A stretch of DNA of 64,000 bases from Spirochaetia bacterium (lineage in GTDB: Bacteria > Spirochaetota > Spirochaetia > CADAEX01). Both the position numbers and the translations under genes were made by a program. Location: assembly GCA_963662265.2 (NCBI GenBank), contig CAXXHA010000010.1, positions 288,001-352,000 on the forward strand, written 5' to 3'. This document shows positions 1 to 64,000 of this stretch, piece after piece; positions within the stretch are counted from its first letter, which is position 1, and each line of letters starts with the position of its first letter. Below the pieces are notes generated by a model. The model ran no database searches. It saw nothing but the letters and a program-made list of their open reading frames with translations, and was not told the DNA's origin.

Positions 1-593
1 CCGAGTTTTTCAGCAATTCTGGCTGATATGTTGCCGATTCTTAAAATATGAGCGCCTGTATCTGAATCCCTGTACTCAGAGACAGAAACCAGCCTCATAA
101 TTGTTTCAGTATTTGCAAGTTTAAGCTCTTCATATGCCTTGAAAAGCTCCCTGTCCTGTTCCTCGACACGCTGCTCAAGAGTTATTTTATAGTTTTCCTC
201 TATCTTGAGCAGTTCTATAAAACGGAGAGCCTTATGAACAGATTTTTTCAGGATAACAAAATCTATAGGCTTGATAAGTATATCAAAAGCATCTTTCTTA
301 ACTGCCTCAAAAGCAATTTCTATATCAGGAAAACCGGTGATAAGTATCACTGGTTTATTTATATCCTTTTCATGTATTTTGTTGAGAAGTTCAATCCCTC
401 CCATTACCGGCATTTTTATATCAGTTATAACAAGATCAGCATCATTGCCGTCCAGGTATTCAAGTCCTTCAAGGCCATTAGATTTTTCTACAACATCATA
501 ACCTACTGTCTCCAGGAGTCTTGCTATACTTCCCCGAATAAATTCATTGTCATCAATAATGAGAATTTTCTTCTTATCTGCATTCTGCTCCAT
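1..593 (-). CDS. Response regulator with HD-GYP domain (RpfG-like c-di-GMP phosphodiesterase), 3' end runs off the window
   Basis: Not in ORF track. Manual translation from ATG at 593: MEQNADKKKILIIDDNEFIRGSIARLL...DLVITDIKMPVMGGIELL (receiver) ...ETIMRLVSVSEYRDSDTGAHILRIG (start of HD-GYP). GGGGA RBS upstream. Confidence 0.85.
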   Translation of the reverse strand, partial: MEQNADKKKILIIDDNEFIRGSIARLLETVGYDVVEKSNGLEGLEYLDGNDADLVITDIKMPVMGGIELLNKIHEKDINKPVILITGFPDIEIAFEAVKKDAFDILIKPIDFVILKKSVHKALRFIELLKIEENYKITLEQRVEEQDRELFKAYEELKLANTETIMRLVSVSEYRDSDTGAHILRIGNISARIAEKL

Positions 594-821
594 CAAATCC
601 CCCGGTCCATATTAATAATATTATAGTTTATTTAATTTTGCATGTAAAAATTTATTTATACCATTTTTTTTAATCTTGATCCAACACAGGCAGATTCTGC
701 CTGATCCCTTTCCGCATTTTGCAATTATTAAAATTCCGGCAGACAACAGGTTATGAATATGTTAAATCTGTGATATAAAAGTTCTGGGAATAATATGGAA
801 ATTGCTGAAGGAGTATTATAA

Positions 822-1295
822 ATGGAAAATCTCAATCAGATACTTATAGATGGTGTTGAAGCAACAAATAACAATGATTTTGACAGGGCGGAAGAGATCT
901 TCAGGGAAGCTCTGAAAAATTATCCGGACAATCACATAGTCCTGTATAATCTTGGAATAGTAATGCTGAAGACTGAAAAATTCTCTGATGCGGCTGAAAT
1001 ATTTGAAGAAGCTCTCAAATTTAAAAACACGGATCCTGATATCTGGACAGATGCCGGATTTGCATATCAGGAAATGGGCAATACAGAAAAGGCGCTGTCC
1101 TGTTATGAAAAAGCACTCGAAACAGCAGAAGACAAATCTGTAATTCTCAATAATATAGGAACTGTTTATTTTTCTCAGGAGAATTATAAAGAGGCAAAAA
1201 AATATTTCAGCCAGGCTCTAAGGGAAAACAGGGAATATACACAGGCAAGACAGAATCTCGCGCTTACAAACACTTTTCTTGATGTAATCTCCTGA
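822..1295 (+). CDS. Tetratricopeptide repeat protein
   Basis: TPR motifs (YNLGIV, NNIGTVY, ARQNLA); AAGGAG RBS. Confidence 0.85.
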   Translation: MENLNQILIDGVEATNNNDFDRAEEIFREALKNYPDNHIVLYNLGIVMLKTEKFSDAAEIFEEALKFKNTDPDIWTDAGFAYQEMGNTEKALSCYEKALETAEDKSVILNNIGTVYFSQENYKEAKKYFSQALRENREYTQARQNLALTNTFLDVIS

Positions 1296-1300
1296 TTTAT

Positions 1301-2224
1301 TTAAAGGAAAAATTCACTCCCCTCTACAGCAAGTGAAAACTCCATTTTCCGGTGGATATCTGCATATTTGTTTCTGTAGAAATCTATAAGAAAATCCAGC
1401 TCCTCATCTGTCCGTTCAGGGTCATGGTGTGTAAGAAGGAGTTTTTTTACTCCCGCACTGTAGCTCTTTTCTATTGCAAACTCAAAGCTAGAATGCCCCC
1501 AGCCAAGCTTGTCCTTTTCCATTTCATCCTTTGTGTACTGCGAATCATAAACAAGAATATCGGCGCCTGAGAAAAACTCTACAAGCTTCCTGTTCTCTTC
1601 GGCAGCTGCTGCTTCACCCTCTTCGGCTGCAGCACTGTCATAATCAGGATCATCAGGATCGGTTGGAAATACATTTCTGAAAGGCTCTGAATCTGTGGCA
1701 ATACAGAAACATTTACCGCCGCATTCTATTCTGTACCCGAGACAGAGTACAGGATGGTTGAGATATTTTGTAGTTATTTTAATTCCGTCCCTGAGGTAAA
1801 AAGATGTTTCTCTAAGGGGGTTATATTCCATTTCTGCAGAAAGTTCACTTTTTATAACAGGAAAATACCTGTACTGAAACTGGCTGCCTATGATTTCTTC
1901 GATACCGCCCTCTTCATATGTTACAGGTCCGTAAAACCTGAGCTTTGTCGAGGGAATATATATAGGCGTAAAAAAAGGAAACCCGAGAATATGGTCCCAG
2001 TGTGTATGTGTAATGAGAAAATCAAGATCAATATTTTTTCCCGGGAGATATTTTTTTACAAGATAGTTTCCGAGAAGTCTCAAACCTGACCCACCATCAA
2101 TAATTATTTCGCAGCCGCCGTCCTCAGGATCAATTTCAAGACATGTTGTATTTCCGCCATATTTCATTGTATCGGCGCCGGGACTCGGTATAGAGCCCCG
2201 CACTCCCCAGAGTTTTATTCGCAT
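1301..2224 (-). CDS. MBL-fold metallo-hydrolase (WGVRGS...YGGNT family)
   Basis: WGVRGSIP, YGGNTTC, THTHWDHILG, GWGHSS, THHDP motifs. Confidence 0.9.
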   Translation of the reverse strand: MRIKLWGVRGSIPSPGADTMKYGGNTTCLEIDPEDGGCEIIIDGGSGLRLLGNYLVKKYLPGKNIDLDFLITHTHWDHILGFPFFTPIYIPSTKLRFYGPVTYEEGGIEEIIGSQFQYRYFPVIKSELSAEMEYNPLRETSFYLRDGIKITTKYLNHPVLCLGYRIECGGKCFCIATDSEPFRNVFPTDPDDPDYDSAAAEEGEAAAAEENRKLVEFFSGADILVYDSQYTKDEMEKDKLGWGHSSFEFAIEKSYSAGVKKLLLTHHDPERTDEELDFLIDFYRNKYADIHRKMEFSLAVEGSEFFL

Positions 2225-2234
2225 AGACTATTCC

Positions 2235-3107
2235 TCAGTTTTTAATTTCAAGAAATATCCTGGCCTTGTCCATCTCCTCTTTTACATAGTCATTTATTTT
2301 TTCAGGATATGTTTCATCAACTCCGGCTTCCTTATAAACAGAGGCAATCGGAACATCCGGACATCTGTTTCCGGAATAATAACAGCCGAAAAGATTTGCA
2401 AAGTAATCTGCCAGAATTATAGTATAAGTCAGTTTTTTATATTTTTCATCCACAGAATTAATATCATGATGTGAAACAATAACATTTTTAACAGGATCTC
2501 CAAGATTCCAGGATTCAGCAATCATCAGCCCTGTTTCTGTGTGGTCCATTCCGAAAAACTCTTTTTCAGCTTCTGCTGTAGAGCCGTAAAAGCCACCTGC
2601 CCGTTTTTCAACCAGCTCTGTATATTCTCCGGGAAAACATGATATCAGCGGTATTTTTCCTATATCATGAAGAAGTCCGTTGATGAAGTATTCCTCCTGC
2701 TCGGCTCTGCTGATTCCTGTGTCTGATGCAATTTTTCTGGCAATAATCCCGGTGCAGAGGGAATGTTCCCAGAATTTATCGCTGTTCATTTTCACAAAAT
2801 TCTTTTCCCCGGACATAAGCCCCATGACTGCGGAGCTGAGCGCGAGGTTTTTTACAGTATTCATTCCAAGCATGATAATTGCACGGACAAGAGAAGTAAC
2901 TTTATCGGAAAGGCCGTAATAGGCAGAATTAATAAGTTTCATGACCTTGCCCATAAGCACAGGGTCAAGGCTTATAACTTTATAAAGATCTACAGGCGAT
3001 GTTTTTGGATTATCACAGATTTCCTGAACCTTGGAAACAGTAACAGGCAGACTCGGCATATTTTTGATGTAGCTGGAGACAACTTTCAGCCGATTACCCT
3101 TCATCAT
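2235..3107 (-). CDS. HDOD domain signal transduction protein
   Basis: MPSLP...DPVLMGKVMKLINSAYYG...FWEHS...GLLHDIGKI. Confidence 0.9.
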   Translation of the reverse strand: MMKGNRLKVVSSYIKNMPSLPVTVSKVQEICDNPKTSPVDLYKVISLDPVLMGKVMKLINSAYYGLSDKVTSLVRAIIMLGMNTVKNLALSSAVMGLMSGEKNFVKMNSDKFWEHSLCTGIIARKIASDTGISRAEQEEYFINGLLHDIGKIPLISCFPGEYTELVEKRAGGFYGSTAEAEKEFFGMDHTETGLMIAESWNLGDPVKNVIVSHHDINSVDEKYKKLTYTIILADYFANLFGCYYSGNRCPDVPIASVYKEAGVDETYPEKINDYVKEEMDKARIFLEIKN

Positions 3108-5475
3108 TGTTTACCTCTTTAAGCTTTCCAAGAATATTATCAAGCCGTGTGCTGACAGCTTTTCCGGTATCTTTCTCCGGAAGAAAATCAGCAAGTGATT
3201 TTATATAGGAAAGAGTACCTGCTATTTCATTTTCGGTCAAATTTCCATCAACTTCACTGGAATTCCCTGAAACTTCACTCTTATCCTCTGTTTTTACAGA
3301 ATCTATCAGGCCCCTGTTCCCGTTCAGCTTCATCCTGAGCGAATCTATCCGAAGCCTTGTCATGCTGTGCCTGAATTTATCATGAAGAGGAGGTTTGAGA
3401 TCCTCAGCCATGTCTTCAAGATGCCCGAGCAGATTTGAAATCAGAGGGTTTTCATAACCTGATTCCTCCCTGTAATTTACAGGATTATCATCTATTTCAG
3501 GGACCTCTTCAGGCTCCGGCTTTTTTTCCTTTTTTTCTTCAGGCGTATCTTCTTTTATCTCCGGTTCAGACGTTATTTCCTCTTTTGTCTCAGGCTCAGC
3601 CGGGGGTGGAGGCATGTACTGCGGAGGGGGAGGCATGAATACAGGGACAGGTGTATACTGAGGAGGTGCGGAGGCTTCAACCTGTTTTGTAATTTCCTCA
3701 CGGATCTTCTCCTCTTTCTCCTGAAAATATCCCTCACTCTTATCAGGATCAAATTCCTCTTCTATTTCATCAAGCCGGACATGTATTTCCTCTTCATTGA
3801 TTTCTATTACAGGCTCAATTCCCCCGACATCAATTATGGGAACATATTCATCCTCCAGGGCAGATACTGAATCCAGAAGAAAGCTGTTTTCCTCCAGCAC
3901 TTCAGGCTCGCCTGTATCTTCCCTGACAAATTCCTTTATAAACACCCCTATTCTGCTGTCAATTTCATCCCTGTTCTGTTTTGCAAAAGAATCTGAGGCC
4001 TTGTCAAAAAGCTCAACACCCTTTCCAAGCATTTCAATATCAATATCTTCCTGGGATCCGATAAGCCGGCTTGCATACTCCACCGACTTTTCCCTGTCAC
4101 CAATCTGATTATATACATCTACAAACGATGATATTGTCTCGGGATAATTCTGCATATCACCCTTTAGTGATTTTAAAACATTCAATGCATCTTCATATTT
4201 TCCCTGGGACTTCAGAACATCTGTATAGTTGATCAGCAGGGGATAATTTCCCGGGTCTTTTTTAAGCAGATCCCTGAGAAGTATTTCCGCATTGTCCCTG
4301 TCACCAGATGCAATCAATAACTGGGATTTTGCTGTTTTAAGAGCAGCATTGTCAGGAGCCTTGCTTTCCGCCCTGTTTAAAACCGCTTCAGCCTCTTCGA
4401 TTTTCCCTTTTTTGAGAAGAAGCATCCCTCTGGAGGAGACTGCAGTAATATTATCAGGTTCGTTTTCAATTATTCTTTCAATTATATTTTCAGCTTTTTC
4501 TGTCTCCCCCTTGTCCAGATAGACAGATGCCTTGTGCAGTTTTATATCATTGTTCTCGGGAGAAAGGAGTTCAACCCGGCTGAGCTCCTCGAGCGCGTTA
4601 TCAAACTCCCCGTTTTCCCGGTATATTTCTCCCAGGTTAATCGAAGCTTTTATATATCCCGGATTATCGGAAATTGCCTCGCGGAAAAACTTTTTTGCAT
4701 CCTCCCTGCTGCCGATATCCCTGTATGTCGTTCCAATGTTGTTTTTCACCATGGGGTTCCCGGGCTCAATGCTGAGAGCATCATGAAATGTTTTTATCGC
4801 TCGGTTATGCTGCCTGTTTTTTTTATATGCAATTCCCAGGTTGTTGAGGCTGTCTACCCAGACAGGCTGCGAAGAGAGTGCGTGTTTATACATCTGGATA
4901 GCATCATCAATCCTGTCCAAGCTGTCATATAGTATTCCAAGGTTATACAAAAGTGATGGGTTGTTTTCATCAACCTTAAGCCCTTCCCGGAAAACCTGCT
5001 CAGCTTTTTCAGTTTCGCCGGCATTCTGGTACAGTGTGCCGAGATTATTGTAACACTGGACAAAGCTGCTGTTCAGCTGAATTGCGGATAGAAAATATTT
5101 TTCAGCATTTGTAAAATCATTTTTCTGTTTATAGATATTCCCGATATTATAGTTGATTTCCGGACTGTCCGGATAAAGAGAGAGTGCCTTTTCAAGGTAA
5201 TATAATGCCTTGTCAGGATTATTTTTCTGCCTGTAAATTACAGCGATATTGGAATAACTGTCAGGGTTGTCCGGGTTTACAGAGAATGCCTCGTTATAGT
5301 ATTTTTCTGCATTTTCAAGATCACCCTGGAGGAAATAAATATTACCGAGAGTAATATGGAGTTTGTCATTGTCCTGATCATCTTCAAGTGCTTCAAAGAC
5401 TGTTTCTTCAGCTTTTTTATAATCCTTAATCTGAATCAGAGATGATATTTTGTCATAAAGTTCTTTGCTCAACAT
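3094..5475 (-). CDS. Large TPR protein with acidic/proline-rich C-terminal region
   Basis: Many consecutive TPR motifs in the N-terminal ~470 aa, then E/P-rich low-complexity segment. Confidence 0.85.
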   Translation of the reverse strand: MLSKELYDKISSLIQIKDYKKAEETVFEALEDDQDNDKLHITLGNIYFLQGDLENAEKYYNEAFSVNPDNPDSYSNIAVIYRQKNNPDKALYYLEKALSLYPDSPEINYNIGNIYKQKNDFTNAEKYFLSAIQLNSSFVQCYNNLGTLYQNAGETEKAEQVFREGLKVDENNPSLLYNLGILYDSLDRIDDAIQMYKHALSSQPVWVDSLNNLGIAYKKNRQHNRAIKTFHDALSIEPGNPMVKNNIGTTYRDIGSREDAKKFFREAISDNPGYIKASINLGEIYRENGEFDNALEELSRVELLSPENNDIKLHKASVYLDKGETEKAENIIERIIENEPDNITAVSSRGMLLLKKGKIEEAEAVLNRAESKAPDNAALKTAKSQLLIASGDRDNAEILLRDLLKKDPGNYPLLINYTDVLKSQGKYEDALNVLKSLKGDMQNYPETISSFVDVYNQIGDREKSVEYASRLIGSQEDIDIEMLGKGVELFDKASDSFAKQNRDEIDSRIGVFIKEFVREDTGEPEVLEENSFLLDSVSALEDEYVPIIDVGGIEPVIEINEEEIHVRLDEIEEEFDPDKSEGYFQEKEEKIREEITKQVEASAPPQYTPVPVFMPPPPQYMPPPPAEPETKEEITSEPEIKEDTPEEKKEKKPEPEEVPEIDDNPVNYREESGYENPLISNLLGHLEDMAEDLKPPLHDKFRHSMTRLRIDSLRMKLNGNRGLIDSVKTEDKSEVSGNSSEVDGNLTENEIAGTLSYIKSLADFLPEKDTGKAVSTRLDNILGKLKEVNNDEG

Positions 5476-5480
5476 ATTAT

Positions 5481-6989
5481 TTACCTGCTGCCAGCTGCCG
5501 GTCTTGCACTGATTTCAGCAGAATAATTACCACCTTTTTTTATAATTTTACCGATTGCCGATGCTGTCCTGTAATAGGAACTTACAGCCATATAATATAC
5601 TTTACCATTTTCAAGATTATCTATAACTATATTATTATTCAATCCGGCATCTATCGGGGATGAGGGGAATTTACTTCCGGATCCGAAGTAATGACCCGGT
5701 TTTTCCCCGATATAAACAAGATAGCCGGCAATTCCTGAATCAGGAACAGATGACCAGCGGAGCAGTATTTTCCCGTCAGATACTTCTGCCTTGACAACAG
5801 CGGGCGGAGGCGGGGGGCTTTTCTCGTCATACCGCAGTGTAATAGTATTTACAGAAGGGGAAATGTTTTTTTCACCGTCTGAATAAAGAACCCCCTTGAG
5901 CCAGAGAAACCTTCCTCCTGAAATCCGGACCTTGCCCTTTTCCAGAATATTCCATCCGTCACAATCCTGATCCCCCCCGGCGGAAGAATCAGCTGAAGCC
6001 AGGTTATCCGGAATAAAAGGAGTATCTGAAAGGCAGTAATAATATTTAATATCTGTACCGGGAGGGACAGTATCACTTATTCCCACATTGAAAAGCTCAG
6101 ACCTGCTGTGTTTGAGATCTATCATCTCTGTTATAAAATATCCAGAATAATCACCTATACGGCTGAGGCTGGCTTCTTCCACCCACTCACCCTGTATCCG
6201 GAATTCATCGATAGAGCCGGTGAATTTCTCCCCCAGCTCAATCCTGCTGCTTGTTCCGGCATAAAACGGATAAGTGCGGCCGGATTCTCTTCCCTCACGG
6301 TTTACATGCGCGACAGCTTCCGGTATTCCGTTGTAGAGATATTCAAGCAGCGCTGTATCGGAATTATAGCGGAGCATGTGATGAGACCATTTTCCCGGGA
6401 TAATTCTTCTGCTCCCCTTGAGAGTTATACTGAAAGGCTCCATGTCGGAAGAAAGAAAAAGGTTTTTTATATTCCAGGAGATTATTCTGTCTTCCAGAAA
6501 GCATTTGAAATGCTGAGGAAGTATTTTACGCCCGGTATCTGTATAGTTTTCATAGAGGAAATAAGTTTCACCATCTGCAGTATTTCTGCTGTTAAGCCAG
6601 AATTCCACAGTAAAATTTCCCGAATATATCCTGTCGGGAAAAAAACTTCTTTTTCCGGAATCAAGTGATGCAGGGCCGTTTCCTTCATTGAAAATTCCGC
6701 CCCCACTGCCGAGTTTCCTGATTTTTTTAGATATATTCAAATTTGATATTTTACAGCGGCCGGTGGAATCATACATATCATCTTCATTGAAGTGAAGAAG
6801 TATTATTGTTTTGCGGTCTGCAGTTCTTTCATTATCCCTCAGAGAGATGGAAATGGAATTATTCTCTGTTTTCTGTACAATATTCCGGCTTTCAGCAAGG
6901 GGCCAGAATTTATCACCAACTTCATATACCCTGTCCGTTGAATAAACACTGAACAGAGGGATTATTAATAAAAATACTATCTTTTTCAC
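5481..6989 (-). CDS. Exported LamG-like jellyroll / fibronectin type III domain protein
   Basis: Signal peptide; FTVEFW...W-HH...FTGSIDEFRI (LamG-like); C-terminal FN3-like LRWS...GYLVY...NLENGKVYYMAVSSY. Confidence 0.75.
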   Translation of the reverse strand: MKKIVFLLIIPLFSVYSTDRVYEVGDKFWPLAESRNIVQKTENNSISISLRDNERTADRKTIILLHFNEDDMYDSTGRCKISNLNISKKIRKLGSGGGIFNEGNGPASLDSGKRSFFPDRIYSGNFTVEFWLNSRNTADGETYFLYENYTDTGRKILPQHFKCFLEDRIISWNIKNLFLSSDMEPFSITLKGSRRIIPGKWSHHMLRYNSDTALLEYLYNGIPEAVAHVNREGRESGRTYPFYAGTSSRIELGEKFTGSIDEFRIQGEWVEEASLSRIGDYSGYFITEMIDLKHSRSELFNVGISDTVPPGTDIKYYYCLSDTPFIPDNLASADSSAGGDQDCDGWNILEKGKVRISGGRFLWLKGVLYSDGEKNISPSVNTITLRYDEKSPPPPPAVVKAEVSDGKILLRWSSVPDSGIAGYLVYIGEKPGHYFGSGSKFPSSPIDAGLNNNIVIDNLENGKVYYMAVSSYYRTASAIGKIIKKGGNYSAEISARPAAGSR

Positions 6990-7050
6990 TGGTCAAAATC
7001 TCTTTGTAATTATTATTATATAGTTAACCTTATTGGAATTATCGGCAAAA

Positions 7051-8877
7051 ATGAAAGATACAAAAGAAATTAGACAATATCTTACTCAGCTTGTAAAGGA
7101 CCTGCCAGACAGTCCCGGTGTTTATCTAATGAAAGACGCCGACAATAATATTATATACATAGGAAAAGCAAAAAACCTTAAAAACAGAGTTAAATCCTAT
7201 TTCTCAGGGACAAAAGAGCTTAAAACAACTTACCTTGTCAAAAGAATTGCAGATATTGAAATAATTACAACATCAACAGAATATGAAGCCCTTATACTTG
7301 AAAACAATCTCATAAAAAAGTGGAAGCCGAGATATAACATTGATCTAAAAGACGGGAAATCATTTCCTGTAATAAAAATCACAAAAGAGAAATTTCCATG
7401 CATATACAGGACCAGGAGAATTTTAAACGACGGGTCATCCTATTACGGCCCGTTTCCCGGGATAAGAAGCATTGACCTTTACCTGGAACTTGTTAACAGG
7501 AGATATAGGATAAGGAAATGCAGGGGAAAACTAAAAAAAAGGGATGCCCCATGCCTCTACTATCATATCGGACAGTGCTCTTCCCCCTGTACAGGAGCTG
7601 CAGACCCTGAAGAATACCGCAGGGAAATCCATGAAGTTGAAAAAATCCTTACAGGCGAGACAGGACATCTTATCGGGGAATTCAAATCCAGGATGGAGGA
7701 ATACTCTGCCGCCCTGGAATTTGAAAAGGCTGCCGAATACAGGGATCTTATAAATTCGATCAACAGTATCAATGAGCAGCAGCTTGTAGAGGATTTTGAC
7801 AGTGAAAAAAGAGATTATATTACATATACAGGGGAAGACAGCTACAGCGCCTTTACTGTGCTGCAGATGAGAAACGGAAAGCTTTCAGGAAAATCCGCCT
7901 ACCTGTCGGAGAATCCTGAAAGCAGCGATGTTGCCATGACATCCTTCATCATCCAGTATTACAGCAGGTATTTTGATGAGAATTTTCATTCAAAAGAGGG
8001 GCTGCCTGAAAGAATCACTGTAAACATAATGCCTGAATCAGAAATGGTGGAAAAATATTTTTCAGAAAAAAGCATAAAACTGATACCGCAGCTTCCGGAA
8101 GACAGGAGAGATTCATCGCTCATCAGGATGGGAGAGGAAAACGGAAAACTTGAACTTCTCAGAAAGAAAAAAGCGGCCGAATACAAGGTTCCGCTTAAGG
8201 AACTGATGAAAGAACTGTCACTTCCTGCCCTCCCGAGAAGAATAGAAGGTTTTGATATAGCCCAGCTGGGAGGAAAACACACTGTTGCATCAATGGTAAG
8301 TTTCCTGAACGGTAAACCTGATAAAACAGAATACCGGTATTTCCATATCAAATCTCTTCCTGAAAACAGCATCGATGATTACGGGTCTATCAGGGAGGCA
8401 GTTGCCAGGAGATATACCAGAGTATTGAATGAAAATCTCAGAAAGCCTGACCTGATACTTATAGACGGGGGAAAGGGGCAGGTAGCTGCCGCTAAAGGGA
8501 TACTCGAGGCAATAGGACTAGGGAACATACCTCTCGCAGGGCTTGCGAAGCAGCACGAATGGATATATCTGCCGGGGCAAAAAGATCCTGTAATACTGGA
8601 AGAAACATCACCTGCCAGAAACCTTCTCCAGTATGTGAGGGATGAGGCGCACCGTTTCGCAACATCCTTCAACAAGAATCTGAGAAAGAAAGATGTGAAA
8701 TTTTCAGTACTTGAAAGCATTCCCGGGATAGGGGCTGCCAGGAGTGTAAAAATAATGAATGAGTTCAAGAGCCTTGAAAACATCAGAAACGCAGGCCCCT
8801 ATGAGATTAAGGACAGGACAGGAATACCGCTTACAGCAGCAGAGAAAATAATAAATTATCTAAACGGAAAGAAGTAG
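7051..8877 (+). CDS. uvrC: Excinuclease ABC subunit C
   Basis: GIY-YIG (PGVYLMK..IYIGKAKNL), RIEGFDI, PDLILIDGGKGQ, RDEAHRFA, HhH; ATG at 7051 preferred over TTG 7033. Confidence 0.97.
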   Translation: MKDTKEIRQYLTQLVKDLPDSPGVYLMKDADNNIIYIGKAKNLKNRVKSYFSGTKELKTTYLVKRIADIEIITTSTEYEALILENNLIKKWKPRYNIDLKDGKSFPVIKITKEKFPCIYRTRRILNDGSSYYGPFPGIRSIDLYLELVNRRYRIRKCRGKLKKRDAPCLYYHIGQCSSPCTGAADPEEYRREIHEVEKILTGETGHLIGEFKSRMEEYSAALEFEKAAEYRDLINSINSINEQQLVEDFDSEKRDYITYTGEDSYSAFTVLQMRNGKLSGKSAYLSENPESSDVAMTSFIIQYYSRYFDENFHSKEGLPERITVNIMPESEMVEKYFSEKSIKLIPQLPEDRRDSSLIRMGEENGKLELLRKKKAAEYKVPLKELMKELSLPALPRRIEGFDIAQLGGKHTVASMVSFLNGKPDKTEYRYFHIKSLPENSIDDYGSIREAVARRYTRVLNENLRKPDLILIDGGKGQVAAAKGILEAIGLGNIPLAGLAKQHEWIYLPGQKDPVILEETSPARNLLQYVRDEAHRFATSFNKNLRKKDVKFSVLESIPGIGAARSVKIMNEFKSLENIRNAGPYEIKDRTGIPLTAAEKIINYLNGKK

Positions 8878-8884
8878 AGAAGCA

Positions 8885-9009
8885 GTCTGTAAGTAGCCCC
8901 TGTGCCGGGGCACTTAGCAGACATAATAAGAATATTTACTTAACAGCAGTAGTTCAGCAGTCGGTTAAAAAGTCATACTGGTTTACGTCTGCAACAAAGC
9001 AGAGACCAG
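8885..9009. repeat. Cluster of bulged hairpins between convergent uvrC and holA
   Basis: GTCTG-TAAGT-A-GCCCC/GGGGC-ACTTA-G-CAGAC (8885-8922) and CTGGT..TCTGC/GCAGA..ACCAG (8978-9009). Confidence 0.5.
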
Positions 9010-9037
9010 ATATCTGTCTCATTAGAAATAAAAAGCA

Positions 9038-10036
9038 TTATGCCGAATATTCAACAAGAGAAACAGCCTCTCTCCCCTTTTTTTCAATGAAAGAGTAAAC
9101 AAAAACAGGAAACATTATCTGCTGTATATCCTGCCTGACATTCCTGAAGAAACAGTCATACTCGGCAGTCATTGATATCAGGCTCTCAATATCTGAAAGG
9201 GAATAGTTTTTAAGCCCCTCCTGAAATGTTTTCTGCATTTTCTTGCTTCTTATCCTGAGGGCAAGGCAGGCTTCCTGAAAAGGTTTTCTGCTCTCTGTCA
9301 TTATTTTAAGCTCATGAAGGTTTCTCAGCTGCCACAGAAGACCTGCTAGAAGCTGCACAGGGTTGCTTTCTCCCGAGAGAAAAATATTTTTTGCTGTTTC
9401 AAGTGATTTCTGAAGATCGCATACAGCAAGCCTCTCAAAGAGGGAAAACATGTTTTCCTCTTTTCTGTCATAGAAAAAAGATTCAATCCTTTCTTCCGTG
9501 ATTCTGTCTCCCGGATTGAAAAACCGGATTAGCTTGCTGCATTCTTCCGCCAGTACATCTGTGCTGCTTTCAAGCATATCGCTTAGATACTCGACAGCAG
9601 ATTTTTCTATTTCAATGTTTTCCCTTCTGAAATAATTAATTATCCAGCTCTTTTTCTTGTTTTCAAACATCTCCCAGAATATCTTTTTATTCGAAGGGGG
9701 AATAAGCTTTTCAATTTTGCTGTCTGCCCTTATTCCGTCATCAGAGAGAACAAGATATGAATCATCTGCAGGATTCTTCAGATAATCAGCAATCATGCCG
9801 AGATCTTTCTTCCTGATTTCTGTAAAATTATTAATTATTACAAGCTTTGAAGAGGAAAAGAGGGAAATATTCTGCAGAGTCGAAATTATTTCACCTGTTT
9901 CCGTATCGTACGGATAGAAAGAATATTCCTCTGGGGGAGACGAGTACTTTTTTTCCAGGTTGTTTTTAAGGTTCTTAATGAAATTCTTCTTTTCGCCAAG
10001 TTCAGGACCAAGAAGCAGGTAATTCGAGTCAGTCAT
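9038..10036 (-). CDS. holA: DNA polymerase III delta subunit
   Basis: YLLLGPELGEK N-terminus typical of spirochaete HolA; length 332 aa. Confidence 0.85.
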   Translation of the reverse strand: MTDSNYLLLGPELGEKKNFIKNLKNNLEKKYSSPPEEYSFYPYDTETGEIISTLQNISLFSSSKLVIINNFTEIRKKDLGMIADYLKNPADDSYLVLSDDGIRADSKIEKLIPPSNKKIFWEMFENKKKSWIINYFRRENIEIEKSAVEYLSDMLESSTDVLAEECSKLIRFFNPGDRITEERIESFFYDRKEENMFSLFERLAVCDLQKSLETAKNIFLSGESNPVQLLAGLLWQLRNLHELKIMTESRKPFQEACLALRIRSKKMQKTFQEGLKNYSLSDIESLISMTAEYDCFFRNVRQDIQQIMFPVFVYSFIEKKGREAVSLVEYSA

Positions 10037-10634
10037 AGTTCCTCATTACATAAATCAGTTTACCCAGAATTCTGATATTCTGTGTATATATGGGCGGGTA
10101 AACAGGATTTTCAGCTTTAAGCTTAACCCTGTTTTTTTCCCTGTAAAATCTTTTCAGTGTAACTGCTTCATCATCCAGCATTGCCACAACAATATTGCCG
10201 TTTTCAGCAGTATTCTGATGCCTGAACAGGGCAATATCATCCTCAAGTATACCGGCATCCTTCATGCTGTCCCCTTTTACCTTAAGTGCAAAATGTTTAC
10301 CGTTTTTAAGAACACTGAAAGGGACAGGAATTGTGCCGTCAAAATTCTCTTCCGCCATTAAAGGCTTTCCTGCAGCAACATTACCGAGAAGGGGAATTTC
10401 CGCAATTTCATTACAGGACTGCTCATCTTCAACGACCTCTATTGCCCTTGATCTTCTGAGGTTGCACCGGATTGATTCCTTTTTTTCAAGCGCTTTGAGA
10501 TGATCGTATGCTCCCTTAACAGAAATACTGAAATTCTCTGCAATTTCCCTGATAGTAGGGGGATATGAACACCTGTTTTTATAATTTTTTATAAAATCGA
10601 GAACTTCCCGCTGTCTTGTTGTAAGACTCTTCAT
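10029..10634 (-). CDS. lexA: SOS transcriptional repressor LexA
   Basis: LTTRQREVLDFI..YPPTIREI (wHTH), VAAG cleavage site, GDSM (Ser), VTLKR (Lys). Confidence 0.96.
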   Translation of the reverse strand: MKSLTTRQREVLDFIKNYKNRCSYPPTIREIAENFSISVKGAYDHLKALEKKESIRCNLRRSRAIEVVEDEQSCNEIAEIPLLGNVAAGKPLMAEENFDGTIPVPFSVLKNGKHFALKVKGDSMKDAGILEDDIALFRHQNTAENGNIVVAMLDDEAVTLKRFYREKNRVKLKAENPVYPPIYTQNIRILGKLIYVMRNYD

Positions 10635-12007
10635 TTCAGATTTATTCCAAGTTTTTTTATTTTATTATGAAGGTTACCGGGATACATCCCGATATCCTGT
10701 GCAGTTCTTGTTATATTATAACTGTTTTCTTCAAGTTTTTTAATCAAAAATTTCTTTTCAAACAGCTCTTTTGCCTCGGAAAAAGATACATTGGAGAAAT
10801 CTTCCCCAAATTCGCTTTTTTTCTTTTCTTCCGGAATGTTTTCACTGAGGTCTTCAAGATAATATGCAGCAGTTCCTCCGGAAATAATTTTTTCCTCTGT
10901 CATGACAGAAATTCTCTGGATAAAATTCTTCAGTTCCCTTATATTACCACTCCAGACATGGCTGCCTATTATATCAAAAGCTTCTTCGGAAAATTTTCTC
11001 TCTTCAGAGCTGTTCTGGATATCATATTTTTTAAAGAAATAAAGAACAAGCTCCCTGATATCTTTTTTTCTGTCCCTGAGAGGGGGCAGATAGAGAGGTA
11101 TGACATTGAGACGGAAAAAAAGGTCTTCCCTGAAACGGCCGTCCCTTACCTCCTGGAGTATATCCTTGTTTGTCGCTGCTATTATTCTGACATCAACAGC
11201 TACGGTTTTCTCGCTTCCCACCCGTTCAAAACGCATTTCCTGTACTGCACGGAGCACTTTAGCCTGGGCAGACAGCGACATGTCAGCTATTTCGTCAAGA
11301 AACAGTGTGCCACGGTCAGCCAGTTCAAATTTCCCCTTGCGGCTGGCTACCGCTCCTGTGAAAGCCCCCTTCTCATGCCCGAAAAGCTCGCTTTCAAGGA
11401 GGGAATCAGGAATTGATGCACAGTTTACTTCAATAAACGGCTTATCCCTTCTTGAACTGCGCTTGTGTATCTCTTTTGCCGCCAGTTCCTTTCCTGTGCC
11501 GTTTTCACCGAGAATCATTACGCTTGCGTCTGAATCAGCAACCTGAGAGATAACCTTCCTGACCTTATCCATTTCTTCCCCTGATCCGATCATCCTGTCC
11601 TCCTGGAGGACAGCATCTTTCAGTTCACGGTTTTCCTTCTTAAGCCCTTCTATTGTCAGCGCATTTCTTACAAGGGTAGTTACTTTTTCAAGAGAAAGGG
11701 GTTTTTCTAGAAAATCAAACGCCCCTTTCTTAACAGCTTTCACAGCCATATCAATATTTCCGTGACCGGAAATAATTATCACTTCAAGATCTTTCCTTGC
11801 CTTTTTTATCTCCTCGAGAACTTCAAGCCCCCCCATTCCGGGAAGCCAGACATCAAGAATAACAAGATCAAAATCCCCGCCTACCGCCTTCTCAAGCCCG
11901 GAAGGACCGTCAGATGCTGTATCAACCTCATACCCCTCATCTTCGAGTATTCCGGAAAGAACAGCACATATATTTTCTTCATCATCAATAACCAGTATTC
12001 TGTACAT
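10631..12007 (-). CDS. Sigma-54-dependent response regulator (NtrX/NtrC family)
   Basis: Receiver + AAA+ (GENGTGKE, ESELFGHEKGAFTGA) + C-terminal HTH. Confidence 0.93.
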   Translation of the reverse strand: MYRILVIDDEENICAVLSGILEDEGYEVDTASDGPSGLEKAVGGDFDLVILDVWLPGMGGLEVLEEIKKARKDLEVIIISGHGNIDMAVKAVKKGAFDFLEKPLSLEKVTTLVRNALTIEGLKKENRELKDAVLQEDRMIGSGEEMDKVRKVISQVADSDASVMILGENGTGKELAAKEIHKRSSRRDKPFIEVNCASIPDSLLESELFGHEKGAFTGAVASRKGKFELADRGTLFLDEIADMSLSAQAKVLRAVQEMRFERVGSEKTVAVDVRIIAATNKDILQEVRDGRFREDLFFRLNVIPLYLPPLRDRKKDIRELVLYFFKKYDIQNSSEERKFSEEAFDIIGSHVWSGNIRELKNFIQRISVMTEEKIISGGTAAYYLEDLSENIPEEKKKSEFGEDFSNVSFSEAKELFEKKFLIKKLEENSYNITRTAQDIGMYPGNLHNKIKKLGINLK

Positions 12008-13769
12008 AATTTTCCTCTACAGGCAGGTCTATATAAAAAGTTGTTCCCACACCTTGTTCCGATTCAAACCATATTGAACCGTTATGGTCAAAAATAATTC
12101 TTTCTACAATTGCAAGTCCGAGACCGGTACCGCTGTTTCTGGTTGTGAAGTATGGGGAAAAAACCTGCTCCTTGATCTCATCCCGTATACCGTAACCATT
12201 ATCTGAAATCTGTATTCTGTAATACAGTATGTTCTCTTTGTTAATAACATCTGTTCTTACCTGAATATAACCAGACCTGTCAACAGCTTCCACAGAATTA
12301 CTCAGCAGGTTAATAAGTACCTGCTTTATCTTTTCCCTGTCCATATATATCTTCTCTGAATCCTTGACTCCCGACAGATCGAAATTCACATTTTTATGAC
12401 TCACAGAAAACATCTCTGTAGCTTCCCTTATAATATCACCAGGGGCGGAAAGCTCAAAAACCAGGGAAGGCATCCTTGCGAAGTTGCTGAATTCTGTCAG
12501 AAGCTTATTCAACCTGTCAACTTCACTGATAATAACATTTACAGAAGAATCAAGAATCTTTTCAAAATTGGGGTCATCCATCTCATATCTCTTCTTCAGC
12601 CGTTCAGATGAAAGTTTTATCGGAGTGAGGGGATTTTTTATCTCATGAGCCATCCTTCTCGCGATTTCCTTCCATGCATTGATCTTGTCAGACTGCATGT
12701 TTTTCTTTCTGGCAGTTTCAAGTTCCTTGATCATCGCGTTAAATGAATTTACAAGAACTGAAATACTGTCTCCCGGGCGGGTCAGTATCCGGAAGGAAAA
12801 ATCACCCTCCGCAACCCTCCTGGTTGCATCTTCGAGATGGATTATAGGCTGAAGCGTCTCTTCAGACAGTTTAAAGCTTATTATCAGGGACAGCAGAAAA
12901 ATAGGGAGAGAGAAAAATACGAGGACTGCAATAATTATCACAATGAAGAAAGACTGATAATTTTCAAGCTGTGTAAAAATATCAAATGTAAGGGAAAGCT
13001 TCTCCGCTTTTTTCCCGAAATTATCAGGAAGATATGATCCAAGTATGACTATATAGCTGTCTTCCCCCTTATAAATATCCTTCTGTATCCTGACAAGACT
13101 CTTTTCCCCGGAAGTTACCCTTGTCAGAAGCCCCTTTTCCCCCCTGAGAACTTCTTCATCCGGAATTTCCGATCCTTCTTCCCCGGAAAAAAAGACTGTC
13201 TTTCCGTTTTCAAGAATCTGAAAACTGTGAATAAACGGGAACCCTCTTTTTATTTCATTCCACATTTTCGGAGGATTATACGGGAGATAGCGGGAGGAAT
13301 AATTGAAATAAGAGGAAGAGGGAACAGCTTCAAGATTTTCCACCCTTTCATTGTAAAGAGCAAGTGCAACATCAATTCCCCCCTTGACCGCTCCCGAATG
13401 GTTCTGGTCAAGCCAGGAATTAACAGCTGTATTTAAAAAACTCATTGTAATTATTGCCTGCGGAAGTGCGGAAATAACAGAAACAAAGGAAAAGAAAAGT
13501 ATCAGTTTTATCTTAAAGTAAACACCGGCTTTTCTTTCCCTCTTCTCCTTGATAATCCTGACAATGTTGACTATTATGTTTCCAAGAAGAAAAACCGGAA
13601 GAAGCACTGCAAACGGAACAAGTATGATTCGGGATGGAATATTATCGGTTGAAAGATCTGAAAATATCTGCCCGGCAAATATCAGTATCAGAGTTATTAT
13701 GAATACATATACCAGAAGAACACTTAAAAGACCTGCCCGCGATGTGATTAATGGATGGGGACCTTTCAC
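11985..13769 (-). CDS. HAMP sensor histidine kinase (NtrY-like)
   Basis: TM helices, HAMP, AWKEIARRMAHEIKNPLTPI H-box, GTGLGL G2 box. Confidence 0.92.
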   Translation of the reverse strand: MKGPHPLITSRAGLLSVLLVYVFIITLILIFAGQIFSDLSTDNIPSRIILVPFAVLLPVFLLGNIIVNIVRIIKEKRERKAGVYFKIKLILFFSFVSVISALPQAIITMSFLNTAVNSWLDQNHSGAVKGGIDVALALYNERVENLEAVPSSSYFNYSSRYLPYNPPKMWNEIKRGFPFIHSFQILENGKTVFFSGEEGSEIPDEEVLRGEKGLLTRVTSGEKSLVRIQKDIYKGEDSYIVILGSYLPDNFGKKAEKLSLTFDIFTQLENYQSFFIVIIIAVLVFFSLPIFLLSLIISFKLSEETLQPIIHLEDATRRVAEGDFSFRILTRPGDSISVLVNSFNAMIKELETARKKNMQSDKINAWKEIARRMAHEIKNPLTPIKLSSERLKKRYEMDDPNFEKILDSSVNVIISEVDRLNKLLTEFSNFARMPSLVFELSAPGDIIREATEMFSVSHKNVNFDLSGVKDSEKIYMDREKIKQVLINLLSNSVEAVDRSGYIQVRTDVINKENILYYRIQISDNGYGIRDEIKEQVFSPYFTTRNSGTGLGLAIVERIIFDHNGSIWFESEQGVGTTFYIDLPVEENYVQNTGY

Positions 13770-14311
13770 TATTCAATCCTGAACTTATCAGCTTTAATCC
13801 AGTCTGTACTCTCCACAATTCCAGGTATGATAAATGAAAAAAGGTTAAACGGTGGTACCAGTTTTATAACTTTGAGATTAATTTTTCCGAGAATATAATA
13901 ATCGCCCGGTTTTTCATCCGAAAGATCAATTTCCAGATTATTCAGAATATAAAAATTATCAAGAAATTCCTTTTCAGTGTTGTAAACTATTTTTCCGCTT
14001 TTTTCATTGACAATATGAAACTGGCCGTTTATCAAATCTTTTTTACCTATATATGAACAGGTGAGATCCCTGACCAGGCTATCCCCGAACAGGCTGAACA
14101 CCCTGCGGTCCTTCCTGTAAATCTTTATCCTGTATTCGATTTCAGCCCTGTGACCAATCTCCATTGAACGGAGGATATTTCGCCCCCTGACATCATCGGC
14201 GGAAACCGAGCAGACAAGATGGTTTGTGCTGTCGAGGGTACTGTCCAGCTGAAAAGCATAAAGAGGAAATCCGATAATAAACAGAAATAAAAAAAGTCTA
14301 TTCTTCTTCAA
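13769..14311 (-). CDS. Exported hypothetical protein upstream of NtrY-like kinase (DUF4390-like position)
   Basis: Signal-peptide-like N-terminus from TTG 14311; abuts kinase start; family assignment is positional inference. Confidence 0.6.
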   Translation of the reverse strand: MKKNRLFLFLFIIGFPLYAFQLDSTLDSTNHLVCSVSADDVRGRNILRSMEIGHRAEIEYRIKIYRKDRRVFSLFGDSLVRDLTCSYIGKKDLINGQFHIVNEKSGKIVYNTEKEFLDNFYILNNLEIDLSDEKPGDYYILGKINLKVIKLVPPFNLFSFIIPGIVESTDWIKADKFRIE

Positions 14312-14564
14312 ATTTATTTTCAAAAAGCTGAAAAACCGCATCAGCAGCAGCTTCTTCATCCTCCCCTTCCGCTATTATTGTAAGCGCAGTTTTATAACCT
14401 GCCGCAAGTGTAATTATACCCATAATTGATTTCGCATTTATTTCATCATTGTCTTTTCTGAATTTCAGATCACAGCTGAACTGATTAGCTGTCTTTACAA
14501 TTGCTGCCGCAGGTCTGGCATGAATGCCTGCCCTGTTTTTTACTACAACCTCTTTTTCTATCAT
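14298..14564 (-). CDS. ptsH: Phosphocarrier protein HPr
   Basis: GIHARPA (His15), NAKSIMGI (Ser46). Confidence 0.96.
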   Translation of the reverse strand: MIEKEVVVKNRAGIHARPAAAIVKTANQFSCDLKFRKDNDEINAKSIMGIITLAAGYKTALTIIAEGEDEEAAADAVFQLFENKFEEE

Positions 14565-14586
14565 CCACTAAACTCCGGTTATTAAA

Positions 14587-15555
14587 TCAGTAAAGTTCGG
14601 AAGAAGCTACCGAATCTGTCTCAAGCCATTTTACTACATTCTGATTGAATTCCCTGGCCGAATAATAACCCATTTTCTTGAGCCGCTCATTTGCTGCAGC
14701 TGTTTCAATAATTATCGGAATATTCCGTCCAGGTTTTATCGGAATCAGAAGGCTTGGAATATGAACTCCAAGAATTTCTTCGGTTTTTTCCTCTGTACCT
14801 ATCCTGTCATAATCTTTACTTGAATCCCACTCTTCAAGATTGACAATCAGCTGTACCTGTTTGGTATCTCTGATTGCCGCCACACCGTACAGATGTGTGA
14901 TATTTATAATGCCGAGACCTCTTATTTCCATATGGTGAGCAAGAAAAGCATTGCCCCCCTTGCCTTCAAGGTGGTTTCCTGCCACACTCTTAATTTCAAC
15001 AAGATCATCTGCTATAAGTCTGTGTCCCCGTTCTATCAGTTCAAGCGCGGATTCGCTCTTACCTACACCGCTTTTACCCTTGATAAGAACCCCTATACCG
15101 TATACTTCAACAAACACACCGTGGACAACCTGCTGAGGAGCAAATATTCTTTCAATAACCCTTATAAGCCGCTGTGAAAGCTCGGGCGATGAAAGTTCTG
15201 TCTGAAGAACAGGACATTTAGCCTTTTCAGCAATTTCTATGAATTTCTTTTCAGGAACTGCTCCATACGGAAAAATGCAGCATGGGAAATTAAATGAAAA
15301 AAACTTCTCAAGGACTTCTGTCTTGTCCTCTTCAATGAGTTTTTTTATAAATGCATATTCCCCCCGGCCGAAAACCTGTATTCTCTGGTAGGCAAAATTA
15401 TCAAAATAGCCTGCCAGGGCAAGTCCGGGACGGTCAAGATATGCGACAGTTATCTCCCTGCCGAGTCCCGCTCTTCCTGCAATACACTTCAGGAAAAGAG
15501 CGTCATTTTCCTTCAAATCAAGATCAAGCAGATCCAGAATAGTAAATTTCTTCAT
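14587..15555 (-). CDS. hprK: HPr kinase/phosphorylase
   Basis: GKSGVGKSESALELIERGHRLIADD, MEIRGLGII, PGRN. Confidence 0.97.
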   Translation of the reverse strand: MKKFTILDLLDLDLKENDALFLKCIAGRAGLGREITVAYLDRPGLALAGYFDNFAYQRIQVFGRGEYAFIKKLIEEDKTEVLEKFFSFNFPCCIFPYGAVPEKKFIEIAEKAKCPVLQTELSSPELSQRLIRVIERIFAPQQVVHGVFVEVYGIGVLIKGKSGVGKSESALELIERGHRLIADDLVEIKSVAGNHLEGKGGNAFLAHHMEIRGLGIINITHLYGVAAIRDTKQVQLIVNLEEWDSSKDYDRIGTEEKTEEILGVHIPSLLIPIKPGRNIPIIIETAAANERLKKMGYYSAREFNQNVVKWLETDSVASSELY

Positions 15556-15591
15556 ATACCCTATATTATATCAAGTGTGAAAATAATGGAA

Positions 15592-15614
15592 GAGACCGGC
15601 ACACTGCCGGTCTC
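15592..15614 (-). terminator. Probable intrinsic terminator after hpf
   Basis: Perfect 9-bp stem GAGACCGGC/GCCGGTCTC; weak U tail. Confidence 0.55.
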
Positions 15615-15796
15615 CGTGATATCTCTTTTTTAACATCTAAAACAAGTCTTAATTTTCCACAGAAAAACTGTCTGCCTTTTAAACAACTTTTCAGGATGTA
15701 CTGATAAAATCAGTTTTCACAGTATGTTTACTGCGGAATTTATTATACCTGATAATAAAAACATGAAAAAAGAATACAAGACACTTAAAAAATCAA

Positions 15797-16087
15797 TCAA
15801 TGCTCCTGTATCTTTTCCTTTTCCTTTGCAATTTTATGTTTAAGTTTATCAACAATACTGTCTATCGCATCGTAAAGATCATGATTGGATACTTTAATGT
15901 GATGACTCAACCCCCACCGGAAATTAACATCAGAATTAATGACATACCCTGTCTTTTCCCGTTCTATCTTGAAAAGAAGATCAACTATCATGTCTTTTGC
16001 AAATTCAAGTTTCTTTACTTTCTTTTCAATCTGTTCAACTGTCCTGTCACTAACATCGTAATGAATACCTTTAACCTGTAAATTCAT
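15797..16087 (-). CDS. hpf: Ribosome hibernation promoting factor (HPF/RaiA)
   Basis: 96 aa directly after rpoN; DLYDAID motif. Confidence 0.9.
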   Translation of the reverse strand: MNLQVKGIHYDVSDRTVEQIEKKVKKLEFAKDMIVDLLFKIEREKTGYVINSDVNFRWGLSHHIKVSNHDLYDAIDSIVDKLKHKIAKEKEKIQEH

Positions 16088-16108
16088 TAAATCCTCCTGA
16101 AATTTATT

Positions 16109-17488
16109 TTACCTATCATAAGAAGAGGCAATGTCAAGTTCTTTTCTATACTTTGCGACGGTCCTCCTTGCTATTTTTATTCCGTTCTTTTCTTTCAGGT
16201 AATCAGCCAGTTTCTGATCTGAAAGATGACGGTCCTTTCCTTCTGTTTCAATAATCTCCTTAAGCATGAATTTCACACTCTCCCTGGAAACAGAACTGTC
16301 TTTTGAATCAGTTCTTGCAAGGGCTGTTGAAAAAAAGTATTTTAGGGGGAAAATTCCCCAGTCTGTCTGTATATATTTGCTGTTTGATATCCTCGAAATA
16401 GTTGTCTCGTGAACCCCCACCTCCTCTGCAATATCTTTCAGAGTAAGCGGTTTAAGGAAACGGGGCCCTTTGAGAAAAAAATTTTTCTGAAAAAACGCAA
16501 TTGCTGTTGCTGTCTTCAGCAGAGTCTGGTTTCTGAGGCCTATGGTCTGAATAAACCATCTTGCATCTTTTATGCTTGAATTCACAAATTTCTTTGCAGA
16601 TTTATCGCCGGACAGATCTTCACTTGAAAGATCACCGAAAGAGGGACTGATTCCCAGGACAGGAATTTCCTCTTCGTTAAGCCGTATTACAAGTTCCCCG
16701 TCAGACACCTTTATAAGGAGGTCGGGAATAACATACCTTGTCTGCTCTGAAGCAAACTGCCGTCCAGGAAAAGGATTGAGTGTTTTGATGAATTCAAAAG
16801 CTTCTATGATCTTGTTTTCCCTGATCTTCAAGTCTTTTGAAATTTCTTTGTAACGCCCCTTTTCAAGATGCTCAAGATAATTTTCAAGTATTTCAACTGT
16901 AAATTCAGGCCGGTCATCAGAAAGCTGAGCCTGTACAACCAGTGATTCCGTGTAGCCTGCAGTGCAGGTCCCCTGTGGATCAAACCTGTTGATAAGCTCA
17001 ATTGCCTCGGTAAGGACATTTTCAGGAATATCAACACCCAGAGTTTCCGGCTTTTCAATGAAAAACCCGTTTTCATCCAGATTCTGAATAAGCAGTTCTC
17101 CGGCTTTATAGATCTCCTCCCTTACAGGCTGAATACTCAGCTGGGAAAGAAGATGTTCCTGAAGCGATTCCTCGCGGGAGAGAACACCTTCGATAAACAT
17201 TCTCTTGCTGTCGCTTTCGATGGAAGAACCGGAGCCCGTGGCAAATCCGGGATCTGATGAATTTTCAAAATAGTCATATTCATCCTTTCTTCCAGAGTCT
17301 ACTTCATCTATTGAGATTTCATTTTTCTGATCTTTGATTTCAAGAGCGGGGTTCCGGTCCACTTCTTCCTGTATACGGAATTTAAGATCCTGAACCGGCA
17401 GAGCCATCAGCTGAATCGACTGAAACATCTGAGGACTCAATTTCATTTTCTGTTCCTGTATTAAAACAGGTTTCTGATACTGCAACAC
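16109..17488 (-). CDS. rpoN: RNA polymerase sigma-54 factor
   Basis: Q-rich N-terminus, PLTLKDIAEEVGVHETTISR, RpoN box ARRTVAKYR. Confidence 0.97.
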   Translation of the reverse strand: MLQYQKPVLIQEQKMKLSPQMFQSIQLMALPVQDLKFRIQEEVDRNPALEIKDQKNEISIDEVDSGRKDEYDYFENSSDPGFATGSGSSIESDSKRMFIEGVLSREESLQEHLLSQLSIQPVREEIYKAGELLIQNLDENGFFIEKPETLGVDIPENVLTEAIELINRFDPQGTCTAGYTESLVVQAQLSDDRPEFTVEILENYLEHLEKGRYKEISKDLKIRENKIIEAFEFIKTLNPFPGRQFASEQTRYVIPDLLIKVSDGELVIRLNEEEIPVLGISPSFGDLSSEDLSGDKSAKKFVNSSIKDARWFIQTIGLRNQTLLKTATAIAFFQKNFFLKGPRFLKPLTLKDIAEEVGVHETTISRISNSKYIQTDWGIFPLKYFFSTALARTDSKDSSVSRESVKFMLKEIIETEGKDRHLSDQKLADYLKEKNGIKIARRTVAKYRKELDIASSYDR

Positions 17489-17512
17489 ATTCTCCAGGAC
17501 TTGTATATATTA

Positions 17513-17541
17513 AATTTAAGTTTAGCCGGCAGGAATGTCAA
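17513..17541 (-). promoter_or_regulatory. Sigma70-type promoter of rpoN
   Basis: TTGACA-N17-TAAATT on minus strand. Confidence 0.7.
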
Positions 17542-17651
17542 CAAATAAATGAAAATTAAAAACAGGTTGGCACAAATATTTAATTACTCTGGCTAATTTT
17601 TAAATATACTCGTTCATAATAAATAACAGGATAATTATACCATATTCTGCG

Positions 17652-18392
17652 TTACATGGAGAAGTTATGTCCGAGATAAATCTGCTTTGCAGTTTCATTT
17701 GAAAGTATTTCATCTCTTCCCCCGGAAACAACAATTTCCCCCTGGTTTATGATAAATGAGCGGTCTGTTATCTCAAGAGTATCGCGTACATTGTGGTCTG
17801 TAATCAGAACACCAATCCCCTTATCAGAGAGTTTTTTAACTATTTTCTTTATTTCAAATACAGCAATAGGATCAATTCCTGCAAACGGTTCATCGAGAAG
17901 AAGAAAACGGGGCCTTATTGCAAGGGATCTTGCAATTTCTGTTCTCCTTCTTTCCCCCCCCGACAATGTATATGCTTTCTGTTTTCGCAGGTCTGCTATT
18001 CCCAGTTCCTCAAGAAGCCCGTCAAGCTGCTGTTTCTTTTCTCCATCAGTAAGGTCGTTTCTGGTCTCAAGTATTGAATAGATGTTGTCCTCTACAGACA
18101 GTTTTCTGAATATTGAAGCTTCCTGGGGAAGGTATGAAATACCGAGCCTTGCCCGTTTATACATCGGAAACCCTGTGACATCTTCACCGTCAAGAAAAAT
18201 TTTCCCGCCTGTCACCTTAATGAAACCCACTATCATGTAGAAAGCAGTTGTCTTGCCTGCCCCGTTGGGCCCCAACAGGCCGACAACCTCGCCATCCTCC
18301 ATCGAAAAACTGACATCGCGGACAGCTGTTTTCTTCCCGAATTTCTTATTAAGCCCTTCAACCAGCAGACCATTATTACTAGGCATTATCAA
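17652..18392 (-). CDS. lptB: LPS export ABC ATPase
   Basis: GLLGPNGAGKTT, YLPQEASIF, LSGGERRRTEIAR, DEPFAGIDP, ITDHNVR. Confidence 0.95.
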   Translation of the reverse strand: MIMPSNNGLLVEGLNKKFGKKTAVRDVSFSMEDGEVVGLLGPNGAGKTTAFYMIVGFIKVTGGKIFLDGEDVTGFPMYKRARLGISYLPQEASIFRKLSVEDNIYSILETRNDLTDGEKKQQLDGLLEELGIADLRKQKAYTLSGGERRRTEIARSLAIRPRFLLLDEPFAGIDPIAVFEIKKIVKKLSDKGIGVLITDHNVRDTLEITDRSFIINQGEIVVSGGRDEILSNETAKQIYLGHNFSM

Positions 18393-18419
18393 ACTCCTGA
18401 TAAACTTTACTTTTCAACA

Positions 18420-19199
18420 TTATTCAGAATCCGGATTCGCTTCAGGACTGCCGGCAGCCGGATTTACAGAAGTATTTTCAGAAACAGGATCCTGTTCCTG
18501 GATTTCAGTTTCTGCAGGGGCTGATTCATCTCCTTCAGACTTTTCAGTACCAGAAGAATCCTTTTCATCAGTCTGTTCTTCATCATTTTCCGTATAAATA
18601 GTTCCGCTCACAGAACCTTCAAGAAATATTTCATCGGTATCCAGGTTTATAGTAATTTTAAGAGCCTTGTATTCATCACCTTTCCAGAAAACAAGAGGAA
18701 GCCCTGACAGTTCGAGAATATCATCATCTCTTATATATCTTGCAAATTCTGAACGGCTGACCATGTCATCTTTGAAAATACGGACCCCCACCTGGATAAT
18801 CACAGTCTCGGTATCGCCTGAATACTCCATATAACTTCCCTTGACTATAACCTCATTTTTAAGGTCCTCAAGAACAATTCCCCCCTCAAACCGGGTTATA
18901 TCATCTTTCCGGTTGAAAAGCATTGAATCTGCTGCAATACGGAGCCCTTTTTCATTATCCTCCATCTCAACCCGGCCGCTGCACTGTGCATATTTATATT
19001 CATCGCCGTAAAGTTCGATTTTTCCCGATTTTATCACTGTGGAATCAGAAATAATCTGCGCATTGCCGGACAGGACAGTATATTCTCTTCCCCTTGCCAT
19101 GACAGTTGAAAAACTGTCACTTGAAAATTCAAATGTTTCACAGAAAACAGGAGATGATACGAGGATTAAAATAAATATAATTTTAGTCAGATGATACAT
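18420..19199 (-). CDS. LptA/OstA-like periplasmic beta-jellyroll protein with acidic tail
   Basis: Signal peptide from ATG 19199; beta-rich; between lptC-like gene and lptB. Confidence 0.75.
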   Translation of the reverse strand: MYHLTKIIFILILVSSPVFCETFEFSSDSFSTVMARGREYTVLSGNAQIISDSTVIKSGKIELYGDEYKYAQCSGRVEMEDNEKGLRIAADSMLFNRKDDITRFEGGIVLEDLKNEVIVKGSYMEYSGDTETVIIQVGVRIFKDDMVSRSEFARYIRDDDILELSGLPLVFWKGDEYKALKITINLDTDEIFLEGSVSGTIYTENDEEQTDEKDSSGTEKSEGDESAPAETEIQEQDPVSENTSVNPAAGSPEANPDSE

Positions 19200-19731
19200 A
19201 TTTACCTTTTGTTTTACCTTTGAATGCAAAACTTCTTTCTGCAGATGAAGTATAAAATCCGCTTCCTTCAATAACAGACCCGTCATCCCTGCCTATTGTA
19301 ACATGGGAATTCTCCCCTCCGGCAAGGGATTTCTGTTTATTGTCCCAGTACAGATAATCACCTTCGATGAAAAAACCCTGTTCTGCAGCATTTAGAATGA
19401 CTTTTTCCCGGAATTCGATGTTTTCCGTATCATTGAAATATTCAGCTTCAACACAGGCTCCCTCGGTAGCTATTTCCCCGGAGCGGTTATACTCGATAAA
19501 ATAAAGATCTGTAAATACTGTTGATTTTCTTTTATTGAAAGTTTCTGCTTTATCTGCTTCAAGAATATAGGAGGGTTCCCCCCCCTTTATAACAACTTCC
19601 CTGAAATTGATAACAACTGAATTGGGAGTTTCATCAGAAAGCTCTTCATCAAAAAAACTTTCCTCATAATCATGAGAACATGATATGAGGAATAAAAATA
19701 TGAGTAGAAGAAGAATACTATTTTTTACCAT
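19183..19731 (-). CDS. lptC: LptC-like LPS export lipoprotein
   Basis: Lipobox LISC; position in pyrG-lptC-lptA-lptB cluster. Confidence 0.75.
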   Translation of the reverse strand: MVKNSILLLLIFLFLISCSHDYEESFFDEELSDETPNSVVINFREVVIKGGEPSYILEADKAETFNKRKSTVFTDLYFIEYNRSGEIATEGACVEAEYFNDTENIEFREKVILNAAEQGFFIEGDYLYWDNKQKSLAGGENSHVTIGRDDGSVIEGSGFYTSSAERSFAFKGKTKGKYVSSD

Positions 19732-21337
19732 ACTCCCGGCTGGCTCTTATAAATTCAACAAACAGAGGATGGGGAGAAAAAGGTTTTGACTTGAATTCAG
19801 GATGATACTGAACACCTACACCCCATGAATGGCTGCCCCATTCAACAGATTCGACAAGAGTTCCTTCCGGATTAAACCCGCTGAGCATAAGACCGGCATC
19901 CTTGAAAACATCCCTGTATTTATTTGAAAATTCATACCTATGTCTGTGCCTTTCCATGATTATATCTTCGTCGTACGCTTTTCTTATTTTTGTATCAGGC
20001 TGAAGATATGTCTTGCTGTCGCCAAGCCTCATTGTTCCGCCGTAAGACTTTATATCAATCTGCTCTTCGAGAAGGCTGATAACAGGATATTCGGCTTCAG
20101 GTGAGAATTCAGTGCTGTTTGCATTCCTGTATTCAAGAACATTTCTTGCATACTCAATAACCATGATCTGCATACCCAGGCATATTCCGAAATAGGGGAT
20201 TCCATTTGTTCGTGCATACTCTGCGGCAATTACCATGCCGTCAATACCCCGCTGGCCGAATCCGCCGGGAACAAGAACACCTTTTATCCCGTCAAACATT
20301 TCAGCAATTGCTTCCTTGTCTGATGAGGCTTTTTCAAGATCTTCTGAATCAATCTTTACAATATCAACTTTAACCTTGTTCGCAATTCCGCCGTGAAAAA
20401 GAGCTTCCACAATTGACTTGTATGTATCGTTAAGATGAATATACTTTCCAACCAGGGCAATCTTTACTGTTTCTTCCGCATTCTTGAAAATATTTACAAC
20501 ATTTTCCCATGGAGTAAGATCTGCCTTGCCGGCATCAATACCAAGCTTCTGAATAGCAACAGCATCAAGATTCTGCTTGTGATACACAAGAGGTATTTCA
20601 TAAATAGTTGTATCCACATCACATGCGGAAATAACAGCATCATCATCCACATTTGTAAAAAGGGCAATCTTGCTCCTCATTGATTTATCCATTTCAAACG
20701 GAACACGGCAGAGAAGAATATCCGGCTGAATACCAAGCTCTCTCAGGGCTTTAACAGAATGCTGTGTCGGCTTTGTTTTAAGCTCCCCCCCTGCAACTTC
20801 AGGAATAAGGGTAAGATGCACATAAATTGCATTGCCCCTGCCCAGATCATGTCTGAACTGCCTGGCTGCTTCAAGAAAAGGAATTGACTCTATATCTCCG
20901 ACAGTTCCCCCGATTTCTATTATAGTAATATCTACATCAGGTTTACTTCCGATAGAAATAATTCTGTTTTTAATTTCATCAGTAATATGAGGGATAACCT
21001 GAACTGTTCTTCCGAGGTATCTACCTTCACGCTCTTTCTGAATTACCGACTGATAAACCTGGCCGGTTGTTATTGAATTTGCCTGACTCAGGGGAGATGA
21101 AGTAAATCGTTCATAATTACCCAGATCAAGGTCGGTCTCTGCACCGTCTTCAGTAACATAGACTTCACCATGCTGGTAAGGACTCATAGTCCCGGGATCC
21201 ACATTAATGTAGGGATCAATTTTAATCATTCTTACACTAAGTCCTCTTCTCTCAAGAAGACTTCCAAGAGATGCGGCTGCAATCCCTTTACCAAGGCTTG
21301 AACAAACACCGCCTGTAACAAATATATACTTATTCAT
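19718..21337 (-). CDS. pyrG: CTP synthase
   Basis: KYIFVTGGVCSSLGKGI, KTKPTQHSV, GICLGMQ, QYHPEF; ATG at 21337. Confidence 0.98.
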   Translation of the reverse strand: MNKYIFVTGGVCSSLGKGIAAASLGSLLERRGLSVRMIKIDPYINVDPGTMSPYQHGEVYVTEDGAETDLDLGNYERFTSSPLSQANSITTGQVYQSVIQKEREGRYLGRTVQVIPHITDEIKNRIISIGSKPDVDITIIEIGGTVGDIESIPFLEAARQFRHDLGRGNAIYVHLTLIPEVAGGELKTKPTQHSVKALRELGIQPDILLCRVPFEMDKSMRSKIALFTNVDDDAVISACDVDTTIYEIPLVYHKQNLDAVAIQKLGIDAGKADLTPWENVVNIFKNAEETVKIALVGKYIHLNDTYKSIVEALFHGGIANKVKVDIVKIDSEDLEKASSDKEAIAEMFDGIKGVLVPGGFGQRGIDGMVIAAEYARTNGIPYFGICLGMQIMVIEYARNVLEYRNANSTEFSPEAEYPVISLLEEQIDIKSYGGTMRLGDSKTYLQPDTKIRKAYDEDIIMERHRHRYEFSNKYRDVFKDAGLMLSGFNPEGTLVESVEWGSHSWGVGVQYHPEFKSKPFSPHPLFVEFIRASREYGKK

Positions 21338-21701
21338 AAGTTGAATTATTTTATACCGGTAAAATATTGTCAATCAGCTGGAATGCAATTATATGACAGA
21401 ATCTCCAAAAACCATGTTTTTTAATTTTGCATAATGTTTAAAAAACTTAAACTTTAGACTCTTTTATTATATTATTTTAATGTATACTTTAAACAAGGTT
21501 TTTTTTCTTACAGATTCTCCCTTTCAGGGAAACCTTACCCCCCTCCGGGAGAGGTGTATTCAGAGCAAATACCAGGGAAATCTGTACCAAATTGCCAGTT
21601 AAAAAACCGGGAAAAGAGAGTTTTTAGATGCGCCTAAAATTAAAAAAGAAATTGACTTTTGAAATTAAAATAATAATACTTATGAGTAACGAAGGAAAAT
21701 A

Positions 21702-22520
21702 ATGTTTTTTAAACTCAGCGACTCAGATTTCAACAAAATTAAAGATCTCATATATGATAAAAGCGGAATTCACTTCTCAGAAAATAACAGATCAATTCTG
21801 GAAAGCAGGCTGTATGAAAGGCTTAAATCGACAAATATTGAGACAATAGCAGATTATTACAGTCTCATAATCAAACAGGAAGAGGAAATGAAGATCCTGC
21901 TTGATTCAGTGACAACAAACCTAACCAGGTTTTTCAGGAACAAGGCACACATGCAGGCTTTTGAATACTACATAATTCCTGAACTTGTAGAATATAAAAA
22001 GAAATCAGGCAGCAGTTCTGTCACATTCTGGAGCGCAGGCTGTTCGACGGGAGAGGAAGCCTATACAATAGCTATGCTGTTCAGCGAATTTCTCCCGCCG
22101 GGAATTGACTGGAAAATTACAGCATCTGATTTGAGCCTTAAATCATTGATGACAGCGAAAACAGGGTTCTATCCGGAAACAAGAATGACAGGCATTCCCG
22201 ATAAATATCTTTCAAAATACTTTGAAAAAACTTCTGACGGATATCAGGTTGTAGACAGCATTAAAAATAAAATAAAATTTGACTACCATAACCTGAAATT
22301 TGACAGCGGCCTTACCAACCTGGATATTATTTTCTGCAGAAATGTGCTTATATATTTTGACGAAGCAGCCCAGAAAAATGTCATAGACAGATTCTGGAAT
22401 TCCATGAACAGACATTCATACCTTGTTATCGGACACTCTGAATCACTTTTTGGAATGGAAACAGAATTCAAATTCAAGAAAACAGACTGGGCAACCTTTT
22501 ATACAAAGATATTAGACTGA
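21702..22520 (+). CDS. cheR: Chemotaxis protein-glutamate methyltransferase
   Basis: TTNLTRFFR, WSAGCSTGEEAYT, FCRNVLIYFD, GHSESL. Confidence 0.96.
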   Translation: MFFKLSDSDFNKIKDLIYDKSGIHFSENNRSILESRLYERLKSTNIETIADYYSLIIKQEEEMKILLDSVTTNLTRFFRNKAHMQAFEYYIIPELVEYKKKSGSSSVTFWSAGCSTGEEAYTIAMLFSEFLPPGIDWKITASDLSLKSLMTAKTGFYPETRMTGIPDKYLSKYFEKTSDGYQVVDSIKNKIKFDYHNLKFDSGLTNLDIIFCRNVLIYFDEAAQKNVIDRFWNSMNRHSYLVIGHSESLFGMETEFKFKKTDWATFYTKILD

Positions 22521-22538
22521 TCAATTTAAGGAAGCGAT

Positions 22539-23657
22539 GTGGAAACTGACAAAATTAAAGTGCTAATTGTAGATGACTCAGCCCTGATGAGAGCATTAAT
22601 CAGTAAAATTGTGGAATCACAGGATGACATGACAGTTGTCGGCAAGGCGATGAATGGTTTATTTGCCCTTCATAAAATCCCTTCACTCAATCCTGATATT
22701 ATCATACTGGACCTTGAAATGCCGGAAATGAACGGAATTGATTTCCTGAAGGAAAAAACAAAACAGGGGATAAATATCCCGGTTATAATACTTTCATCAA
22801 TTGCCAAGAAAGGGGCAAAAATAACATTTGAAGCTCTCTCTGCAGGGGCATCTGATTTTATTACAAAACCGGACGGACAGAAAGCTGACATAAGCTATGT
22901 ATCTGACCAGCTGTGCTCAATGATAAGAGGGTATGTACTCAAGAACTCGGTTGCAAAGGTCCGGCCAGCTCTCAGGGCAGATACCCTGCAGCAGAAAACT
23001 GTTGAAAAAAGAGAGCCGGTTGAAACAAAGAAAACTGTAAAAGAATTTTCAATACCGAAAAAGAAAACTACCGGTAAAATAGAGCTTGTTGCAATAGGTA
23101 TTTCAACCGGCGGGCCAAACGCCCTGAGATACTTTTTTTCAGAGCTGGATAAGGGGTTTAATATTCCGATAGTAATTGTTCAGCACATGCCTGAAGGGTT
23201 TACCGGTGAATTTGCAAAAAGTCTTGATAAGCTGACACACATGAATGTCAAGGAAGCGGAAGAAGGCGACCTGATCAAGCAGGGAAGGGTGCTAATCGCT
23301 CCCGGGAACAGTCACATAAAAGTGAAGAAAAAACGACTGGGCGCAATTGTGACACTGGACAGCAGCGGGAATGTAAACGGACATACCCCTTCGGCAGGAG
23401 TTCTCTTCAACTCTGTTGCGGAGCAGTTTGGAGCTGATTCCATCGGCATTATCATGACAGGAATGGGCAAGGACGGTTCATTCGAGATCGGGGAAATAAA
23501 GAAAGCCGGGGGAATAACCCTTGCACAGGATATGGATTCTTCTGTTGTTTTCGGCATGCCGAAGGTGGCAATTGAAAACAACAATATTGATAAAGTCGTA
23601 TCGCTCGAAGATATGGCAAAGACTCTTAATGAAATAATCAGACAGAATAATAATTAA
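22539..23657 (+). CDS. cheB: Chemotaxis methylesterase/response regulator
   Basis: Receiver + GISTGGP, VQHMP, MTGMGKDG, VFGMPK. Confidence 0.96.
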   Translation: METDKIKVLIVDDSALMRALISKIVESQDDMTVVGKAMNGLFALHKIPSLNPDIIILDLEMPEMNGIDFLKEKTKQGINIPVIILSSIAKKGAKITFEALSAGASDFITKPDGQKADISYVSDQLCSMIRGYVLKNSVAKVRPALRADTLQQKTVEKREPVETKKTVKEFSIPKKKTTGKIELVAIGISTGGPNALRYFFSELDKGFNIPIVIVQHMPEGFTGEFAKSLDKLTHMNVKEAEEGDLIKQGRVLIAPGNSHIKVKKKRLGAIVTLDSSGNVNGHTPSAGVLFNSVAEQFGADSIGIIMTGMGKDGSFEIGEIKKAGGITLAQDMDSSVVFGMPKVAIENNNIDKVVSLEDMAKTLNEIIRQNNN

Positions 23658-23667
23658 GGATTTCACA

Positions 23668-24444
23668 ATGGGATGGTACGGTAAATTTATCGGTGGAGCC
23701 ATAGGCTTCACTTTTCTGGGAGGCCCGTTCGGAGCTATACTCGGCGCCGCAATTGGTCACAGTTTTGACAAGAGAGCTGAAGGGCAGGGAAGCTACAACA
23801 GCGGAGGAAGGACTTCTGCCGGTGCAGGCTTCACTGCAACAGATCAGGCGCAGATGACTTTTTTTGTGGCAACATTTTCCATGCTCGGAAAACTTGCAAA
23901 GGCGGACGGCCATGTATCACAGGAGGAGATAAACACAATTGACCGTTTCATGACTTCAACACTTAGACTCGGAAACCAGGAAAAAAGCTTTGCAATGAGA
24001 ATAGTAAATACGGCGGCAAATTCTTCAGAATCTTTCGAGAAATTCGCCCATCAGTTTTATTCAGCATTCAGGGGACAGCCACAGCTTATCAACACGATGA
24101 TGGATATACTGCTGCAGGTTTCTATCGCAGATAAAGTACTGAGCCCGGAAGAGGAAAAACTGATAAACCAGGCAGCTTCAATCTTCAATATAAGCAGCAC
24201 AACACTTGAAAACATGAAAGCCCGCTATTTCAGCAGCACAGACAAGTATTATTCAGTACTCGGCTGCAGAAGAAGCGATTCCACAGATACTATAAAAAGC
24301 ACATACAAGAGACTTGTAAAGGAATATCACCCCGACATCATTGCTTCAAAAGGTCTTCCCGAGGAATTTACAAAATTTTCAGCAGAGAAATTCAGGGAAA
24401 TAAATACAGCCTATGAAAAAATCAGGGAGGAAAGAAATTTCTGA
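23668..24444 (+). CDS. djlA: DjlA-like co-chaperone (TM + TerB + J domain)
   Basis: GKFIGGAIG..GAILGAAIGH, AKADGHVS, C-terminal J domain with HPD. Confidence 0.88.
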   Translation: MGWYGKFIGGAIGFTFLGGPFGAILGAAIGHSFDKRAEGQGSYNSGGRTSAGAGFTATDQAQMTFFVATFSMLGKLAKADGHVSQEEINTIDRFMTSTLRLGNQEKSFAMRIVNTAANSSESFEKFAHQFYSAFRGQPQLINTMMDILLQVSIADKVLSPEEEKLINQAASIFNISSTTLENMKARYFSSTDKYYSVLGCRRSDSTDTIKSTYKRLVKEYHPDIIASKGLPEEFTKFSAEKFREINTAYEKIREERNF

Positions 24445-25012
24445 CATCAAGCTTGCTGTTTTCCCGGGCAACCCGGGAAACAAATATGCAATGACCCGCC
24501 ACAACCTTGCATGGCTCCTCCTGGACAATTCTTCGCAATATAAAAATCCTGTATGGCAGAAAAAATTCAAGGGTGTTTACTCAAAGGAAATTTTCACTCA
24601 AGGCTGCATTGCGCTGAAACCTGAAACATTTATGAATAAAACAGGGGAATCTGTAAGGGCGGCAGCAGACTTCTTCAAACTGAAGGCTGAAAATATAATT
24701 GTCTGTCACGATGATATAGAACTTGAATTCGGGGAAGCTTCGTTTAAAAAAGGGGGGGGAGCAGCAGGCCATAACGGGCTGAGATCTGTAAAACAGCACC
24801 TCGGGACTGATTCCTTCTACCGCTTCAGGCTCGGAGTTTCAAGGCCTTCAAGAGGAGGCGTGGATTCGCATGTTCTCGGCCGGTTCACAAAAGATGAGGA
24901 GGCAGCTCTCCCTCTTTTTCTTGATAAAGCTTCAGAGCTTCTGGCTAAGTTTATTTCAGAGAACAGTGAAGCACTCCTGAAAAAAAATAAACAGAAGCTT
25001 ATTAATTTCTAG
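24413..25012 (+). CDS. pth: Peptidyl-tRNA hydrolase
   Basis: GNPG..Y..TRHN, KPETFMN, HDDIE, GHNGLRS; exact start uncertain. Confidence 0.93.
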   Translation: MKKSGRKEISDIKLAVFPGNPGNKYAMTRHNLAWLLLDNSSQYKNPVWQKKFKGVYSKEIFTQGCIALKPETFMNKTGESVRAAADFFKLKAENIIVCHDDIELEFGEASFKKGGGAAGHNGLRSVKQHLGTDSFYRFRLGVSRPSRGGVDSHVLGRFTKDEEAALPLFLDKASELLAKFISENSEALLKKNKQKLINF

Positions 25013-25180
25013 ACAGTTAATCCCTACTCAGACTTCAACGGCAATTTACCGCCCCTCCTCATGATGAATTCCGGGAATAATTTGTTTTTATTCACCAAAA
25101 GGGTCCCGTCTTCCGCAGCCTGCAGCAAGCTGCTGATATTTGCTTCAGTAAAAAAGCTTAAAAAGGCCCGGCCACAACTA

Positions 25181-26344
25181 TCACACCTTCCTCACAATGA
25201 AAATAACAGCAAGCAGCAGCGGAATTGCAGCTGCCCCAACCCAGAACAAGCCGGCCCCTGAGTAAACAGCAAAACCGATAAGAGGCCCGGCTGCCGTACC
25301 GCAGTCATTGAATGTTGTAAACCGGCTCATGAAAATCGCCTGCCTGTCTTTCGGAGCCCTGTCTCCAGCATAGGAATAGATAATAATCCCGTTGGCACAT
25401 GAAATAATAAAGTGCGCCAGAATAAGTGCCAGAAGCACATACCACAGCTCAACAGTTATAAAAAAGTAAATTACAACAATCTCGGAGAGTATAAAAAATA
25501 CAAGAGCCTTCTTCCGCCCTGTCCTGTCGCATATCCACCCTATCAGCGGAGCTATGAATGTAATAAAATGCCTTGACCCGACAAGTATCCCGGTAAGGGA
25601 GGCTGCCCCGAGAGTAACAGGGAGAGAGGGGACAATCCTGTCCACAACAATACGCCCTGTAAGATTTGTAAGCATCTGGTCCACAAGAACTATCATGAAA
25701 ACAGATAATCCGAGAAAAACAAGAGTCCTGACATCTTTCCGGTTATCAAGACTGCTTCCTGCATCGCCGGCCTTCCTTCCTGCTGAAAGATGCTCCTGCC
25801 CCTTCATGAAAAATGTTGATAAAAATACAATCAGGCCGAAAAGGACAAATGTCAGTTTTATTCCAATAATATCTGCAAGAATTCCGCCCAGCATAGCACC
25901 CCCGCCTGCTCCGAATCTGGTTATAGTCTGGTAGACGGCAAATATCCTGCTCCTGTTTTCTGATGTTGAGACCTTTAATGCGGAAAGATATCCCTCAATT
26001 CTCAGAAGAGAGAAACACGCTCCCCACAGGAGCCTCGAAACAAGGATTCCGTAAAATCCCCAGGGTATGATGTAGCTGAAGGTAATGAGACATGCCAGAA
26101 GAGCCCCGAAAATCAGGGGCCGCAGTGTGGGATCATTATTGACAACTCGGCCTGCAATTTCATTTGTTATAAGACGGATAATCCTGTTCGCCGAAAGAAG
26201 AATACCGATCTGCCATATCCTGATATTGAAAAATTCCGGGGAAGAGGGAAGTATTGTATATATCATCCCGTCACCCAGCAGAGATACAGAGACAATAAAG
26301 GATGTCAGCCAGAACCTGGTTTCATCTTTAGTTAATTTTTTCAT
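25181..26344 (-). CDS. MFS transporter
   Basis: About 12 hydrophobic segments; GWICDRTGRKK MFS loop motif. Confidence 0.88.
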   Translation of the reverse strand: MKKLTKDETRFWLTSFIVSVSLLGDGMIYTILPSSPEFFNIRIWQIGILLSANRIIRLITNEIAGRVVNNDPTLRPLIFGALLACLITFSYIIPWGFYGILVSRLLWGACFSLLRIEGYLSALKVSTSENRSRIFAVYQTITRFGAGGGAMLGGILADIIGIKLTFVLFGLIVFLSTFFMKGQEHLSAGRKAGDAGSSLDNRKDVRTLVFLGLSVFMIVLVDQMLTNLTGRIVVDRIVPSLPVTLGAASLTGILVGSRHFITFIAPLIGWICDRTGRKKALVFFILSEIVVIYFFITVELWYVLLALILAHFIISCANGIIIYSYAGDRAPKDRQAIFMSRFTTFNDCGTAAGPLIGFAVYSGAGLFWVGAAAIPLLLAVIFIVRKV

Positions 26345-26392
26345 ATTATTTCCGGTTATTTTCCTGTAGCCTGAATGATATGCCTGCAGACT

Positions 26393-26980
26393 TTATACAG
26401 GCAGTCTGTGCTGAAGAGACCGTGTAAGTGTTAATTTATCTGTATATTCAATATCACCGCCGACAGGGAGACCTGAGGCAAGCTTTGTTATTTTAATATT
26501 TTTGCCTTCAAGCTTCTGCCGGATATAGAGAGCTGTTGTATCTCCCTCTACAGAGGGATTTGTGGCAATAATGATTTCATTCACATTGTTGTCATCAATT
26601 CTTCTTATGAGTTTTCCAATATTGAGTTTTTCCGGGCCGATCCCGTTTATCGGGGAGAGAAGCCCCATAAGGACATGATAAACCCCGTTAAACGCGCCTG
26701 TTGATTCTATTACGCTGATATCCTGCGGCATTTCCACAATACAGATAAGACTTCTGTTCCGCTGTTCATCAGAGCATACAGAACAGATATCATCTTCTGT
26801 ATAGTTGCCGCAGACAGAACAGTTTTTTATCCTTTCCCGCGCCTCTTTGATGGAAGAGGAAAGCGAATCAATATAACCGAGGTCTGCCTTCAGCAGATGA
26901 TATGCAATCCTTGTGGCACTTTTTCTGCCGATTCCCGGCAGCGAGGATAAATTTTTAATCAGAATATCAAGAACTGTCAT
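26393..26980 (-). CDS. recR: Recombination protein RecR
   Basis: LPGIGRKSATRIA, C4 zinc finger, Toprim IIATNPSVEGDTTA; ATG 26980. Confidence 0.96.
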   Translation of the reverse strand: MTVLDILIKNLSSLPGIGRKSATRIAYHLLKADLGYIDSLSSSIKEARERIKNCSVCGNYTEDDICSVCSDEQRNRSLICIVEMPQDISVIESTGAFNGVYHVLMGLLSPINGIGPEKLNIGKLIRRIDDNNVNEIIIATNPSVEGDTTALYIRQKLEGKNIKITKLASGLPVGGDIEYTDKLTLTRSLQHRLPV

Positions 26981-26996
26981 TATTCTGCCCTTGAAA

Positions 26997-27335
26997 TCAC
27001 CCTGTAAAACCGGGAAATCCCGGAGGAATTCCAAGCCCGCCGGTCATCGAAGATATTTCGCTGTTAATTCTTTCCTTGACATTTGCAATAGCATCGTTGA
27101 ACGCGGCAAGGACAAGATCTTCTGTCAGTTTGCTGTTCTCAGGATCTATTGCTTCGGGAGATATTTTTATTGAGACAACCTGCATGTTTCCATTCATTTC
27201 TATACAGACCATATCGCCGCCGGCATAACCGGATGCTCTTATCTGTGAAAACTTAGCCTGCATTTCAGACATCTTACTCTGCAGCCCCTGTACATTTTTA
27301 AACAGTTCTTCCGGGTTAAAATTCATAACTGTCAT
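26997..27335 (-). CDS. ybaB: YbaB/EbfC nucleoid-associated protein
   Basis: GYAGGDMV, EDLVLAAFNDA; between dnaX and recR. Confidence 0.93.
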   Translation of the reverse strand: MTVMNFNPEELFKNVQGLQSKMSEMQAKFSQIRASGYAGGDMVCIEMNGNMQVVSIKISPEAIDPENSKLTEDLVLAAFNDAIANVKERINSEISSMTGGLGIPPGFPGFTG

Positions 27336-28890
27336 CCTTTACTATCTTTGTTTCAAGGACTTCACCCTTGAATATTTTTTTTACAAGTTCAACCTGTTCG
27401 CTGACTTCGCCGCTTTCAGAAGAATTATCCTCAGATTTCCCCTTTTCCTCAATTCTGACTTCTATTTTCAGGTTTTCTCCTGTTACCTTCTGAAGTTCTT
27501 CCGCGATTACAGTCTTTCCCCTGGTAAGGGTATCTGCTGAAAATTTATCATTGCAGAATATAATAAGTGTATCGCCCTTTTTTTCCCAGCTGCTGCTTTT
27601 TGATGCAGAGGAAGAGAGGGCAAAATCATGTTTTTTAATTTCAGAAGCTACCTGGTCCCTGTAGGCTGTATAATCCTCAGGTCCTGAGAGCTCTTCCTTC
27701 CCAGACTTGTTTTCGCTGTCAGGCTGAATACTCTTGAGGTCCAGAGTCTTCAGTTCATCTTTCAGACCCCTTATTTTTTTCAAGTATTGTCTTTTCACTG
27801 ATATAGCTGGACAGTGTTGCCAGCCTGCTGATAACAAGCTCAAGCTCAAATCTCTGGTTGAGAGAATACCTGATATCCCGGTAAAGCTTCAGAAGCAGGG
27901 AAAGAGCGTATTCTATCTGTTCAGATGAAAATGCTTTTACAGCTTTCTCGGAAAAGCGGTCTGCTGGAAACCCCAGAATTCCTTCCTTTCTTATACCTGC
28001 ATTTATCAGGAGAATATTTCTGAAATACTCGGTTAGCTCGATTACAAACTGCTCAACAGAAATTCCCCTGTCCAGAATGGAATTCACATAGTTCATTGAT
28101 TCTGAAACATCTGCATCGGCAAAAGTTTCAACTGTGCTGTTTATATCATCAAGACCTACAAGCCCGAGTTTCTCCTTGATTTTTTCAAGTGTGATTTCAT
28201 TGTCGGAAAAAGAAGCAACCTGGTCAAAAAGAGTATACGCATCCCGGAGAGATCCGGTTCCCTCCTTTGCTATCCAGAAAAGAGCATCGCTTTCCGCGCT
28301 TATATTGTTTTCCCCTGCAGACATCTTCAAGCAGCTGCTTGATAATCTCAAGAGAAATAAGCCTGAAGTTAAACTGCTGGCATCTTGATTTTATAGTTGC
28401 GGGAACCTTGTGAATTTCTGTAGTCGCAAAAATAAAAACAATATAGGGAGGAGGTTCTTCAATTGTCTTGAGAAGAGCATTGAAAGCGCTGTTTGACAGC
28501 ATATGAACTTCATCGATTATATATATTTTGTACCTGGAACTGTTGGGTGCAAAAAGAACTTCATCTTTTATCTCCCTCACATCATTTACAGATGTGTTTG
28601 ACGCTCCGTCGATTTCTATTACATCGAGCGAGTTTCCAGCGCTGATTTCCCTGCAGCTTGCACATTCCCCGCAGGGATTTTCCGCAGGCCATTTTTCACA
28701 ATTGATTGCTTTTGCAAGAATTCTCGCAGCAGATGTTTTTCCGACACCTCTGGGACCGGAAAAAAGATATGCATGCGCTATTCTGCTGTTTAAAACTGAT
28801 TTTTTCAGACTTGTAGCAACAAATTCCTGTCCTGCAAGCTGATCAAACGTAGTTGGTCTTTTTTTTGGATGCAGTTACTTCATATGCCAT
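27316..28890 (-). CDS. dnaX: DNA polymerase III gamma/tau, reading frame broken by three +1 homopolymer indels (probable sequence errors)
   Basis: MAYEVTASKK|RPTTFDQLAGQEFV...HAYLFSGPRGVGKTS...IIDEVHMLS..AFNALLKTIEEPP..TIKSRCQ...GSLRDAYTLFDQ. Frame breaks at T8 28859-28866, C4 28312-28315 and T7 27774-27780; removing one base at each gives one ~523-aa ORF. Confidence 0.92.
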
Positions 28891-29148
28891 GATCTGTTAT
28901 TTACGGGCACCTCTAAATTAACATTTTATAAGATATTTTCCACGGAAAAATTCCGGGATAAATGAAACAATCAGAAAAACACGGAGTGCTTCTCTTCTTT
29001 ATTGAAATAATAACCTTAATTCCGCACTAAAGACAATCCCGTTTAAACAAACAATGGAAATCGGTAATAAAATAAAAAAGAATTTCTCTGTATCAGGAAA
29101 AATCCGTGCAGATTAACAGAAAAGTTTATAAAAAGAGCAAAAAAAAAA

Positions 29149-29260
29149 CCTCCAGCTGTCAAGCTGGCTGTGTCACACTGCTCAGTCACTTACCGCTGCT
29201 ACCTTCCGGTCCTGACGGGGTTGGGTGAAAAGCAATTGCACAGGGCCTGACAACTGAAGG
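29149..29260 (-). ncRNA. ffs: Bacterial small SRP RNA (4.5S)
   Basis: Helix-8 motif CAGGACCGGAAGGTAGCAGC; ends pair (CCTTCAGTTGTCAGGC/GCTTGACAGCTGGAGG); followed by U-run; upstream of dnaX as in many bacteria. Confidence 0.93.
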
Positions 29261-29264
29261 AATA

Positions 29265-29349
29265 CGGAGAGAGGGGGATTCGAACCCCCGGTACCTTGCG
29301 GTACATACGCTTTCCAAGCGCACTCCTTCGGCCTCTCGGACATCTCTCC
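29265..29349 (-). tRNA. tRNA-Ser(GGA)
   Basis: GGAGAGA acceptor, anticodon loop TTGGAAA, long variable arm, TTCGAAT T-loop; CCA not encoded. Confidence 0.95.
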
Positions 29350-29374
29350 TATTTCAGCCACTATCAATGTGTTC

Positions 29375-29514
29375 CGGAGAGAGAGGGATTTGCCTTACAA
29401 GTCCGGACGTCCTGTCCGACCTTTTCAGGCCGCTCGGCAAGCTGGCGCCCCGGCGTCCTGCCGGTCTTACCCTTTCGGGCGCTTGCAGGAGATCAAATCC
29501 CACTTCAACCTCCG
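29375..29514 (-). other. GC-rich structured element ending in a copy of the tRNA-Ser 3' end
   Basis: Closing stems CGGAG/CTCCG and GGGATTTG/CAAATCCC; internal GAAA tetraloop and two CAGGACG-loop hairpins. Confidence 0.6.
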
Positions 29515-29562
29515 TATTTAAGGCAAAAAGCATGATTGTTGCTTATCTGCCACAGATAAAAA

Positions 29563-29650
29563 CGAGAGAGAGAGGGATTTGAACCCTCGGAACTGTAAAC
29601 AGCTCAACGGATTTCGAATCCGCCCGATTCAGCCACTCTCGCATCTCTCC
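29563..29650 (-). tRNA. tRNA-Ser(CGA)
   Basis: Anticodon arm GCGGA-TTCGAAA-TCCGT, long variable arm; 3' acceptor strand has one extra nucleotide (probable error). Confidence 0.9.
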
Positions 29651-29660
29651 AAGCGAAAAG

Positions 29661-29734
29661 TGTGCCCAAGAGGATTCGAACCTCCGACCTTTAGATCCGC
29701 AATCTAATGCTCTATCCAGCTGAGCTATGGGCAC
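29661..29734 (-). tRNA. tRNA-Arg(GCG)
   Basis: GTGCCCA acceptor, anticodon arm TTAGA-TTGCGGA-TCTAA, GGAGG-TTCGAAT-CCTCT. Confidence 0.95.
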
Positions 29735-29852
29735 AAGTAAAAAAGTATTGCCCCGAAAAATACTGCACAGGTTAGAACCTGAATCAATACATACCTGATA
29801 TCTCAAAGCAGGACGTTGTGTTAATTATATGCAGCATTTGGATAAAAAAAAA

Positions 29853-29940
29853 CGGAGAGGGAGGGATTCGAACCCTCGGTACCCGCAATGGATACAACTC
29901 CTTAGCAGGGAGCCCGATTCAACCACTCTCGCACCTCTCC
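29853..29940 (-). tRNA. tRNA-Ser(GCT)
   Basis: Anticodon arm GCTCC-CTGCTAA-GGAGT, long variable arm. Confidence 0.95.
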
Positions 29941-29960
29941 AGTGAATCCGAAAAATTATA

Positions 29961-30045
29961 CGGAGAAGGTGGGATTCGAACCCACGGACGCTTGCACGTC
30001 AACAGTTTTCAAGACTGCCTCCTTCGACCACTCGGACACCTCTCC
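29961..30045 (-). tRNA. tRNA-Ser(TGA)
   Basis: Anticodon arm GCAGT-CTTGAAA-ACTGT, long variable arm. Confidence 0.95.
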
Positions 30046-30060
30046 ATCAATTGCCTTTGC

Positions 30061-30089
30061 AATATATATAATTATCATTTGTTTGTCAA
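30061..30089 (-). promoter_or_regulatory. Sigma70 promoter of tRNA/SRP operon
   Basis: TTGACA-N17-TATATT, 15 nt upstream of first tRNA. Confidence 0.8.
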
Positions 30090-30277
30090 TAATGATAATT
30101 AATTTAAATCACCAGCCATATTTCTGATTCTGATATCCAGTCATGATTTATTGATTATATCAGCAGAAATCAGATTTTTGCAGGAATAACTGCAAGCTTC
30201 TTCTGATTCCATCAAACCCCGGGCTGAGATTCATAACACGGCAAAAATAATTACACATATGAAAATCAGAACAAGAA

Positions 30278-33200
30278 TCAGCATATAACAGTGTCTCTTC
30301 CATGCTCTTTGGCAATATAGAGTTTTCTGTCAACATCAATAATCATTTTATCTGCGTAATCATAGTCTGTGTTATCTGTTGAGACAATTCCAATACTTGC
30401 TGTAAGGAATTTAGAAACAGCGCTGCCTGAATGCACAATTTCAGCAGATACAAGCTTCTCCCTTATTTTTTCCGCAACAACAGATGCCCCTTCCAGATCT
30501 GTATCAAGAAGTAGCAGAATAAACTCCTCCCCGCCATATCTGAAAACAGTGTCTGTTTTCCTGGAAACTGCATCGCAGAGAATATCTGCGAATTTCTTCA
30601 GACACTTATCTCCCGCAACATGCCCGTAGGTATCGTTATAAGCCTTGAAAAAATCTATATCTGCCATTAAAAGGGAAACCGGCATACCCAGCCCTTTTAT
30701 GAAGGTGCCAGCCGTTCTCAATAGTTTCCCGGAAGTGATGCCTGTTGTAAACTCCTGTAAGGGGATCAATCCTTATAAGACGGTCAAGTTCGCAGTTTGC
30801 ATCAATAAGTTCATTTTTCAGGCGGTTCTCTTCCCTGAGCCTTTTTACACTTTCCTTTCCCCTCACAATCATTATTATTGAATAAAAAACAGTGATTAAA
30901 GCTGTCAAATAAAGAATATAGGCATAAAAGCTTCTGTAAAAAGGAGGCGATATTACAATATCCATATATGGTTCATCACTGCTTATTTTGCCGCTGCTGT
31001 TTGAACCTTTAACCCTGAAAGAATATCTGCCGGGAGGAATATTGGTATAATTTGCATAATTATTATTGCCTGATGAAACCCAATTCATTATCAAATCCCT
31101 CAAGTATATATTCATACCTGTTATTAAGCGGGGATGTATAATCGAGAGCAGCAAAATTAAAAGAAAATGAGTTGTCGCTCCAGGGAAGCTCAATTACACC
31201 GGGATTAAAGACAGTATGTCCCCTGTCGAAAACATATTCCTTCCTGAAAACTTTAAAGCTGCTTATAACAACACGCGGATCATAATTCCGAATAAAATAA
31301 GACTCTGTATCGATTTTATAGATAACTCCGGAAGCAGATATGTAGAAGTTGCCGTCTCCATCCTTCTCGATATCCCCTTTTAGCTCCTGATCATCCATGC
31401 CAAACTGATACGACAGGGTAAAGATCCTGTTCTCCCTCCTGTCTATAACTGAAAGCCCCTTGTTTGTCGTAACTACTATATTTCCCCGTCTGTCTTCCGA
31501 TATTCCGGTAATATTATTGCTCTGAAGACCATTTTCTTTTGTAAAATGATGAAAGTTTTCAGATTCATAATTATACCGGTTCAATCCTCCGCCTGAAGTT
31601 CCTAACCACATATCCCCGGCTGAATCTTTAAATATCTTGATTATCACATTATTGGAAATACCCTCACCCCTGTCATGATCATACAGAAAAGACCTTATTT
31701 TACCGGTTTCAATATCATATATATTCAGCCCGAAATTTGTTCCTATCCAGATATTGCCGAATTTATCATCATTTATATCAAAAACCATCTGGTCGGTAAT
31801 TCTGAAACCATCCTCTCCTTCAGGATAATAATGAACAGTGCTGCCCGATTTAACATCCCAGAGATAAACACCGTTAAGGTATGAACCAATCCAGAACCTT
31901 CCCTGTTTATCCTCAAAAATTGCATATATTATATCATTTTCCGGACTTCCGGCAGACTCATTGCCTGTCACATCAACAATCTCTTCTCCATCAAAAGAAT
32001 AATGCCTGAATCCCTTTCCAGGAATATGCCGGTTAATCCCGCTGTTTGTGCCTATCCAGAGATTATCACGGCTGTCCAGAAATAATTCATTGACAGAATC
32101 ATTGCTCAGGGAAAAAGGATTATTCCTGTCATGAGAAAACCTTGATAATTTATCCTTTTTACTTTCATACCTGTAAAGACCGCTGGAATAAGTACCTATC
32201 CAGAGCAGTCCCTCATCATCAAACAACAAATCTTTCATCCGTTCATCAGGTATTGAAATACTATCTCCGCTGATACTGTAGAGAAACCTGCAATCCTTTA
32301 CATCGGGATTATACTTATTGACTCCTCCACCGTTAGTCCCGATCCAGATAAGACCGGAATCATCCTCCAGAAAGGAATATCCTATATTGTTGGAAATAGA
32401 ATACTTATTACTTTTATCAGCTTTCAGATGAATGTAATCAGCTTTAAGAAGAGAAGTGAAATCCTCAAAATAATAAATTCCCCCACCCCAGATACCGGCC
32501 CAGAAATGTCCTCTGCTGTCTTTTTTCAGGAAATAAAACCTGTTGTCGGGGAATTTAAGAGTCGTTACAGTCATTTCAGACTCATTAAATACAGAAATAC
32601 CGCCATCCCAGGAAGCAATAAGAAACCTGTTTTTATCAATTTTTTCAATATCCATTATATATTCTGAAGGAAATTCAATATCAGAACTGCTGCTTGTTCT
32701 GAAAAACCTCCCTTCATGAAAAAATGCAAGCCCGCCGTATGTGGCAACCCAGATCCTGCCGTCATCCCCGGCATATATATCCCTTACAGAGTTGTCAGGC
32801 AGCGAAGATTCATCCCCCGCTTTGTTTACATACTCTGTAATATCTCCTTTTTCAGGGTCAAGAGAGAGAAGACCGGAAAGAGTACCGATCCATATCCGGC
32901 CGGTTCTGTCCTTCGCTATGCTGACAATAACCCTGGAAAATTTCTTCCTGCTTTTACTCATATCAGACAGGGAATAATGCCTTATTTTTCCTGATACAGG
33001 ATCCAGGGCAGACAGGCCGCCGTATGTGCCTATCCAGATAATATCTTTATCACTGTCATAATACATGGTCTGAACCAGGTTGTGCTGAAGGGAATTGTTC
33101 CTGAAAGGAAGATGCTCGTAAAGGATAAAATCCTTGCCATCATACCGGTTAAGCCCGTCCTGGGTTCCGAACCATATAAATCCCCTGTTATCCTGAACCA

Positions 33201-33360
33201 TTGAAGAGATGCTGTTTCCGGAAAGCCCGTTTTCTGAAGTCAGATGCTCAAAACGGAAGCTTTCAGAAGACGCGAATACGGAAAATAAAAATGCAAAGGA
33301 AAACAGAAAGATACATTTTCTAATGAGGTGTGAACTGATGTTTGTTGAGCAGATTTTCAT
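30278..33360 (-). CDS. Periplasmic beta-propeller (Reg_prop) + Y_Y_Y + TM + GGDEF diguanylate cyclase, split by two +1 indels
   Basis: Repeated D..G.(I/L)W(I/F)GT propeller motifs; YTNIPPGRYSFRVKG (Y_Y_Y); DPLTGVYNR; DIDFFKAYNDTYGH..RYGGEEF; frame breaks at ~31082 and ~30693. Confidence 0.88.
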
Positions 33361-33364
33361 GAAC

Positions 33365-33967
33365 CTATATTTTCACTTCTTTCTTTACAAGAACTTTACT
33401 GAAACCGCACCTTTGCAGCTTCATCTTTATTTTATCCAGTTTGGCTTTATCAATATCCCGGATGACAACCCTGTATATTCCGCTGCTGCTTTTTTCAAGA
33501 GCAGGTTTTATTCCGTTGTTTTTGAGGTTTTTAAGTGTATTTTCAGCATTAGCAAGACTGCTGTAGGCAGCAACCTGTATTTTATAGCTGTATTTATCAG
33601 CCTTGTCAGCGCTGCTTTCAACAATCTGAATTCTGACCCTTGCAGTTCCTGACTCAATCATCCCGATATCCTTTGCCGCAGCATATGACAGGTCAATAAT
33701 CCTGTTTTTGACAAAAGGGCCGCGGTCATTAACCCGGACAACAACAGTTTTCCCGTTATCAAGATTTTTCACCTTAAGAACTGTATCAAAAGGAAGAGTC
33801 TTGTGCGCTGCAGTATATTTATAGGTATCAAAAATTTCACCATTTGCTGTTTTCCGTCCCTGAAATTTTCCTCCGTACCAGGAAGCATATCCTGTCTGGA
33901 AGGAATCGGCACAAAGCATAAGCGGGACTGAAAAAATAAGAGTTAAAATTATAGCTTTCTTCATCAT
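33365..33967 (-). CDS. rlpA: Septal ring lytic transglycosylase RlpA (DPBB + SPOR)
   Basis: GYASWYG..TANGE..TAAHKTLPF..VNDRGPF..IIDLSYAAA; SPOR IQVAAYS; start at MMKKA. Confidence 0.93.
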   Translation of the reverse strand: MMKKAIILTLIFSVPLMLCADSFQTGYASWYGGKFQGRKTANGEIFDTYKYTAAHKTLPFDTVLKVKNLDNGKTVVVRVNDRGPFVKNRIIDLSYAAAKDIGMIESGTARVRIQIVESSADKADKYSYKIQVAAYSSLANAENTLKNLKNNGIKPALEKSSSGIYRVVIRDIDKAKLDKIKMKLQRCGFSKVLVKKEVKI

Positions 33968-34042
33968 TAATTTATCGGAGTTAACCTTAAACAGGTAAAG
34001 AATAATTGAACAACACACCCTGTTATATATATAATCAGATCT

Positions 34043-35644
34043 ATGAGTAACAAAACACAATCATTTCACTGGGCAGACATAAATGCTGATAAAATCATCA
34101 GAGAAAGAAAAGACTCTTTAACAGGGGATAAAAATGCCTATGTCTGCGCATCCGGAATTACCCCGTCCGGAACAATACATATCGGAAATTTCAGAGAAAT
34201 AATATCGGTTGAGCTTGTAGTTCGAGCGCTTAGAGATAAAGGGGAAAATGTAAAATTCATCTATTCATGGGATGACTATGATGTCTTCAGAAAAGTACCT
34301 GCAAATATGCCTAAAAAAGAGGACCTTGAAAAATTCCTGAGGTTCCCGATTACAATGGTTCCTGATCCCTGGGAAAAGGAGAAAAGCTATGCAAGATCTC
34401 ATGAAGTTGAACTTGAATCTCTTCTCCCTCTTGTAGGTGTTAATCCAGAATATATCTACCAGGCTGACCAGTACAGTAAATCAACATATGCCGAAGGAAT
34501 CAGAAAAGCTCTTGAAAAGAGAGATGAAGTAAAGGCCCTGCTTGATGAACACAGAACAAATCCACTTCCTGAAGAATGGATGCCTGTATCTGTTTTCTGT
34601 TCTTCCTGCAACAAAGACACAACAGTAGTTGACGGCTGGGACGGCGACTGGGGAGTTGAGTACCACTGTGAGTCATGCGGTCATAAGGAAAAAGCAGATC
34701 TTAAAAAAACTTCATGTGTAAAGCTGCCGTGGAGAATAGACTGGCCCATGAGATGGAAATTCGAAAGCGTTGATTTTGAACCTGCAGGAAAAGACCATCA
34801 CTCAGAGGGCGGTTCCTTCGACACAGCACGGGGAATTTCAAAACAGATCTATAATCATGAACCTCCTGTAACATTCCAGTATGACTTTCTAAGCATCAAG
34901 GGAAGAGGCGGTAAAATATCATCTTCAAGCGGTGAAGTTGTATCCTTGAGAGATGTTCTTGAAGTCTACCAGCCGGAAATCATCAGGTACATGTTTGCAG
35001 GGACAAGACCAAATACAGAATTTGCAATTTCTTTCGATCTCGATGTTCTCAAGATCTATGAGGACTATGACAAGTGCGAAAGAATCTACTTCGGAAAGGA
35101 AACTGTTAACGAGAAAAAGACAGCAAAGGAAAGAAGAATCTACGAACTTTCCCAGGTTGATAAAGTACCTGAAAGCTTTCCATACCAGATCCCGTTAAGA
35201 CACCTGTGCAACCTTCTCCAGATTCAGGGAGGAGATATTGATGCAGTTATCTCAAGCCTCGAAGGTGTAAGTGAAGATCAGATCCCGAGACTCAGAAACA
35301 GGGCTGAATGCGCATGGAACTGGATTACAGTTTTTGCTCCCGAGGATTTCAGGTTCTCCCTTTCTGTTCCGGGAGAAAACATGGTAGAAACAGATGATCT
35401 TTCTGCAAAAGTTCTCAAGAATATTACAGCAGTAGTTGCAGATATGGACAACCTTACAGAGCAGAAACTTGCCGAAGGACTCTACAAGGCTGCGCAGGAT
35501 GAGGGAATGGATCCGAAGGATATGTTCACACTCATCTACAATGTCCTTATAGGAAAGGCAAAAGGACCGCGTCTTGCAGGTTTTATAATGACAGCAGGCA
35601 AAGATAAGATTCTTCCGATTCTGGAGAAATATAACCAGTCTTAA
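34043..35644 (+). CDS. lysS: Lysine--tRNA ligase, class I
   Basis: SGITPSGTIHIGNFRE, KLPWRIDWPMRW, GKISSS, GPRL. Confidence 0.96.
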   Translation: MSNKTQSFHWADINADKIIRERKDSLTGDKNAYVCASGITPSGTIHIGNFREIISVELVVRALRDKGENVKFIYSWDDYDVFRKVPANMPKKEDLEKFLRFPITMVPDPWEKEKSYARSHEVELESLLPLVGVNPEYIYQADQYSKSTYAEGIRKALEKRDEVKALLDEHRTNPLPEEWMPVSVFCSSCNKDTTVVDGWDGDWGVEYHCESCGHKEKADLKKTSCVKLPWRIDWPMRWKFESVDFEPAGKDHHSEGGSFDTARGISKQIYNHEPPVTFQYDFLSIKGRGGKISSSSGEVVSLRDVLEVYQPEIIRYMFAGTRPNTEFAISFDLDVLKIYEDYDKCERIYFGKETVNEKKTAKERRIYELSQVDKVPESFPYQIPLRHLCNLLQIQGGDIDAVISSLEGVSEDQIPRLRNRAECAWNWITVFAPEDFRFSLSVPGENMVETDDLSAKVLKNITAVVADMDNLTEQKLAEGLYKAAQDEGMDPKDMFTLIYNVLIGKAKGPRLAGFIMTAGKDKILPILEKYNQS

Positions 35645-35701
35645 TTTTATAAACCCAGAAAATATTCTATTAAAAATAGACCGGCTAATTAAACCGGAGC
35701 G

Positions 35702-35744
35702 AACCCCTTTTGTTGGACAAAAACACAATAGAAGGGGTTTTTTT
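35702..35744 (+). terminator. Intrinsic terminator after lysS
   Basis: AACCCCTTTTGTTG.../...CAATAGAAGGGGTT followed by T run. Confidence 0.7.
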
Positions 35745-35782
35745 ATATTTGGGAGACAGAAACATAGAGATAATTTTGAATT

Positions 35783-35986
35783 TTACCCATCTGTTATTTT
35801 AGATTTGCTCTTCAGGCTGAAGAAAAGGGGAATCAGGAAAAAAAGACAGGCAATAAAGAAAACAATGCTGCCGGCAGTAACAAGCAGGTCATTATTCCTT
35901 ACCCCGGAAATAATGAAAAATACTGAGCATATTAAAAATAGAATCCATCCGGACAGCTCAAGAAGATTCCTGGCATGGCTGTTCAT
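35783..35986 (-). CDS. Small two-TM hypothetical membrane protein
   Basis: 67 aa, GWILFLICSVFF..GSIVFFIAC; AAGGA RBS; downstream of era. Confidence 0.7.
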   Translation of the reverse strand: MNSHARNLLELSGWILFLICSVFFIISGVRNNDLLVTAGSIVFFIACLFFLIPLFFSLKSKSKITDG

Positions 35987-36030
35987 ACTAAATTTCCTTT
36001 TCTGAAGATATAATTAAACATACTGGATTA

Positions 36031-36954
36031 TTATTTTATAAGCCTGTTCAGAAGAGCCCCTTTCTTTCGCCAGTTTTTATGAACCTTTACCCTCAGGTCA
36101 AGCTGAACAGTGTAGGGGAAAACAGATTTTATCTCTCTCTTTGCCGCAATCCTTATTGCCTTGATCTTTTCACCGCCCTTGCCGATGAGGATTCCCTTCT
36201 GCGATTCACTCTCTGCAACCAGAAAAGCCCTTACCCACAGTTTTTCTGTTCCGTCCGGATTATAACCCATCTCGGCATCGGAAATCTCAACATAAACACT
36301 GTGGGGAATTTCCTCTTTTGTCCTGTTTATCGCTTTTTCCCTGATAATTTCACAGATCCTGAACTGGACATCCTGATCCGTATAATAATCGGGAGGATAC
36401 ATCATTTCCCCTTCCGGAGACAGTTCATATATCCTGCCTAGAAGCTTATCAACACCCTCGCCTGATTTAGCGGAAACAGAAAAAAAAGAAATTTCCCTTT
36501 CTTTTCCGGGAGGAGTAATCCGTTTTTTTATGAAATTCTGGAGAGATTCAATAAATTCTTTCTTGTTTTTACCCCTCTCCTCAAGTACATCAATTTTATT
36601 GAAGGCTATTACAACAGGAGAACTGCTTTTTGAGAGAAATTCGAGAAGTTTGTTTTCCTCCTCGCCTATATCACGAGTGGGATCGACTACATAGAGAATT
36701 AAATCCGACTCGGAAACTGCATCCTCAGCAACTTCCTTGAGCTGGGTATTCATCAGTTTTTCCGATAAGTGATAACCTGGTGTATCAAGAAAGACCAGCT
36801 GGCCCCTCTCGTCAGTATATATTCCCCTGATTTTATTTCTTGTTGTCTGCGGAGTTGATGATACTATTGAAACTTTATAACCGCAGATTTTGTTCATAAG
36901 AGTCGATTTGCCGGCAGAAGGTCTGCCTGAAACTGTAATAAATGCTGATTTCAT
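36031..36954 (-). CDS. era: GTPase Era
   Basis: GRPSAGKST, PQTTR, DTPG, NKID, EEIPHS, KH domain SQKGILIGKGG. Confidence 0.96.
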   Translation of the reverse strand: MKSAFITVSGRPSAGKSTLMNKICGYKVSIVSSTPQTTRNKIRGIYTDERGQLVFLDTPGYHLSEKLMNTQLKEVAEDAVSESDLILYVVDPTRDIGEEENKLLEFLSKSSSPVVIAFNKIDVLEERGKNKKEFIESLQNFIKKRITPPGKEREISFFSVSAKSGEGVDKLLGRIYELSPEGEMMYPPDYYTDQDVQFRICEIIREKAINRTKEEIPHSVYVEISDAEMGYNPDGTEKLWVRAFLVAESESQKGILIGKGGEKIKAIRIAAKREIKSVFPYTVQLDLRVKVHKNWRKKGALLNRLIK

Positions 36955-37121
36955 AATCAGTTAATAACCTATTTATATTATTAAATCAATGCGGAAACCG
37001 GAAGCATGACAATTTAATCATAAACAAAAACTGTCTTATCATGCGTCAAAGCCACTGGCATTATCAGGAAGACTGACAAGGCGGGGGAAAACCTGCGCCG
37101 ACCAGCCGGCAGCGCTCTGCC

Positions 37122-37246
37122 GGGTATGCAGAAGATTTTTCCCTCCACACAGGTGCGCCCAGCAGGGTATGCCGAGGTTTTTCTTCTCCACGCAGGTGCG
37201 CCCAGCAGGGTATGCCGAGGTTTTTCTTCTCCACGCAGGTGCGCCC
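37122..37246. repeat. 43-bp GC-rich tandem repeat (~2.9 units)
   Basis: Unit GGGTATGCCGAGGTTTTTCTTCTCCACGCAGGTGCGCCCAGCA starting at 37122 (degenerate), 37165 and 37208. Confidence 0.9.
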
Positions 37247-37255
37247 CGGGCGCAC

Positions 37256-37471
37256 AAAAAAAAGCCGGCATGATTACCGGCTTTTAGAAAGCTGCCAGAA
37301 TAAAAGCTGGACAACTTTACACTGTCTTAAAAGCTATGTTTCAACACAGCTTAGCAAAAACAATTTATCAACTTTTATCCCGGTTTAACCGGGGTATCCT
37401 GTCTGGCGGTGCCATATTTCCTTTCTCCAACAACTATTTAGATTTAGGATTAAGTTCATAAAACTTATCTA
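37256..37471 (-). ncRNA. Candidate stand-alone structured small RNA (may encode a 15-aa peptide)
   Basis: TTGACA-N17-TAAATT at 37506-37478; extended hairpin; terminator GCCGGT/GCCGGC + U8 at 37256-37285. Confidence 0.55.
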
Positions 37472-37777
37472 TATTAAAATTTAAGAAATATATATTTGTT
37501 TGTCAAATTTTTGTTAATTATTTTTAGTTATCCATTAGATAAACCGGATTTATGATCTGTCTGATGATATTTTTAAACAATCTTAAAATATTCAATAAAA
37601 AAACGGAAAAACCTGTTCTGTATCTGTTTACAGGAAATACCGGGGAAAACAGCAGGCCAACAACATCTGTATAAAAGAAAATCTGCCTCCTCTTTAAATA
37701 AATACTGATGAATTATTAAATTATTTTCCTATAGAGCAAAAAAACATAGTCATTGATTCTTCGATAAGTTATATTTA

Positions 37778-37806
37778 TTGACAAGAGATAAAACACATGA
37801 TAAACA
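37778..37806 (+). promoter_or_regulatory. Sigma70 promoter of clpP-purC
   Basis: TTGACA-N17-TAAACA with extended -10 TG. Confidence 0.6.
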
Positions 37807-37820
37807 CCAGAAAAGGAAAA

Positions 37821-38417
37821 ATGACTATGGAAAGAGAAATATTTTTTGAAGAAGAAAAAAAAGAGGAAGAGGAAAAAAAACCAAACCCATTTGAAATCCT
37901 GCTGAAAACACGAACTATCCTTCTTTCAGGTGAAGTTAATAAAAAACTCGCGGAAAAAGTGATTTCTCAGCTGCTTATGCTTGAGGCAGAAAGCGATGAA
38001 CCTATAAAAGTTATGATTGATTCTCCCGGCGGTGATGTTGATGCCGGTTATGCCATATTTGACATGATCAGGTTTATAAAACCTGATGTATATACTATAG
38101 GAATGGGACTTGTTGCAAGTGCGGGAGCTCTTATACTCCTGGCTTCCCCGAAGGAAAGAAGACTTGCCCTTCCGAACTCACACTACCTTATCCACCAGCC
38201 CTTAAGCGGCATCAGGGGTGTTGCTACAGAAATTGAAATCCATGCAAAGGAAATTGAAAAAGCAAGAAAAAAGATAAACCAGCTTATTTCAGATGAAACA
38301 GGAAAATCACTGAAGCAGGTTGAAAAAGATACAGACAGGGATTACTGGCTTAATGCAGAGGAAGCCCTTGATTACGGTCTTGTCTCAAGAATTATTTCCA
38401 GAAGGGAGGAGCTTTAA
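37821..38417 (+). CDS. clpP: ATP-dependent Clp protease proteolytic subunit
   Basis: IDSPGG, GLVASAG (Ser), IHQP (His), DRDYWL (Asp); start moved to ATG 37821 after AAGGA. Confidence 0.95.
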   Translation: MTMEREIFFEEEKKEEEEKKPNPFEILLKTRTILLSGEVNKKLAEKVISQLLMLEAESDEPIKVMIDSPGGDVDAGYAIFDMIRFIKPDVYTIGMGLVASAGALILLASPKERRLALPNSHYLIHQPLSGIRGVATEIEIHAKEIEKARKKINQLISDETGKSLKQVEKDTDRDYWLNAEEALDYGLVSRIISRREEL

Positions 38418-38420
38418 AAA

Positions 38421-39380
38421 ATGACTGATGGACTTATCAGGGAAAACCTTGATAAAACATTTTACGGGATTGAGGAAAAGGATGTTCCAGCGGGAACAAA
38501 GCTGTTTAAGGGAAAAGTAAGAGATACAATAGATCTCGGAGAGGAACTGCTGATCATTACATCCGACAGGATTTCAGCGTTCGACAGAATTCTTTCAACA
38601 ATCCCTTTTAAAGGCGAAGTTCTCAACAAAATGGCGCTTTACTGGTTCGATAAAACCAAAGATATAATTAAAAACCATATATCAAAGGTTGTTTCAGCAA
38701 GAACAATACTTGTAAAGAAATGCGAAGTACTTCCTGTTGAAGTAATTGTAAGAGGATACCTTACAGGCTCTGCATGGAGAGATTATTCAGCAGGCAGGGA
38801 TGTTTCAGGAATCAAGCTTCCGGAAGGAATGAAGTTCAATCAGAAATTTGAAACACCTCTTCTCACACCTTCAACAAAGGCTGAATTCGGAGAACATGAT
38901 CAGCCGATTTCTTCTGAAGAAATTGTCAGCACAGGACTTGTTGATGAGAAAATCTGGAAACAGGTTGAAGAAGCAGCTTTTGCTCTCTTCAAGAGAGGGA
39001 CAGAACTTGCAGCGAAGCAGGGACTCATACTTGTAGACACAAAATATGAATTCGGCCTCCTTAACGGAGAACTTGTTCTTGTTGATGAAGTGCATACTCC
39101 TGATTCCAGCCGTTTCTGGTACGCGTCATCCTATGAAGAACTCTACAATTCAGGAAAAGACCAGAAACAGCTTGATAAGGAATTTTTCAGACAGTGGCTT
39201 ATTGAAAGAGGTTACATGGGAGACGGCGAATGCCCCGAAATAACCGATGATGTAAGAACTGAAATTGCAAAAAGATATATTGATTCATATGAAAATATAA
39301 GCGGGGAAAACCTGGCAGCAGAATCTTTTGATTCTGAAGCGGAAAAGAAAGAAATCCAGTCTTATTTAATACAGGACTGA
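38421..39380 (+). CDS. purC: SAICAR synthetase
   Basis: GKVRD, SDRISAFD, VEVIVRGYLTGS, VDTKYEFG, DEVHTPDSSRFW, DKEFFRQW. Confidence 0.96.
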   Translation: MTDGLIRENLDKTFYGIEEKDVPAGTKLFKGKVRDTIDLGEELLIITSDRISAFDRILSTIPFKGEVLNKMALYWFDKTKDIIKNHISKVVSARTILVKKCEVLPVEVIVRGYLTGSAWRDYSAGRDVSGIKLPEGMKFNQKFETPLLTPSTKAEFGEHDQPISSEEIVSTGLVDEKIWKQVEEAAFALFKRGTELAAKQGLILVDTKYEFGLLNGELVLVDEVHTPDSSRFWYASSYEELYNSGKDQKQLDKEFFRQWLIERGYMGDGECPEITDDVRTEIAKRYIDSYENISGENLAAESFDSEAEKKEIQSYLIQD

Positions 39381-39451
39381 AATCTTTCAATCAGCTGATA
39401 ACAGAAAGCACATGCCTGTAACAGCATGAAACAGCTGCCCGGGGACAATTG

Positions 39452-39510
39452 CCCGGCAGAGCACAGTACCCAGAGGGCATAATAATACCCGGCAGGGCAC
39501 AAGTACCCAC
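39452..39510. repeat. Degenerate GC-rich direct repeat, related to the 37.1-kb repeat
   Basis: CCCGGCAGAGCACAGTACCCA at 39452 and CCCGGCAGGGCACAAGTACCCA at 39488. Confidence 0.55.
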
Positions 39511-39559
39511 AAGGGTGGAAAGATTTCATATCCGGATCTTCATAAACAGGAGAAAAGGT

Positions 39560-40606
39560 ATGATTAAAAATCTTTCTGCTTTTTTTTTACTCTCCGTTTC
39601 TGTCCTTCTCACAGCATCAAGATGTATCTGCTTCCCGGAGGAGGATGTACCGGAGGAAATAACAATAATTTCCTGGAATGTATGCAACCTTTTCGACAGC
39701 ACAGACAATGGAACAGAATACCCGGAATATGACCCATCCGGGGATGAATGGAACAGGGAACTCTACCTGCAGAGGCTCAACAACACGGCATCTGTCATAA
39801 ACTCAATTGATAACAGGGATATTATCCTCCTTCAGGAAATAGAAAATATAAAAGTGATAGAGGATCTTTCCGGGGGAATACTTAAAAAAGACAGACTGAA
39901 ATATACAGCAGCAGCCGAAAAGGGAGAATCTGCTGTAACAACAGGTATACTAAGCCGCTTCCCAGTCAGCAGGATAAAAAACCACGCACTGGAAACTCCC
40001 GGAAGCCTGTTCCTGCGACCTGTTTTCGAGGCAGTTGTAGAAATTGGGAATAACAATCTCTACATATTCAACAACCACTGGAAATCAAAACTTGGCGGAG
40101 CTGAAAACACAGAAAAAGAGAGAATACTGGCAGCTTCTGTAATAACAAGAAGAATATCTGAAATTCTTCTCTCGGAACCGGATGCAGATATAGTAATAGC
40201 CGGGGATTTGAATGAGAATATAAATGAATATGTGCTGGCAGAAAGATCTTATCTGACAGCGATTTTCCCTGAAACAGAGTTTTTTTCAGCATTACCGGAG
40301 GATTTACTGTTCTATACACCGGATCCATCTAAAGCCGGAAGAAATGGAAACAGGCAGGTGTTTTTTACTGTCTGGAACAACCAGGAAACAGGAAGTTTCT
40401 TCTACAGGAACAGCTGGGAAACAATTGACCATTTTTTCATGAACAGTAATTTATTTGACAGATCTGGATTCAGCTATCACTCTTTCAGAATCCATTCAGA
40501 GCCTTTTTTTACTGATGATTCAATACCGGTGAAGTGGGAAAACTACAGGCAGTCCGGCTATTCAGACCATCTACCGGCAGAATTGAAGCTGACACTGGCA
40601 AAATAA
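39560..40606 (+). CDS. Exported endonuclease/exonuclease/phosphatase family protein
   Basis: SWNVCNLFD, LQEIEN, NHWKSK, AGDLNE, IDH, GYSDHLP; signal peptide from ATG 39560. Confidence 0.9.
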   Translation: MIKNLSAFFLLSVSVLLTASRCICFPEEDVPEEITIISWNVCNLFDSTDNGTEYPEYDPSGDEWNRELYLQRLNNTASVINSIDNRDIILLQEIENIKVIEDLSGGILKKDRLKYTAAAEKGESAVTTGILSRFPVSRIKNHALETPGSLFLRPVFEAVVEIGNNNLYIFNNHWKSKLGGAENTEKERILAASVITRRISEILLSEPDADIVIAGDLNENINEYVLAERSYLTAIFPETEFFSALPEDLLFYTPDPSKAGRNGNRQVFFTVWNNQETGSFFYRNSWETIDHFFMNSNLFDRSGFSYHSFRIHSEPFFTDDSIPVKWENYRQSGYSDHLPAELKLTLAK

Positions 40607-40633
40607 AAGCAAGAACTCTTCATAATTATGTGT

Positions 40634-41314
40634 TCAGCCGTGGAATAAAAGCGTTTTAAGGTCCTCAACTTTTTCAAGGTAATGATCACAGTTTTCAGAC
40701 ATGAATTCCCTGATCTCCCGTATATCATATCCCCAGCCTGCAGCAGCAATATCAACTCCGGCCCTCTTTCCCATTACAACACCAGGCTTCAGGTCATCAA
40801 GAATAACTGCATCACTTTTATTCAGAGAAAACATGGACAGCCCCTCATTTACCGGATAAGGGTCCGGCTTTCTCTTTGACTCGTCATATGTCCACCCGAA
40901 TATCAGGTCCGGTTCAAAATCAAGACCTGTAACTCTTTTGTTTTCAATATAATCTCTTTTTATCAGGTCTACTTCAGAATGGGAGACAACAACAACCCGG
41001 CCGCCGAGTTTTTTATACTCAATCAGAATTTCAATCAGTCCGGGAAAGAATTTGGGAATAATACTTTCTGTATACTTTCTCCAGATTTTATATTCCATCT
41101 CAATTTCACCCTGATCCATCCCGAGCTCACCTTTAAGGTATTCCATTATTCCGGGATCAAAATTCTTGAGAAACCACTGTTCCAGTGTCGGGACAGGGAA
41201 ATCAGGTCTCATTTTTTCCATTATTTCCAGGTGTGCCTGAAAGTGTATTTCGGGAGTGCTGTTGACCGATGTATCATCATGGTCGAGAAACAAACATTTA
41301 TATTTTAAAGCCAT
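40634..41314 (-). CDS. HAD-superfamily hydrolase
   Basis: FLDHDDT motif I, KPDP, LDDLKPG. Confidence 0.88.
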   Translation of the reverse strand: MALKYKCLFLDHDDTSVNSTPEIHFQAHLEIMEKMRPDFPVPTLEQWFLKNFDPGIMEYLKGELGMDQGEIEMEYKIWRKYTESIIPKFFPGLIEILIEYKKLGGRVVVVSHSEVDLIKRDYIENKRVTGLDFEPDLIFGWTYDESKRKPDPYPVNEGLSMFSLNKSDAVILDDLKPGVVMGKRAGVDIAAAGWGYDIREIREFMSENCDHYLEKVEDLKTLLFHG

Positions 41315-41562
41315 ATCTGATAATCTAAAATAATTACTCCGCAAAATCAATGCATGTTCACATTACTGGTTTTTCTGACGATATTTTATTATAATGGTTA
41401 TAAATATACATTCATCAGAATGAATATTCCTGATATCATTTAAATCGGTTAATGTTATAAATTTTTATAATAGATAAAAGCTGTTTTTATCAATAAAATT
41501 TGATTGATAACAGAGTCTTTATAGCTTATAATTTTTGCACTCAATAAAGGAAGGAAATATTT

Positions 41563-43758
41563 ATGAAAATCAAAAACAAACTGGTTATCAGTTTTATTCT
41601 GGCAGCATTTGTACCTCTGCTTGTTCTGGGAGCTGCATCATCAATAAGAATATTGATGATTGAAGATGAAGCAGCTTATGAAAATTATCTCAAAGTCTTA
41701 AATATTTCAGAAAGTAAAATCAACAGCTACTTTGACTCTATTGCAGAAAATACAGACTTAATCACATCGATGGATCTTATCAAATCCACAGATGAAACAA
41801 TAACAACCTATTATCAGAATACGGAAAAAACTCCTATGACACCTCTTGAAAACGGGGGAATTGAAGCGGAGCTTTTCAAATTCTTCAAGCTGACTGTAGA
41901 CAGCCACCCGTCATATTCATATGCATATGTCGGACATAAAAGCGGCGGTTTTGTAATGTACCCCACTTCTGACAGAAAACCGGGATATAATCCTCCGGAT
42001 AGAGGCTGGTACAAGGCAGCCCTCAAAACACCGGACAAGACTGTTATTGCAGATGTATACCAGACTTCAGACGGAAAATCCATTGTAATCAGCCCTGTAA
42101 AAACAGTCAGAGATAATGAGGGAAACATAGTAGGTGTATTCGGGTTTGACATAACACTGGACAGTATAACAGAAACAATTAAAGATATAGCAATCGGGAA
42201 AACAGGACATGTAATACTTGTCGATGACATGGGCCAGATTCTTTCAGACCCGAAAAATCCCGAGCTTAACTTCACAAAGCTTGAAGAAGCTGAAAACGGA
42301 TATGCAGAACTTCTTGGAAAAGAACCGGGATTATATGAAATCAAGGTCAATGGCAAAAATCATTTTGCCTATGTAACAAAAAACGAAGAATATTCATTCG
42401 CGAACCTTATTGCCCTTATTCCGAAACATGAAGTATATCAGGAAGTCGATGCCCAGATATTCTTTACTGCAATTACAGCAATAATTCTCCTCACTGTTTT
42501 CGGCTTTGTTGGCTATATTCTCTCCAAGACAATCACAAGGCCAATTGCAAAGGTCGGCCACCTTCTCAAGGAAATAGCAGAAGGGGACGGGGATTTGACA
42601 CAGAGACTCGATATAAAGACAAATGATGAAATTGCAGATGTATCAAAAAATTTCAACCTTTTCTCAACAAACCTGAACTCACTTATTTCAAACATAAAAA
42701 ATTCTTCTGAAAGCCTTGCAACAACCGGCGATGTTCTCCAGTCAAACATGGAAAGCACTGCGGCAGCTGTAAATGAAATTTCAGCAAACATTAACTCTTC
42801 AACAAGACTTTTTGACAACCAGGAGGCAAGTGTTACAGAAACCGCTTCAGCTGTTGAACAGATTTCACGGGCAATGGAATCGCTCAACAAGATGATTGAA
42901 GACCAGTCTGCAAGTGTCACAGAATCATCAGCTTCAATCGAACAGATGGTTGCTAATATAAATAATGTAAACAAGGTGTTCTCTGTACTTGGCGACAACT
43001 ACAAGCAGCTTGTTGAAACTTCAAATGAAGGTAAGAAGAAACTCAATATTGTAAATACACAGGTAAATGAAATATCAGTTCAGTCTGCCAACCTTATGGA
43101 GACAAACCATGTGATAAGCGGAATTGCCGCACAGACAAACCTTCTCTCAATGAATGCAGCTATAGAGGCAGCCCATGCGGGTGAAGCAGGAAAGGGATTT
43201 GCAGTAGTAGCAGACGAAATCAGGAAGCTTGCAGAAAACTCAGCATCACAGTCAAAGGAAATTGCTCAGAAGCTCGGATCTGTCAAAGAGGTAATTGATT
43301 CAATTGTTGATTCCTCACAGAGAGCTGAAGAGACATTCGACCTGATCATGGATGTAGTATCAAACATCGACAACCTCAGGTATGAAGTTGAAAATTCAAT
43401 GGCAGAACAGATTGAGGGCTCAAAACAGATTCTTGAAGCAATATCAAACATCAACTCAATCACCGATGCTGTAAGAAACGGATCTCTTGAAATGAACAAC
43501 GGGGTAATACAGATAACCGGGGAACTTGACAAATTCAAGAGAACAAATGCCGAAGTATTCAACAGCTACAGGGAAATAACAAATGGATCAAATGATATAA
43601 ACAAATCTATAAATGATGTTAAACATATTGCAGATTCAACAAACCAGGTTATTACAGAAATTAAGAGGGAACTTTCCAGGTTTAAACTCGACAGTTCCGC
43701 AACCGGAGTAAATGTAAAATCTGTGGAAAACATCAGAGATATGGAATCCGCAGAATAA
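41563..43758 (+). CDS. Methyl-accepting chemotaxis protein (dCache + HAMP)
   Basis: YNPPDRGWY dCache motif; [35 protein letters not shown]. Confidence 0.96.
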
Positions 43759-43833
43759 TAATAAAAGGAAAAACAACGCGGTTGTTTCTGAAAAATATTT
43801 CATAAGAAACAGCCGCAGTAAAACAGATAATAA

Positions 43834-43898
43834 AAGACCGGTCAGGTTTGAACATTCAGCTTTATTCAAGCAGGTTCATCTGGCCGGTCTTCTTTTTT
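43834..43898 (+). terminator. Long-stem terminator after MCP
   Basis: AAGACCGGTCAG.../...CTGGCCGGTCTT followed by T run. Confidence 0.6.
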
Positions 43899-43925
43899 AT
43901 ATGAAAACTCAATCAACAACCACCA

Positions 43926-44101
43926 GAGTAAGTTGCAAAACTTGTTTTACAACAACTCAGAGACATTCGTTTACGAATGTGCTCGCAAAGACAGAGACTT
44001 TCTCGAAGAGAAAGTGCTCGAATAATGCCAAAAACAAAGTTTTTGACATAGCGAAAGGGACTTCCCTGGAGGAAGTGCCCGAAAGCAATCACTAAGTGAT
44101 T
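43926..44101 (-). repeat. Array of six hairpins (REP/BIME-like mosaic)
   Basis: Three hairpins share the GRG-AC..stem..GT-G-CYC bulged architecture; two others have G.U pairs only on the minus strand. Confidence 0.7.
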
Positions 44102-44127
44102 TACCAGGCAGCTTTTGTTTTAGTGGA

Positions 44128-45966
44128 TTAAAAAATCTCCCTGATCACATCAACAGCAGACTGTATCCTTCCGAAAGGGGGACTTACCTGAACGCCTGCA
44201 ATGGAAGGTCTCACAATATCAAGAATTTCCCTGGCAATAAGTATACCTTCACGCCTTGCAGCCTCTTTTGAATCAGCTTTTTCCATCCGCTTCATTATCT
44301 CATCAGGAATTGTAACACCCGGAACCTCATTGTTGAGGAAGAGGGCGTTTCTGTATGATGCGAGGGGCCAGATGCCTGCAATAACAGGAAGTTTGGTTCC
44401 TTTTATCTTGTCAAGAAAGGATAAAAGCTGTTCAGGATCAAAAACAGGCTGTGTTATGAAATAATCTGCTCCCGCTTCCGCCTTTTCATATGCTCTCTCA
44501 ATTTCCCGATCAAGACCTGTTGTTACAGGGTTTGCTCCTGCCCCGATTACAAAAGAGGTGGGCTCAGGAAGTTCTTTTCCTCCGAGATCTATGCCGCAGT
44601 TCAGTCTTTTTGCAAGAGAAATAAGACCCACAGCATCCACGTCAAACACACCTGTAACATCAGGATAGTTTCCAACCTTGGGAGGATCTCCGGTAATTAT
44701 GAGGAGGTTTCTAAGCCCTGCCGCCTGACATCCGAGGAGTTCAGCCTGAAGCCCTATAAGGTTTTTATCCCTGCAGCATATATGTGGTATAGTCTCAACT
44801 TCCGCCTTTCTTTCAATTTCTATTGCAGTTACTGTCACGGAAACACGGGAAGATGCTCTAGGTCCGTCAGGAAGGTTTATGCATAATACGCCACTTTCCT
44901 TAGCCTGGGCTGATTTTTCTATTATACCTGAAAGATCAGATCCTATGGGAGGAACAAGTTCTATAGTAGCAACCCATTTATTTTCTGAAAGAGCCTTTCC
45001 AAGAGCCGATCTTTCTGCAAGAGGAACTGCTTCCCTGATATCCCCTTCAATCTCAGAACTTTCGATTACTCCCTTCCTGAATCCTGAATCTATTGAAAGC
45101 ACCATCTGAGCGGCTTTTTTAATATGCTCAGGAGTTGTTCCGCAGCATCCCCCGATGACGGACGCTCCAGCTTCATAGAATTTAAGAGCATAATTCCCGA
45201 AATATGCAGGAGAAGCAAGATACATGTTTCTGTTGTCAATTTCCCGCGGCAGGCCTGCATTCGGCATGACTGAAACCGGTTTTGAAACATGCGGCTTGAC
45301 AGCCATCAGAATTTCGAGAAGATGATCAGGTCCAACAGCGCAGTTGATTCCCAGAACATCGATGGAAGTTTCCTTGTTAAGCCTCTTGGCAGCTCCCGGA
45401 GCTTCCTTCTGGTATTCCTCAAGGTTTAGAGGGCCCATGGAAAACTGTGCCTGGACAGGCATATCGGGATTCAGTCTTTCGGCAACACGCGATGCCAGAA
45501 TAAGTTCATCAATATCTCTGAATGTTTCAAAAACAAGAAGATCAATATCCTCTTTCATGAGTGAGGAAATCTGGGCTTCAAAAGCTTTTTCAGCAGTTTT
45601 TCTGTCTATCTTTCCGAACGGGGCAAGCCTTTCCCCCAGAGGACCGACTGAACCGGCAACATATATATCATCACCGGCTGCCTCGCGTGCAATTCTTACA
45701 GATGCCCTGTTAATCTCCTCAACCTTATCATCAAGCTGATAAGTCTTCAGTTTAACCGGATTTGCACCGAAACTGTTTGTTTCGATAACATGGGATCCGG
45801 AAGCAATATACTTATTGTGAATATCCCTGACCAGGTCAGGATTTGATATTGACAGTTCCTCAAAACAGCTGCTCAAAGGAACACCTGCTTCATAAAGCAT
45901 TGTTCCCATTGCACCGTCAAAAAGGACAATATTTTCTTTAACTCTTTCAATATAATTTATTCTCAA
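44128..45966 (-). CDS. Bifunctional homocysteine S-methyltransferase / methylenetetrahydrofolate reductase (YitJ-like)
   Basis: FDGAMGT, GINC, GGCCGTTPEHI; C-terminal MTHFR-like HICCRD, ITGDPP, FITQPVFD. Confidence 0.93.
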   Translation of the reverse strand: MRINYIERVKENIVLFDGAMGTMLYEAGVPLSSCFEELSISNPDLVRDIHNKYIASGSHVIETNSFGANPVKLKTYQLDDKVEEINRASVRIAREAAGDDIYVAGSVGPLGERLAPFGKIDRKTAEKAFEAQISSLMKEDIDLLVFETFRDIDELILASRVAERLNPDMPVQAQFSMGPLNLEEYQKEAPGAAKRLNKETSIDVLGINCAVGPDHLLEILMAVKPHVSKPVSVMPNAGLPREIDNRNMYLASPAYFGNYALKFYEAGASVIGGCCGTTPEHIKKAAQMVLSIDSGFRKGVIESSEIEGDIREAVPLAERSALGKALSENKWVATIELVPPIGSDLSGIIEKSAQAKESGVLCINLPDGPRASSRVSVTVTAIEIERKAEVETIPHICCRDKNLIGLQAELLGCQAAGLRNLLIITGDPPKVGNYPDVTGVFDVDAVGLISLAKRLNCGIDLGGKELPEPTSFVIGAGANPVTTGLDREIERAYEKAEAGADYFITQPVFDPEQLLSFLDKIKGTKLPVIAGIWPLASYRNALFLNNEVPGVTIPDEIMKRMEKADSKEAARREGILIAREILDIVRPSIAGVQVSPPFGRIQSAVDVIREIF

Positions 45967-46049
45967 ACCAATACTCCTGCTAAACTAGCTGCTGTTGCCT
46001 GTGTACTGAACAGGCGTCTATATCAAATTATAAGAATCAACCCGGATGA

Positions 46050-46592
46050 CTACATCCGTTTTTCAAGTTCATTGAGAACATTGCTGAAATCAATATTCTC
46101 CGCCTGAAAAAGAACCATCATATGATAAATAAGATCTGCTGATTCATAAATTATTTCATCCCGGTTTTCTGCAAGTATAAGCTCAACAGCCTCTTCGCCT
46201 GTTTTCTTCCTGATTTTGGAAAGGCCTGATTTAAACAGGTGGGTAGTGTAGGATCCTTCAGGTAGTTTTTCAGATCTTTCCCTGATAGTCCTGCCAAGCC
46301 TTTCTATAACATCGGGAACAGCAGCTTCTAAAGCTTCTCCCTTTCCGGAAGATTTATCCAAAGAAGAATCCCCTTCAACTACAGCCTCAACCCAGTCTTT
46401 CCCTTTTTTAATTTCCCTCAGCCTTAAACCTGTTGAAATATCACCATATGGAATAAGCCTTTCTGTATCCTCGTGAACAAACCAGAGAATCTTGTTTTCA
46501 AGGGATTTTTTGTATCCCTTTTCATTTGTTTTTACAATATCAATAATGTTTTTACTGCTGTCTGAAATTATCAGAGTCATTAAGTCTTTCAA
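46050..46592 (-). CDS. hisE: Phosphoribosyl-ATP diphosphatase with degenerate HisI-like N-terminus
   Basis: GSYTTHLF..KIRKKTGEEAVE..ESADLIYH; N-terminus lacks HisI Cys/Asp motifs. Confidence 0.88.
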   Translation of the reverse strand: MKDLMTLIISDSSKNIIDIVKTNEKGYKKSLENKILWFVHEDTERLIPYGDISTGLRLREIKKGKDWVEAVVEGDSSLDKSSGKGEALEAAVPDVIERLGRTIRERSEKLPEGSYTTHLFKSGLSKIRKKTGEEAVELILAENRDEIIYESADLIYHMMVLFQAENIDFSNVLNELEKRM

Positions 46593-47338
46593 AAAAACAC
46601 TCCATCATCTTTCTGATATTTATCTATCACATCCGCAAGGCTGAATTTGTTCTCATAAAATGCCTTGCCGGTAATAATCCCTGCTATTTTCCCCTTATAG
46701 CTGCTGTTTTGTGCAATATTTTTAAAATCATCCTCGCAGCTTATGCCACCAGATACAATAACAGGAAGGGAAGAGGCCTCTGCAATGAGAACTGTTCTCT
46801 CAGTATCAGGTCCGCTTAAGGTTCCGTCTCTTGATATATTGGTATAGATAATGCTGCAGAATCCGTATTCCCCGGCTTTAGCTGCAAGTTCAGTATCACT
46901 GATACCTGAACCCTTCTCCCAGCCGGAAACCTTGACCTCGCCGTTAAGAGCATCAATGCCTGCTATGAAATTCTTTCCGTATTTTGCAATCCATTCACCG
47001 CCGATTTCAGGATTACGCGCAAACACAGTTCCGAGAATAAGCCTGTCTATACCTATATCAAGGATCTCCCGGATATCATCATCGCCTCTTATTCCGCCCC
47101 CGAGTTCAAGAACAGCATCAGTCTTTTTCCTGATTTCAGAAATTGTCTTTCTGTTGTCTACACCATCTCCCCTGGCCGCATCAAGGTCTACAATATGAAT
47201 TCTTTTAGCACCTGCTTCTTCAAGCTGCATGGCAACATCTGCCGGGCTGTCTGAATAATTTGTCACCTGGCTGTAGTCGCCCCTGTAAAGCCTTACACAT
47301 TTTCCGTCAATAATATCAATTGCAGGTATTATAAGCAT
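46589..47338 (-). CDS. hisA: ProFAR isomerase
   Basis: IIPAIDIIDGKCVRL..G, HIVDLD, GGGIR, TNISRDGTLSG, SGGI. Confidence 0.96.
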   Translation of the reverse strand: MLIIPAIDIIDGKCVRLYRGDYSQVTNYSDSPADVAMQLEEAGAKRIHIVDLDAARGDGVDNRKTISEIRKKTDAVLELGGGIRGDDDIREILDIGIDRLILGTVFARNPEIGGEWIAKYGKNFIAGIDALNGEVKVSGWEKGSGISDTELAAKAGEYGFCSIIYTNISRDGTLSGPDTERTVLIAEASSLPVIVSGGISCEDDFKNIAQNSSYKGKIAGIITGKAFYENKFSLADVIDKYQKDDGVFF

Positions 47339-47343
47339 TTTCT

Positions 47344-49038
47344 TTAGTCCTTCACCTTAAATCTTTTGATTTTTTTTGTTGTTGTCATTTCAAGAGCTTC
47401 GTCAAGCACTCTTATCCTTGTAATCCGCATATAGGGCTGAAGATCCTTGTTGACAGCATGAACAATTTCATTCATCCTGCCTTCAATCTCTTCGCCATTC
47501 CGGCCTATCCTGAAATCCTCGGACGGATAAATAAGAGCCTCAATTTCCTCAGTCCTATTTTTTTTGTCCTTAATATAACCTTTAACCAGAATTTGCTCAA
47601 CTTCATCATACAGCTGAAACCGATCTTCTATCTCCTCGGGAAATACATTTTTACCCCCCTCCGTTACTATCAGGGACTTTTTCCTTCCTGTAAGGTAAAG
47701 ATAGTTCTCTGAATCAAGATATCCAGCATCCCCGGTCAGGAAATATCCATCATCTGTCATCACCTCTTTGGTCGCTTCGGGATTTTTATAATACCCCTGC
47801 ATTACAATAGGCCCTTTTATTGCTATTTCACCCCTTCCTTCAGAATCAGGATCAAGAATCTTAACATCAATTCCCGGAATAATCTTTCCGACTGATTTAA
47901 TCTTGAAATGCTCAACCGGATTAAGGGCTGCAATGGGGGAGGTTTCTGTCAGGCCATAACCCTGAACAAAATCAAGACCCATCTGGTTGTAAATATTAAA
48001 AGTGGAAGAAGGGAGCGGGCCTCCCCCGCTTATACATATCCGGATACTTGAAAGCGATGCTTTATCAAGAACTGTTTTGAAAAGCTTTTTACCTATATTT
48101 ACATTGAATACCCTTTTTATGAATCCGCTGAAACTCATCAGGAGTCTTAAAACCAGATAAACAGCAATACCCTTTTCCTTTATCCCCTTGAGTATTCCCT
48201 TCAGAATCCTGTTGAAAAGCATTGGAACACCCAGAAACATTGTCACATTAGCCTGTTTGAGGTCTGAAAGAATCTGCTTGACTACAAGCTTTGCCGCAAA
48301 AACAAGCTCGGCACCGCATGCTATTGTTTCAATGAAAACAGCAAGCATTGAATATGAATGATGAAGAGGCAGGAGAGCATAAAACACATCTGTATGATAA
48401 ATATTTAAATTTCCCTGTGCAAGAAGAGCATCATTTACAAAATTGGAATGGCTCAGCATTACTCCCTTGGGTATTCCTGTAGTTCCTGAAGTAAAGAGAA
48501 TAGCAGCTGTATCATCAGGAGAAAGGGAAACCGGCTTTTCGGGAACTGATCCTGAAACATTGTAAACATAGTTGTCTTTGTTTTCAGAAAGTGAATATCT
48601 TACATATTCAGATTTTTTATCCATCAGGAGAGTATCATACTTTTCCTCATCAACAATAAGGAACCTGCTCTCTGAAAAACTGATGAGATTTTCCATTTCA
48701 CTCTCAGACATCATATAATCAATAGGGACAACTATTCCTCCTGCAGTAAGTACTGCAAGATATGAAACAGCCCATTCGGGAGAATTTTTTCCGGTCAGGG
48801 CAACTCTGTCCCCTTTTTCAAGGCCGGAATCAATCAGGCTTCCTGCCAGCTTATAAATTTTATCCTTTGTTTCAGAATAGGTCAGCATTTTCTCATCAGG
48901 AGTATATGCGGTAAAACAGCGTCTTTCAGGAAATCTGGCTACAGAAATAAGAAAAAGTTCGGGAAGTGTAGGCACATCTCCTGAATAAAGTTTTCCGCGG
49001 TATTCCTCAATAAACTTAAAAGTATCATACATAAACAT
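47344..49038 (-). CDS. Long-chain acyl-CoA synthetase (AMP-binding)
   Basis: FTSGTTGIPKGVML, QGYGLTETSP, TGDAG, GKNVFPEEIE. Confidence 0.92.
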   Translation of the reverse strand: MFMYDTFKFIEEYRGKLYSGDVPTLPELFLISVARFPERRCFTAYTPDEKMLTYSETKDKIYKLAGSLIDSGLEKGDRVALTGKNSPEWAVSYLAVLTAGGIVVPIDYMMSESEMENLISFSESRFLIVDEEKYDTLLMDKKSEYVRYSLSENKDNYVYNVSGSVPEKPVSLSPDDTAAILFTSGTTGIPKGVMLSHSNFVNDALLAQGNLNIYHTDVFYALLPLHHSYSMLAVFIETIACGAELVFAAKLVVKQILSDLKQANVTMFLGVPMLFNRILKGILKGIKEKGIAVYLVLRLLMSFSGFIKRVFNVNIGKKLFKTVLDKASLSSIRICISGGGPLPSSTFNIYNQMGLDFVQGYGLTETSPIAALNPVEHFKIKSVGKIIPGIDVKILDPDSEGRGEIAIKGPIVMQGYYKNPEATKEVMTDDGYFLTGDAGYLDSENYLYLTGRKKSLIVTEGGKNVFPEEIEDRFQLYDEVEQILVKGYIKDKKNRTEEIEALIYPSEDFRIGRNGEEIEGRMNEIVHAVNKDLQPYMRITRIRVLDEALEMTTTKKIKRFKVKD

Positions 49039-49062
49039 TTTCTCCTTGCATGGATTAAATCA

Positions 49063-49237
49063 CATACACCTCCGCAAGCAGCGGGGTATATGGTTCTGTA
49101 AGGAATGGATTGTATGTCGGATTCAGGACTCAAAAACTTTATACAATCTAAATCTTACTTATTTTCAAAATTACGCAGCAAGCTACAGGTTATTACACAA
49201 CCACAGGCGGGGGTATTAGGCCCGACCTGCGAATAAA
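49063..49237. mobile_element. Possible degenerate non-autonomous palindromic element
   Basis: GC hairpins with GCAAGC cores (49063-49092, 49175-49186), GGGGTAT motifs, internal inverted repeat; no transposase. Confidence 0.35.
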
Positions 49238-49461
49238 CAGTTTGATTTTTCAATTATATACAAACAGACTGTTATCAGGTTTATTCAGGAATAGTCAGTT
49301 TTCCTGATATTTAATAGCCGACATTAAGGATTATAATAATCCCCTTTGCATACGTTATGATAAATACAAAAAAAATCAATAATCCGGTCTGTTGAGGCTT
49401 CTGTTTAATATGTTATAATTAAATACCCTATTATTATACCGGATTTCCAGAAAAATAAAAT

Positions 49462-50439
49462 ATGAAAATATATATATTACCAGTAATTATTTTAACACTG
49501 ATAACTCTCTATTTGGCAGGACCTGAAATTGATAAGGAAATGAAAATGCCGCAGCTCCCCGAAATAACTGATCCTCAAAAATATATAGGCGAATCTGAAG
49601 CCGGAATTCATGATATGAGACCGGGAAACAGTAAAAAAATCGTCTGGGCAGAAAAAGAGGGAGAAAAAACAGAATACTCAATCATATATATCCACGGATT
49701 TACCGCGTCACGCAGCGAAACAGCACCTCTGACAGAAATTATTGCAGAGAAGACAGGGGCAAATGTTTTTTATACAAGACTTAAAGGGCATGGCCGGTAT
49801 GAACTCAGGTCACAGGAAAATGTAAATATTTCCGACTGGCTTGAAGATACGGAGGAAGCTCTTGAAATAGGGAAGATGATTGGAGAAAAAGTCCTGGTTG
49901 TTTCATGTTCAACAGGAACCGCTCTTGCAACATGGCTTATGGAAAAACATCCTGATGATATTGAAGCAACAGTTATGATTTCTCCCAACTTTGAACCGGC
50001 AGACAGAAGAATTTTTATCCTGTCGTATAAATGGGGTCCGGCCCTTTCAAAACTGATGGAGGGGGAAATTATCGGTGAAAAGGAGCATATAATATCACCT
50101 GAACATGCAAACAACTGGAGCTATATCTACAGGACAGATATGGTTTTTCCTGTTGTGGCTCTTCTTGAATATGTAAAATCTGTTGATTTTTCCGAAATAG
50201 ATGTACCTGTGATTATGTTTTATTCCTCCAGAGATAAAATTGTAAATCAGAAAAAGACTCTCGATGTTTTTGAAGAATGGGGTACAGAAAAAAAGAAAAT
50301 TACAGAGATAATGAATCCGGGCGATAAAAACTGCCATGTAATTGCCGGCGATATATTTTCACCGGAAACAACTGATTTTGCAGTACACGAAATAATTGAA
50401 TTTTTAAGACAATACGGCATTATTCCTGAAAACAACTGA
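49462..50439 (+). CDS. Membrane-anchored alpha/beta hydrolase
   Basis: IHGF oxyanion motif, SCSTG nucleophile elbow, D-KIV, H-VIAGD. Confidence 0.88.
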   Translation: MKIYILPVIILTLITLYLAGPEIDKEMKMPQLPEITDPQKYIGESEAGIHDMRPGNSKKIVWAEKEGEKTEYSIIYIHGFTASRSETAPLTEIIAEKTGANVFYTRLKGHGRYELRSQENVNISDWLEDTEEALEIGKMIGEKVLVVSCSTGTALATWLMEKHPDDIEATVMISPNFEPADRRIFILSYKWGPALSKLMEGEIIGEKEHIISPEHANNWSYIYRTDMVFPVVALLEYVKSVDFSEIDVPVIMFYSSRDKIVNQKKTLDVFEEWGTEKKKITEIMNPGDKNCHVIAGDIFSPETTDFAVHEIIEFLRQYGIIPENN

Positions 50440-50668
50440 TATAAACTGTTTTATATACACGGCGGCATTGCCTGATCAGGAAAATAATCCTTTTTCTGCA
50501 GTTTGATAAGGATTTATCAAAAAAACACAAATTTCATATTTTTAACACTATTCTAACAATTCATTCATTTTTTTCTAACACACCATGACAAATATATTAA
50601 TCAATAGTTTAATGCCGTAATGGGCTTTTTTTAAGTCCAACTTTCTTTCTTTCTTTTTTTGAGTTCTG

Positions 50669-50703
50669 AAAACTGTACCCTTTGCCAGGGGTACAGTTTT
50701 TTT
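50669..50703 (+). terminator. Intrinsic terminator
   Basis: AAAACTGTACCCT/GGGGTACAGTTTT followed by T run. Confidence 0.8.
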
Positions 50704-50727
50704 ATATAAAATGTCTAAATTTCCATC

Positions 50728-51375
50728 TTATTTATCAGGAAAATAAATATTAACACAGTCGGGACATATTGTATGGGTGAATTTTGAATCAGCTTTTTTC
50801 TCAACATATTTTTCCAGGGGCCACCATTTATTATTCTCATCCCTGATTCTTCTGCAGCCGGAACAGATAGGGAGAAGAGTTTCAAGAGTTTTAACCTTCT
50901 TTAAAAGTTCATTTTTTTCCCTTAATGCTTTCTTCAGCGCCCTGTTGGTTTCCTGCTGTTTCTGTTCAGCCTTTTTTCTCTTATCAATATTGCGTGTTAT
51001 TCCCACAATTTTAAGAACATTATCATTTTCCATGAAGAATTTGGCAGAAATTTCTATCCAGACAGTAGAACCATTTTTATGATAAAGCTCAACATCCAAT
51101 GAATAGGATTTATTTATTCCTGATTCCCAGTCCTTTTTCCCTTTTTTGAAAAGAATACTTAATTTTTCATATGATTCCGGCACAATATTTTTCCTGAGTT
51201 CACTGCCTATCAATTCCTGCTGTGTAAATCCCCGAAGTTTATATATATCGGGACTGATATAAAGATATTTCAGGGCAGAGGCATCAATTACCCACACTGC
51301 ATCGATGAATTTATCAGTCATTGAACGGTATTTATATTCAACAGAAGCAATCTTGCTTTCAATTTTCGAATTCAT
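50728..51375 (-). CDS. PAS domain protein with C-terminal Cys/His (CxxC...HxxCxxC) motif
   Basis: PAS/PAC (YISP..GF..ELIG..HKNGSTVW..GITRNI), coiled coil, LPICSGCRRIRD..W..E.Y..FTHTICPDC. Confidence 0.85.
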   Translation of the reverse strand: MNSKIESKIASVEYKYRSMTDKFIDAVWVIDASALKYLYISPDIYKLRGFTQQELIGSELRKNIVPESYEKLSILFKKGKKDWESGINKSYSLDVELYHKNGSTVWIEISAKFFMENDNVLKIVGITRNIDKRKKAEQKQQETNRALKKALREKNELLKKVKTLETLLPICSGCRRIRDENNKWWPLEKYVEKKADSKFTHTICPDCVNIYFPDK

Positions 51376-51541
51376 ATTTACCTCCTCTCCGAAATAATTT
51401 ATCCTGAAACAGTAATTCAGATAATCACAAGTAAAAAATAAAACATGCCTAAATTAATTCTATGATAATTTTCATGTTTTTTTACATTCTTCATGATAAA
51501 ATTATTAATATTCATCTTGAACGACGGAAGAAAATCATCAG

Positions 51542-52663
51542 ATGCTTGTTAAAAAAATTCTTGCAGAAAAATCTGCCGGCTGCCTGGTCGGTGGAGCAAT
51601 TGGAGATGCACTCGGAAGAGTTGTTGAATTTGTCCCTGAAAATATCATACGCCTGAAATACGGAACCCGGGGAATTACAGAGCTTCATCTGTCTGGCGGA
51701 AAAGCAAGATTTACAGATGATACCCAGTTGAGCCTTTTCACAGCAGAGGGCCTTTTGAGAATGCATACCAGAAAAATAATGAAAAGAGTAAATCCGTCAT
51801 ATGAAGTGATGCTGAGATCATACCACAGATGGATAATTACCCAGAACGGCGGGATATTTACAGGGACAGGATCTATTTACAAGAATATGAACCAGAAGCA
51901 GATTGATGCTGTTCTTGATTCAGGATTCCTTGTCAACAAGGTGGAACTCAACAGGATGAGAGCTCCGGGGCGGACATGTATTAATGCACTCAGCAGCGGG
52001 GAAATGTTCAGCTTCAAAAATCCCCCAAACAGCAGCAAGGGCTGCGGTTCGGTGATGCGGGCAGCTCCGGCTGGTATTTATTTCCACCGGGAACCGGAAA
52101 AAGCCTTTATATCAGGGTGCAGGCTCGCAGTCCTGTCGCACGGCCATCCTACAGGGTATATAACAGCCGGCACTTTTTCCATGCTGATTGCGCTGATTAT
52201 CAGCAAAATACCTCTTATTAATGCTGTGAAAAAGACTATATCATACCTCAAGGCAGACTGCCTCAAGCTGGATTTTATCAATCCCGGAAACACATATGAA
52301 ACACAAAGAGCACTGGAGAATTCCCTTGCTCTTTATGAAAACCGCAACCCTGAAAAAATTTCATTTACATCTCTCGGGGAGGGCTGGACAGCAGAAGAAG
52401 CCCTGTCTATAGGGATTTTCTGCGCCCTTGTTAATCAGGAAAATTTTGAACAGGGGATAATCACCGCTGTAAACCACTCGGGTGACAGCGATTCAACAGG
52501 CAGTATCTGCGGAAATATTCTTGGAGCACTCAACGGACTGAACTGCATTCCCGAAAATTATAAAATGCAGATAGAACTTTATCCAATGATGTGTGAAATA
52601 GCGGAAGACCTGATATGCAGTGGAGTTACTGAAGATTTTCAGAAAAAATACCCAGGATGGTAG
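51542..52663 (+). CDS. ADP-ribosylglycohydrolase (DraG/ARH family)
   Basis: GGAIGDALG, FTDDTQ, SKGCGSVMR, SHGHP, NHSGDSDSTGSICG. Confidence 0.93.
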   Translation: MLVKKILAEKSAGCLVGGAIGDALGRVVEFVPENIIRLKYGTRGITELHLSGGKARFTDDTQLSLFTAEGLLRMHTRKIMKRVNPSYEVMLRSYHRWIITQNGGIFTGTGSIYKNMNQKQIDAVLDSGFLVNKVELNRMRAPGRTCINALSSGEMFSFKNPPNSSKGCGSVMRAAPAGIYFHREPEKAFISGCRLAVLSHGHPTGYITAGTFSMLIALIISKIPLINAVKKTISYLKADCLKLDFINPGNTYETQRALENSLALYENRNPEKISFTSLGEGWTAEEALSIGIFCALVNQENFEQGIITAVNHSGDSDSTGSICGNILGALNGLNCIPENYKMQIELYPMMCEIAEDLICSGVTEDFQKKYPGW

Positions 52664-52736
52664 ATTGTTTTAATTATAAATAATTATTTTAAAAAGCTGA
52701 AAATACAATTCTCAGAGCTTCCTGCCTCAATAATTC

Positions 52737-53342
52737 TTATTCCTCCCCCGGAAGCTCTTCAAGAAGATCATCGGCACAGAGATCAAGCTCTACTTTCCAT
52801 TCCCCCAGACGCTTGTACCTTATTTCATCTGCCGAAGATGTAAGATCAGACCCCAGTTCCTGGTCAAAGTATCTTATTAGGAGCTGGTTCGGATATGCTT
52901 CGGGGCGGATTTTTCTCAGGATTTTCGCGGCAGTTTTTTCAGAACCGGTAATCATATAAAGATATCCGAGAGCAACAGCTGTTGACCGGGAAATACCCTG
53001 CCAGCAGTGTATCGTATAACCGGAAGCTTCGTTACTTGTCTTTTTAAAGAAAGAAATCATTTTTTTAACATCACTGCGGCGGGGAATTCTTTTGGGATGC
53101 ATATCATGTCGTAAATGTTTCCTGCATTCAACATCAAAAAAAGAGAGTCTCAATATTTTTTCAAAGGATTTTTTAAACAGCTCGGGGATCAGGCAGTCTT
53201 CCATTTTCGGATGAAAATAAAGATGGGGATTCCCGATTGATATGAGATGTGTATGGTGAAATTTTCCCGCAGATATATATTCCTCCAGTTCTCTCTGGCC
53301 GAATACCTGTATTTTGCCTGCAGCCTGTATGCTTTTTCCCAT
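52737..53342 (-). CDS. Protein tyrosine/dual-specificity phosphatase-like protein
   Basis: P-loop IHCWQGISRS (CX5R), LSFFDV, RPEAYPN. Confidence 0.88.
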   Translation of the reverse strand: MGKSIQAAGKIQVFGQRELEEYISAGKFHHTHLISIGNPHLYFHPKMEDCLIPELFKKSFEKILRLSFFDVECRKHLRHDMHPKRIPRRSDVKKMISFFKKTSNEASGYTIHCWQGISRSTAVALGYLYMITGSEKTAAKILRKIRPEAYPNQLLIRYFDQELGSDLTSSADEIRYKRLGEWKVELDLCADDLLEELPGEE

Positions 53343-53360
53343 AACAAGCCTTTAATATTG

Positions 53361-53534
53361 TTAAAAATACCGGCCAAGCAATTCCGGAGTAATGAAACCA
53401 AGCTTCACAGCAATCTGGCCGAATCTTAAATCAGGATGTTCTTTCTGATAATCAAGAATTATATGCACCTCATCATCTGTTATTGCGCCGAGCCGTACAA
53501 GAAGTTCCCCGAATCTTTCTGTTGAATCTTTCAT
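53361..53534 (-). CDS. 57-aa stand-alone MshEN-like (c-di-GMP-binding) protein
   Basis: Not in ORF track. MKDSTERFGELLVRLGAITDDEVHIILDYQKEHPDLRFGQIAVKLGFITPELLGRYF; AAGGA RBS. Confidence 0.8.
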   Translation of the reverse strand: MKDSTERFGELLVRLGAITDDEVHIILDYQKEHPDLRFGQIAVKLGFITPELLGRYF

Positions 53535-53672
53535 CTTTAAATATCCTTAACTTATATTATATATCTATTTCCGTTAACTGCAAATTCCAGCGGGAGAGTT
53601 ATTAAAAAAACTGGTGAAACAGCTGTATTATACAAATTTATTTAAAAATTGCAGATTCCCTGTCGTTAAATC

Positions 53673-53704
53673 AAAAAAAAGCCTGCAGATAACTCCTGCA
53701 GGCT
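53673..53704 (-). terminator. Intrinsic terminator
   Basis: AGCCTGCAG/CTGCAGGCT followed by U run on minus strand. Confidence 0.8.
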
Positions 53705-53724
53705 GTATATTATTTTCAATAGTA

Positions 53725-54336
53725 TTATGGAGAAGGTGCTGTTGTTACTTCACCCCTGAAATTGTCAATCTGGCTCTTGATAGAATCAAGCTTTGAAGAT
53801 ATTTCACTGTTTTTTGATTCAGTTTTTGCAATATCCTGTTTTGATTTTTCTATCTCCGCTTTATTTTTCTCAATCAGCCTTTCTCTTCTTGCACTGTCCC
53901 GGGTGAGAAAAGCAACTTCTTCCTTATCAGACTTTGTCTGGTCCTCAAGAAATTTCCTTTCTTCAGACAGAAGAAATACAACACTCACAAGTTCATCCCT
54001 GTACTGATCAAGCCGTTTCTTGGTAGCCCTGTCTTTGGATTCCCTGTAGAGGTTATTTAAATCAAGGTTTGTCTGTGTAGTATAATCAATATTTTCATTA
54101 ATTTTTTCTACTCTGGTTTCTGATTTTTGAATTCTGTCTTCGAGAAATGTTTTTCTTTCAGTATTGGCAGCAATTGTATCAGAATGATTCACATTTTCAG
54201 TTTCAAGAAAGGCTATCCGATTATTTGTCTTTTTTATGTCTACATAATTAAATTCTTCTGCTTCCTGTGCAAAGGCTGAAAATAATGAGCCGGCAAAAAG
54301 CATTATCATCAGTAAATAAATTGGTTTCAATTTCAT
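53725..54336 (-). CDS. Exported coiled-coil hypothetical protein (paralog A)
   Basis: Signal peptide AFA|QE; heptad-rich; GGAGG RBS. Confidence 0.8.
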   Translation of the reverse strand: MKLKPIYLLMIMLFAGSLFSAFAQEAEEFNYVDIKKTNNRIAFLETENVNHSDTIAANTERKTFLEDRIQKSETRVEKINENIDYTTQTNLDLNNLYRESKDRATKKRLDQYRDELVSVVFLLSEERKFLEDQTKSDKEEVAFLTRDSARRERLIEKNKAEIEKSKQDIAKTESKNSEISSKLDSIKSQIDNFRGEVTTAPSP

Positions 54337-54416
54337 CTATTCCTCCGGTATTTTTCCTCTTATAAAAATTATAGCAAAGGGACAGTGAATTTACAAATAA
54401 AAGATATTCCGGCTTT

Positions 54417-54445
54417 AAAAAAAAGCACTCCGGAATGGAGTGCTT
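54417..54445 (-). terminator. Intrinsic terminator
   Basis: AAGCACTCC/GGAGTGCTT followed by U run on minus strand. Confidence 0.8.
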
Positions 54446-54471
54446 AAACAAGAGTATATGTATAAATAAAA

Positions 54472-55074
54472 CTAATTAACAGAAATCGGGTCAGTAGTTA
54501 CATTGCTTCTGTAATTATCAAGCTGATCCTTGATTGTATCGAGTGTAGTGGATATTTCACTGTTTTTTGATTCTGTTCTAGCAATATCCTGCTTCAAAGA
54601 AGAAATTTCTCCATTGTTTTTCTCAATCAGCCTCTCTCTTCTTGCAGAATCCTTTTCTATAAAAGCAACTTCTTCTTTATCAAGCTTAATCTGGTTGTTC
54701 AATTCTTTTAACTCAGATTTAAGCAGCCAGATCAGACTGACAATATCATCCCTGTAGACATCTATCTTTTCTTTTGTTTTTCTGTCCTGTGTTTCACTGT
54801 TAAGCCTGTTAACCTCAAGATTTTTCTGTTTTGCAAAATCAAGATTTTCATTTACCTGCGTAATTCTGTTTTCTGATTCTGTTATCCGGTTTTCGAGAAA
54901 TGCCTTTCTTTCTCCATTATCCGCTATTGAATCTTCATGGTTTTTATTTTCAGCTTCAAGAACTGATATCTGATTTTCTGCTTTCTTTATATCAACAAAA
55001 CGACCTGTTTCCTGTGCATAAGAAACAGAACAAAGTATTATTAATAAAATTAAAGAAAAGGATTTAAATTTCAT
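54472..55074 (-). CDS. Exported coiled-coil hypothetical protein (paralog B)
   Basis: Signal peptide SYA|QE; shares DKEEVAF..DSARRERLIEKN..KQDIA.TESKNSEIS with paralog A. Confidence 0.8.
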   Translation of the reverse strand: MKFKSFSLILLIILCSVSYAQETGRFVDIKKAENQISVLEAENKNHEDSIADNGERKAFLENRITESENRITQVNENLDFAKQKNLEVNRLNSETQDRKTKEKIDVYRDDIVSLIWLLKSELKELNNQIKLDKEEVAFIEKDSARRERLIEKNNGEISSLKQDIARTESKNSEISTTLDTIKDQLDNYRSNVTTDPISVN

Positions 55075-55223
55075 GTAAACCTCCGGTGTTCCTAACGTTA
55101 TATCAGATGAAATACAAAATTACAATTGATATGAAAAACCAATATTCTGTATTTTATCAAAAGCTGATTCAGAAATAAAATAATGTGCTGTTGTAAAAAA
55201 GCCTGAACTGATAATATCATTTC

Positions 55224-56060
55224 ATGGTTATTTTTTACGCACTCATGTCAGCCTTTTCTTTTGGAACAGCCGATTTTCTGGGGGGCTTCTCCTCAAGAAA
55301 AAACTCAACAACTGTCACAGTAGCCTGGTCGCAGGGAGCAGGGCTTATAACTGTGCTTATAGCGGCTCCGCTGATGGGTGCAGAGCATATTGCTGGTTAT
55401 GATATTTTCTGGGGAATGGCAGGGGGAGTATCGGGGGCTCTTGGAGTACTTGTACTGTTTCACGGACTTTCGACAGGAATAGCATCTATTGTTTCCCCGA
55501 TCGCGGCTCTCTCAGGCGCTGCATTTCCAGTGCTGTTCGGTTTTATTACAGGAGAAAGGCCGCCCCTCTTAACATGGACAGGAGTTGCTCTTTCCCTCCC
55601 GGCCATACTTCTCCTTTCATGGGAAAAGGGGGATAAAAATAACCACGTTATCAGATCCCTGCGTATGGGGCTTGTTTCAGGTGCTCTTTTCGGAGGCTTT
55701 TTCATATTGCTGTCCCGTACATCTGAAAGCTCGGGAATGTGGCCCCTTCTTGCGGCCCGTTTTACAACAGTTCCGCTTTTTATTCTTATTTCAGTTATCA
55801 GAAAGTCAAAACTCAGGCTGGAAAAAGGGACAAGAAGGATTACAGTCTTCAGCGGAATCCTGGATATGGCTGCAAATGTGTTTTATATACTTGCCGTCAG
55901 AACAGGGTATCTTATTTTCGCGGTAATACTTTCCGCTCTTTACCCTGCACCAACAGTAATTCTACAGAAGATATTTCTGCATGAAAAGCTCACCAGAATG
56001 AGAATTATCGGCCTTGTTCTGTCAATCACAGGAGCAGCCCTTATCGGCATCGGTGGATAG
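55224..56060 (+). CDS. EamA/DMT family transporter
   Basis: About 10 TM segments; GTADFLGG, SIVSPI, LYPA..FLHEKL. Confidence 0.88.
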   Translation: MVIFYALMSAFSFGTADFLGGFSSRKNSTTVTVAWSQGAGLITVLIAAPLMGAEHIAGYDIFWGMAGGVSGALGVLVLFHGLSTGIASIVSPIAALSGAAFPVLFGFITGERPPLLTWTGVALSLPAILLLSWEKGDKNNHVIRSLRMGLVSGALFGGFFILLSRTSESSGMWPLLAARFTTVPLFILISVIRKSKLRLEKGTRRITVFSGILDMAANVFYILAVRTGYLIFAVILSALYPAPTVILQKIFLHEKLTRMRIIGLVLSITGAALIGIGG

Positions 56061-56201
56061 ACAGGCAGAATTATTGCATTGATTAAAACCAAAAACCGGG
56101 CCATTCGAAGGGAAAGGACCCGACAGCAATACAGAGGGCTTTTGATTTAGAAAATAATTATGTTTGACTTATCGGAACTCATTATTTAATCTTTAAATCA
56201 T

Positions 56202-56954
56202 ATGAAAATAATAATGTTTATCCTGTCCCTGTTTACATGGTGTGAAATAATTCTCTGTTTTGTTATATTTTTTCCGTTTCAGTTTCTCCTTTTCCTGCTT
56301 ACAGTTTTTTTTGACAGGAAAAGAAAGCTTCTGCATTACAACTCATCGCTCTGGTGCGCTCTTTCTCTTTTTTTAAGCCCTCTGTGGTCAATTGAAATAA
56401 AAGGAAAGGAAAACCTCGACAGAAAAAAACCGCATATTGTTGTAATGAACCACCAGTCGCTTATAGATATTCTTCTTACATTCCGGCTCTTCTATCCCTT
56501 TAAAATGATTGGGAAAAAAGTACTGGGACTTGTGCCGATAGTAGGATGGAACCTTGTATTGAGCGGGCACCTCCTTGTCGACAGAAAAAACACAAAAAGC
56601 CAGTTTGGGGCGATAAGAAAGATGGAGAACCTGATAAAGCAGGGAGAATCAATGTTTGTTTATCCTGAAGGGACCAGAACCAGGAACGGAGAAATCGGAG
56701 AATTCAAAAAAGGGGCATTCAGGACAGCAGTTTCAACAAACACACAAATCCTTCCCATTGTCATAGACGGCCCCTATCAGCTGCTTCCCAAAAAAGGCTT
56801 TGTGATAAACAACTTCAGAAAAATATATATAGAGATTCTTCCTCCGGTGGAAATCAAGGAAGGGGCAAAAGCATCCGACCTGGCAGAGGAAACAAGGGCT
56901 GTAATGTACAGTGTTTTGAAAAATATAAGAGAAAAAGAGAGTTCTGGTGATTAG
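56202..56954 (+). CDS. plsC: 1-acyl-sn-glycerol-3-phosphate acyltransferase
   Basis: NHQSLID (HX4D), YPEGTRT, FKKGAF. Confidence 0.88.
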   Translation: MKIIMFILSLFTWCEIILCFVIFFPFQFLLFLLTVFFDRKRKLLHYNSSLWCALSLFLSPLWSIEIKGKENLDRKKPHIVVMNHQSLIDILLTFRLFYPFKMIGKKVLGLVPIVGWNLVLSGHLLVDRKNTKSQFGAIRKMENLIKQGESMFVYPEGTRTRNGEIGEFKKGAFRTAVSTNTQILPIVIDGPYQLLPKKGFVINNFRKIYIEILPPVEIKEGAKASDLAEETRAVMYSVLKNIREKESSGD

Positions 56955-57063
56955 TCAGTCAAAAACTGCCGGCCCTGTAAACTGACAGGGCTTTCAGAAC
57001 GATATTCCTGTATAAAACAATACGACAATATTTGGATTGTATGCAAATTTTCCAGGTGATGAT

Positions 57064-59388
57064 TCAGTTTTTTGCCAGAATTTCTTCAAAATCAGCAGAA
57101 GGAAGAGGCTTGCTGTAGAAAAACCCCTGATGATAGCGGCAGCCCAGCCCGGCGAGCTTTTCAGCCTGATCTTCATCCTCAACCCCCTCCGCAACAACTT
57201 GCATATTAAAATTGCCGGATATCGACAGGATAGCCTCCACAAGGGCAGAATCATTTTCATCATTTATAATATCCCTGATAAATGCCCGGTCTATTTTGAT
57301 GATATTCAGGGCAAGGTTTTTAAGATATGTAAGAGAGGAATATCCAGTACCGAAATCATCAAGAGCAAATGAAATATCCAGTTTTCTTAAATCAGACACA
57401 GTTCCTGCAGTTTTTTCAATATTTTCTATCAGAACATTTTCAGTAATTTCCAGAACAATCATCTCCGGCGGAATATTATATTTTTGTATATTATTCAGGA
57501 GCAGCTCCGAAAAGTTATCCTGTTTCAACTGGGTAACACTGATATTAATTGAAACATATTTTAACGGATAGCTGAATTTATTGTTCCACTCTTCAAGCTT
57601 TTTACAGACCTCTTCAATAATCCATTCACCCATGGGAAGAATTAAGCCAGTCTCCTCTGCAAGAGGAATAAAATCAGAAGGAGAGACAATTCCCATTTCA
57701 GGATGAAGCCACCTTATCAAGGCTTCGGCGCCAGCATATTTTTTTTCCTTAAAATCATAAATCGGCTGAAAATTAAGAACAAATTCCTTATTTTCTACAG
57801 CATGTCTGAGACTGCTTTCAAGCTTCATTCTCTTTTCTATAGAGACGTTCATCTCTTCATTAAAGTAATGGGTACAGCTTCTTCCGCTTCTTTTTGCCTC
57901 ATACATTGCTGTATCAGCATTTTTCAAAAGATCATCGATATTGAGATCATTACCGGAAAACAAGGAAATTCCAATACTTGTAGATGTGTAGAGCTTTTTT
58001 TCAACCATTTTATATGGCTGCGACAGCTTTTTATGTATTTTATCAGCTACAAAACTTGCAGATCTGATAGCCTCTTCTGTATTATTCTGCAGTCTCGGGA
58101 GGAGAACAATAAACTCATCTCCTCCGATACGGGAAACAGTATCTTCCGCCCGTATAATTGATTTTATCCGTTCTGCAGTTTCAATCAGAATTTTATCACC
58201 TACATGATGACCGAGAGTATCATTAATCACTTTGAAATTATCAAGATCAAGAAACAGAATTGCCCCCATACAACCAGTTCGCCGGGCCCTCGCCAGAGCA
58301 GAGCCGGTACGGTCTTTAAGCAGAAGCCGGTTGGGGAGACCTGTCAGCGAATCATGATAAGCAAGATGGCGGACTTTCTCCTCTATAAGCTGGTATTCTG
58401 TCCTGTCCTGAAGAATTCCCACTGCTCCTGTCAGAACACCGTTACGGTCATAAACGGGGGAACATTTCATTGCGATCCATTTTTTACTGCTTGATATAGT
58501 AGTATGATAATCACCTTCGTAGAATCCGGTCTCTTCGTTGACTGCATCCTGAAGAGCCTGGAGAATTCTTTTATCCCGGATACTATTCATATTGAAGTTA
58601 ATCATATTATCTATTGATGTTTCCACAATTGAGCAGAATTCTTCATTGCAGTCATAAATGACTAAATCCATGTCATAATAAAAAATCCCCACAGGTGCAT
58701 GTTTGAAAATTGTCCTGAATTTTTTCTCACTCGCAGTAAGTTCATCGGTTGTTTTCCTGCTTATCCATGCGTAATAAATATTTTCATAAATAATTTTATA
58801 AAATTTATTACCAATGCCTAATATCATAAAATAATAAATAAGGAGAAGAACTGCGGCTGATTTATAATATTCAGCATCCAAAAGAAAAAGCCTTGCCGTA
58901 AAGGGAATAACAAGAAAAGACAGAAAAAGAAAAACCTGTTTTAAATCACTTGCAAGGGTAACAGTACTACCGGTTCCTATTCCCAGAATACAGACAATAA
59001 TAAACATGTTTACAGAATAATCATCTGTAAGAAGAACAAAACCGGAAAATCCCCAGACAAAAGCGGAAAGCAGCATCATCAGGACAAACAGAGAATAAAA
59101 TGTTTTATGGTTTTTTTCTTTCTGCCTGTTGAACAAAACAGATATAAAGAATCTTGCCGAGGAAACTAAAAAGACAGAAGAATACCAGTAAATAAGCAGA
59201 CTTTTATCTACATGATTCCTCAAAATTAATACAAGAACAAAGGCTGTAAACAAATACATACCTGTGCTTAAAGGAACAACTTTAGAGAGGTATTTCAGTT
59301 TTTCTTTTTCAAGTAATTTATTATCAGGAATTTCGGGACCTGCATCACGTTTATCAAGGCTGATATTCAGTTTCTTTTTATTATTCAT
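57064..59388 (-). CDS. Membrane PAS-GGDEF-EAL protein
   Basis: Several TM segments, PAS, HDSLTGLPNR..RIGGDEF, AEALIRW, DDFGTGYSSL, AEGVE. Confidence 0.94.
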   Translation of the reverse strand: MNNKKKLNISLDKRDAGPEIPDNKLLEKEKLKYLSKVVPLSTGMYLFTAFVLVLILRNHVDKSLLIYWYSSVFLVSSARFFISVLFNRQKEKNHKTFYSLFVLMMLLSAFVWGFSGFVLLTDDYSVNMFIIVCILGIGTGSTVTLASDLKQVFLFLSFLVIPFTARLFLLDAEYYKSAAVLLLIYYFMILGIGNKFYKIIYENIYYAWISRKTTDELTASEKKFRTIFKHAPVGIFYYDMDLVIYDCNEEFCSIVETSIDNMINFNMNSIRDKRILQALQDAVNEETGFYEGDYHTTISSSKKWIAMKCSPVYDRNGVLTGAVGILQDRTEYQLIEEKVRHLAYHDSLTGLPNRLLLKDRTGSALARARRTGCMGAILFLDLDNFKVINDTLGHHVGDKILIETAERIKSIIRAEDTVSRIGGDEFIVLLPRLQNNTEEAIRSASFVADKIHKKLSQPYKMVEKKLYTSTSIGISLFSGNDLNIDDLLKNADTAMYEAKRSGRSCTHYFNEEMNVSIEKRMKLESSLRHAVENKEFVLNFQPIYDFKEKKYAGAEALIRWLHPEMGIVSPSDFIPLAEETGLILPMGEWIIEEVCKKLEEWNNKFSYPLKYVSINISVTQLKQDNFSELLLNNIQKYNIPPEMIVLEITENVLIENIEKTAGTVSDLRKLDISFALDDFGTGYSSLTYLKNLALNIIKIDRAFIRDIINDENDSALVEAILSISGNFNMQVVAEGVEDEDQAEKLAGLGCRYHQGFFYSKPLPSADFEEILAKN

Positions 59389-59637
59389 TTACTTAATTAT
59401 AATACAATTTTCTGAATCTGAAAGTTGATATTTTCAAGTTTTGCTCCTGCATTATCGTTATAAATAAACTGCTCTATGTTCATCAATAGTATAAATTCTT
59501 ACAATATAAGAAGTTCTAAAGCCGGGTTTTTACCCGGGGTAGACGAAAAGGGATTATTGTATTATCTTATATACAACAGACATGAAAATGAAGTAATTCC
59601 TTGAAGTACTGATGCATTTACTGGTAAATAACGGCCA

Positions 59638-59818
59638 GTTGCATAATCTGGAAACTTGGTTTGAAAAATTTTATTCATAGAACTGGGGCTTATCCAGGGT
59701 CTTTTAAAAAGGCAATGGGACTGCTACTAATCTAGCAGCAAAGCAGTAGCTGAAAAGCTTAGCTTAAGCACTCTAACTCTGTAATCAAATGATTATAGGT
59801 TTAGAGTGCTTTTTTTTT
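59638..59818 (+). promoter_or_regulatory. Structured 5' leader with intrinsic terminator (riboswitch candidate)
   Basis: Terminator AAGCACTCTAA.../...TTAGAGTGCTT followed by T run (59766-59818), ~50 nt before the start codon with no same-strand gene upstream. Confidence 0.6.
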
Positions 59819-59869
59819 GATTAAAAAACTACCCAATTTATTGGGAAAAAATACATGGAGGGAATTTAC

Positions 59870-60751
59870 ATGAAAAAATTAGTACTTTTACTAATAGTTT
59901 TAACTGTGCTATTACCAGCAGTTATCTTCGCAGGAGGTAACAGCGAAAAAGAAGAAACAAAAACAGTTAAACTTACTTACGTAAACTGGGAAGAAGGTGT
60001 GGCCTGGACACATATGATTGCAGCAGTTCTTGAAGACGAATATGGATGCAAAGTTGAGCTTACTGCAGCAGATGTAGCTCCAGCTATATCTTCAGTAGCA
60101 AACGGGGATCAGGACTTTTTCATGGAAGGATGGCTGCCCAATCTTCATACTGTATACACAGAAGGAACAGATATTGTTAAAATCAAGAAGATATATGACA
60201 AAGGTATTGTCGGTCTTATTATTCCGAAGTATATGGCTGAAGAGGGTGTAAAAACCATATCGGATCTTGCAAAACCGGAAGTAGCGAAAAAGCTTGATTA
60301 CAAGATTACAGGTATCGACTCAGGTGCTGGAATGATGATTCAGTGCGAAGAAGAGATTATGCCAAAGTATGGTCTCGTTGACGCAGGAATAGAACTTATA
60401 GCTTCTTCAGGCCCTGCTATGCTTGCAGCAATGGACGCAGCAATCAAGAAAAATGAGTACATCGTAGGAATGGGATGGCAGCCGCATTCAATGTTCGGAA
60501 GATACGACCTTCTTATCCTTGAACAGGATAAAGAAAAAATATATGCTCCCGATGATATCTTTATTCTCGGCCGGCCTGACGTTGAAGAGGAACTTCCTGA
60601 AGTTACCGCTTTCATAAAGAATGTCTACTGGACAAATGAAACTATAGGGTCTCTTATGGTTTACATTGCTGATTCAAAAAAGGATACTCTCGAAGCAGCA
60701 AGAGAATGGAAGGATGCAAATCCTGAAGTATGGAAGGACTGGGTAAACTAA
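59870..60751 (+). CDS. Glycine betaine ABC substrate-binding protein (OpuAC/ProX-like), orphan
   Basis: YVNWEEG, EGWLP.LH, ITGIDSGAG, GWQPHSMF; GGAGG RBS before ATG 59870. Confidence 0.9.
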   Translation: MKKLVLLLIVLTVLLPAVIFAGGNSEKEETKTVKLTYVNWEEGVAWTHMIAAVLEDEYGCKVELTAADVAPAISSVANGDQDFFMEGWLPNLHTVYTEGTDIVKIKKIYDKGIVGLIIPKYMAEEGVKTISDLAKPEVAKKLDYKITGIDSGAGMMIQCEEEIMPKYGLVDAGIELIASSGPAMLAAMDAAIKKNEYIVGMGWQPHSMFGRYDLLILEQDKEKIYAPDDIFILGRPDVEEELPEVTAFIKNVYWTNETIGSLMVYIADSKKDTLEAAREWKDANPEVWKDWVN

Positions 60752-60774
60752 GTTCACCTGCTCAATATCATATC

Positions 60775-60802
60775 GCTGCCTGTGTTTCGGGCAGCTTTTT
60801 TT
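60775..60802 (+). terminator. Intrinsic terminator
   Basis: GCTGCCTG/CGGGCAGC followed by T7. Confidence 0.75.
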
Positions 60803-61041
60803 AACTATTTAACAATTAATAATGTGTAATCTGAGATTTAAGACAGTGGAATATTTTTTTATATAATTAAAATTAATATAAAAAATATTATTTTATCAGG
60901 ATTTAATATGACTATATTCTGATACAGTTCAAAGAATTATATGAAAATCTTTATCTGATACGGAAGCAACAACCCGAGAATCCTGTGATATATTAACATA
61001 AGTACACAGCTGTGATTATCAAATCTTGAAGCGAGGAAAAT

Positions 61042-61548
61042 ATGTCTTTAGATCATAATATAAAATCCATAGAAAAATTAATTAGATCAGTTACAGATTT
61101 TGATTATTTTTCACTGATTCCTCCTTTGTATATTGATTCAAACAGCGAAGATGATTCTTTTGGAATAAATATATATCAGACAGAAAAAGAGCCTTCCATG
61201 GAATTGTGGATAGAATCATTGAAAACCAACAAACAGCTTCTGATAATATTTCATTATCCGCCTGATGAAGAATTACAGACATACTGTATCGACGGAATAG
61301 AAAGGCCGATTTCAAGCTATGAACTGGAAAATGGTCTGTCTGTCAGCTATATGGAAGAGTCTATGGCATTTTTTATTGCTGTATCTGAAAAAATAGAGAT
61401 AACACCCGGAATAATCGGGGGATATAACGGGCAGCCGGAGTTTTTTACACCGAACAATCTTCATCCGGATATTTTACGGGCTTTTTCTTTTATGACTGAA
61501 AACTTTTTCTGTTTTAATTATGTAAAAAGCCCTTCAAAAACCTGGTAA
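61042..61548 (+). CDS. Hypothetical protein (acidic)
   Basis: 168-aa ORF with GAGG RBS; no motif recognised. Confidence 0.65.
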   Translation: MSLDHNIKSIEKLIRSVTDFDYFSLIPPLYIDSNSEDDSFGINIYQTEKEPSMELWIESLKTNKQLLIIFHYPPDEELQTYCIDGIERPISSYELENGLSVSYMEESMAFFIAVSEKIEITPGIIGGYNGQPEFFTPNNLHPDILRAFSFMTENFFCFNYVKSPSKTW

Positions 61549-61603
61549 TTAATTAATATCGAACACGAGAGGAAAAACAAACCTCCGGTGCGGATCAAGT
61601 CAC

Positions 61604-61632
61604 AAAAAAAGCTTCCCGAAATACGGGAAGCT
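61604..61632 (-). terminator. Intrinsic terminator of ABC operon
   Basis: AGCTTCCCG/CGGGAAGCT followed by U run on minus strand. Confidence 0.75.
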
Positions 61633-61737
61633 CAGCTGGCCTGTCAAGTCCATCTTTCCTCTGTTCACATATAACGTATAAAGGAGGAAAGACACAGTAT
61701 ATCTATGAAATATGTATAATCACCAATTCGTTACATG

Positions 61738-62766
61738 TCACTCGGCCAGTACGCATATTCCGCTTTCTGGAAAATTCAGCTTTATTGTATCCCCTGTATT
61801 AAGAGCTATACTGTCGCCGGTGTTTACTATAATATCGCCTAATTCAGATTCCACTTCATACTGATAACTGTCTCCAAGGTATGTTCTTACTCTTATATGA
61901 CCTTCAATTAAAGATTCGCCCTCCTGATCAACAGAGATATTCTGAGGCCGGATTGCTATTTTTTTTACATTATCCCGATCTCTGGCTTTTATCTCTTTAC
62001 CGTTACTCAGCCTGTATACACCCCGGCCTACCTTTGTAACATCAAGCAGGTTTTTAAACCCTACAAATTCAGCAACAAATATCGAGCCTGGATTACTGTA
62101 GATATTTTCAGGAGTATCATACTGCTCTATCTTACCGTTATTCATGATAGCTACTTTATCAGAAATAGAAAAACATTCTTCCTGATCATGGGTAATAAGT
62201 ATTGTTGTGATTTTGTATTTCTGCTGCATCTTCTTAATCTGGGCCCTCATTTCTATCCTGAGTTTTGCATCAAGATTTGAAAGGGGCTCATCCAGAAGAA
62301 GCAGTTTCGGAGATATAACAAGGGCCCTTGCAAGAGCCACTCTCTGCCTCTGCCCGCCGCTTAAATTAGCAGGTTTCCTGTCTTTAAGATCTGTCAATCC
62401 TACTGTTTCCAGTATATCCAGAACCTTTTTTTCCCTCTGGTCAGCCGGAATTTTTCTCAGCTTTAAGCCGTAGGCCACGTTCTCATAAACTGTCATATTG
62501 GGAAACAGTGCATATGACTGAAAAACAATACCGAAGTTCCGTTTATTTATGGGTACTCTTGAATAATCAACATTATCTATCAGGATTTCCCCTTCACGGG
62601 CATCCAGAAACCCGGCAACAGCCTTGAGAGTGGTTGTTTTACCGCAGCCGGAAGGACCTAAAATTGAAACAAGTGTTCCATTTTCTATATCTAAATTATA
62701 ATCTTCCAATATATTGACTTTTCCATCATATGAAACTTTCAAGTCATTAAGCTGTAATCTTGACAT
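61738..62766 (-). CDS. PotA-like ABC transporter ATPase
   Basis: GPSGCGKTT, FQSYALFP, LSGGQRQRVALARAL, DEPLSNLDAKLR, TOBE-like tail. Confidence 0.93.
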   Translation of the reverse strand: MSRLQLNDLKVSYDGKVNILEDYNLDIENGTLVSILGPSGCGKTTTLKAVAGFLDAREGEILIDNVDYSRVPINKRNFGIVFQSYALFPNMTVYENVAYGLKLRKIPADQREKKVLDILETVGLTDLKDRKPANLSGGQRQRVALARALVISPKLLLLDEPLSNLDAKLRIEMRAQIKKMQQKYKITTILITHDQEECFSISDKVAIMNNGKIEQYDTPENIYSNPGSIFVAEFVGFKNLLDVTKVGRGVYRLSNGKEIKARDRDNVKKIAIRPQNISVDQEGESLIEGHIRVRTYLGDSYQYEVESELGDIIVNTGDSIALNTGDTIKLNFPESGICVLAE

Positions 62767-62768
62767 GT

Positions 62769-63563
62769 CTACCTACCGTAATTATTCAGACCTATAGTCT
62801 TTTCAATAAAATATGTAATACCAATTGTTATAAATAAAAGAACAACTGAAACAGCTGCAACCGATGGATTCCCGTATTTTTCAACATCCTGCATCATTAT
62901 TATTGGAAGCGGGGTTGCTCCTCTGCCGTACAGGAATATTGAGATAGGAATATTATTAAACGAAGTAATAAATGAAAGTACAGATGCAGACACTATTGCC
63001 GGAGTTATACTGGGCAGCAAAATATGAAGTACAAAATCCTTCTTCGTTGCCCCCAGGCTCAAAGCTGCATCTTCGATTACAAAGTCAAACTTATCAAATG
63101 CTCCGCCCACTACTCTTATTGTATAAGGGAATAATATTATAATATGCGCCATCATCAATACCAGTAATTTCGGCAGCTTCATATCAAATTCCTTTGCAAT
63201 AAAAACCCAACATAAAAAGAGAGAATAACTTAAGACGATTCCCGGAATCAATACAGGTGAAAAGAAGATATTCTTAATTCCTTTAGTAAATTTATCATCA
63301 TACTTGGCTATGCCATAGGCAACAGGAATCCCGAAAAATAATGAAATTATTGTCGCTATTATCCCCACTTTAAAACTGATATTAAACCCGGATATATAGC
63401 TGCTGTTAAACGCTGTTTTATACCATTTAAGAGAAAAGCCTTCTATCGGGTAGGTCAATATATCATTGCTGTTGAAAGATGCAACTGCAGTAATAAACAA
63501 AGGATAGATCAGATAAAAGAATACCAGGCAGACAAAAATTGTCAGTAATTTACTTTTCTTCAT
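62769..63563 (-). CDS. PotC-like ABC permease
   Basis: GFSLKWY, EDAALSLGA (EAA loop); ATG 63563. Confidence 0.9.
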   Translation of the reverse strand: MKKSKLLTIFVCLVFFYLIYPLFITAVASFNSNDILTYPIEGFSLKWYKTAFNSSYISGFNISFKVGIIATIISLFFGIPVAYGIAKYDDKFTKGIKNIFFSPVLIPGIVLSYSLFLCWVFIAKEFDMKLPKLLVLMMAHIIILFPYTIRVVGGAFDKFDFVIEDAALSLGATKKDFVLHILLPSITPAIVSASVLSFITSFNNIPISIFLYGRGATPLPIIMMQDVEKYGNPSVAAVSVVLLFITIGITYFIEKTIGLNNYGR

Positions 63564-64000
63564 TTGATCCCCCCACAGCATCTGCACATTTATTTATCAG
63601 GGTTATAATAACAACTGTTAAAACAAACAGGAAAATAGAAATTGAAGAAACCAGTTCCCACCTGCCAAGAGTCGTCCCATACTGCTGTACCAGTGTTGCA
63701 AGAACAACAGTCCGTGTACCACCCAGAATATTCGGTGTTGTATATGCTGTTAATGTCGCAGTAAAAACCAGAACAAGACCTACAATAATTCCGCTTACCG
63801 AGTTTGGAATTATTATTGTAAAGAAAGTTTTAAACCGTGATGCACCCAGACTTATTGATGCCTCTTCAACCTCTTCAGGTATATTATCCATAACACCTAT
63901 TAATGAGACAATCATTAAAGGGAGAAATATATATGTTGAACCGATAATAACAGCAATCCTTGAATACATGAAACTAATCGGTTCTATTAAAAACCCCAGA
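63550..64000 (-). CDS. PotB-like ABC permease (5' part outside window)
   Basis: EEASISLGAS EAA loop, YTTPNILGG; frame open to window edge. Confidence 0.88.
   Translation of the reverse strand, partial: LGFLIEPISFMYSRIAVIIGSTYIFLPLMIVSLIGVMDNIPEEVEEASISLGASRFKTFFTIIIPNSVSGIIVGLVLVFTATLTAYTTPNILGGTRTVVLATLVQQYGTTLGRWELVSSISIFLFVLTVVIITLINKCADAVGGSNEEK

Follow-up and report, generated by a model that had tools for sequence, protein, structure and literature searches.

Does this locus encode a free-standing c-di-GMP receptor, and does that receptor form a dedicated system with the phosphatase gene that follows it? The locus lies in a 64,000-nt stretch of DNA from a Spirochaetia bacterium (hereafter the window). 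The initial annotation had picked out a 57-amino-acid (aa) open reading frame (ORF) with two tandem MshEN-type motifs and proposed that its product binds c-di-GMP and controls the adjoining phosphatase in trans. We characterized the ORF, its relatives and its neighbours (Table 1) and compared the window with four other spirochaete loci that carry the mini-protein gene (L001–L004).

Table 1. Features of the mini-protein and phosphatase genes, in coordinates of the window.
Feature	Position	Strand	Basis or remark
Terminator-like hairpin	53680..53704	−	10-bp stem with 6 GC pairs, 5-nt loop, then T-run TTTTTTTGAT
Promoter-like site TTTGCA-17-TATAAT	53556..53584	−	Consensus match only, 10/12
Shine-Dalgarno AAGGA	53544..53548	−	9 nt 5′ of the mini-protein ATG; direct sequence reading
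MshEN_N mini-protein gene, 57 aa, including stop codon	53361..53534	−	Sequence, profile, dN/dS, predicted fold
Motif I, RFGELLVRLGAITDDEVHIILDYQ, residues 7–30	53445..53516	−	Complete 24-residue c-di-GMP motif
Motif II, RFGQIAVKLGFITPELLGRYF, residues 37–57	53364..53426	−	Breaks off after position 21 of the 24-residue motif; no terminal Gln
Intergenic spacer, 18 nt	53343..53360	−	AAAGG at 53353–53349 is the phosphatase ribosome-binding site; no terminator
Cys-based DUSP-fold phosphatase gene, 201 aa, including stop codon	52737..53342	−	Profile, conservation, predicted fold
Asp70, candidate general acid	53133..53135	−	Invariant in 41 sequences
P-loop HCWQGISRS, residues 112–120 (CX5R)	52983..53009	−	H112, C113, G116, S118, R119 and S120 invariant in 41 sequences

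The 57-aa ORF is a genuine gene, and purifying selection acts on it. The mini-protein begins with MKDSTERFGELLVRLG (ORF 53534–53361, minus strand), and the coordinates and ribosome-binding site first given for it were confirmed by direct reading. The dN/dS ratio was 0.08 against the L001 copy and 0.16 against the L002 copy, with synonymous sites saturated (pS 0.63–1.0, pN 0.12–0.27). Candidate homologues are 56–69 aa long in all 11 clusters, with 25 invariant columns, and of the 120 mini-protein clusters listed, no fewer than 21 keep a length of exactly 57 aa. A non-functional origin, as a chance ORF or the leftover N terminus of a decayed GspE/PilB-type gene, could be argued from the short length, the lack of a Pfam match and a frameshift in the L004 copy; it is for practical purposes refuted by this selection, by the retained length, by the gene having its own ribosome-binding site and by the absence of a T2SSE remnant downstream of the ORF.

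The gene layout resembles an operon. The hairpin (53704–53680) lies between an upstream coiled-coil gene and the mini-protein ORF, closing the former and isolating the latter as had been proposed. Promoter-like sites were found eight times in the region, against 6.2 expected. Between the mini-protein stop, whose last base is 53361, and the phosphatase ATG at 53342 lie exactly the 18 nt originally reported; because of this gap and the lack of a terminator within it, the two genes are probably co-transcribed. At gathering thresholds, Rfam gave six matches in the whole window (SRP RNA and five tRNAs at 29.1–30.1 kb) and no riboswitch near 52–54 kb, and the aligned upstream regions of the five mini-protein loci had no regulatory motif in common beyond AT-rich −10-like and ribosome-binding-site-like stretches.

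Profile searches assigned the mini-protein to the MshEN type. The NCBIfam model NF053729 ('c-di-GMP_motif, MshE-related') matched it at 42.6 bits (E 3.8e-11; curated cutoff, 38) over model positions 1–46 of 53; the family members P0005, P0010 and P0011 scored 44.5, 50.4 and 42.1 bits, and 9 of the 26 scanned mini-proteins and relatives fell below the cutoff. Searched against the PDB, the family profile retrieved PilB (E 6.9e-6), PilF (1.5e-4) and MshE (5HTL, 7.3e-4). By these profile scores, the resemblance to MshEN lies far above chance. Both motifs align with those of MshE: R7/F8/G9 and Q30 of motif I correspond to R9/L10/G11 and Q32, and R37/F38/G39 of motif II to R38/L39/G40. Motif I fits the relaxed motif fully (Wang 2016) and the strict motif except for Phe in place of Leu at position 2. 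Motif II begins with Arg and carries the same substitution, so that both motifs take an RFG form in which Phe replaces the canonical Leu; its position-1 Arg varies in the family (Lys in P0005, Leu in P0010 and P0011). The second motif is indeed truncated, as had been suspected, and the two motifs are separated by six residues, not five; the mini-protein therefore departs on both counts from an MshEN_N definition that calls for a complete motif II (terminal xxQ) and a 5-residue spacer.

The AlphaFold2 (AF2) model of the mini-protein (pLDDT 90.8) contains four helices (residues 4–14, 20–32, 38–44 and 50–56). All of the top ten Foldseek matches in the PDB were GSPII domains of MshE or PilF, c-di-GMP-bound or apo, among them 5HTL_B (TMq 0.79, rmsd 0.7 Å over 48 columns); the E-values were weak (0.15–0.94) because the query is small. 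The model thus corresponds to the N-terminal subdomain only (MshEN_N), a four-helix bundle. The full MshEN domain (PF05157) gave no Pfam match at E ≤ 1, and the chain stops after helix 4, without the alpha/beta MshEN_C subdomain; the Pfam model of the time missed the first three MshEN_N helices, according to the supplement of Wang 2016 (PMC5013675). Pfam otherwise assigned the mini-protein and 20 members of its family to no meaningful family: FumaraseC_C (7 of 20 family members) and DUF4388 (5 of 20) were rejected as weak matches to a helical repeat. Separately, DUF2949 (PF11165) matched an Atlas cluster at 0.88 and also the MshEN_N repeats of some of the longer relatives, which we record as a lead only; it was absent from the 20 mini-proteins in the Pfam scan, and our search found no literature under the name 'DUF2949'. 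Together, profile, motifs and model support a genuine stand-alone MshEN-type (MshEN_N) protein.

Such proteins are numerous. The family search retrieved 2119 representatives (E ≤ 1e-3); among the best 150 of these, 20 were no longer than 100 aa. With a profile built from such mini-proteins, at least 1307 clusters of 31–139 aa were obtained from 3196 candidates. Among the names that source databases give to these clusters, a single one differs from 'hypothetical protein', and the family has no Pfam assignment; the ORF was therefore 'hidden' in a relative sense only, homologous ORFs having already been predicted publicly. The clusters that carry a label are mostly from spirochaetes, and automatic naming has given one Atlas cluster, of 58-aa proteins, the label 'GspE N-terminal domain-containing'. 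The top 150 commonly include relatives built solely of 2–9 MshEN_N repeats in tandem, and P0105 (178 aa) fuses MshEN_N to PilZ. One mini-protein copy was found per window or locus, and tblastn against plasmids gave only one weak match, inside a traC gene. By these searches, the mini-protein belongs to a large, uncharacterized family of 57–75 aa, mainly in Spirochaetota.

The predicted ligand site is well conserved. Across 20 stand-alone mini-proteins (38–81% identity to the window protein), G9, Q30, F38 and G39 are invariant and R7, G16, L45 and G46 nearly so. Residues G9, Q30 and G39 correspond to the ligand contacts G11, Q32 and G40 of Vibrio cholerae MshE (VcMshE), in which G11L abolished binding, G40I caused a 72-fold loss and Q32A a 9-fold loss (Wang 2016 Supplementary Table 1, PMC5013675). 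Both hydrophobic triads (F8/L53/F57 and F38/V23/L27) are kept. Isolated VcMshEN_N (residues 1–62/65) binds c-di-GMP with a KD of 0.35 μM (Wang 2016, PMC5013675). The mini-protein very likely retains the c-di-GMP site, and from its invariant G9, Q30 and G39 and the published mutagenesis we infer that it binds the nucleotide. As for the departures from MshE, Ala at the terminal Gln of motif II costs VcMshE 11.8-fold (Wang 2016, PMC5013675); the position-1 Arg is described as dispensable, with an extended consensus of (R/K/L)LG (Neissner 2024, Discussion); the MshEN papers examined contained no tested binder with Phe at motif position 2; and the N-terminal patch, DSTE, is acidic where that of MshE is basic (Wang 2016, PMC5013675). 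Several residues that do not contact the ligand (D3, S4, T5, E6, R14, Y29, K31 and H33) are invariant within the close family; in the broad family, only ligand-contact and fold-forming residues are kept and no extra surface patch is common.

A GGDEF gene (30278–30769) and a GGDEF-EAL gene (57064–59388) in the window indicate that the organism makes c-di-GMP. These two genes had been listed initially together with an HD-GYP gene, which did not hold up; the HD-type ORF at 2235–3107 is HDOD, and no HD-GYP was confirmed in the window.

The adjoining gene encodes a CX5R phosphatase, in agreement with its first reading, and the predicted fold is that of a DUSP. Pfam DSPc scored 27.9 bits, under the gathering cutoff of 33.5, and some of the 53 clusters of homologues carry a precomputed PF00782 assignment. 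For the AF2 model (pLDDT 91.7), 122 PDB structures matched at E ≤ 1e-3, led by DUSP15, DUSP10, Tk-PTP and DUSP22. Profile and model place the protein in a divergent branch of the Cys-based DSP/PTP superfamily, and the conserved D70, C113 and R119 indicate that it is catalytically intact; the putative catalytic role of Asp70 is suggested by its location, 43 residues N-terminal to Cys113. The word 'tyrosine' in the source names of homologues is a prediction. Atlas look-alikes were DSPc or tyrosine-phosphatase-like clusters and unnamed phage clusters, with nothing more specific, and a search against phages gave no match. Three of the 53 homologues carry a regulatory STAS domain as an N-terminal fusion, which corresponds to the place of the mini-protein gene here.

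Comparative data do not support a dedicated two-gene system. The pair that had been proposed as such is adjacent in the window and in one of the four other spirochaete loci (L001, with a gap of 21 nt); synteny between L001 and the window extends across the entire neighbourhood, and the two therefore represent a single evolutionary event. Different genes surround the mini-protein gene in L002, L003 and L004, and neighbours differ in every non-syntenic locus; in the examined flanks of L002 and L003 the phosphatase is absent, although their mini-proteins are 65–72% identical. Fusions were not found either: an MshEN_N module occurs in 0 of the 53 phosphatase homologues (best E 0.84) and a DSP/PTP domain in 0 of the 130 longer MshEN_N relatives. 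Mini-protein clusters on contigs of 768719, 3052020, 523863, 3931449 and 138515 bases had no counterpart of the same base count among the 53 phosphatase clusters, and 3785768 bases was the only contig size common to both; matches between short contigs (1017 and 1087 bases) occur at about chance, and only contigs of at least 138 kb were used, as indirect evidence. The mini-protein family is also far wider than that of the phosphatase. A predicted complex of phosphatase and mini-protein with c-di-GMP (score 0.00, mark 0.32) counts neither for nor against an interaction. Given the single syntenic pairing, the lack of fusions and the wider mini-protein family, regulation of the phosphatase in trans would be a local possibility only.

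On balance, we lean towards the mini-protein being a free-standing MshEN_N c-di-GMP receptor that acts in trans as an adaptor, with the phosphatase as one candidate target and a lineage-specific linkage between them. One c-di-GMP would lie across the two RFG motifs, with the guanines read by the backbone amides that follow G9 and G39, and with R7 and R37 stacking on one face of the bases and the triads F38/V23/L27 and F8/L53/F57 on the other; Q30 would supply hydrogen bonds, the second Gln being missing. Because no MshEN_C subdomain covers the ligand, the loaded face would be free for a partner and open to reading by another protein, and the mini-protein could then act as a c-di-GMP-dependent adaptor in the manner of single-domain PilZ proteins. 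The phosphatase is a candidate because it is probably co-transcribed with the mini-protein in this lineage; since that linkage is lineage-specific, the general partner of the family would be something else or would vary.

An alternative is that the mini-protein buffers c-di-GMP or serves as a sink for it; as an abundant small binder with no specific partner, it would determine how much c-di-GMP is free or at what level the cell responds. The limits of conservation in the broad family would fit this role, as would the tandem-only relatives (including the published (MshEN_N)2 protein cce_1044) and the neighbours that vary by locus; we nevertheless consider it unlikely, as the invariant non-ligand residues of the close family suggest a conserved interaction surface and each locus holds a single copy. 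The four-helix module might also have diverged and lost c-di-GMP binding, so as to take another ligand (such as cGAMP) or to serve only in protein interaction like the XpsE N-domain. This would be in keeping with the truncated motif II, the Phe at position 2 of both motifs and the acidic N terminus; degenerate, non-binding MshEN domains exist (XpsE and D. geothermalis PilB_3), and MshEN binds cGAMP weakly (Wang 2016, PMC5013675). Yet XpsE lost several of exactly the positions kept here (G11V, G40L, L54H and L58C; Wang 2016, PMC5013675), whereas G9, G39 and Q30, where mutation hits hardest, are invariant across a divergent family and both triads persist, and we find loss of binding rather improbable.

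A dedicated two-gene module, in which the loaded mini-protein binds and switches the adjacent phosphatase and so couples c-di-GMP to dephosphorylation, draws on the tight layout in the window and L001, the terminator before the pair and the convergent gene after it, the apparently intact phosphatase and its STAS-fused homologues; fusions of MshEN_N to CheX/CheC phosphatases and the tyrosine phosphatase of the TpbA–TpbB circuit (both described below) offer parallels. The single origin of the pairing, the related mini-proteins of L002 and L003 without a phosphatase in the fetched flanks, the near-absence of size-matched contigs and the lack of fusions among 53 and 130 proteins make such a module improbable. 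We regard as more speculative still the proposal that free MshEN_N mini-proteins add a third architecture to the known c-di-GMP effectors, in which diffusible adaptors ('nucleotide glue') present a half-exposed c-di-GMP to partners that change, and that the one described here gates a cytoplasmic DUSP-fold phosphatase as a direct c-di-GMP-to-dephosphorylation switch. Bolder still, Ser4-Thr5, which is invariant and adjoins the Arg7 that would stack on the ligand, would be a phospho-site through which the phosphatase controls whether the receptor binds c-di-GMP.

Enzymes that make c-di-GMP usually far outnumber known receptors, and PilZ, MshEN and ComFB are given as the only widespread receptor families (PMC12448109). 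If the favoured adaptor reading is true, a 53-residue MshEN_N site alone would be the smallest protein receptor for c-di-GMP, and the family, with its 1307 or more clusters, would amount to a considerable group of receptors that has been overlooked, above all in Spirochaetota. The mini-proteins are short enough for chemical synthesis, which makes binding and partner screens easy; the phosphatase link would matter only if shown experimentally, because comparative data do not support it.

Among known systems, the mini-protein shares its fold and two-motif site with MshEN_N of VcMshE (5HTL; PMC5013675). It differs in being a whole natural protein without MshEN_C or ATPase, in a motif II that is three residues short with no equivalent of Gln61, and in its Phe at position 2, longer spacer and acidic N terminus. 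A published precedent for a 'receptor-only' architecture is cce_1044 of Cyanothece sp. ATCC 51142, which has only MshEN_N modules and no output domain (Wang 2016 Supplementary Table 4 and Fig. 3c, PMC5013675); that cyanobacterial protein has two modules in 145 aa, compared with one 57-aa module here, and its binding is not among the measurements in Supplementary Table 6 of the same paper. A tyrosine phosphatase is wired into c-di-GMP signalling in the TpbA–TpbB circuit of Pseudomonas aeruginosa, where the periplasmic TpbA acts upstream and lowers c-di-GMP production via a GGDEF protein (PMC2691606); in contrast to the present locus, no c-di-GMP receptor is described as paired with TpbA. MshEN_N is coupled to a phosphatase in (MshEN_N)2-CheX proteins such as Glov_2742 of Geobacter lovleyi (Wang 2016 Supplementary Table 4, PMC5013675) and in 5 of our 130 relatives (CheX/CheC fusions P0146, P0147, P0088, P0140 and P0175), suggesting c-di-GMP input into dephosphorylation; those couplings are covalent and involve a CheY-P aspartyl-phosphate phosphatase, whereas here the genes are separate and the phosphatase is Cys-based with a DUSP fold. 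A tie to tyrosine phosphorylation is also seen in EpsG-type chain-length-determinant tyrosine kinases, the first ~46 residues of whose model (TIGR03029) match the mini-protein at E 6.3e-7; EpsG is a kinase with a fused module, whereas the mini-protein is free, and no BY-kinase lies near its gene. Single-domain PilZ adaptors, such as MapZ, which binds its target protein in trans, have an unrelated fold and binding mode, but are like the mini-protein, as proposed here, in being small stand-alone c-di-GMP receptors that would act in trans.

Sequence profiles and a predicted structure identify the mini-protein as an MshEN_N subdomain alone, with neither MshEN_C nor any output domain, so that its initial naming as an MshEN-type protein was correct. 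A Pfam search gave no match. The NCBIfam model NF053729 ('c-di-GMP_motif', MshE-related, 53 positions) matched residues 7–53 with 42.6 bits (E = 3.8e-11), above its cutoff of 38 bits, and weaker NCBIfam matches fell on the N-terminus of an EpsG tyrosine-kinase model and on the MshEN part of a model for an NfrB-like glycosyltransferase. An 11-sequence profile retrieved the N-termini of PilB (6.9e-6), PilF (1.5e-4) and MshE (5HTL; 7.3e-4) from the PDB. The AlphaFold2 model has four helices (pLDDT 90.8), and the ten PDB entries that Foldseek ranked highest were all MshE or PilF GSPII domains (nine c-di-GMP-bound and one PilF apoprotein; 5HTL_B, TMq 0.79, rmsd 0.7 Å over 48 columns). The very small size of the query keeps the E-values weak (from 0.15 upwards).

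The gene is conserved as a protein. All 11 candidates of the close family found by word-indexed search passed E ≤ 1e-3 (56–69 aa, 70–100% identity), and their alignment has 25 invariant columns. Codon-level comparison of the window copy with those of L001, L002 and L003 (loci in other genomes) gave saturated pS (0.63–1.0) and low pN (0.12–0.27), with dN/dS of 0.08 against L001 and 0.16 against L002, which points to strong purifying selection at the protein level. The copy in a fourth locus, L004 (7992–8138, long-read MAG), is frameshifted after DSTERLG, reflecting either pseudogene decay or a long-read homopolymer assembly error.

Alignment with Vibrio cholerae MshE (VcMshE) equates R7/F8/G9 of the mini-protein with R9/L10/G11, Q30 with Q32 and R37/F38/G39 with R38/L39/G40; the register further pairs L53 with L54 and F57 with L58. 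Motif I runs its full length; motif II, with a spacer of 6 residues, ends at position 21 of 24, and the Gln61 equivalent is therefore absent. In VcMshE, G11L abolished c-di-GMP binding, and losses were 72-fold for G40I, 36-fold for L10A, 11.8-fold for Q61A, 10-fold for L58A and 9-fold for Q32A (Wang 2016 Suppl. Table 1, PMC5013675); MshEN_N in isolation (1–62/65) bound with a KD of 0.35 μM (Wang 2016, PMC5013675). Among the close homologues, Lys replaces the motif-II Arg in one cluster (P0005) and Leu does so in two (P0010 and P0011). These replacements are not disqualifying, because PilF GSPII-B has Lys and Leu at the motif Arg positions yet binds with very high affinity, and its authors widened the consensus to (R/K/L)LG (Neissner 2024). 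Most telling is the alignment of 20 stand-alone mini-proteins (38–81% identical to the window protein), in which G9, Q30, F38 and G39 are invariant, the ligand contacts G9, Q30 and G39 among them. R7, G16, L45 and G46 are nearly invariant; G16 and G46 are the counterparts of the four-helix-bundle turn glycines G18 and G47 of VcMshE (Wang 2016, PMC5013675). We infer that the mini-protein retains c-di-GMP binding, with an affinity that may lie in the micromolar and not the sub-micromolar range. Directly N-terminal of the ligand-stacking Arg7 lies a DSTE segment that all 11 close homologues share without change, as do the copies in L002 and L003, where the phosphatase is absent. The segment is acidic and its MshE counterpart basic, and Ser4/Thr5 are a possible site of modification.

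Features of the mini-protein locus and other parts of the window
Feature	Position	Strand	Remarks
57-aa mini-protein ORF	53534-53361	-	read from sequence
DSTE, residues 3-6	53517-53528
AAGGA	53548-53544	-	9 nt 5' of mini-protein ATG; read from sequence
Promoter-like TTTGCA-17-TATAAT	53584-53556	-	consensus match
Terminator-like hairpin	53704-53680	-	10-bp stem, 6 GC pairs, T-run; 3' of upstream coiled-coil gene
201-aa ORF with HCWQGISRS	52737-53342 (ATG at 53342)	-	begins 18 nt past mini-protein ORF end
AAAGG		-	6 nt ahead of 201-aa ORF's ATG; read from sequence
ADP-ribosylglycohydrolase (PF03747, E 1.8e-59)	51542-52663	+	convergent on phosphatase gene; position kept in L001
Tandem coiled-coil proteins	53725-54336; 54472-55074	-	paralogous, ~200 aa; single copy in L001 (7265-7876)
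PAS protein	50728-51375	-	syntenic in L001 (10133-10816)
Reg_prop / Y_Y_Y / GGDEF sensor	30278-33360	-	overlapping ORFs 31063-33360, 30636-31193, 30278-30769
HDOD gene (PF08668, E 5.5e-55)	2235-3107	-	HD-type
REC-domain ORF	3-596	-	runs past window start

The reported ORF, ribosome-binding site, 18-nt gap and terminator toward the upstream gene were all borne out in the sequence. No terminator-like site was found between the two ORFs, and the convergent ADP-ribosylglycohydrolase gene ends downstream, so the transcription unit probably comprises only the mini-protein and phosphatase genes. The coiled-coil proteins just upstream have N-termini that resemble signal peptides by eye, a terminator-like hairpin after each gene, and weak Pfam and NCBIfam matches of coiled-coil type. 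The PAS protein matched only PAS families in Pfam at E ≤ 1e-5, its Cys-rich tail (LPICSGCRRIRDE...HTICPDC) remaining without a match. Elsewhere, the three ORFs of the GGDEF sensor lie in differing frames, a pattern that points to two frameshifts, whether from pseudogene decay or from faulty assembly; the supposed HD-GYP gene encodes an HDOD protein; and the C-terminal domain of the REC-domain ORF lies outside the window.

The 201-aa neighbour is predicted to be a catalytically intact Cys-phosphatase of the DUSP fold. It scored 27.9 bits against Pfam DSPc (under the 33.5 cutoff) and matched DUSP10 and DUSP15 weakly by sequence in the PDB. Homologues numbered 53 of 231 candidates, several named 'predicted protein tyrosine phosphatase', and D70, H112, C113, G116, S118, R119 and S120 are invariant in 41 aligned sequences. 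Its AlphaFold2 model (pLDDT 91.7) gave 122 Foldseek matches in the PDB at E ≤ 1e-3, the best being DUSP15, DUSP10, Tk-PTP and DUSP22.

The initial annotation had proposed a two-gene system; the loci compared do not show the mini-protein to be half of a conserved switch. A genome scan with the mini-protein alignment gave 144 pattern matches, five of them confirmed (L001–L005); tblastn located the phosphatase in L001 alone (79% identity, with its start 21 nt past the mini-protein stop). From the coiled-coil lipoprotein through mini-protein, phosphatase and ADP-ribosylglycohydrolase to the PAS protein, L001 and the window have the entire neighbourhood in common, and the two therefore represent one evolutionary event. 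L002 (mini-protein 72% identical) has no phosphatase within 8 kb and a divergent histidine kinase/sigma-54 regulator pair upstream; L003 (65% identical) has a caspase-like gene downstream and L004 PAS-type sensor genes upstream, both by eye, with no phosphatase at the L004 locus; L005 is a 553-aa multi-repeat protein of Planctomycetota. In an indirect comparison with the 53 phosphatase clusters, the 3785768-base contig of L001 was the sole match among the mini-protein contigs compared; those of 768719, 3052020, 523863, 3931449 and 138515 bases were not among the clusters' longest-contig values. Fusions were likewise absent: an MshEN_N module occurs in none of the phosphatase homologues (0/53, best E 0.84) and a DSP/PTP domain in none of the longer MshEN_N relatives (0/130). 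The comparative sequence evidence is against a general coupling.

Among 1.84 billion representatives, searched exhaustively with a profile, 2119 matched at E ≤ 1e-3 (104 at E ≤ 1e-10), and the best 150 of the 2119 comprised 20 proteins of ≤100 aa, 62 of 101–300 aa and 68 longer. Two of the 20 appear fragment-like (P0190, which continues into sequence also matching NfrB and PilB models, and P0194, which matches the EpsG N-terminus at 6e-22). A profile of the 20 mini-proteins retrieved 1307 proteins (90%-identity clusters) of 31–139 aa from 3196 candidates. Among the 120 of these listed, 111 are ≤97 aa (at least 21 exactly 57 aa), nine are two-module forms of 129–131 aa, none has a precomputed Pfam domain, all source-given names save one are 'hypothetical protein', and 7/8 NCBI-named rows originate from Spirochaet* MAGs. 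NF053729 matched 26/26 scanned mini-proteins and relatives, 17 above cutoff; in the Atlas, the nearest cluster (58 aa, 66 members, Spirochaetota) bears the automatic name 'GspE N-terminal domain-containing'. The architecture table of Wang 2016 (PMC5013675) lists, as MshEN_N-only proteins, (MshEN_N)2 cce_1044, REC-MshEN_N Bd2402, MshEN_N-AAA_31 EpsG and (MshEN_N)2-CheX, with zero entries for a single-module stand-alone MshEN_N, and none of the papers listed on MshEN or MshEN_N, stand-alone and single-domain forms included, dealt with such mini-proteins by title or abstract. Partner domains in the 130 longer relatives, many of which are repeat-only, were CheX/CheC (5), T2SSE ATPase (4), Ser/Thr kinase (3), histidine kinase-REC (2) and, in one case each, PilZ, GT2, FHA, CBS and sugar transferase. 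The PilZ fusion (P0105, 178 aa; PF07238, E 1.1e-8) joins two types of c-di-GMP-binding module. Pfam DUF2949 (PF11165, ~56 positions) matches MshEN_N repeats in P0165 (residues 18–67, overlapping the region matched by the mini-protein profile), P0160, P0111, P0159, P0169 and others, and a cyanobacterial Atlas cluster; it had no direct match in the 20 mini-proteins. DUF2949 may represent a family of stand-alone MshEN_N proteins in cyanobacteria.

We regard the mini-protein as a genuine single-module MshEN_N protein and very probably a c-di-GMP receptor, belonging to a large, spirochaete-rich family labelled hypothetical in public annotation; this wider family is of more interest than the window locus itself. 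Having no output domain, it would have to act in trans. Locally, the phosphatase makes a reasonable candidate target in view of the co-transcription layout, the precedent of CheX fusions and the 3/53 phosphatase homologues (P0020, P0021 and P0061) that carry an N-terminal STAS domain (anti-anti-sigma-type) followed by a Cys-rich segment, a zinc ribbon by eye. These STAS fusions hint that the phosphatase family works in partner-switching circuits, and in them the regulatory module occupies the same upstream position as the mini-protein gene does here.
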